Part shown: one piece after another, positions 1 to 29,835 of the stretch | Position numbering within the stretch: the first letter of the stretch is position 1 | How the letters are laid out: each line of letters starts with the position of its first letter | Origin: Pseudomonadota bacterium | GTDB lineage: Bacteria > UBA10199 > 2-02-FULL-44-16 > JAAZCA01 | Direction of reading: 5' to 3' | DNA: 29,835 nt | NCBI GenBank assembly: GCA_043798915.1 | Contig: JAZDOG010000053.1 | Coordinates: 1-29,835, forward strand | Position numbers and translations under genes: made by a program | Notes under the pieces: generated by a model | Database searches by the model: none | What the model was told of the DNA's origin: nothing | What the model saw: only the letters and a program-made list of their open reading frames with translations

Positions 1-69
1 CGGTTTTGGAATACGGATGTTCTGCAAAATACCGCAGGAGTTTTGGAAAGAATTCTTGATGAATGCCGG

Positions 70-231
70 GGTCACCCTCCCTCTGACTCCCTCCCCTCAA
101 GGGAGGGAGAAAAGAGGCAGCCCATGCGGAGCACGCAGACACAGCGCGGTTGAGAAACCCATAATCCGACACTTGAATTTTACAAAAAACCCTCCCTCCC
201 TTGATGGGAGAGAGCTGGAGGGAGGGTGACC
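70..231. repeat. REP/REPIN-like inverted pair (40-bp arms, 82-bp spacer)
   Basis: 70-109 GGTCACCCTCCCTCTGACTCCCTCCCCTCAAGGGAGGGAG matches the reverse complement of 192-231 at 35/40 positions; each arm has an internal CTCCC..GGGAG hairpin. Confidence 0.85.
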
Positions 232-296
232 ATGCGAGCGAAGTGCGCTTGCACCTACGACCCTCCCTTTACCCGTCCTCGTTTTTCGCCGAGGCT

Positions 297-1331
297 TTAT
301 TCTATCACTATAGCCGGGCTGCCCTTGGGGCGTTGGCGGGTGGTGCCGATGATCGCGGCCGATTCTCCCTGCGCCGCGGCGGCGTCGATGAGCTCTTTTG
401 CCTCGTCCGCGGGGACTACGAACACCATGCCGATGCCGCAGTTGAAGACCCGGAGCATCTCGGCCTCGTCGATTCTGCCGTGCTGTTCAAAGAGGCGGAA
501 GAGGGGAGGGATGCTCCAGCTTTCCTTTGTGATCGCGGCCTGCACGCCCGCGGGCAGGATGCGCGGGATGTTGTCCCAGAATCCGCCGCCGGTGATGTGC
601 GCGATGCCCTTGATGTGAAACGCGCGCTTGAGCTGCGCGATCATGGGGCTATAGAGCCTGGTCGGTTCGAGGAGGCACTGGCCCAGCGGGCGCGCGAGCC
701 CATCATAAGTATCCGAGAGAGAGAGGCCGGCGTCGCGGACGATCCGTCGGACGAGCGCGAACCCGTTGCTGTGAAAGCCGGAGGAGGCAAACCCGATGAT
801 CGAATTGCCGGCGCTGATTTCGCTGCCGTCGATGATCTTCGCCCTGTCCACGATCCCCACGGCGAAGCCGGCCAGATCGAAGTCGCCCGGGGCGTAGATA
901 TCGGGCATCTCCGCGGTCTCGCCGCCGATCAGAGCGCATTTCGTCTGCCGGCACGCGTTGGCTATGCCAGCGACGATCGCGGTGTGTTCGTCGGGCTTGA
1001 GCTTCGACGTGGCGAAATAGTCGAGGAAGAAGAGGGGCTCTGCGCCGCTGCAGGCGATGTCGTTGACGCACATAGCGACGAGGTCGATGCCTATCGTGTC
1101 GAGGACGCCCATCTCGATGGCGAGCTTGAGCTTGCTTCCGACACCATCTGTGCCGGAGACCAGCACCGGCTCGCGCATATCGGCAGTGTCGAGCGCGAAG
1201 AGGCCGCCGAAGCCGCCGAGCTTGCCTATGGCGCCGCGGCGCTGCGTCGCGCGGATGAGCGGCTTGATGTTCTCCACGAACTTGTTTCCGGCGTCGATGT
1301 CCACGCCCGCTTTTTTGTATGCGTCCGTCAT
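297..1331 (-). CDS. purM: Phosphoribosylformylglycinamidine cyclo-ligase (AIR synthetase)
   Basis: YKKAGVDIDAGN, GGFGGLF, TDGVGSKL, DLVAMCVND, GGETAEMP, SSGFHSNGF, HITGGG and FNCGIG motifs. Confidence 0.97.
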   Translation of the reverse strand: MTDAYKKAGVDIDAGNKFVENIKPLIRATQRRGAIGKLGGFGGLFALDTADMREPVLVSGTDGVGSKLKLAIEMGVLDTIGIDLVAMCVNDIACSGAEPLFFLDYFATSKLKPDEHTAIVAGIANACRQTKCALIGGETAEMPDIYAPGDFDLAGFAVGIVDRAKIIDGSEISAGNSIIGFASSGFHSNGFALVRRIVRDAGLSLSDTYDGLARPLGQCLLEPTRLYSPMIAQLKRAFHIKGIAHITGGGFWDNIPRILPAGVQAAITKESWSIPPLFRLFEQHGRIDEAEMLRVFNCGIGMVFVVPADEAKELIDAAAAQGESAAIIGTTRQRPKGSPAIVIE

Positions 1332-1405
1332 GGGGACTTCTGGTTAGCACAGAAAGCGGAAAATGCAAGGCGAGAACATCTCTTTTACCCATATTCGAAT
1401 TTGTG

Positions 1406-1434
1406 TTGTAATTAAAACATAATTATAATATAAT
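1406..1434 (+). promoter_or_regulatory. Sigma70-type promoter of the TA operon, with overlapping palindromic operator
   Basis: TTGTAA(1406-1411)-N17-TATAAT(1429-1434), 6 nt before ATG 1441; imperfect inverted repeat TTGTAATTA-aaaca-TAATTATAA at 1406-1428. Confidence 0.7.
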
Positions 1435-1440
1435 GCGGCT

Positions 1441-1728
1441 ATGTTGAGGTTTGAATGGGACCCCGCAAAGGAGAGAAAGAACGTCCAGAAGCACGGCGTT
1501 TCCTTTGAAGAGGCCAGGTCGGTGTTTGTGGATCCCTTGGCAAGATTGATTACAGACCCTGATCATTCAGAGAATGAGGAGCGGTTCGTCCTGTTGGGGT
1601 TCAGCAAGAAGCTTCGGACGCTCGTTGTTTGCCACTGTTATCGCAGGAACGGCGAGATCGTTCGTATCATATCCGCCAGGAAGGCGACCAGAACGGAGCA
1701 AAAGACCTATTGGGAGGTATTGAAATGA
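1441..1728 (+). CDS. brnT: BrnT family type II toxin (ribonuclease)
   Basis: FEWDPAKERKNVQKHGVSFEEA..F.DP, DHS.NEERF..LG, RIISARKAT..E; 95 aa. Confidence 0.92.
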   Translation: MLRFEWDPAKERKNVQKHGVSFEEARSVFVDPLARLITDPDHSENEERFVLLGFSKKLRTLVVCHCYRRNGEIVRIISARKATRTEQKTYWEVLK

Positions 1729-1943
1729 GAAAAGAATACGATTTCACACATTCCAAAAGAAATCCTTATGCCAGGCATTTCAAGAAACAGATCACCATCA
1801 GGTTGGACAAGGACACGATCGAATATTTCAAGGGACTGGCTGGGAAGACCGGCATCAACTATCAGAACCTGATAGATCTTTATCTGAAGGATTGTGTTCA
1901 GGAGGGGCGCAAGCCCGCCATCAAATGGCCCAGGGCCGCTTGA
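1725..1943 (+). CDS. brnA: BrnA family antitoxin
   Basis: MRKEYDF..KRNPYA..KKQITIRLDKDTIEYFK..GINYQNLI; ATGA overlap with the toxin stop; GGAGG upstream. Confidence 0.9.
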   Translation: MRKEYDFTHSKRNPYARHFKKQITIRLDKDTIEYFKGLAGKTGINYQNLIDLYLKDCVQEGRKPAIKWPRAA

Positions 1944-2112
1944 TAGTTTTATATTCCATCGGCCGCGTCTCCCGCACTGGCGCATCGCTGTTCAAAGTTT
2001 CGATCCCGCTCGCCTTCACGGTCTACGAGAGAAGTTCCGCGTCCTCAGAATTCAACTAACCCCGCCTATATCCGTTGATATTTTGCGTGAAACATGCAAT
2101 TTGATAATCAGT

Positions 2113-2868
2113 ATGGCGAAACCATCTCTTATTCTCGTGACGAACGACGATGGCGTGAGGGCGAGGGGCATCATTTCGCTTGCGAGGCGGCTCAAGATAC
2201 TCGGCAGGGTAGTGGTCGTTGCGCCGAACGGGCCGCAGAGCGCCTCGAGCCATTCCGTCACGCTGCACCGACCGCTCCGCATCAACAGGCTTGCGCGGGA
2301 CGTCTATTCCGTCGACGGGACCCCCGCCGATTGCGTGATGCTGGGCGTCCATGAGATACTCGATGCGCGCCCCGACCTCATCGTCTCCGGCATCAACCAC
2401 GGCGCCAACCTCGGGGAGGACGTGCACTATTCCGGCACGGTCTCGGCCGCATTCGAAGGCGGGATATTGGGCATACCCTCCATTGCCGTCTCGCGGTTCC
2501 CCGACGACGAGAAGGGAAATTTTTCCATGGCGGCCAATTTTGCGGCGAAGGTTGCAAGAAAAGTCCTGAAGGAAGGGCTCCCGAGGGGTGTAATCTTAAA
2601 CATTAATGTTCCTGCTGTATCTAGTGGTAAAATAATGAAATATTGCTTTACATACCAGGGCAGGCGCAACTATGGTGACATCATCGAGGAGAAGGTCGAT
2701 CCCCGCGGCCGGAAGTACTACTGGATAGGCGGAAAGAGGGCCGCGTTTGAAGATATGCCGGAATCCGACTGCAATGCGGTTCTCGAAGGCAGGATATCTA
2801 TCACGCCTCTCCAGGTCGATCTCACCGACAGGGCGTCGCTCAAAGCCCTTGGCGTTTGGAGGCTCTGA
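2113..2868 (+). CDS. surE: 5'/3'-nucleotidase SurE
   Basis: ILVTNDDG, QSASSHSVTL, DGTPADCV, SGINHGANLG, YSGTVSAA; start moved to ATG 2113. Confidence 0.96.
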   Translation: MAKPSLILVTNDDGVRARGIISLARRLKILGRVVVVAPNGPQSASSHSVTLHRPLRINRLARDVYSVDGTPADCVMLGVHEILDARPDLIVSGINHGANLGEDVHYSGTVSAAFEGGILGIPSIAVSRFPDDEKGNFSMAANFAAKVARKVLKEGLPRGVILNINVPAVSSGKIMKYCFTYQGRRNYGDIIEEKVDPRGRKYYWIGGKRAAFEDMPESDCNAVLEGRISITPLQVDLTDRASLKALGVWRL

Positions 2869-2876
2869 TTAAGCAA

Positions 2877-3581
2877 ATGATCGATCCGCGCTTGATGATG
2901 ATCTACAATAACGCCCTGCCGCGCGAGCGCGACCCGTATGAGGTGGCCAGGCGCAGGATGGTGAGCGAGCAGCTCGTGCCGGGGGGCGTGCGCGACCCGC
3001 GGGTGATCGCCGCATGCGCGAAGGTGCCGCGGCACATGTTCGTGAGCCCGGGGATGGAAACGCAGGCGTATGAGGACAGGCCCCTTCAGATCGGTTTTGG
3101 CCAGACGATCTCGCAGCCGCTCATGGTCGCGATCATGAGCGAGGCCCTGGAGCTCACCGGAAGCGAGCGCGTGCTGGAGATCGGGACGGGGTCCGGCTAT
3201 CAGGCGGTGATACTCGCGGAGCTGGCGAAGGAGGTCTTCACGGTCGAGCGCATCGCGGAGCTCTCGATCAGGGCGCGCAAGGTGATGTACCGGCTCCGCT
3301 ATAACAACATCAAGCTCAAGGTTGGCGACGGCACGCTGGGTTGGCCCGATGAGGCGCCGTTCGACGGGATAATAGTGACGGCGGGCGCGCCGGTCGTGCC
3401 GGAGGCGCTCACCGCGCAGCTCGTGGAGGGCGGACGGCTCGTGATCCCGGTGGGCGGCGAGGAGATGCAGTATCTGGACATCATCCAGAGGGTGGGGAAT
3501 GATCTGCGCAGGAGGACGATCACCGCCTGTCGTTTCGTGAAGCTATTAGGTGCGCAGGGGTGGAGCAATGGCGATGGGTAG
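2877..3581 (+). CDS. pcm: Protein-L-isoaspartate O-methyltransferase
   Basis: VPRHMFV, GQTISQP, VLEIGTGSGYQA, GDGTLGWPDEAPFD; surE-pcm-nlpD gene order; start uncertain. Confidence 0.95.
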   Translation: MIDPRLMMIYNNALPRERDPYEVARRRMVSEQLVPGGVRDPRVIAACAKVPRHMFVSPGMETQAYEDRPLQIGFGQTISQPLMVAIMSEALELTGSERVLEIGTGSGYQAVILAELAKEVFTVERIAELSIRARKVMYRLRYNNIKLKVGDGTLGWPDEAPFDGIIVTAGAPVVPEALTAQLVEGGRLVIPVGGEEMQYLDIIQRVGNDLRRRTITACRFVKLLGAQGWSNGDG

Positions 3582-3591
3582 AGGCAATCTG

Positions 3592-4449
3592 ATGAATTCC
3601 CTCCCCTTTGTAAGGGGAGGGTCAGGGTGGGGTAGACCTGCCGGAAACTCAGTATCTACCCCCCCTTGCCCCTCCTTACAAAGGAGGGGAATAGTTGGAC
3701 TGTGCCTCGCCGCCCTGTTTGCCGTCGCTCTCGCCGGCTGCGCGACATCCTTCGACAAGCACGGTGTCTACCACCACGTGCGGACGGGCGATTCGATCTG
3801 GAGGATCGCGCAGACCTATCGCGTGGACGTCCAGCAGCTCGCCGAGTACAACAACATCCTCGATCCAAACGACGTGCAGCCGGGCATGCGCCTCTACATC
3901 CCGCCGAGGAACAAAAAGGCCGCATTCAAGAAATTGCCTTTCGGGACGGAGGTCAGCGAAGAAAAACCGGCCGCCAAATCCGCCCGGCACAAGGGGGGCG
4001 AGAGCGATTACACGAAACCGATCCGCCTCTATCGCGGGCGCTTCGACTGGCCGATGGATGGAAAGATAGGCTCGCCATTCGGAATGCGAAACGGCAGGCG
4101 GCATGACGGAGTCGATCTGTTGGCCCCTTCGGGCACGCCGATACATGCTGCGGCCGCTGGCCGGGTCGTCTTCGTCGGACAGATGCGCGGCTACGGGAAT
4201 CTGATCCTCGTGAGGCACGAGGGCGATTTCTTCACGGCCTACGCCCACAACAGCGTCAACAAGGTGAAAAAGGACCAGGCTGTGAAGAAGGGCCAGCTCA
4301 TCGCGGAGGTGGGGCGGACCGGCCGCGCCACCGGGCCTCACCTCCACTTCGAAATTCGGCATGGACAAACCGCCCGCAATCCCCTATTTTTCCTGCCCGC
4401 GCAGCAAGAGGTTGCCATGAAAGGCGGGCACGGAACGAAAAAAAGATGA
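3592..4449 (+). CDS. nlpD: LysM + peptidase M23 domain lipoprotein (NlpD-like)
   Basis: Lipobox LAGC; LysM (YHHVRTGDSIWRIA); M23 motifs HDGVD, YAH and TGPHLHFE; start uncertain (3568, 3574 or 3592). Confidence 0.85.
   Translation: MNSLPFVRGGSGWGRPAGNSVSTPPCPSLQRRGIVGLCLAALFAVALAGCATSFDKHGVYHHVRTGDSIWRIAQTYRVDVQQLAEYNNILDPNDVQPGMRLYIPPRNKKAAFKKLPFGTEVSEEKPAAKSARHKGGESDYTKPIRLYRGRFDWPMDGKIGSPFGMRNGRRHDGVDLLAPSGTPIHAAAAGRVVFVGQMRGYGNLILVRHEGDFFTAYAHNSVNKVKKDQAVKKGQLIAEVGRTGRATGPHLHFEIRHGQTARNPLFFLPAQQEVAMKGGHGTKKR
3600..3690. repeat. Palindromic REP-doublet element, copy 1
   Basis: CCTCCCCTTTGTAAGGGGAGGGTCAGGGTGGGGTAGA...TCTACCCCCCCTTGCCCCTCCTTACAAAGGAGGGG; arms nearly identical to those at 17168-17257. 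Confidence 0.9.
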
Positions 4450-4463
4450 CACACGGAGGAACA

Positions 4464-4985
4464 ATGGAAGCGTTTTTGAGGAAGCACATACGCGACGTGC
4501 CGGACTTTCCAAAGCCCGGCATCATGTTCAAGGACATCACGCCGCTTTTGCAGAACCACGAGGCCTTCGCCCGCGTCATCAAGAACCTGGTCGAGCGCTA
4601 TAAGCCACAGGGCGTGGACGTCATCGTGGGGATCGAATCGCGCGGGTTTCTCTTCGGCGCGCCGCTGGCGCACCAGCTCGGCGCCTCTTTCATCCCGGTG
4701 CGCAAGAAGGGAAAGCTCCCATACAAGACGGTCGATGTCTCCTATGACCTTGAATACGGATCCGCGACGATAGAGATGCACATAGATGCGATCAAGAAAG
4801 GGCAGAAGGTCGTGGTCGTGGACGACCTGCTCGCCACCGGGGGCACCGCAGGCGCGGCTTGCAAGCTTGTCGAGAGGCAGGGCGGAAAAGTCGTCGAATG
4901 CGCGTTCGTCGTCGAGCTCGCCTTTCTCGGCGGCCGCGAGAAGATCAAAGGCCGCCCGGTCTACTCGCTTGTTAGTTATGAATAG
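4464..4985 (+). CDS. apt: Adenine phosphoribosyltransferase
   Basis: PDFPKPGIMFKDITPLL, GIESRGF, RKKGKLP, YDLEYG, VVVVDDLLATGGT; GGAGGA RBS. Confidence 0.97.
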   Translation: MEAFLRKHIRDVPDFPKPGIMFKDITPLLQNHEAFARVIKNLVERYKPQGVDVIVGIESRGFLFGAPLAHQLGASFIPVRKKGKLPYKTVDVSYDLEYGSATIEMHIDAIKKGQKVVVVDDLLATGGTAGAACKLVERQGGKVVECAFVVELAFLGGREKIKGRPVYSLVSYE

Positions 4986-4999
4986 CAGAGTTCTTTGAT

Positions 5000-5123
5000 G
5001 CCGGGCGCAATAAATGCCGTTAGACGAGGCGCTCCGACGAGACCGACTGAGGCGTATTTAAATGTACGTTGAAGGAGCGTCGAGGAGGAGCAAGGCAGTA
5101 TAACGGCATTTATTGCGCCCGGC
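5000..5123. repeat. 124-bp MITE/ERIC-like palindromic element
   Basis: Perfect 23-bp terminal inverted repeat GCCGGGCGCAATAAATGCCGTTA (5000-5022 and 5101-5123); nested inner complementarity GCTCC/GGAGC, GACG/CGTC and CGTA/TACG. Confidence 0.8.
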
Positions 5124-5126
5124 CTT

Positions 5127-5199
5127 GGCCTCGTAGCTCAGTGGATAGAGCACCTGCCTCCTAAGCAGGGGGTCGCGCGTTCGACTCGCGCCGGGGTCA
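5127..5199 (+). tRNA. tRNA-Arg (anticodon CCT), CCA not encoded
   Basis: Acceptor GGCCTCG/CGGGGTC; D arm GCTC-AGTGGATA-GAGC; anticodon arm CCTGC-CTCCTAA-GCAGG; T arm GCGCG-TTCGACT-CGCGC; followed by CAA. Confidence 0.96.
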
Positions 5200-5202
5200 C
5201 AA

Positions 5203-5832
5203 TTGAATATCCCATTTTTTCCCAACACAGGTGATGGAACGCACTGCTTCCAGGCGGCGCTGATGATGGCGCTCGCCGTCGTCATGCGTGAGCGAAAATT
5301 CACATACGACGAGCTGGATGCGATCTCGCAGAAACTCCCCGGCAAATGGACCTGGCCCACGGTCGCGATGCTCTGGATGATAGAGCAGGGCTTGAAGGTA
5401 AATCTCATAGAGGAGTTCGACTACAAGGCCTTCGTCAAACGGGGCGAAAAATATCTCATCGAGCGGTTCGGCGAAGAGGTGGGCTGCGCGCAGGCGGAGC
5501 ACAGCGACATCGATCGGGAGCGCGAGATCGCGCGCCTGTTCATTGCGCTGGCTCCGCTCGAATATCGCGTGCCGGAGCTCAAGGATATAAAGAAACAGCT
5601 GAAGAAGGGTGCGGTCGTGATCCTGAATGTGAATGCCGCCGCGCTCCACGGCGTGGAGGGTTACTCAGGGCACTTTGTGGTGGTCTGCGACGTGAAAAAG
5701 GACTCGATCATCCTGCACGACCCGGGCCTTCCGCCTTATCCCGCTTTGGAGGTCCCGCTCGACCGCTTCGACCGTGCCTGGGGTTATCCCGCAGAGCGGG
5801 ACAAGAACCTCATGGCGATAAAATCGCATTAG
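5203..5832 (+). CDS. Papain-fold peptidase C39-like protein
   Basis: Putative triad Cys (GTHCFQAAL), His (GHFVVV) and Asp (LHDPG); TTG start; no signal peptide. Confidence 0.7.
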   Translation: MNIPFFPNTGDGTHCFQAALMMALAVVMRERKFTYDELDAISQKLPGKWTWPTVAMLWMIEQGLKVNLIEEFDYKAFVKRGEKYLIERFGEEVGCAQAEHSDIDREREIARLFIALAPLEYRVPELKDIKKQLKKGAVVILNVNAAALHGVEGYSGHFVVVCDVKKDSIILHDPGLPPYPALEVPLDRFDRAWGYPAERDKNLMAIKSH

Positions 5833-5857
5833 CGAATTTTTACGCAGCAGAGATCGG

Positions 5858-7369
5858 TCACGGACCGGGCATGATGCGAAGGTGGTCTGCCTCTGACAAC
5901 GGCAGGCTGAGATAAACGCCTTTGACGAGATCCGGCACCGCCTGAACCTCGATGGTCTTTCCGTTCATCGTCTTAGGGTCTGCGCCGCGGCCGATGACCC
6001 TCCATAGCTTCACAGGCACCAGGACCGCCACCGTCTTGTAACGCCCGCCCGATTTGTTGCCTATACTCAAAAAGATGGTATCGGTCCTGAGCATTCCGAC
6101 ATATGACACCGTGCCGCGGACAAGGCTCGGCTGTCCCAGCGCCTGGCCGAGCTGAGCCTCGTCCGTGGCGTCGATTTTTCTGAGACCTAAGGTGGTGAAG
6201 CTCCATCTCACATCCCGCACCTCACCTTTCCATTTGGCCTGGATGCTTACCTCGTAGCGTGTCTGCGGATGCAGCACCTGCTTCGGAACGAGGCAAACGA
6301 CGCCGTACTGACCGAACGTGGTGGCAGGATGTTTGGGGCTCGACAGATAGAATGGCACTGGCCTGCCGTCCTCCATAGTGAGTGTGGCGCTGATCTGCGT
6401 CACCGAATCGAATTCTGGAAACTGCAATGTAATGGGATATCCCCCAGTTCCACCACCAGGGATGGGATTTGGGATCTCACCACCATCATATTCCAACGAC
6501 ACATCCACCTGATCGCGTGCTGGATAGGCGACCGGCCAGTGTGCGTCAGCATCCTTCCCGTCGACCAACATGAGCGCGCTCGCATAACCGCCATCCTTCA
6601 GAAGCGAATAACCGACGCCGATCTGTCGAAGCGATGGCTTCAGGATGGGCCGCCTGTGGTAAAGGGTTGCCATCCACTTATGAACCGCAGTTTCAAGATC
6701 CGGATGGCCTAGGCTAAGGTCTGCATTTCTTCCGCACTCGGCCCCCTCGGGAGTGGCGCCCGGCAATGATGGGTCCTGTTTGTGCGCGTTCAAACCTTGC
6801 ATCGCCGCGGTTCCATAATTGAGGCGCATGTATTCGGCGTGCTCCATGCAGCCTTTGCTGAGTTCCGGATTGAGAGCTACAGGTTCGAGGCCTGCTTGCC
6901 GACGGTACTGGTTGACCAGTTCGAGCACACGCTGCGATGGCGATTTTTGTGCGCCCTTCGGAGAGACTGTTTTGAGGATGGGCTTGGCATCTCTCGCCGC
7001 AGTGTCGGGTGCTCCGGCCCGCGACGATGGCATACGGATCGAAGCGATGACAGTGCTGTGCGGCGGGGCAGGCTGAAGATCGCCGGCGTCCATCTTTTTC
7101 CTGGCCCCGAACGTCCGAGGGGCGAGGAAACTCAGGCTTAAACATGAGCGGAGGCTGGCCGCGTTCATTTCTCTTCCGCCGGGCAGTTTCAGCGTCAAAG
7201 GCGTCTTCCCGGCATTATACTGGTCGACACAGCTGCTGATATTTTCCAGACAATCGGTCTTCTGGTTCCCGGAAAGCTCGTCGCACGATGCGAATGACTT
7301 CGCGCAGGCGCCGGCATCGCCAGCATCCTTGAGCGTGCTGCAAATTTTTGCGTCTCCTCCGCCTGCCAT
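5858..7369 (-). CDS. Modular protein: Cys-rich N-terminal module + CAP (SCP) domain + probable Ig-like and OB-like beta domains
   Basis: CAP motifs VNQYRRQAGLEPV..L...CMEHAEYM and WMATLYHRRPIL.P....IGVG; first 90 aa shared with 11360-12040; RBS GGAGGTTTA; the C-terminal fold assignments are inference. Confidence 0.8.
   Translation of the reverse strand: MAGGGDAKICSTLKDAGDAGACAKSFASCDELSGNQKTDCLENISSCVDQYNAGKTPLTLKLPGGREMNAASLRSCLSLSFLAPRTFGARKKMDAGDLQPAPPHSTVIASIRMPSSRAGAPDTAARDAKPILKTVSPKGAQKSPSQRVLELVNQYRRQAGLEPVALNPELSKGCMEHAEYMRLNYGTAAMQGLNAHKQDPSLPGATPEGAECGRNADLSLGHPDLETAVHKWMATLYHRRPILKPSLRQIGVGYSLLKDGGYASALMLVDGKDADAHWPVAYPARDQVDVSLEYDGGEIPNPIPGGGTGGYPITLQFPEFDSVTQISATLTMEDGRPVPFYLSSPKHPATTFGQYGVVCLVPKQVLHPQTRYEVSIQAKWKGEVRDVRWSFTTLGLRKIDATDEAQLGQALGQPSLVRGTVSYVGMLRTDTIFLSIGNKSGGRYKTVAVLVPVKLWRVIGRGADPKTMNGKTIEVQAVPDLVKGVYLSLPLSEADHLRIMPGP
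7100..7369 (-). repeat. 270-bp dispersed direct repeat, copy 1 (encodes the N-terminal module)
   Basis: Aligns without gaps to 11771-12040 (offset 4671). Confidence 0.93.
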
Positions 7370-7438
7370 GGTCTAAACCTCCCGAGGGAACATCGGTTCT
7401 TTTTATAGCGAAACCTGCCTCCTGAACATCTATTTTTA

Positions 7439-7465
7439 TTATCGGCATCGCCCCCAATTTGTTGC
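7439..7465 (-). promoter_or_regulatory. Putative alternative-sigma (sigma28-like -10) promoter
   Basis: Minus strand GCAAC-AAATTGGGGGCGAT-GCCGATAA; same spacing at two other sites. Confidence 0.65.
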
Positions 7466-7495
7466 TATTTTTTAATAAGCCATATAAATTGCCGC

Positions 7496-7524
7496 TTGAC
7501 ACTTTTTGCGTTAATTGTTAATTT
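7496..7524 (+). promoter_or_regulatory. Sigma70 promoter of ihfB
   Basis: TTGACA(7496-7501)-N17-TAATTT with an extended -10 TG. Confidence 0.65.
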
Positions 7525-7561
7525 CCCTTGTGATATCCGCTGATTAGATAAGGGTGGCTCT

Positions 7562-7885
7562 ATGAATAAATCGGAGCTGATCGAGAGGGTGGCGGAGAAG
7601 CAGGGCATCCCGAAGAGGGGCGCGGAGGACGTCGTGAACCTCGTCTTCGATGCAATGATCGAGGCGATGGTGCGCGGCGATCGCATTGAAATCAGGGGGC
7701 TCGGCAGCTTCATGGTGAAGGACTACGGCTCCTACGTGGGCCGAAATCCGAGGACGGGGGAGTCCATCAAAGTGAGGCCCAAGAGGCTGCCGTTTTTCAA
7801 GGTGGGCAAGGAGTTGAAGGAGCGGGTGGACGGCAAGGATGTAATCGGCGGGGAGGCAAGTCCTCCGGCGTCGCCCGCGCTATAG
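7562..7885 (+). CDS. ihfB: Integration host factor beta / HU-family DNA-binding protein
   Basis: MNKSELIE, IEIRGLGSF, GRNPRTGE, PFFKVGKELKERV. Confidence 0.88.
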   Translation: MNKSELIERVAEKQGIPKRGAEDVVNLVFDAMIEAMVRGDRIEIRGLGSFMVKDYGSYVGRNPRTGESIKVRPKRLPFFKVGKELKERVDGKDVIGGEASPPASPAL

Positions 7886-7942
7886 AAAAAGTCGACAAGC
7901 ATCATTCATTCGCGTCCGTGCCAGGCAGACCATGGAGGTGTT

Positions 7943-9055
7943 ATGGCAGACCTGTCCGGACGCATCTTTTTGCTCGCGCTTCAGCATATCTTCTTCAGCA
8001 ATCCTAAAGTCGGCTGCGAAATTTTAAAGATTGCCGGCTCGACCGAGGCCGCCTTCGGCGGCGACCGCAATCGTTTCCGCGCCTGTTTCGGAAGGGAGGA
8101 GGCGCTCTTCGGGAGATTCCTCTCCTTCTGCGACTGGCCATCTGTAGAGAAGGAGAGCGAAAAAGCGGCAAAGCTGGGGATCGATGTCATCGGGATCGAC
8201 GACGAGGCCTATCCGCCCCTTCTTCGCGAGATATACGACCCGCCCGTCGTCCTTTATGCCAGGGGAAATGGCAAAGAGCTGCTGGATATGCCCGCGGTCG
8301 CGATTGTCGGATCGAGGAAGGCGAGCGCAAACAGCCTGAGGATTGCGGCGTCGATAGCGACGTGCCTTTCGGAGCGCGGTGTGGTCGTCGTCAGCGGGAT
8401 GGCGCTGGGGCTCGACTCGGCGGCCCACGCGGGCGCGCTCCAGGGCTGCACCGGGACGATCGCCGTCATGGGATGCGGACCGGACATCCTGTATCCGCCG
8501 ACCAACTGCGACTTGTCGCGCCGGATCGCGGACTCCGGGCTGATCATCTCCGAATTTCCGCTTGGCACGAGCCCGCGCCTTCACCACTTTCCGCAGCGCA
8601 ACCGGATCATCAGCGGCATGTGCATCGCTGCGATCATCGTCGAGGCTGCCGAAAGAAGCGGGAGCCTCATCACTGCGCGCCTGGCGCTCGAACAGGGGCG
8701 CGAGGTCATGGCGTGTCCAGGCCTCGCCGGTTTGCCGCAGTTTCGCGGAAACAATCGCCTAATCAGGGAGGGGGCGGCCCTGGTCGAGAGCGGGGAGGAT
8801 GTGCTGGAGATCCTCGCCGCACGGCTTCCGGCGGTCTCCATTCCCGAAACCGCTGGACATTTGGAGGTCGATGGGGATATGCACTCCGCACTTTTGCTTG
8901 CCATCGAGTCGCGCGGCGAGGCGTCGGTCGACGAGATAGTCGCCGATACCGGGATGGAGACGCGGCTGATACTCGAAGATATCACGCGGCTGGCCATCAG
9001 CGGCCTCGTGATCGAAAAGCCAGGGCGCAGGTTCTCTATAAACGTGAGGAGATGA
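7943..9055 (+). CDS. dprA: DNA-processing protein DprA
   Basis: YPPLLREIYDPP, AIVGSR, VSGMALGLDSAAH, FPQRNRIISG, SGSLITA; C-terminal winged-helix-like region. Confidence 0.95.
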   Translation: MADLSGRIFLLALQHIFFSNPKVGCEILKIAGSTEAAFGGDRNRFRACFGREEALFGRFLSFCDWPSVEKESEKAAKLGIDVIGIDDEAYPPLLREIYDPPVVLYARGNGKELLDMPAVAIVGSRKASANSLRIAASIATCLSERGVVVVSGMALGLDSAAHAGALQGCTGTIAVMGCGPDILYPPTNCDLSRRIADSGLIISEFPLGTSPRLHHFPQRNRIISGMCIAAIIVEAAERSGSLITARLALEQGREVMACPGLAGLPQFRGNNRLIREGAALVESGEDVLEILAARLPAVSIPETAGHLEVDGDMHSALLLAIESRGEASVDEIVADTGMETRLILEDITRLAISGLVIEKPGRRFSINVRR

Positions 9056-9057
9056 AG

Positions 9058-11358
9058 ATGGAAAAATCCCTCGTGATCGTTGAATCGCCGGCGAAGGCCA
9101 AGACCATCAAGAAATACCTGGGCAAGGGATTCTCCGTCCTTGCCTCTGTCGGGCATATAATGGACCTGCCGCTGCGCGAACTCGGTGTGGACGTGGAGAA
9201 TGATTTCTCGCCGAAGTACGTCGTCATCCGCGGCAAGGCCAGGGTCTTGAAGCAGATCACCGACGCGGCGGCAAAATCCGATCACGTCTATCTCGCGCCC
9301 GATCCAGATCGCGAGGGCGAGGCGATCGCATGGCACATTGCCGAGCAGATCCGCAAATCCACGAAAGCAGCGGCAAAGAAGAAGGGCGCCGCCGGCAAGG
9401 CAGGCGGCGGCCAGCCGGAGCTCCATCGCGCGCTCTTCAACGAGATTACGGCGGCGGCGGTCAAGGCGGCGATAGCCGCGCCTGGCGATCTGGATCGCAA
9501 GCTCTTCGAGGCGCAGCAGGCCAGAAGGATACTCGACAGGCTGGTGGGCTACAAGATATCCCCGATCCTGTGGGAGAAGGTCCGCCGCGGTCTCTCCGCC
9601 GGCAGGGTGCAATCTGTCGCGGTGCGCATTGTTTGCGAGCGCGAGAGGGAGATCGAGGCATTCGTCGCAAGAGAGTATTGGTCCGTTGTCGCAAATCTGG
9701 AGGGGAGCCTTCCTCCGCCTTTCGAGGCGAAGCTGCTCAAGATCGCTGGCAAGGATGCCGAGCTCGCGACAGGCGACGCCGCAAAGGGCGTGGTTGCCGA
9801 GCTCAAGCGGGAGAAATTCCTCCTCTCGTCGGTCAGGAAGAGCGAGCGCAGACGCAAGCCCACGCCGCCGTTCATCACCTCGAAGATCCAGCAGGATGCG
9901 GCGCGAAAGCTGGGCTACACGGCCAAGCGCACGATGGCGCTCGCGCAGATGCTCTATGAAGGCGTGGAGATCGGCGACGAGGGCTCGGTGGGCCTCATCA
10001 CATATATGAGGACCGATTCCGTGCGCGTCTCGGATGGCGCGATCGAAGCGGTGCGCGAATACATAGCGAAGAAATACGGCAAGGAGTCGCTGCCCGAGAG
10101 CCCAATCCGCTACCAGGGCAGGAAGGGGGCGCAGGACGCGCATGAGGCGATCCGGCCGACATCGCTCGACTATCCTCCAGAGGCCGTAGAGAAATATCTC
10201 GATCCCGACGCATTCCGCCTCTATGATCTCATCTGGAAGCGCTTCGTCGCCTCGCAGATGAATCCGGCCGTCTACGACCAGACCGCGTTCGACATCGAGG
10301 CGGGCCGCTATCTGTTTCGCGCCACAGGGCAGGTGCTCAGGTTCCCGGGTTTCATGGCGGTCTATCTCGAGGGCGAGGACGAGGTGTCGGAGAAGGACGA
10401 GGAGGAGAATCCGACGCTGCCTGATATCAAAGAGGGTGAGATCCTCAAGTCGCATGGCATCGAGCCGAACCAGCACTTCACGCAGCCCCCCCCGCGTTTC
10501 ACCGAGGCCACGCTCGTGAAGGAGCTGGAGGAGAAGGGGATCGGGCGGCCCTCCACATACGCCGCCATTATGAGCACGATCCAGGACAAGGGCTACGTCC
10601 GCAAGATCGAAAAGCGCTTCCGCCCGGCCGAGCTGGGCCTTCTGGTCAACGACCTGCTCGTCACCAGCTTCCCTGAGATACTCGACGTCGGCTTCACGGC
10701 ACAGATGGAGAGCGAGTTGGACGATGTCGAGGATGGAAAGCGCGGCTGGGTCGAGGCGCTCAAGGGTTTCTACGGGCCGTTCGACAAGGCGCTTGCGCAG
10801 GCAAAGCACAGGATGAGGGATGTGAAGCGCCAGCAGATGGCGACCGACATCGCGTGCGAGAAGTGCGGGAAACCAATGGTCATAAAATGGGGGCGGCACG
10901 GCGAGTTTCTTGCGTGCTCGGCCTATCCTGACTGCCGCAGTACGAAGGAGTTCATCCGCACCGACGAGGGCGAGGTGAAGGCGCAGGAGGCCCCGACGAC
11001 CGACGAGAAGTGCGAAAAGTGCGGCAGCCCGATGGCAGTCAAGCGCGGCCGGTTCGGGCCCTTCCTGGCGTGCACCAACTACCCGACATGCAAGACCACC
11101 CGCTCGATCGGCACCGGCATCGCCTGCCCTGAGTGCGAAAAGGGCAAGCTCGTCCAGAAGAGCTCGCGCCACGGCCGCGTTTTCTATGGCTGCGACCAAT
11201 ATCCCAAATGCAAATGCGCCCTGTGGGACAGGCCCGTTGCCGGCCCGTGCCCCAAGTGCGGGAACCCCATCCTTGTCGAGAAATATTCGAAGAAGACCGG
11301 CGAGACGAGCGTCGCGTGCCCCAAAAAGGAATGTGACTACAAAAAGATGTCCGAGTAG
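9058..11358 (+). CDS. topA: DNA topoisomerase I with four C-terminal zinc ribbons
   Basis: LVIVESPAKAKTI, DPDREGEAIA, SAGRVQS, LITYMRTDS, GIGRPSTY; GAGGAG RBS before ATG 9058. Confidence 0.97.
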   Translation: MEKSLVIVESPAKAKTIKKYLGKGFSVLASVGHIMDLPLRELGVDVENDFSPKYVVIRGKARVLKQITDAAAKSDHVYLAPDPDREGEAIAWHIAEQIRKSTKAAAKKKGAAGKAGGGQPELHRALFNEITAAAVKAAIAAPGDLDRKLFEAQQARRILDRLVGYKISPILWEKVRRGLSAGRVQSVAVRIVCEREREIEAFVAREYWSVVANLEGSLPPPFEAKLLKIAGKDAELATGDAAKGVVAELKREKFLLSSVRKSERRRKPTPPFITSKIQQDAARKLGYTAKRTMALAQMLYEGVEIGDEGSVGLITYMRTDSVRVSDGAIEAVREYIAKKYGKESLPESPIRYQGRKGAQDAHEAIRPTSLDYPPEAVEKYLDPDAFRLYDLIWKRFVASQMNPAVYDQTAFDIEAGRYLFRATGQVLRFPGFMAVYLEGEDEVSEKDEEENPTLPDIKEGEILKSHGIEPNQHFTQPPPRFTEATLVKELEEKGIGRPSTYAAIMSTIQDKGYVRKIEKRFRPAELGLLVNDLLVTSFPEILDVGFTAQMESELDDVEDGKRGWVEALKGFYGPFDKALAQAKHRMRDVKRQQMATDIACEKCGKPMVIKWGRHGEFLACSAYPDCRSTKEFIRTDEGEVKAQEAPTTDEKCEKCGSPMAVKRGRFGPFLACTNYPTCKTTRSIGTGIACPECEKGKLVQKSSRHGRVFYGCDQYPKCKCALWDRPVAGPCPKCGNPILVEKYSKKTGETSVACPKKECDYKKMSE

Positions 11359-11359
11359 G

Positions 11360-12040
11360 CTAGAGTTTCACGATTTTGATCGATTTGACGCTCTTGAAAT
11401 CACCCGGGCTGGCCAGCTTGATTTCAAATGCGAGGTCGTCGTCGAGTTCGCCGTCGGTGGCTTGAAACTTGATCGGTTTGTCATCGCTCAGCTCATTCCC
11501 ATCTTTTCCCTTCACTGAATAACGCATGCGGAAACGACCGCCGCCGATATCTTCAATGGTGTATTTAAGGACGATTGGAGTGCCTCTCGGTTCCCCGTCG
11601 ACGCTGGCGGTAAGCATCCCTTCGAACTTCTTCTGTCCGCCGACCTCTGGATGAAAGCCAGCCTCCTCAAATCGCACGGTGATCGGTTTTTGCAGATTGG
11701 GTTCATCGTCGATCTTTCGCTCGATCTTGTGTTCAACCAAGCGGCCGATTTTCCGATGGGGCCGGTTTTCCCTGGCCCCGAACGTCCGAGGGGCAAGGAA
11801 GCTCAGGCTCAAACATGAGCGGAGGCTGGCCGTGTTCATTCCCCTTCCGCCGGACAGCTTCAGCATCAAAGGCGTCTTCCCGGCACTATATTGGTCGACA
11901 CAGCTGCCGATATTTTCCAGACAATCGGCCTTCTGGTTCCCGGAAAGCTCGTCGCACGACGCAAATGACTTCATGCATGCGCCGGCATCACCCGCATCCG
12001 TAAGCTTGCCGCAAATTTTTGTGTTTCCTCCGCTTTGCAT
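11360..12040 (-). CDS. Modular hypothetical protein: Cys-rich N-terminal module + unknown beta-rich C-terminal domain
   Basis: First 90 aa are 75/90 identical to those of 5858-7369; RBS GGAGGTTTA before ATG 12040. Confidence 0.8.
   Translation of the reverse strand: MQSGGNTKICGKLTDAGDAGACMKSFASCDELSGNQKADCLENIGSCVDQYSAGKTPLMLKLSGGRGMNTASLRSCLSLSFLAPRTFGARENRPHRKIGRLVEHKIERKIDDEPNLQKPITVRFEEAGFHPEVGGQKKFEGMLTASVDGEPRGTPIVLKYTIEDIGGGRFRMRYSVKGKDGNELSDDKPIKFQATDGELDDDLAFEIKLASPGDFKSVKSIKIVKL
11771..12040 (-). repeat. 270-bp dispersed direct repeat, copy 2
   Basis: Aligns without gaps to 7100-7369; similarity ends abruptly after the codons for APRTFGAR. Confidence 0.93.
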
Positions 12041-12062
12041 AGCCCTTAAACCTCCATTCCTC

Positions 12063-12089
12063 TTATCGTCAATAAGCCCAAAAAGTTGC
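12063..12089 (-). promoter_or_regulatory. Putative alternative-sigma promoter, copy 2
   Basis: Minus strand GCAAC-TTTTTGGGCTTATT-GACGATAA. Confidence 0.65.
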
Positions 12090-12169
12090 GTCCTTTTCAA
12101 CGGACGGCGCGTCATTTTTTATGGCGCAGTGCGGCTGGCGGCCCCCCTTAAAAAAACATAAAAAATCAC

Positions 12170-12196
12170 GCAACATTTTGGCGGATATGCCGAAAA
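12170..12196 (+). promoter_or_regulatory. Putative alternative-sigma promoter, copy 3
   Basis: Plus strand GCAAC-ATTTTGGCGGATAT-GCCGAAAA, 8 nt before ATG 12205. Confidence 0.55.
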
Positions 12197-12204
12197 GGGG
12201 ATTG

Positions 12205-13260
12205 ATGAGAGAATATCATTATAGTGAGGGGGAGCCAGGGGGCGTATCGGCCTTCTGGGGGCGTTATTTTGCCATCCTGATGCTGTTTGCGCTTGTTGCC
12301 TGCCGGCCCGTGACAGCCTGGGCCGCCGATAGCAACCCGGCGGGCAATTCTGGTGCACCGGCTGGCGATGCGGGCACGCAGGATGCAGTCTGTCCTGGCG
12401 ACAGCGATTGCGACGGTGTCCCCGATGATGTCGAAATAAGGATTGGAACGGATCCCCATAAATGCGACACGGACGGCGACGGGTTCTCCGACGGAGTCGA
12501 ACTGGGGTACATCCAGCCGAAGGTTATCAACGGTTGTCACGGCCTGACGGCAGCCGGGACAAATTACCGCTATCCGCACAGGATGGATCCTCTCAATCCC
12601 GATTCGGACGGCGACGGCTTGTGCGATGGCCCGGGGAGCGATGAGATTAAGGGAAAATGCGTTGGCGGCGAGGACAAGAACGGAAATGGCTGGGTGGACG
12701 CGGACGAGACGGATCCGTCCGATCCCGACACCGATGGCGACGGGCTCGATGATTATGTGGAGACGACCGGAGATTTCGATCATGACGGCCTCCCCGATTT
12801 CGACTACCGGCTGGTCAACAACGGTCCGAAATGCAATCCGCCAAAGGGCATGGACGACCTCGACTGCGACGCAATTCCAAATGCCGGGGACCTCGACTCC
12901 GACAACGACGGATGCCCCGACAAGGATGAGGGCGGATGGCTGGACAAGAACAACAACGGCATTCCGGATGTGTACGACGCAGCAGCCAAATCATGTCCTG
13001 AACCTGCCTCTGCCTCCTCATCGTCTTCGACCGGCGGGGCGACCTCCGGTTCAAAGAAGGATGGGGACACCCAAAGCGGGGATTCAGGGCAGTCGCTCTT
13101 TTCTCCAGACGGAACCGATGGCGGTGCCTGCGTTCTCATCCGTGGCCAGGGCGTCCAGGCGGAAACACCTGTCGGCCTTGCTGAAATTATCTTCGGCTTT
13201 TTCGCTGCCCTCCTTGGCTTCCTTGCTGCAGCTCGATTTGCCAGATTCCGGTCCCTGTAA
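12205..13260 (+). CDS. Exported thrombospondin type 3-like (DxDxDG) Ca-binding repeat protein with C-terminal sorting/TM anchor
   Basis: Signal peptide ending AWA-A; about nine DxDxDG-like repeats; Ser/Gly linker; GGAC + hydrophobic helix + basic tail; start uncertain. Confidence 0.78.
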   Translation: MREYHYSEGEPGGVSAFWGRYFAILMLFALVACRPVTAWAADSNPAGNSGAPAGDAGTQDAVCPGDSDCDGVPDDVEIRIGTDPHKCDTDGDGFSDGVELGYIQPKVINGCHGLTAAGTNYRYPHRMDPLNPDSDGDGLCDGPGSDEIKGKCVGGEDKNGNGWVDADETDPSDPDTDGDGLDDYVETTGDFDHDGLPDFDYRLVNNGPKCNPPKGMDDLDCDAIPNAGDLDSDNDGCPDKDEGGWLDKNNNGIPDVYDAAAKSCPEPASASSSSSTGGATSGSKKDGDTQSGDSGQSLFSPDGTDGGACVLIRGQGVQAETPVGLAEIIFGFFAALLGFLAAARFARFRSL

Positions 13261-13377
13261 AAACCCGCCTTGTTTTATACGACTGAATTCTATTGATTTT
13301 TTTCTTTAACCCTCTAAAATCCCTCCACTTTGGTTTAAACTGTGGTTCGTTTTTCCATCCGGGGGGAGGGAACAGCG

Positions 13378-14280
13378 ATGAGCCTCATAGAGATGTTTTC
13401 GTCGTATCTTCGCCATGAGCGAAGGGCGTCGCACAACACCGAGAAGAATTACCTCGTCGACCTGACGCAGTTCTTCAGATTTCTTGAGAAATCCATGCCG
13501 GGCATCAGCTCGGACGGGGCGGAGCGCATCGGCAAGGTGGATGTGGAGATGGTGCGCGAGTACCTGGGGCAGATGTTTGGCCGCCACACGCCGGCCTCGA
13601 TGGCCCGAAAGATAGCCACGTTGAGGACGTTCTTTCAGTACTGCATCAGGCAGGGGCTTATCGCCTCCAATCCGGCGAAGGAGGTGGCCACGCCCAAGGT
13701 GCCAAAAAGGCTGCCCAGGTTCCTCACTGTCGACGAAGTCTTCGCGCTCCTCGATTCTCCGTCTGGTGAGGATATCCTCGGGACCAGGGACAGGGCGATC
13801 ATGGAGCTCCTCTATGCATCCGGGCTCAGGGTTGGCGAACTCGTGGGGCTTGGCCTGGAAGATATCGATTCCCAGGCCAAGACCGTGCGGGTCCTCGGCA
13901 AGGGGCGGAAGGAACGGATAGTGCCGATGGGCGACAAGGCGATCGCGGCGATTTTGAGGTATCTCGAGGCGAGGCCGACCCTCGTTCCGGATGCCTCACG
14001 CGAGAAGGCTCTCTTTTTGAACCGCCAGGGCGGCCGCCTCTCTGCGCGCTCGGTCGAGCGGTCGATCACCAAATACATTAAACGATGCGGGATACAGAAG
14101 GTGGTCACGCCCCATGTGCTTCGCCACACGTTTGCCACGCACCTGCTCGGGGCCGGGGCGGACATGCGGGGGATACAGGAGCTCCTGGGCCACGCGAGTC
14201 TCTCCACCACGCAGAAATACACGCACGTCGGCATCGAAAATATGATGCAGGCCTACGACAAGGCTCATCCTAAGGCCTAG
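13378..14280 (+). CDS. xerC: Tyrosine recombinase XerC
   Basis: RDRAIMELLYASGLRVGEL, GKGRKERIVP, HVLRHTFATHLL, LLGHASLSTTQKYTH; lies upstream of hslVU. Confidence 0.9.
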   Translation: MSLIEMFSSYLRHERRASHNTEKNYLVDLTQFFRFLEKSMPGISSDGAERIGKVDVEMVREYLGQMFGRHTPASMARKIATLRTFFQYCIRQGLIASNPAKEVATPKVPKRLPRFLTVDEVFALLDSPSGEDILGTRDRAIMELLYASGLRVGELVGLGLEDIDSQAKTVRVLGKGRKERIVPMGDKAIAAILRYLEARPTLVPDASREKALFLNRQGGRLSARSVERSITKYIKRCGIQKVVTPHVLRHTFATHLLGAGADMRGIQELLGHASLSTTQKYTHVGIENMMQAYDKAHPKA

Positions 14281-14310
14281 ATTTTGAATCGAAAGGGATT
14301 TGAAAAAGCT

Positions 14311-14841
14311 ATGTTCAATGCCACGACAATTCTGTGTGTGAGGCGGGAGGGCAAGGTCGCCATAGCCGGCGACGGGCAGGTGAGCTTCGGCGCCACCATA
14401 ATGAAGCACGGGGCCTCCAAGATCCGCACGATGCTTGACGGCAAGGTCATCGCGGGTTTCGCCGGTTCCAGCGCCGACGCCTTCACGCTCTTCGAGCGCT
14501 TCGAAGGGAAGCTCTCCGAGTACCGCGGCAACATCACGCGGGCGGCGGTCGAGCTCGCCAAGGACTGGCGCACAGACCGGATCCTCAGAAAGCTCGAGGC
14601 GATGATGATCGTCGCCGACCGTGATAAGACCTTCACAATCTCAGGCACCGGCGACGTGCTGGAGCCGGACGACGACGTCGCCGCCATAGGCTCCGGCGGC
14701 CCGTACGCCCTCGCGGCCGCGCGCGCGCTTCTCAAACACTCCAGGCTCAGCGCAAAACAGATAGTCGAGGAGGCGATGAAGCTTGCGTCAGAGATATGCA
14801 TCTATACGAATGACAACATCAAGACAGAGGAATTGAAGTGA
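14311..14841 (+). CDS. hslV: ATP-dependent protease subunit HslV
   Basis: [40 protein letters not shown]. Confidence 0.97.
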
Positions 14842-14853
14842 GCCGCTGCTGAT

Positions 14854-16230
14854 ATGTCCGAATCTAATTTCACACCCAGGGAGATCGTCTCCGAGCTCGA
14901 CCGCTTCATCATCGGCCAGGCCAAGGCCAAGCGCGCGGTCGCCATCGCGCTGCGCAACCGGTGGCGCCGCCGACAGGTTTCAGGCGAGTTGAAGGACGAG
15001 ATCGTTCCCAAGAACATAATCATGATAGGGCCGACCGGCGTCGGCAAGACGGAGATAGCGAGGCGCCTGGCGAGGCTAGCCCAGGCCCCGTTCATCAAGG
15101 TCGAGGCCTCGAAGTTCACTGAGGTCGGCTACGTCGGCAAGGACGTCGAGTCGATGATCCGCGAACTCACCGAGATTGCCATCAAGATGGTGCGCGAGGA
15201 AGAGACAGCGCGCGTCAGGGCGCGCGCGCAGGATCTGGCCGAGGAGAAGCTCCTGGATATGCTCCTGCCCGGTTCCGAGCCTGTCGAGGCCGCCCAACCT
15301 GCAGAGGGTGAGGGTGCGAAGGAGGCCGAGGAGAAGAAGCGAGCCACGCGCGATAAGCTCAGGAAGCTTTTGCGCGACGGGAAGCTCTCCGAGAGGCAAG
15401 TGGAGATCCAGGCAGAGCGCCGCACAGCGATGCCCTCGATCGAGGTCGTGGCTGCCACAAGCCTGGACGAGATGAGCTCAAACCTCCGCGACATGTTCTC
15501 CGGAATAATGGGGCCCTCCAGGAAAAACCGGAAGATGAAGGTGCCGGAGGCGCTCGAATTCCTCGCGGGCGAAGAGGCCTCGCGCCTCATCGACATGGAT
15601 GCGGTCACGCGCCAGGCGGTCGAACGCGTGGAGCAGAACGGCATCGTATTCCTGGACGAGATCGACAAGGTGGCGAGCCCGCGCGGCGAGGGCCGTGGTT
15701 ATGGCCCCGATGTTTCGCGCGAAGGTGTGCAGCGCGACATTCTTCCGATAGTCGAAGGATCGACCGTCACGACCAAATACGGCGTCGTGCGGACCGACCA
15801 CATCCTCTTCATCGCGGCCGGCGCATTTCATGTCTCCAAGCCCTCGGATCTGATCCCGGAGCTGCAGGGCAGGTTTCCCATCCGCGTCGAGCTCGACTCG
15901 CTCGGCAAGGAGGAATTCTTCAGGATCCTCACGGAGCCCGACAACTCGCTCATCAAGCAGTACAAGGCGATGCTCTCCACGGAGGGCGTGGCGCTGGAGT
16001 TCAAAACGGAGGCGCTCAAGGAGGTCTCTGAGATTGCGGCGGAGGTCAACTCGCAGATGGAGGACATCGGCGCCCGCAGGCTGCATACGGTGATGGAGAA
16101 ACTCCTCGAGGAGGTCTCCTTCGTTGCCCCTGAGATGGAGCGAGAAAAGGTCGTCGTCGACAAGGCGTATGTGGTGAAACACCTCTCCGATATAGTGAAG
16201 GACAAGGATTTGAGAAGGTATATCCTTTAA
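14854..16230 (+). CDS. hslU: ATP-dependent protease ATPase subunit HslU
   Basis: [54 protein letters not shown]. Confidence 0.98.
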
Positions 16231-16245
16231 AATGACGGAGGAAAT

Positions 16246-17160
16246 ATGGTTAAACATCTGCTCACGGATTTTGATCTCAAGGCCGACGAGATCGAGGATC
16301 TCTTCGAGCGCAGCGCCTGGCTCAAGAGGCGGCAGAAGGAGGGCAAGAAGCACCGGCCGCTCGACGGGAAGACGCTGGGGATGGTCTTCGAGAAATCGTC
16401 GACGCGCACGCGCGTGTCGTTCGAGGTCGGCATGTTCCAGCTCGGCGGCCATGCGCTGAACATCACGACGCAGGCCTCGCAGCTCGGCCGCGGCGAGACC
16501 TACGAGGACACGGCCCGCGTGCTCTCGCGCTACGTCGACTGCATAATGATGCGCACGTTCGAGCAGTCGCGGATTGAGCGCATGGCGGCAGGCTCAGCGG
16601 TGCCTGTGATAAACGGGCTTTCGGACCTCGTGCATCCCTGCCAGCTGCTCACCGACATGTTCACCGTGGTCGAGAGCAAGGGTTCCATCGGTCGCATGAA
16701 GATCGCCTATGTCGGCGACGGCAACAACATGGCCAACAGCTGGATCAACACGGCCATCATAATGGGCTTTGAGCTCCGGCTCGGCATCCCCGCCGGCTAC
16801 GATCCGGCCGCGATGATCCTCGACAAGATTCGCAAGGGCGGCTGCCCGAATATCAAACTCCTGCACGACGCGCGCGAGGCTGTGTCCGGCGCCGACGTAG
16901 TGAACACCGACACGTGGGTCAGCATGGGGCAGGAGGGGGAGGGCGAGGCCGCAAAGAAGAACGCCTTCGCGCCGTTCCAGGTGAACGCGGATCTCATGTC
17001 GCATGCGGCGCGCGATGCGATCGTGCTGCATTGCCTGCCTGCGCACCGGGGCGACGAGATCACCGACGATGTCATGGACGGGCCTGCCTCGCGCATCTTC
17101 GATCAGGCGGAGAACCGCCTCCACGTTCAGAAGGCGATACTCGAAAAATTCCTGGGGTAG
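16246..17160 (+). CDS. argF: Ornithine carbamoyltransferase
   Basis: SSTRTRVSFE, HPCQ, GDGNNMANS, TDTWVSMG, HCLPAHRG, AENRLH. Confidence 0.96.
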   Translation: MVKHLLTDFDLKADEIEDLFERSAWLKRRQKEGKKHRPLDGKTLGMVFEKSSTRTRVSFEVGMFQLGGHALNITTQASQLGRGETYEDTARVLSRYVDCIMMRTFEQSRIERMAAGSAVPVINGLSDLVHPCQLLTDMFTVVESKGSIGRMKIAYVGDGNNMANSWINTAIIMGFELRLGIPAGYDPAAMILDKIRKGGCPNIKLLHDAREAVSGADVVNTDTWVSMGQEGEGEAAKKNAFAPFQVNADLMSHAARDAIVLHCLPAHRGDEITDDVMDGPASRIFDQAENRLHVQKAILEKFLG

Positions 17161-17167
17161 ATAAAAT

Positions 17168-17257
17168 CCTCCCCTTTGTAAGGGGAGGGTAGGGTGGGGT
17201 AGATCATGAATTCAATGCTGATCTACCTCCCCTTGCCCCTCCTTACAAAGGAGGGGG
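17168..17257. repeat. Palindromic REP-doublet element, copy 2
   Basis: Arms nearly identical to 3600-3690 with a different central spacer; fills most of the argF-purA intergenic region. Confidence 0.9.
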
Positions 17258-17269
17258 ATGGAGCCAACA

Positions 17270-18559
17270 ATGGCAAATCTGGTGGTCGTCGGCACGCAGT
17301 GGGGCGATGAGGGCAAGGGGAAGATAATCGACCTGCTCACGCCCTCCGTGGATGTCGTGGTCCGCTATCAGGGCGGCGCCAATGCCGGCCACACGGTTGT
17401 CATCGGCGAGGAGAAGACGATACTGCATCTGGTGCCGTCGGGCGTCCTGCACAGGAGCTGCCTCTGCATAATCGGCAACGGCGTCGTCGTGGATCCTGAA
17501 GTTCTGATCGACGAGATAAACGGCCTTCATCAGCAAGGCTATCTCAAGGATCCGGCCAAGCTCTCCATCTCGCAGAATGCGCATCTGGTCCTTCCTTATC
17601 ACCGCCTCATCGACGAGCTCAAAGAGGAGGACGCCGGCGGCGCGCGCATAGGCACCACTGGCCGCGGCATAGGGCCGGCCTATGAGGACAAGGTGTCGCG
17701 CATCGGCATACGCGCAGGCGACCTTGCCGATCCTGAGCATCTTCGTCGGCGCATCGAGGCGGTGATTCCGATCAAGAATCGCCAGATCGAGATGCTCGGC
17801 GGCCGTCCGATCGATGCAAAGAAGCTTCTGGAGCAGGCCGCCGAATGGTCCAGGTGCCTCGGCCGCCATGTGGCCGACACCGAAAAACTTCTCCACGATC
17901 AGATGCGGATGGGGAAGAATGTGCTTTTCGAAGGCGCACAGGGCACGGCGCTCGACATCGACCACGGCACGTATCCGTTCGTAACTTCATCCAACACCGT
18001 CGCCGGCGGGGCGTGCGCTGGCGCAGGTGTCGGCCCCACGATGATCGATGATGTGTTGGGGATCACGAAGGCCTACACGACGCGCGTGGGCAACGGGCCT
18101 TTTCCCACGGAGCTCCAGGGCGAGACGGGCGAAAGGCTGCAGAACAGAGGGAAGGAGTTCGGCTCGACCACAGGCCGGAAGCGCCGCTGCGGGTGGTTCG
18201 ATTCGGTGGTGGTCAGGCACGCGGCGCGCGTGAACGGCCTCACGATGCTCGCTATTACGAAGCTCGACGTGCTTTCCGGCAGCGATCCCGTGAGGATCTG
18301 CACCGGCTACAATTCCGGAGGCAGGAAGATCGACTGCTTCCCGCCGTCGGTGGAGGGGTTCGAGAAGATAGAGCCCATCTACGAGGAGATGCCGGGATGG
18401 AAGGAGGACATCTCCCAGGTGCGCAAACTTGAAGATCTTCCAGCAAACGCCAGAAACTATGTCGGACGCATCAGCGAGCTCGCCCACACGCCGATCGCGA
18501 TCCTCTCGGTCGGCTCCGAGCGCAAGGCCAATATCGTCCTCAAAGATCCGTTTGCTTAG
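17270..18559 (+). CDS. purA: Adenylosuccinate synthetase
   Basis: QWGDEGKGK, GGANAGHT, GTTGRGIGPAY, EGAQG, GTYPFVTSS, TGRKRRCGW, TKLDVL. Confidence 0.98.
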   Translation: MANLVVVGTQWGDEGKGKIIDLLTPSVDVVVRYQGGANAGHTVVIGEEKTILHLVPSGVLHRSCLCIIGNGVVVDPEVLIDEINGLHQQGYLKDPAKLSISQNAHLVLPYHRLIDELKEEDAGGARIGTTGRGIGPAYEDKVSRIGIRAGDLADPEHLRRRIEAVIPIKNRQIEMLGGRPIDAKKLLEQAAEWSRCLGRHVADTEKLLHDQMRMGKNVLFEGAQGTALDIDHGTYPFVTSSNTVAGGACAGAGVGPTMIDDVLGITKAYTTRVGNGPFPTELQGETGERLQNRGKEFGSTTGRKRRCGWFDSVVVRHAARVNGLTMLAITKLDVLSGSDPVRICTGYNSGGRKIDCFPPSVEGFEKIEPIYEEMPGWKEDISQVRKLEDLPANARNYVGRISELAHTPIAILSVGSERKANIVLKDPFA

Positions 18560-18581
18560 AGATCGTTCTCTTCGAGATGTG

Positions 18582-19292
18582 CTACAGCCCCAGAAGCAGT
18601 ATCGCAAGCCCGCAGCCCAGGATCACCGCGCCGGCGAAGGCGTGCGTGTAGCGCTCGAACCTGCCGAGGTTCAGGCGCGCGAGTCCTATCGACGACGCCA
18701 TGACGATCGCGAGCATCGTGAGGATCGTGGAGGCGGCGAAAATGCCAGCCGTCAGCGCCGTCCCTGCCGGGCTCGTTCTTGCGGCGGCGTACATGATGAG
18801 CGGGATCAGCGGTTCACAGGGGCCGAAGACGAAGACCGTGAAGAGCACCCACGGCGTGATATTCGCCTTTGTCGAATCGTGCACGTGGATGTGGCCGCCG
18901 CCATGTGAATGCTCATGGATGTGCGCGTCCCCGTCGATGTGCGCGTGGGAGTGTGTGTGAGGCAGGTTTCTGATCGCCCGGTGGATGCCCCATATGAAAT
19001 AGGTGAAGCCGAACGCGGTGAGCAGCCAGGCTGCGATGTTGCCGCGCCACGATTCGAAGATATTGAGCTTGGCTACAGCAACGCCGAGGGCTATTCCCAC
19101 GAATCCCAGCGCCACCGAGCTTGCCACGTGACCGATGCCACAGAGGAGTGTGATGACAGCGGTCCGCGCGCGCGTCCCTTTCCTCGCGCGCGCCATCATG
19201 ATGAACGGGACATAGTGGTCCGGCCCGGCCAGCGTGTGGATGAGGCCCACGGAGGCCGCGGCAGCGACCATCAGCTCTAACTCGTTGTTCAT
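18582..19292 (-). CDS. His-rich membrane protein, nickel/cobalt transporter (UreH/RcnA/NiCoT-like)
   Basis: HTLAGPDH, GHVASS, HTHSHAH..HIHEHSH..HIHVH loop, GPCEPL; about six hydrophobic segments. Confidence 0.75.
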   Translation of the reverse strand: MNNELELMVAAAASVGLIHTLAGPDHYVPFIMMARARKGTRARTAVITLLCGIGHVASSVALGFVGIALGVAVAKLNIFESWRGNIAAWLLTAFGFTYFIWGIHRAIRNLPHTHSHAHIDGDAHIHEHSHGGGHIHVHDSTKANITPWVLFTVFVFGPCEPLIPLIMYAAARTSPAGTALTAGIFAASTILTMLAIVMASSIGLARLNLGRFERYTHAFAGAVILGCGLAILLLGL

Positions 19293-19310
19293 GCCGCCCC
19301 CCTAACACAA

Positions 19311-20612
19311 TTGCAAATTGAGATCAATTGGGACAATCTGCCGCCCTTGGATCTCCTGGACCACATAGCATCTGTCCTCAAGGGCTTCGATATCGAGCCC
19401 AAGCCGCTCGACCGCCTGCTCGACTCCTATTTTCGGCGCCACCGCGGGCTTTCCTCGACCGAGCGCAGGCTCGTCGCCGATGTCGCGTTCGGCGTCGCGA
19501 GATGGCGCCGCCGCCTCGACGGCTGGCTGTCTCTCTCATCCGTCAGGCGCCCCGATCACAGGCTTCGCGCGCTCTGCTATATGCTCTGGCAACGCTCCGC
19601 AGAGACGCGCTCGCTCGATCTTGATGCGATATCGGCTGAAGCCAACATCTCCTGTTCCTTCGACAATCTTTCCGCCGCTGGATTCCCCGGCGGCGATGCC
19701 GGCTTCTATTCGTTTCCGGATTTTTTCTGGCAGATGCTCGTGAGGTCGTATGGAGGGGAGGGTGCGCGCCAGATTGCAGAGAGGCTTAATGCGCCGGCGA
19801 GACCGGTGCTGCGTGCCAACAGCCTCAAGGCCGATCGCGGCTGCGTGCTCAAGATGCTCGCCGGCGACGGTGTTAGCGGCGAGGCGACGATTCGCTCGCC
19901 CTACGGGATAGCCCTCGATCGGCGCGTGGATCTCTCGGCGCTTTCGGCTTATAGGAGCGGGGCGGTGGAGGTGCAGGACGAGGGGAGCCAGCTCGCCGTC
20001 ATCGCGGCGGATCCGCGCCCCGGCGAGATGGTCTTCGATGCGTGCGCGGGCGCGGGCGGCAAGGGGCTGATGATGGCCATGCTCATGCGCGGCAGCGGGC
20101 GCATCGTCGCCTCGGATACGGTCGGCGTGAAACTAAAGGAGCTTGGGAGGAGGGCGATGCGCGCCGGAGCCTCCATGATAGAGGTGCTGGAACATAAAGA
20201 GCTCCGAAGGAGCGGACTCAAGGGGAAGTTTGACGTCGTCTTCGTCGATGCGCCGTGCTCGGGCACCGGCACCCTTCGAAGGAGCCCCGACCTCAAGTGG
20301 CGCATCGATGAATCAGGCATCAGAGAGGGCGCAGAGAGACAGCGGCTCCTCATCTCCGAATACGCGGCTTGGGTGCGCCCGGGCGGAAGACTCATCTATG
20401 CAACCTGCAGCATCCTGCCCGAGGAAAATGAAAGAGTTGTGGAGTGGTTCATCGATCGGGAAGGGTTCAGGGCAAACGACGTCGGCGAAATACTTGAAGC
20501 AGGGGGCATCTCCTCCGATGGCATCGTGACCGATAAGGGGTATCTCAAGACCGACCCGCGGTATGGAGATTGGGATTGCCTGTTCGCGGCATCTCTTGTT
20601 AAGAGTTCCTGA
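19311..20612 (+). CDS. RsmB/NOP family RNA m5C methyltransferase
   Basis: VQDEGSQL, DACAGAGGK, DAPCSGTG, YATCS; TTG start uncertain. Confidence 0.9.
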   Translation: MQIEINWDNLPPLDLLDHIASVLKGFDIEPKPLDRLLDSYFRRHRGLSSTERRLVADVAFGVARWRRRLDGWLSLSSVRRPDHRLRALCYMLWQRSAETRSLDLDAISAEANISCSFDNLSAAGFPGGDAGFYSFPDFFWQMLVRSYGGEGARQIAERLNAPARPVLRANSLKADRGCVLKMLAGDGVSGEATIRSPYGIALDRRVDLSALSAYRSGAVEVQDEGSQLAVIAADPRPGEMVFDACAGAGGKGLMMAMLMRGSGRIVASDTVGVKLKELGRRAMRAGASMIEVLEHKELRRSGLKGKFDVVFVDAPCSGTGTLRRSPDLKWRIDESGIREGAERQRLLISEYAAWVRPGGRLIYATCSILPEENERVVEWFIDREGFRANDVGEILEAGGISSDGIVTDKGYLKTDPRYGDWDCLFAASLVKSS

Positions 20613-20717
20613 CAATAAAAAACCGAGGGGAGAGAGCGGAAGGCCATACCTCTAGAATTCAAGATGAACATGGTTTTAACGGTAATGGTTGCATTTTTTT
20701 ATTTTTCTGATTAAAAA

Positions 20718-20745
20718 TTGACAGGGTGGATATCAATAGTATAAT
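20718..20745 (+). promoter_or_regulatory. Consensus sigma70 promoter of the two-component operon
   Basis: TTGACA(20718-20723)-N16-TATAAT(20740-20745); AGGAG RBS follows. Confidence 0.8.
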
Positions 20746-20775
20746 TTGTTTTAAATAAAGAGGAGATTCGGATTT

Positions 20776-21390
20776 ATGAAAGAGATACTCACGACCTTTG
20801 AGGCAGCAAAACTTTGCCATGTGAGCTACAACACGATCAAGAACTGGATCAAGCGGGGAATCCTTGATGCATATCGCACTGCCGGCGGGCATTTGCGGAT
20901 CAGGACAACGAACCTCGAGATATTCTGCCGTGAGCACAGCATCCCCATGGACAAACAGGCGGATCCATCGCTTCGCAAGGTGCTCGTCATCGACGATGAA
21001 GAGGCGATCCGGGTGGCGCTGCAGGAGACGCTCACGCAGTATTCCGAGAAGCTGGATATCTACACTGCGGCGGACGGCTTCGAGGCGGGCTCGCTCATGG
21101 AGTCGGTCAAGCCTGATCTTGTCATGCTCGATCTCGTCATGCCTGGTATGGACGGCTTCAAGGTCTGCCAGAGCATCCGCCGTTCGCCTGCACTCCGGCA
21201 CGTGAAGATTGCCGTGCTCACCGGTTTTCCCTCAGACCGCAACTTCGAGCGCGCCACGGAGCTCGGAGCCGATGTCTGCCTGGCCAAACCCATAGACCGG
21301 GCGCTCCTCTTCGAGTCCATCAAATCGCTGCTTGAGCCCAGCCGCGGGGTCCGCGGCCGGAGGCGCAAGAAGGCCAAGCGAAAGAAATGA
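20776..21390 (+). CDS. Response regulator with N-terminal excisionase-like (HTH_17) DNA-binding domain
   Basis: LTTFEAAKLCHVS..TIKNWI..G.L.AYRTAGGHLRI; receiver motifs VIDDE, LDLVMPGMDG, LTG and KP. Confidence 0.9.
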   Translation: MKEILTTFEAAKLCHVSYNTIKNWIKRGILDAYRTAGGHLRIRTTNLEIFCREHSIPMDKQADPSLRKVLVIDDEEAIRVALQETLTQYSEKLDIYTAADGFEAGSLMESVKPDLVMLDLVMPGMDGFKVCQSIRRSPALRHVKIAVLTGFPSDRNFERATELGADVCLAKPIDRALLFESIKSLLEPSRGVRGRRRKKAKRKK

Positions 21391-23033
21391 GCTTAAAGTC
21401 CTCAAAGGACAACGGCGGGCGGAGATGCATGGAGAGGCTCTACGAGGTGCTCGTCGAGTCCGTCGATGACGTCGTGTTCGTGGTCGGGCGCGATGGGCGC
21501 TATGAGATGTTCAACGAGCGCGGCATGGACCGCCTTGGTCTCGACAGGAAGAACACCGTTGGCCGAATCCCCTCGGAGCTTTTCGGCGAGTCCGCAGGCC
21601 TTCGCATGGAGGCCCGCAACAGGAAGGTCATGGAAAGCGGGAAGCCGCTTGTGCAGGAGGAGTGGCTGACCATAGGGCAGAATAATTATTGTTTCTCCAC
21701 ATCGCTGGCTCCGATCTTCGACGAAAAGGGTAAGGTCGCGGGCGTTGTGGGAATCGCCAGGGACGTAACGGAAATCAAGCATATGACGGAGGAGATCGAC
21801 GCCTATGCCAGGGAGATGGAGTCGATGGTCGATCAGCGCGTTCGGTATGAGCGCCTGGTGGCGGAGCTGACGCAGGAGGCGATGAAACGGCAGAAACTGG
21901 ATGACTTCTTCGATGCCATGATACGCCGGACGGGAGAGGCCCTGGGCGTCAGCCGCTCGTACCTCTTTGAGTACGATGGGAAGCGCCAGAGGGTCACCAG
22001 TATTCACGAGTGGATTGCCCCCGGCATAAAGTCCATGAAGTATCTCACCCAGAATATAGGCCTCGATTCCCAGCCATGGGCGGCTGGCCAGCTGCTGGCG
22101 GGCGAGTCGATCTGCATCGAAGACGTCAGGAACGCACCTTCGCCGGAATTTAAGGAACTGCTCGAGAAGTTTGGAGTCAAATCCGTTCTCATCCTTCCGA
22201 TCTCCGCGTTCGGGAACCCGTATGGTTTCCTGGCTTTTGACGAGTGCGTCCTCCACAGGCATTGGGAGGATGTCGACATCGATCTTCTGAAATCGGTCGG
22301 GCGCATCATATCGCAGACGATCGAGCGCACGAGGCTGGAGGACGAGATCATAAGGACGGAGAAGCTTGCCGCCACCGGCCGGCTAGCCGCGAGCCTGGCG
22401 CACGAAATCAACAACCCGCTTCAGGGGGTGCTCCTTCATCTCGAGGCCGTCTATGGCCATGTGGAGAAGGGGAAGGAACGGAACCTCGAGTATATAAGAG
22501 AGGGCTTTCAGCGGATATCGAAGATCGTCTCGCGCCTGCTCGATCTGCACAGGGGTGCGCAGAAGACCGAAGATGTGAACATCAACAAGGTGCTGAAAGA
22601 CTCATTCAATCTCGTAGCCAGCCAGCTCGATCACAGGGGATGCACGGTGAACTGGAACCTGGAAGAGGCGCTGCCGGGCGTGCGCGGCGATGCAACGCAG
22701 CTTCACCAGGTCTTTCTCAATATTCTGCTCAATGCCCTGGACAGCATGAAGAACGGGGGGGCGCTCAGGATCTTGACTTCGAGGTCGGTGGATGGCGTCG
22801 CGATCGACATAGACGACACCGGCGCCGGGATCGACGAGGAGCGCCTGCCATATCTCTTCGAACCCTTCTACAGCGACAAGCGGGAGCACGGCGCCGGCCT
22901 CGGCCTCTTTGTCTCCCATTCGATCGTGTCCGACCACGGAGGCAGGATAGAGGTGAGCAGCAGGAAGGGCGCCGGCACGAATGTGCGCGTCATGCTCCCT
23001 GCCAGCAAGCCGCGGTCTGCCTCAAGGAATTAG
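21387..23033 (+). CDS. Cytoplasmic PAS-GAF sensor histidine kinase
   Basis: PAS/PAC (GIARDVTE); GAF-like region; H box AHEINNPL; N box NILLNA; DDTGAGI, FEPFY and GLGL. Confidence 0.92.
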   Translation: MSLKSSKDNGGRRCMERLYEVLVESVDDVVFVVGRDGRYEMFNERGMDRLGLDRKNTVGRIPSELFGESAGLRMEARNRKVMESGKPLVQEEWLTIGQNNYCFSTSLAPIFDEKGKVAGVVGIARDVTEIKHMTEEIDAYAREMESMVDQRVRYERLVAELTQEAMKRQKLDDFFDAMIRRTGEALGVSRSYLFEYDGKRQRVTSIHEWIAPGIKSMKYLTQNIGLDSQPWAAGQLLAGESICIEDVRNAPSPEFKELLEKFGVKSVLILPISAFGNPYGFLAFDECVLHRHWEDVDIDLLKSVGRIISQTIERTRLEDEIIRTEKLAATGRLAASLAHEINNPLQGVLLHLEAVYGHVEKGKERNLEYIREGFQRISKIVSRLLDLHRGAQKTEDVNINKVLKDSFNLVASQLDHRGCTVNWNLEEALPGVRGDATQLHQVFLNILLNALDSMKNGGALRILTSRSVDGVAIDIDDTGAGIDEERLPYLFEPFYSDKREHGAGLGLFVSHSIVSDHGGRIEVSSRKGAGTNVRVMLPASKPRSASRN

Positions 23034-23085
23034 ATGAAAGACGTTCCTGCTTCAGCTGATGGCGCCGGCATCTCGAGAGCACTCT

Positions 23086-23117
23086 AAAAAAACGGAGGGC
23101 CAGATGGCCCTCCGTTT
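23086..23117 (-). terminator. Rho-independent terminator (probably bidirectional)
   Basis: AAACGGAGGGCC-agat-GGCCCTCCGTTT with an A-tract on the left; lies between convergent genes. Confidence 0.8.
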
Positions 23118-23146
23118 GTGTCCTGCATCAAAATCGCGTTCCGGCG

Positions 23147-23614
23147 TCACATGTCGTTGTCCCAGCGCTGCTGGAGCACGAAGCCCTTGTCGGCCGGCTT
23201 CTTGGCTGGCGCCGGCGGGGCGGCTTCGGACGGGGCGCTGAATTCGATCTCTATGTCGAGGGCATAGAGTTTCGTCCCGTTGGGGCGCTTGGTGACAAGC
23301 GTGTGATGCTCCTTTGTGACAGTGAAGTCGCTCTTGTCATAGGCGAGGTTCATACCCTTTGTCGACGACATGACCTTTGCGAGGACTTTGTCCCATATTT
23401 CGCTGCTCACCTTGTCGCGAACGGCATCCCGGTTGAGGCTCGGATATTTCGCGGTGTCAAGCGTCCAGTCGACATAGAAAGTGACGCGCCCATCCTTCGC
23501 CAGGTCGCCCGTCATGTCGATCTTGTTGGGCCCGGTCTTGGCGTTTGCCGCCATCGCCGGCACGGCAATCAGCGCGAGCAGCACCGCTGCGAGAAATACT
23601 CTGCTTTTCTTCAT
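23147..23614 (-). CDS. Exported hypothetical protein
   Basis: Signal peptide MKKSRVFLAAVLLALIAVPAMA; GGGGG RBS; host-like codon usage. Confidence 0.8.
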   Translation of the reverse strand: MKKSRVFLAAVLLALIAVPAMAANAKTGPNKIDMTGDLAKDGRVTFYVDWTLDTAKYPSLNRDAVRDKVSSEIWDKVLAKVMSSTKGMNLAYDKSDFTVTKEHHTLVTKRPNGTKLYALDIEIEFSAPSEAAPPAPAKKPADKGFVLQQRWDNDM

Positions 23615-23696
23615 ATCGACCCCCTTTTTTTTTGATGTGGCCCGCATTATTATGCCGACACCGTGAAAGAGTCAATCGCAGATTGGATATCGACCT

Positions 23697-24966
23697 TCAC
23701 CAATTCCGCGATGCGCCGCCGCCGCCGGAGCTGCCGCCGCCGAATGAGCTGCCGCTCGAGGATGATGATCCGAATGACGAACCCCCGGAGTGCCTTCCCG
23801 AGGAGCGAGAGGATGTCGAGAGTTTCTCTTCCTTGTGGCTTTGCCTGAAGTCGCACGTCGGGTTCAGGCATACCTCCGTGATAAGTATCTCATTATCCCC
23901 GGCATCTTTTTTTTTGCCGCATGATCGAATTCCACGAGCACTTGGGACAGGGTTTTTGATCGGTGAGCTTGACGATAGTGTGCTCCTTATGGCCGCAGCC
24001 TGGGCAGGTCCAGAGTTCGTGCGCCACGTTTTCCGCTCTCTCCTCGGCCTGTTCCCTGGTGGAGAGGATGTGCGCCTCATCATCTTGGCTCCCCAGGTCC
24101 ATGGCATGGCGGCACGAGGGGCAGGCCAATCGGTAGCGCGATGTGTGGAAGAGAAGAACCGCCCTCACAAGAAATTCGATGACGAATGTGGCCGCCACAG
24201 CGACAAAAAAGTACCCGAATGAGGCGGTAACTGAATCGGTGAGATAGGCGACGAAAAACGCGGCAACCCCTCCGAGGATCAGGAGGATGATGGGAAAGAC
24301 ATAGCGGTTTTTCAATATGTCAGTCTTCTCCGCTCTCGATCGCTTCCTGATGACGATGGAGATCAATCCGCCGTAGGCGGCGAGCGTCAGGGCGCAGATC
24401 GCATAGAGAAAATAGCGCAGAGGCGCGAATCTGTCGGTCTCCTTGACCTGTTGCTGCGGCATGGGCTCGTTTTTGACGACTGCCGCAACGGCCTCTGCGA
24501 GGCTGATAAGGCCTCCGCCGAAGTCCTTGTCGCGGAAGCGTGGGAGCGCATAGTCGTCTATGAGACGACCCGTCTTTGCATCAGGGAGCGCGCCTTCGAG
24601 GCCGTAGCCGACTTCTATCCGAACCTTCCTGTCATCGCGCGATACGAGGATGAGGATGCCGTTGTTGAGTCCCCTCTTCCCGATGCCGAATTGCTTGAAG
24701 AGCTTCTCGGCGTAATCCTCGATGACCTGTCCCTCCAGCGAATCCACTGCGACCACGGCCATCTCCGCGCCGCTGTCGCGCTCCAGCCCGGCGCATATCT
24801 CTTCGATGCTGCCCTTCGCCTCGGCAGAGAGCAGCAAGGCCGAATCCTGGACGAAGCCGCCGGACGACGAGCGGGGATTAGGGACATCCTCGACCTTCAT
24901 CCCCATATTGAACAGCAGCAACAGCGCCAACAGGGCCGCAGGGCACCAACGCCGTTTCGCTTTCAT
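23697..24966 (-). pseudogene. TPM-domain membrane protein with zinc-ribbon region, frameshifted at an A9 tract
   Basis: TPM motifs IGKRGLNNGILILV and RIEVGYGLEGALPD; the characteristic FGGGSSGGGGASRNW tail is in another frame after 23907-23915. Confidence 0.8.
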
Positions 24967-25229
24967 ATTGTCCCCCTTACGCGCACAGGCCGCGCAGTTC
25001 GGATGCCCGGGTCACCCTCTGGATCGCAACCACGAACGCCGCAACGCGCATGTTGACCTCGTGCTGTTTCGATGTAAAGAAAGCCGCGGTGTTTGTCAAA
25101 TCATGCAGGCATCAGGCTGAATGACAAAAACTGTCAGCAAATTTTTAAGATAAGAGCCACTTTAAAACACTTTAAAACATTTTCATTTCAACAAAAATAT
25201 GGCATTAATCTAGAAAAATGGGGGGGGAT

Positions 25230-26489
25230 ATGAAAAAAATTTTAAATCTTGGCTGTAGTTTCGCGTTTTTAGTTTTGAGCTTTACGCTCTCGTCATGCGG
25301 TTCCAGCAGTTCATCGAGTTCTAATACGGACGCGTTGGACTACGCTAAATTCGGTCAAACAGTCGATTCTGCCATTCCGGCAGGCCTGAAAGCGGGAGGG
25401 GCGAATGCGGACATTGCTGCAATTATTACAAAGACACTTTCGGGGACGTGTGCGAGTCCTAACTTTGAAAGTTGCCCTTACATCACAACGTCCGGTGGTG
25501 GTGATGAAAATTCCGGGGAAATATTGATGAGGCTTTGGTCGCTGGACTATCACAGTGATTGTACTGATGCCCTCATCACAGCCGGCACATGTTTTGAATG
25601 CAAAGATTGTGGCACTGGCTATAATAACAGATTCGTCAAGCCAACAATGATATCCAGCCCGACATCTTGCGCCCTTGCTAACACGGCAACCGCATACTAC
25701 GTCAATCTTGGTGTCGATCCCTGTTTTTTTGATACGATAATTGGCAATATCTCAAATATCCCTGCATGCAAGACCGTAGCGGGAGGGACTGTTAATATTT
25801 CCACTGCGGTGCCGTGGTATGCATCGTGGGGGATCCCGCAGACAATCAGTTTTTCAAGCTATTATAAGGACTCTAACAGTCGTAACATCTGGTGGACCGT
25901 CAACGATGGCGCCGCGGGTAGCGCGCAGTATTTCTTTTCACTTGATTCAAACTGGCTCCATGTCGGACTCAAAGATACATCGGCCGACAAATTCCTTTTT
26001 CTTGGCACCGGTTCGCCCGCGTACTATCAAGCCGAGGCCACTGCGGGGGGGTATACAACTGGTGTGAACATCTCGGCATATGCCGGGACCATTTCTGCCA
26101 TTCCGGCGCAGTTCGAGGCGATACAAGTCAGGGTGCAGGATCCGAATAAATATATTGAACGCATGAAGTCGAATGGCAGTTATCTGTGGTATCAGGGGTG
26201 GTCAAAGTCTGCCGGGACATTCCCTGAGACCGCGAGCGACGTTGATACATACAAGAACAACCCCAGCACCAACCGGTGCGTTCAAATCGGCTCAAGCGTT
26301 GTTCTTTCAAAATATGTCCCTCTGGACAGTTGTGTCACATCGTTTGGCAAGGCGAGCACCACAGAACTGAACCAGGACAGCAATTACACCCTTAAGATTA
26401 TAGACGGCACAACCGTCAGCGCGGTTAGTTTCACGACCTCCCTGACACCGACGGTTACAGAATCATCATGTCTGCCGGCCACACAGTAG
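25230..26489 (+). CDS. Cys-rich hypothetical lipoprotein
   Basis: MKK..LSSC lipobox followed by a poly-Ser linker; Thr/Ser/Cys-rich; AT-richer than the backbone. Confidence 0.8.
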   Translation: MKKILNLGCSFAFLVLSFTLSSCGSSSSSSSNTDALDYAKFGQTVDSAIPAGLKAGGANADIAAIITKTLSGTCASPNFESCPYITTSGGGDENSGEILMRLWSLDYHSDCTDALITAGTCFECKDCGTGYNNRFVKPTMISSPTSCALANTATAYYVNLGVDPCFFDTIIGNISNIPACKTVAGGTVNISTAVPWYASWGIPQTISFSSYYKDSNSRNIWWTVNDGAAGSAQYFFSLDSNWLHVGLKDTSADKFLFLGTGSPAYYQAEATAGGYTTGVNISAYAGTISAIPAQFEAIQVRVQDPNKYIERMKSNGSYLWYQGWSKSAGTFPETASDVDTYKNNPSTNRCVQIGSSVVLSKYVPLDSCVTSFGKASTTELNQDSNYTLKIIDGTTVSAVSFTTSLTPTVTESSCLPATQ

Positions 26490-26557
26490 GCAGTATCATT
26501 CGCGCACTTTAAGGGAACTGAACGAGGATGTACGTTCAAATTAAGAACGGAAAAACT

Positions 26558-27058
26558 ATGATAAGAATACATCTTGCCTGTGTTATTTTCATTTGCCTGA
26601 TAAGCATAAACGCCTATGGAAAACAGTCGTATTGGCTTAACTCAACACGAACTTCTGCTGATTACGAGAGTGATTATAATGGCTGCCGAGGCATGCAAAT
26701 GTCCCCCGACGATTCTAAAACCAACGCATGTCTTATGCATTTGGGATGGTGTCCTGTAACCAAAAACGAAATTAAGCGTGGCGCAAACTGTGGCATGGGG
26801 CAAAAGGTCATGGGGGAACAAAAAAATGTTATATTGAAGGAGTTTAACGGGCGTTACAATAGTATTGAAATTGGAATGTCAAAGAAACAGGTTGGTGAGT
26901 TGATGGGAATAGAACCAACTGATAAAGTGGCTGTAAGTACAAAAGATGGCGCACTTGAGTGTTGGTTATGGAACACGAAATCAGGCAATAAATCAATTTT
27001 ATTTATGAAAGGAACTGTTGTTCAGATCGGAATATCTTCCTGCCTCGACTTCATGTAG
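26558..27058 (+). CDS. Exported hypothetical protein with SmpA/BamE-like C-terminal motif
   Basis: Hydrophobic N terminus ending AYG; IEIGMSKKQVGELMG..P...W.W motif; AT-rich. Confidence 0.65.
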   Translation: MIRIHLACVIFICLISINAYGKQSYWLNSTRTSADYESDYNGCRGMQMSPDDSKTNACLMHLGWCPVTKNEIKRGANCGMGQKVMGEQKNVILKEFNGRYNSIEIGMSKKQVGELMGIEPTDKVAVSTKDGALECWLWNTKSGNKSILFMKGTVVQIGISSCLDFM

Positions 27059-27102
27059 CAGCAACAGCCTTAAATTCGGGGATACACTTGATTAGATCAA
27101 GA

Positions 27103-27138
27103 AAAGAAAAAACCCACCTTGCGGTGAGCTTTTTCTTT
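27103..27138. terminator. Bidirectional Rho-independent terminator
   Basis: AAAGAAAAAACCCACC-ttgc-GGTGAGCTTTTTCTTT between convergent genes. Confidence 0.65.
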
Positions 27139-27155
27139 ACTGAGGATTATTTGTG

Positions 27156-27929
27156 TCATCTGCCGCCGGGACCACGCTGAGGGAATTTTTTCATATTTGT
27201 TCCTTGGCCGCCGCGCGGACCGGGAGGGTTGCCCGCACCTTGGCCGCCGCGCGGACCGGGGGGGTTATTCACGTTCGCGCCTGCACCCGCACCGCCCTGA
27301 GGGCCAGGCCTGTTTTCCCAATTTGATCCTTGGCCGCCACGCGCGCCGGGAGGGTTATTATCGCTATCTCGATTCGTGCCAGCACCTTGGCCGCCGCGCG
27401 GACCGGGGGGATTATTCACGTTCGCGCCTGCACCCGGGCCGCCCTGAGGGCCAGGCCTGTTTTCCCAATTTGATCCTTGGCCGCCGCGCGCGCCAGGAGG
27501 GTTATTATCGCTATCTCGATTCGCGCCCGCACCTGGGCCACCGCGCGGACCTGGCGGGTTATTGCCGGAGCCTTCTTGACGAGCCCCCTTCACATCCTGT
27601 CGAATATCTTGCCGCGCGGAACCCATATCCTGCTTATCCTGCTGCTTCTGCTGAACGTTGGCTTGATGTGTGGATTTTAGCTGATCCTTTAGTTTTTGCG
27701 CAGTTGCCGTATCACCGGACTGTTCAGCAGCGCGGATCTGGTCACGCAGACTCTGTTCTTCCTGCCTGGCGGCAGAAGCATTGTTTCGGATATCACTCTT
27801 CTCAGCCTTAATAGCTGTTTTGTCGCTCCCGGCTGTGGAACCGGCAGTGGCATCCTGCGCGTTCGCACCGGAAGACGCCAGGACACAGAACGTAAAAACA
27901 ACCCCCAAAAACAGTGATGACTTTTTCAT
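27156..27929 (-). CDS. Exported protein with coiled-coil region and Gly/Pro/Asn-rich NPPG.RGG repeats
   Basis: AGGAG RBS; signal peptide ending ANA-Q; repeats NNPPGPRGGQG and WENRPGPQGG. Confidence 0.82.
   Translation of the reverse strand: MKKSSLFLGVVFTFCVLASSGANAQDATAGSTAGSDKTAIKAEKSDIRNNASAARQEEQSLRDQIRAAEQSGDTATAQKLKDQLKSTHQANVQQKQQDKQDMGSARQDIRQDVKGARQEGSGNNPPGPRGGPGAGANRDSDNNPPGARGGQGSNWENRPGPQGGPGAGANVNNPPGPRGGQGAGTNRDSDNNPPGARGGQGSNWENRPGPQGGAGAGANVNNPPGPRGGQGAGNPPGPRGGQGTNMKKFPQRGPGGR
27240..27562. repeat. Intragenic tandem duplication, 147-bp (49-aa) period
   Basis: NRDSDNNPPGARGGQGSNWENRPGPQGG.GAGANVNNPPGPRGGQGAG occurs twice; boundaries approximate. Confidence 0.85.
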
Positions 27930-28200
27930 GTCATTCTCCTTTCTCTTTGTAAGTGTAAACGAGGCCAAATATGCCAAATCATCCTGCATGACGTCAATGT
28001 TAATATCAGCGTCAGAAATATTTTCGGCCGGATAAAGCAAACAGCGTGGTTGAAGCGATGGAAATTAACTGATCTCCCACGGGAACACAAACTGCTCACG
28101 CAACGATTTGAATTGTAAATGGCATTATCAATTCGATCTTGGCGTATGCCCCCAATTGTGCCCCCATAGTGGTTTTAAACTTTGGTAAATCGGCGTAATT

Positions 28201-29835
28201 AGTGCCCGTCGGGAAACTCAGGCCGTGAAAACCAGCACGTCACGGCGCGTATTTTCATTTCCTGGCACGGTTGCCTCTGGCTTGCATATCTGATTTTCCC
28301 GCCTCCACTGTTTCTTTCTCTGCATTTTCTTCATGTCGCCGCCAGCGCCATCTCTGACATCCAATCCCTCGCCAACCGCGCCAGATTTGCACCCAGAATC
28401 GCCGCATGGCCCTTCAAGACGCACCCATCCGATGTCCTGGCCCTCGGCCGGTTGAATCCAAATCGCGAATGCTTGATCGTCGCAATCGACGCCTCCGACA
28501 ACGCCCGCTCCCGGCGGGCCTTGAGAGCGGTGTTGCGCCCGAGGCCGGGCTGCGACACCTTCCCTTTGCGAAAGATTCCGTTGTGACGGATCTTGTGTTT
28601 CGCCAATGCCGCATGATTCACAGGCCCGTCCCCGCCCCGATCGTACACCAACAACGAAGGAAGATTCCCCATCATCCGCTCGAAGTGCGAAAGAACCTCG
28701 TCCATGATCCGCGCGTCCGAGCCTCCACCCAGCTTCGCGCAGACCGTCCCGATGATGTAGCCCTTCGCGAGCCTCGTCACGATCCAGCGCCGCCCGAATT
28801 CCACCGCCTTCGATGCCTTGTTCCGAACGATCGCACGGGCATTCGTCTCCCACAAGCTCACGAGCTTCCCAGGCCGGTGAAACCCCGTGCTCATCCAGTG
28901 CCGGATCTGCGCCAACATCAGCCGATACTGCTCCATCGCCATGCGATACTCCTCGCGCGCCGAACCCGTGAGCCCATGCACCTTCCCTCGCACCAATCGT
29001 TCCATCCGGCCGACCGTGCCACGCAACTCCTGCGCCAGAACCTTCCGGCGCGCTGCCTTGCCTTTGCCCTTGCCTCGCGTGAACAACCGGATCTTCGTGA
29101 ACGTATGATGAACGGCTTCCGACATCTTTGCCAGCTTCTTCGAGAGCTTCTTCCGAATTTTGAGCCCGATTCCGCTCAACTTCTCCGCGATCTTCTTCAA
29201 ATGACCCACTTCCGTCGGATACGAAATAGGCGATTCCTGAACCGTCGTGTCCGACGAACATAACCCGTTCCCCGTGAACCCGGCGCCAACCGCACTCTTC
29301 ACCACGATCCGATTGATCCCCTCCACCCCTTCCTTCCCCAGTTGATTCCGAAACGTCTCGATGCTCGTGTGATCGATCGTCTCCTGCGAGTACAAAAGCC
29401 CGCACAACATCCTTACCCCGGCGTGATGCGCGACCATGTCCTCCGTCTCCCGGTCCGTCCATCCGTTCATGCCCTGCGCAATCAGTGCGCCCAGATGCAA
29501 CCGAAGATTCAGCGGCCGCCCGTTGTCGAGGTCCACCTTCTTTGCTCGCCAGCTGTTGGCCTCTATGCCGAGCTCCGGCCACGGAAGCTTCTCCGCCAGC
29601 ACGCGATAGCGGCTGCCTTGGCCCACGATCACGTCCATCGTCAGAGCCTTGCCGGCAAACAGTGATTGCTGCTCGATCCCATCCATGAGCGTCGTCATGA
29701 CCACCTCCGAATTGTCTGGATTCCGTGCGAATGATAATGGGCGCTAATACTGATGTAATAAGCGTTTCCACTGAACACCTTATCGCACATCCAGATCATT
29801 TCGGCAATCTCATCCTGCGCAATAATCACGATTTT
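28201..29835 (-). mobile_element. IS5-like insertion sequence (one end probably outside the window)
   Basis: Contains a DDE transposase; candidate terminus AGTGCCCGTCGGGAAAC at about 28201; no matching inverted repeat seen in the window. Confidence 0.65.
28331..29698 (-). CDS. IS5-like DDE transposase
   Basis: LPW..L, GRP, IDHTSIETFR..LG, DTTVQESPISYPTE, VEFG, YDRGG and SEASIATIK motifs; GGAGG RBS before ATG 29698. Confidence 0.88.
   Translation of the reverse strand: MTTLMDGIEQQSLFAGKALTMDVIVGQGSRYRVLAEKLPWPELGIEANSWRAKKVDLDNGRPLNLRLHLGALIAQGMNGWTDRETEDMVAHHAGVRMLCGLLYSQETIDHTSIETFRNQLGKEGVEGINRIVVKSAVGAGFTGNGLCSSDTTVQESPISYPTEVGHLKKIAEKLSGIGLKIRKKLSKKLAKMSEAVHHTFTKIRLFTRGKGKGKAARRKVLAQELRGTVGRMERLVRGKVHGLTGSAREEYRMAMEQYRLMLAQIRHWMSTGFHRPGKLVSLWETNARAIVRNKASKAVEFGRRWIVTRLAKGYIIGTVCAKLGGGSDARIMDEVLSHFERMMGNLPSLLVYDRGGDGPVNHAALAKHKIRHNGIFRKGKVSQPGLGRNTALKARRERALSEASIATIKHSRFGFNRPRARTSDGCVLKGHAAILGANLARLARDWMSEMALAAT

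Follow-up and report, generated by a model that had tools for sequence, protein, structure and literature searches.

A cysteine-rich N-terminal domain shared by two otherwise unrelated genes of an uncultured bacterium: a candidate transferable export or targeting handle

Can a protein domain peculiar to one bacterial lineage take the place of the signal peptide of a foreign secreted protein? The question is raised by two minus-strand genes in the window (the whole stretch of 29 835 nucleotides analysed here), which begin with nearly the same 90 amino acids, hereinafter the head, and continue into different C-terminal parts, the tails. A preliminary description of this DNA had likened the constant head with varied tails to families of polymorphic effectors or toxins and had put forward two possibilities, namely that the head is a targeting or docking domain for a non-Sec export route, or that it belongs to a mobile expression and leader cassette that captures foreign C termini.

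A copied head and two tails with different histories

A repeat search detects one direct repeat of 275 nucleotides on the minus strand, at positions 7095-7369 (copy A) and 11766-12040 (copy B), with 89% identity and a start-to-start distance of 4671. The copies contain codons 1-90 of gene A (7100-7369, within the gene at 5858-7369) and of gene B (11360-12040), respectively, and the 30 differences over 275 nucleotides leave 75 of the 90 residues identical, with cysteines at positions 10, 22, 29, 40, 47 and 76 in both proteins. Residues 71-90 are the same in A and B, the three nucleotide changes in this segment all being synonymous, and the similarity is lost within about 5 nucleotides past codon 90. 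At its other end, the copied block begins approximately 15-20 nucleotides 5' of the ATG, with a 3-nucleotide indel, and includes the ribosome-binding site GGAGGTTTA, which is found on the minus strand 4 nucleotides ahead of the start codon in gene A (7374-7382) and 6 nucleotides ahead in gene B (12047-12055). The shared block, its six fixed cysteines, the invariant last 20 amino acids, the abrupt end of the similarity and the common ribosome-binding site had all been pointed out in the preliminary description and are borne out by the alignment; the same holds for the lack of a Sec or Tat signal, in that a hydrophobic N-terminal segment is absent in both proteins and no RR motif is visible. Many dispersed copies had been named as a result that would favour a modular system; in this genome (2.34 Mb, 105 contigs) none was found beyond the two, at either the DNA or the protein level. 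Between the two heads, dS is 0.22, and dN/dS is 0.39 for the whole head and 0.24 for core codons 25-90, the dN/dS values deriving from 29 changes. In the sense direction, frame 0 alone is open in the two copies; on the opposite strand, the frame with the same wobble positions is open as well, but it has no support from homologues. The repeat was also considered as an RNA element and rejected as such, the Rfam search over the window yielding just a tRNA at 5127-5199.

In the AlphaFold2 model of gene B, the head (pLDDT 82-91) is predicted to be a helical bundle plus a hairpin, with helices at residues 4-10, 16-29, 34-52 and 73-87 and the hairpin at 58-70. The last head helix ends at residue 87 and residues 88-116 are disordered; in terms of this model, the copied block stops at the predicted domain boundary. 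The model of the whole protein has no match in the PDB at E <= 0.001 (Foldseek), and the best VIA Z score for the head, 6.7, is to designed helical bundles and within the noise for helical proteins. Twin-Cx9C (CHCH) helical hairpins, which reside in the mitochondrial intermembrane space, resemble the head in having cysteines about one heptad apart (C-x6-C) on the helices of a small bundle and no classical presequence, but the spacing, the topology (the head has an extra hairpin) and the organism all differ, and the likeness is an analogy only.

The two tails appear to differ in origin. Gene B encodes 226 amino acids: the head, the disordered linker (residues 88-116) and a 110-residue beta domain ending in SIKIVKL (residues 117-226; 11363-11692, minus strand), which is modelled with a pLDDT of 90.7 and a pTM of 0.83 and lacks a structural match, the best hits of the tail alone having an E value of 0.11 in Foldseek and a Z score of 4.4 in VIA. 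Gene B belongs to no Pfam or NCBIfam family, and a single-sequence search of 5.8 billion proteins retrieves only the protein itself. Eight syntenic orthologues, in the genome at hand and seven others, lie convergently after dprA-topA; in BLASTP, gene B matches the protein L039 with E values of 1e-6 for the tail and 1e-3 for the head. The homologues align over both head and tail (alignment A3), and gene B is therefore an ordinary vertically inherited gene rather than captured cargo, and apparently the ancestral, syntenic member of the pair. Alignment beyond residue 90 of the homologues of both full-length proteins had been named beforehand as evidence against a modular head; this is seen for gene B, and the homologues of gene A align only from about residue 141.

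The 503-residue product of gene A consists of the head (residues 1-90), a Pro-rich linker (91-140; 6950-7099), a CAP domain (149-262; 6584-6925) and a beta-rich region, all encoded on the minus strand. The CAP assignment, already made in the preliminary description, is confirmed by a match to Pfam PF00188, whose score of 54.9 bits (E 2e-14) exceeds the gathering cut-off of 21.1. None of the 12 genomes of the bacterial family that were searched contains the gene A tail; it has 124 homologues, the best 120 of which show 47-59% identity, and those with names come from Kofleriaceae or 'Deltaproteobacteria' MAGs. These homologues align with gene A from about residue 141, past their own signal peptides, which are visible in all six sequences fetched, and the linker of gene A occupies the position of their signal peptide and Pro-rich tether (alignment A5). 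The contrast is apparent in hydrophobicity: the Kyte-Doolittle maximum (15-residue window, first 60 residues) is 0.49 in A and 0.52 in B, compared with a median of 2.19 in 119 CAP homologues, 101 of which reach at least 1.8. The secreted or lipoprotein CAP/YkwD-like proteins (PF00188) of Kofleriaceae-type Myxococcota thus share with the gene A tail 47-59% identity over residues ~141-503 and three invariant cysteines but possess a signal peptide or lipobox; gene A has neither, and the 90-residue head stands in their place, at the site of the homologues' Sec/lipoprotein signal peptide. The insertion site of gene A is empty (139-202 bp) in three of four relatives, and its frame is intact across the 503 codons. 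Each gene had been described as sitting in its own gap in the housekeeping gene order; this is true of gene A and not of gene B, which is a conserved resident in eight genomes. According to these comparisons, gene A apparently arrived by horizontal transfer as a CAP protein of the myxobacterial type and was inserted at a variable site between genes, and a copy of the ribosome-binding site and head of gene B seems to have replaced the Sec/lipoprotein signal peptide of its relatives. That gene B is ancestral, and gene A a chimera with a replaced signal peptide, is very probable.

A similar head copying onto another tail evidently occurred in a second genus. Genome G011 harbours two genes that have 233 of 234 head residues in common and carry unrelated tails; their DNA is 100% identical over 683 nucleotides and about 85% identical in the 60 nucleotides upstream, followed by an abrupt break. 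The scaffold that bears the pair is 6.2 kb long and interrupted by a gap of 40 N, and the MAG to which it belongs is 78% complete.

A lineage-specific domain family

The head, a 1.5-module cysteine-rich domain, contains a module with the core C-x8-13-C-x6-C-x24-34-C, which almost certainly represents a real protein domain family. Neither Pfam nor NCBIfam has a family that matches the head, and the comparison with 1.84 billion representative sequences returned only A, B and P0122. The last of these, a repeat protein of 2156 residues that contains no cysteines, was set aside as spurious. The head therefore appears to be unnamed and lineage-specific, in agreement with the initial failure to recognise it. 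A search of 5.8 billion proteins for the module found 11 proteins. A module profile matches copy A at 7127-7297 with an E value of 6.6e-26. A profile of 29 module instances (A4) was run over 93 genomes of the class, including the one at hand, and has matches in 12 of these: nine of 12 genomes in family f1, two of four in family f4 and none of 76 in the other 22 families. All module finds to date thus come from two families within a single uncultured order. ESM Atlas gave no usable feature match for either head or tail, its structure rows falling below threshold, and full-text searching of the literature gave nothing on such a module among the matches listed, a weak negative given that a nameless module offers no obvious search term.

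Members are few, from two to about 12 per genome; the most complete genome (G003) has 13 module matches, partly in tandem arrays. The first module lies within 100 residues of the start of the longest ORF in 26 of the 29 profile-positive proteins; two proteins (L041 and L044) carry it at the C-terminus. In 19 of 20 module proteins from relatives, the hydrophobicity maximum in the first 60 residues does not exceed 1.32. The tails of 22 module proteins fall into about ten classes that cannot be aligned with each other, so that the combination of a constant head with varied tails, first suggested by the two genes in the window, holds across the bacterial family but amounts to just two copies in this genome. 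In family scans of module proteins, Pfam gave one match above cut-off in 20 (TPR in L056) and NCBIfam none in 28. No conserved neighbour of the module genes was found beyond the topA synteny of B-type members, and the gene for 174-184 amino acids that precedes L042 and L051 does not match any Pfam family.

Promoters, a putative regulon and the secretion apparatus

The preliminary description had noticed an upstream motif common to both genes, and this motif is real. GCAAC-N16-CGATAA is found on the minus strand at 7439-7465, the -10 element ending 69 nucleotides before the ATG of gene A (PWM score 30.0), and at 12063-12089, ending 22 nucleotides before that of gene B (41.6). A third promoter of the same type (12164-12204, plus strand; 38.1) stands back to back with that of gene B and serves a divergent TSP3-repeat gene (12121-13260), which has a TSP3_bac match and is kept as a neighbour in five loci. 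The 99.5th percentile of the PWM background is 7.5. As regards a possible copying of the promoter along with the duplicated block, the spacers of the A and B promoters match at seven of 16 positions, mostly those of the general consensus, and the distances to the ATG differ (69 compared with 22 nucleotides). The genome contains 45 such sites, 42 of them with a spacing of 16, compared with a mean of 3.05 in 20 shuffled genomes and none in the reversed genome, and in each of five relatives the count is 58-94, as opposed to 1-3 in controls. When the two sites of the window were left out of the PWM, 19 of 31 module genes scored above the 99th percentile of the background, the number expected being about 0.3.

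The consensus of 40 sites, GCAACTTT-n11-GCCGATAA, is close in design to that of E. coli sigma-28, TAAAGTTT-n11-GCCGATAA, as quoted in PMC2859248. Judging by the promoter elements given in that source, sigma-28 (FliA/WhiG) promoters have in common with those described here the -10 octamer, the 11-nucleotide spacer and the T-run that ends the -35 element, but their -35 element starts with TAAAG, compared with GCAAC here (PMC2859248). The regulon differs too, in that the organism is without flagellin, none having been found in the genome, and the 45-94 sites per genome precede mostly unannotatable proteins. A -35 element of the GCAAC type also recalls ECF-type promoters. All told, a sigma-28-type regulon is probable. 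One of the sites heads an operon of an 848-aa ORF and SctJ, a component of a non-flagellar type III secretion system (T3SS). The T3SS cluster comprises homologues of SctJ, L, N, O-like, Q, R, S and T along with a SycD-like TPR protein; FliP is present, and FHIPEP is encoded outside the cluster. The best FliA/WhiG match in the genome is a sigma factor inside this cluster (131 bits, below the NCBIfam curated cut-off of 189.6), which may well be the one that reads the promoters; a search for FlgM found none.

Membership in the regulon does not imply export by the T3SS because the regulon holds cytoplasmic proteins (PolX-PHP, a GGDEF protein and DnaJ-PilZ) and about ten proteins with normal signal peptides; it also contains four FGE-sulfatase proteins without a signal peptide. 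Nor is the module tied to the machine, given that FliP is present in all 93 genomes of the class and the module in only 12; genomes G002, G007 and G012, for example, encode FliP and have no module match. The preliminary description had advised looking for co-occurring secretion machinery: the T3SS apparatus is there, and no T6SS sheath gene was found in the five genomes searched.

Possible roles of the head

The best explanation overall, which is nonetheless advanced tentatively, is that the head is a transferable N-terminal handle for export or targeting. It would be a lineage-specific, cysteine-stapled domain that supplies export or docking information and delivers the attached protein by a non-Sec route, its cysteines forming disulfides once outside the cytoplasm. 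That the head is needed for Sec-independent export or targeting is plausible, if somewhat short of probable. The most likely route under this explanation would be the non-flagellar T3SS of the lineage; taken by itself, this route is a doubtful proposition. The N-terminal signal and chaperone-binding domain of T3SS substrates, including the sigma-28-dependent late flagellar ones, resemble the head in position and in the lack of a Sec signal, and a flagellin-less T3SS is present. The FliA-type promoter before 19 of 31 module genes and before the SctJ operon may reflect co-regulation with the apparatus, within a regulon that is broad. However, the signal of T3SS substrates is disordered and the head is a predicted folded, conserved, cysteine-rich domain of 60-90 residues; no dedicated chaperone gene adjoins the module genes here. 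As a rule, proteins pass through a T3SS in an unfolded state and contain little cysteine, so that a folded, cysteine-rich head would be atypical. The most elaborate version, a structured cysteine-stapled tag that enters the non-flagellar T3SS or an undescribed Sec-independent route, can replace a Sec/lipoprotein signal and spreads as a cassette of ribosome-binding site and head under a FliA-type late promoter, is in its entirety rather unlikely.

Three other readings have to be weighed against an export or targeting handle. The module might be a cytoplasmic domain, for example, one involved in redox sensing, metal binding or oligomerisation, within a broad alternative-sigma regulon, with the CAP protein of gene A retained inside the cell in a new function or none. 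This reading, unlikely but to be taken seriously, accommodates the absence of a signal peptide, the cytoplasmic proteins in the regulon, the FGE-sulfatase proteins that likewise lack a signal peptide, and the predicted compact helical bundle. It is harder to reconcile with the cysteine spacing, which in alignment A4 shows neither CxxC nor a His pattern of the kind typical of Zn or Fe-S sites, and with the four core cysteines in the same alignment, an even number as for disulfide pairs. Moreover, the hydrophobic leader in 101 of the 119 CAP homologues indicates that this fold is used outside the cell, the frame of gene A has stayed intact, and a generic interaction domain would not be expected to keep to the N-terminus as strictly as the module does in 26 of 29 proteins. 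A single local duplication of part of a gene, devoid of functional meaning, would make gene A a chance fusion or a gene in decay, and the shared head would then say nothing about function. This reading would fit the presence of only two copies in this genome and the uniqueness of gene A to this genome within its family, but it is improbable in view of the intact ORF, with a tail 47-59% identical to its homologues, the dN/dS of 0.24 in the head core with all six cysteines kept, the block that brings its own ribosome-binding site and stops at a predicted domain boundary, the separate regulon-type promoter of gene A, and the independent second case in G011.

The remaining reading is a polymorphic toxin system of the MIX/LXG/Rhs/CDI kind, with the head serving for trafficking, toxins as tails and immunity genes alongside. 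MIX, LXG, PAAR/Rhs and the N-terminal region of CdiA are trafficking domains of polymorphic effectors and, like the head, combine one conserved N-terminal domain with many unrelated C-terminal regions, with recent recombination at the junction; the constant head and variable tails across the family and the tandem paralogue arrays in G003 conform to this logic. Against it, Pfam (20 proteins) and NCBIfam (28 proteins) gave only TPR and CAP and no toxin families, genes A and B are directly followed by convergent housekeeping genes rather than by small immunity-like ORFs, TssC (PF05943) is present in none of five genomes that are 96-100% complete, the members of the family are few, and the tail of gene B is conserved in a stable single-copy orthologue. 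A toxin system of this kind is accordingly very improbable.

Even if the head acts in the cytoplasm, there would still be a new family of small cysteine-rich domains in which recombination at the domain boundary recurs, a finding of narrower interest. The promoter motif, with its 45-94 sites per genome, and the candidate sigma factor make the regulon testable in vitro without cultivation. If export or targeting is indeed the role of the head, the locus would be a natural experiment in which the Sec signal of a foreign secreted protein was swapped for a lineage-specific domain. The recurrence of the swap onto another tail in a second genus would then point to a new portable secretion tag, and the module proteins may provide the first substrate catalogue for the non-flagellar T3SS of the class, which, judging by FliP, is carried by all of the 93 genomes searched.

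A shared head on two unrelated tails

The repeat search finds a single long direct repeat in the window, of 275 nt and 89% identity (30 nucleotide differences), with the copies 4671 nt apart at the 5' ends of two minus-strand ORFs, positions 7095-7369 in gene A (5858-7369, 503 aa) and 11766-12040 in gene B (11360-12040, 226 aa). In the frame of the genes, 75 of the 90 residues of this common head are identical, with cysteines at positions 10, 22, 29, 40, 47 and 76 in both copies, residues 71-90 do not differ at all (the three nucleotide changes there are all synonymous), and the similarity is lost within a few bases past codon 90, in line with the preliminary description. The dS between the two heads is 0.22, with a dN/dS of 0.39 for the whole and 0.24 for core codons 25-90, values based on just 29 changes, which argue that both copies are probably under constraint. 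A known RNA element was rejected as the identity of the block because Rfam finds only a tRNA in the window. Many dispersed copies would have supported the preliminary reading; DNA and protein searches of the same genome (2.34 Mb, 105 contigs, 97% complete) detect just genes A and B, with no third copy of the block. The window also contains a tandem array (27187-27560) of 147-nt units, 96% identical and with 44-nt sub-repeats, inside a minus-strand ORF (27156-28040).

Gene B, which matches no Pfam or NCBIfam family, is, judging by its gene neighborhood and alignments, probably the ancestral member of the pair. A gene of this type lies in convergent orientation directly after dprA-topA in eight genomes (that of the window, G011, G006, G009, G005, G001, G003 and G004), with the same divergent TSP3-repeat gene next to it in five of the eight loci and a XerC-type integrase gene in six. 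The eight proteins align end to end, by alignment and BLASTP, and share a layout of 1.5 or 2 modules (cysteine-rich units within the head), a linker that varies and a beta domain of 110 residues that ends in S-I-x-I-V-K-L; the homologues of gene B thus align beyond residue 90, an outcome that the preliminary description had set in advance as speaking against its reading. The conserved divergent partner in the window, the TSP3-repeat protein encoded at 12121-13260 on the plus strand, has a leader resembling a lipobox (..FALVAC) and ends in a hydrophobic stretch and then basic residues, a tail that looks like a sorting tag, and its gene has its own promoter, of the same type as that of gene B.

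Gene A has a different background. The CAP domain noticed in its tail is confirmed by Pfam (residues 149-262), and a search of the 12 family genomes detects no counterpart of the tail (residues 91-503). A large database contains 124 homologues, the best 120 of which are 47-59% identical and 283-435 aa long; those that are named come from Kofleriaceae or 'Deltaproteobacteria' MAGs. They align to gene A from about residue 141 and have Sec or lipoprotein signal peptides at their N-termini, with a Pro-rich tether next. Gene A is flanked by a C39-like gene and an HU/IHF gene, and the spacer between these (5832-7562 in the window, 862-2636 in locus L139) is a variable spot: it measures only 139-202 bp and is empty in three of the four relatives (G001, G009 and G003), and in the fourth, G006, it holds an unrelated 432-aa ORF without a Pfam family and with one sigma-28-like promoter site (score 11.8), of the same type as those of genes A and B. 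These comparisons argue, with high confidence, that gene A is a chimera. In the simplest history, a foreign CAP lipoprotein gene would have been inserted at the variable site, and its signal peptide would have been swapped for a copy of the start region of gene B. The copied block begins ∼15-20 nt before the ATG, with a 3-nt indel, and so includes the ribosome-binding site; it ends where the AlphaFold2 model of gene B shows the end of the last helix (87) and the start of a disordered linker (88-116).

A cysteine-rich module confined to one lineage

Used as a single query against 60 related genomes, the head gives weak matches in 4 of the 12 members of the same bacterial family, and the ORFs beneath them contain the recurring pattern C-x8-13-C-x6-C-x24-34-C, of which the head comprises 1.5 units (C10-C22-C29 overlapping C29-C40-C47-C76). 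A profile built from eight instances yields 29 matches in 10 of the 22 genomes of the order, and one built from 29 instances detects the module in 12 of the 93 genomes of the class, the genome of the window included, namely in 9 of 12 genomes of family f1, 2 of 4 of family f4 and none of the 76 from the remaining 22 families. Thirteen matches lie in G003, the most complete relative (3 contigs), several of them in tandem paralogue arrays; in two of its loci, L143 (C2:244500-264400) and L144, four to five consecutive same-strand paralogues have module-type N-termini (MGNDITKPRQAR.., MASKINNPRQAR.., MGNEITTPRQAR..), and the promoter tends to precede the first gene only. HMMER against 1.84 billion representatives returns only genes A and B and one cysteine-free repeat protein, regarded as a spurious match, and a profile search of 5.8 billion proteins finds 11, among which gene A alone has a Pfam domain, so that the module appears to be rare outside the f1/f4 lineage. 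As suspected from the start, neither Pfam and NCBIfam nor structure searches connect the head to a named family or a solved fold; a full-text literature search found nothing relevant on such a module, which has no name to search by. We consider the head, with high confidence, a real protein module confined to one lineage.

In 26 of the 29 profile-positive proteins, the first module begins at most 100 residues from the start of the longest ORF. Of the other three, L041 and L044 have a C-terminal module, and the called ORF of L054 encloses its predicted promoter. All-against-all BLASTP divides 22 proteins into ∼10 classes of mutually unalignable tails, which bears out the idea of a constant head on varied tails. 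Pfam assigns a family above the cut-off, TPR, to just one of 20 module proteins, and NCBIfam assigns one to none of 28. The predicted lack of a Sec-type signal also holds: proteins with an N-terminal module have no hydrophobic leader by the 15-residue Kyte-Doolittle maximum over the first 60 residues (0.49 for gene A, 0.52 for gene B, at most 1.32 in 19 of 20 proteins from relatives), compared with a median of 2.19 in 119 CAP homologues, 101 of which reach at least 1.8.

The AlphaFold2 model of gene B (7-sequence alignment) has a mean pLDDT of 76.5, with the head (pLDDT 82-91) predicted as three helices, a beta hairpin and two short helices. The C-x6-C pairs lie on helices about one heptad apart, and the head might be stapled by disulfides. 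The tail modeled alone (11363-11692, minus strand; pLDDT 90.7, pTM 0.83) is a seven-strand antiparallel sheet; this very confident model has no PDB match, and the C-terminal S-I-x-I-V-K-L is conserved in the orthologues. Neither part has a convincing solved relative (head, best VIA Z 6.7, to designed bundles; tail, best Foldseek E 0.11 and VIA Z 4.4), and Foldseek with the whole model gives nothing at E <= 0.001.

In G011 (locus L145), two neighboring genes (443 and 363 aa) have an N-terminal stretch of 234 residues in common (233 identical), comprising two modules and a linker, with no similarity past residue 234. The DNA is 100% identical over 683 nt and breaks abruptly, and the 60 nt upstream is only ∼85% identical; because the upstream DNA differs, the two genes are distinct loci, and the identity of their heads reflects either recent conversion or a very recent copying event. 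The scaffold, 6.2 kb long with a gap of 40 N, comes from a MAG that is 78% complete. The pair appears to be a second, independent case of head sharing.

A probable sigma-28-like regulon

The promoter-like motif proposed upstream of genes A and B (7439-7465 and 12063-12089, minus strand) is GCAAC-N16-CGATAA and recurs genome-wide. Of the 45 sites in the genome, 42 have a spacing of exactly 16; 20 local shuffles average 3.05 sites (range 0-7), and the reversed genome has none. Five relatives have 58-94 sites each versus 1-3 in the backward control. The consensus from 40 sites, with the two of the window excluded, is GCAACTTT-n11-GCCGATAA; the Escherichia coli sigma-28 consensus is given as TAAAGTTT-n11-GCCGATAA (PMC2859248). 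With the matrix of these 40 sites, the best site of 19 of 31 module genes scores above the 99th percentile of the genomic background (∼0.3 expected), and several of those without a high-scoring site are internal genes of same-strand arrays. Three such sites lie in the window, one each for gene A, gene B and the divergent TSP3 gene. We conclude with high confidence that these genes belong to a sigma-28-like regulon.

Downstream ORFs were assigned for 41 of the 45 sites, ∼10 with normal signal peptides and ∼30 without. Among the 39 outside the window, 22 have no Pfam family, and the others include four FGE-sulfatase proteins, two subtilases and TPR proteins, as well as clearly cytoplasmic ones (a PolX-PHP polymerase, a GGDEF protein and a DnaJ-PilZ protein), so that the promoter marks a broad alternative-sigma regulon rather than a set of secreted proteins. 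Among the regulon proteins that lack a signal peptide, many, including the four FGE-sulfatase proteins, start with M-x-[GA]-[GA]-G-[DE/N] (MAGGGD, MQSGGN, MTAGGE, MAAGGE, MIGAGE, MIGAGD, MTGAGE, MGGGEG; example sites are C76:25091+, C85:35773+, C92:19781-, C102:7129+ and C20:1384-), often with a cysteine within the next 5-15 residues, and many module proteins of relatives start with MG. This start could be a common N-terminal signal or a Shine-Dalgarno-like GGAGG in the first codons.

Type III apparatus and the possible role of the head

The genome encodes a type III export apparatus, with FHIPEP on contig 42 and a cluster on contig 20 of YscJ/FliF-type, FliH/SctL, EscN-type ATPase, YscO-like, FliK-like, FliM/FliN, FliO and FliP/Q/R homologues, together with three TPR proteins, one resembling SycD/LcrH chaperones (E 7e-10, below the cut-off), and a thioredoxin-domain protein (494 aa; L147 519-2000, minus strand), which attracts attention because the candidate substrates are cysteine-rich. 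A search for flagellin in this genome, G001 and G003 found none. All 93 genomes of the class have a FliP/SctR homologue and only 12 have flagellin, which suggests that a non-flagellar apparatus with FliG/FliM/FliN/FliO-like parts retained is typical of the whole class, whose genomes are small (1.1-4.6 Mb). The cluster also encodes a 309-aa sigma factor whose top NCBIfam match is FliA/WhiG (E 1.1e-37, 130 bits), under the cut-off of 189.6 and yet the best such match in the genome, and a promoter of the same type precedes an 848-aa ORF that opens the operon with the SctJ homologue. FlgM was not found, nor was a T6SS sheath gene in five genomes.

The head may be a transferable N-terminal export handle in place of a Sec signal, a reading we hold tentatively, at slightly below even chances, and the type III apparatus is the likeliest candidate for its route, at well below even chances. 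Compared with the high confidence in the domain, the chimera and the regulon, confidence in export is lower because the regulon is broad, FlgM was not found and the distributions disagree, the module occurring in two families only whereas the apparatus is universal in the class (G002, G007 and G012, from the same family, have FliP and no module match). The general logic of a conserved N-terminal handle on variable cargo is known: the head resembles in this respect the trafficking domains of polymorphic effectors, although the toxin and immunity features that define polymorphic toxin systems are absent, and the N-terminal regions of type III substrates, with the type III dependence of module proteins being putative. 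What is unusual is that the head is predicted to be a folded, cysteine-rich domain, that it replaced the Sec signal on an acquired extracellular protein, and that its regulon is of the FliA type although the organism has a type III apparatus and no flagellin.
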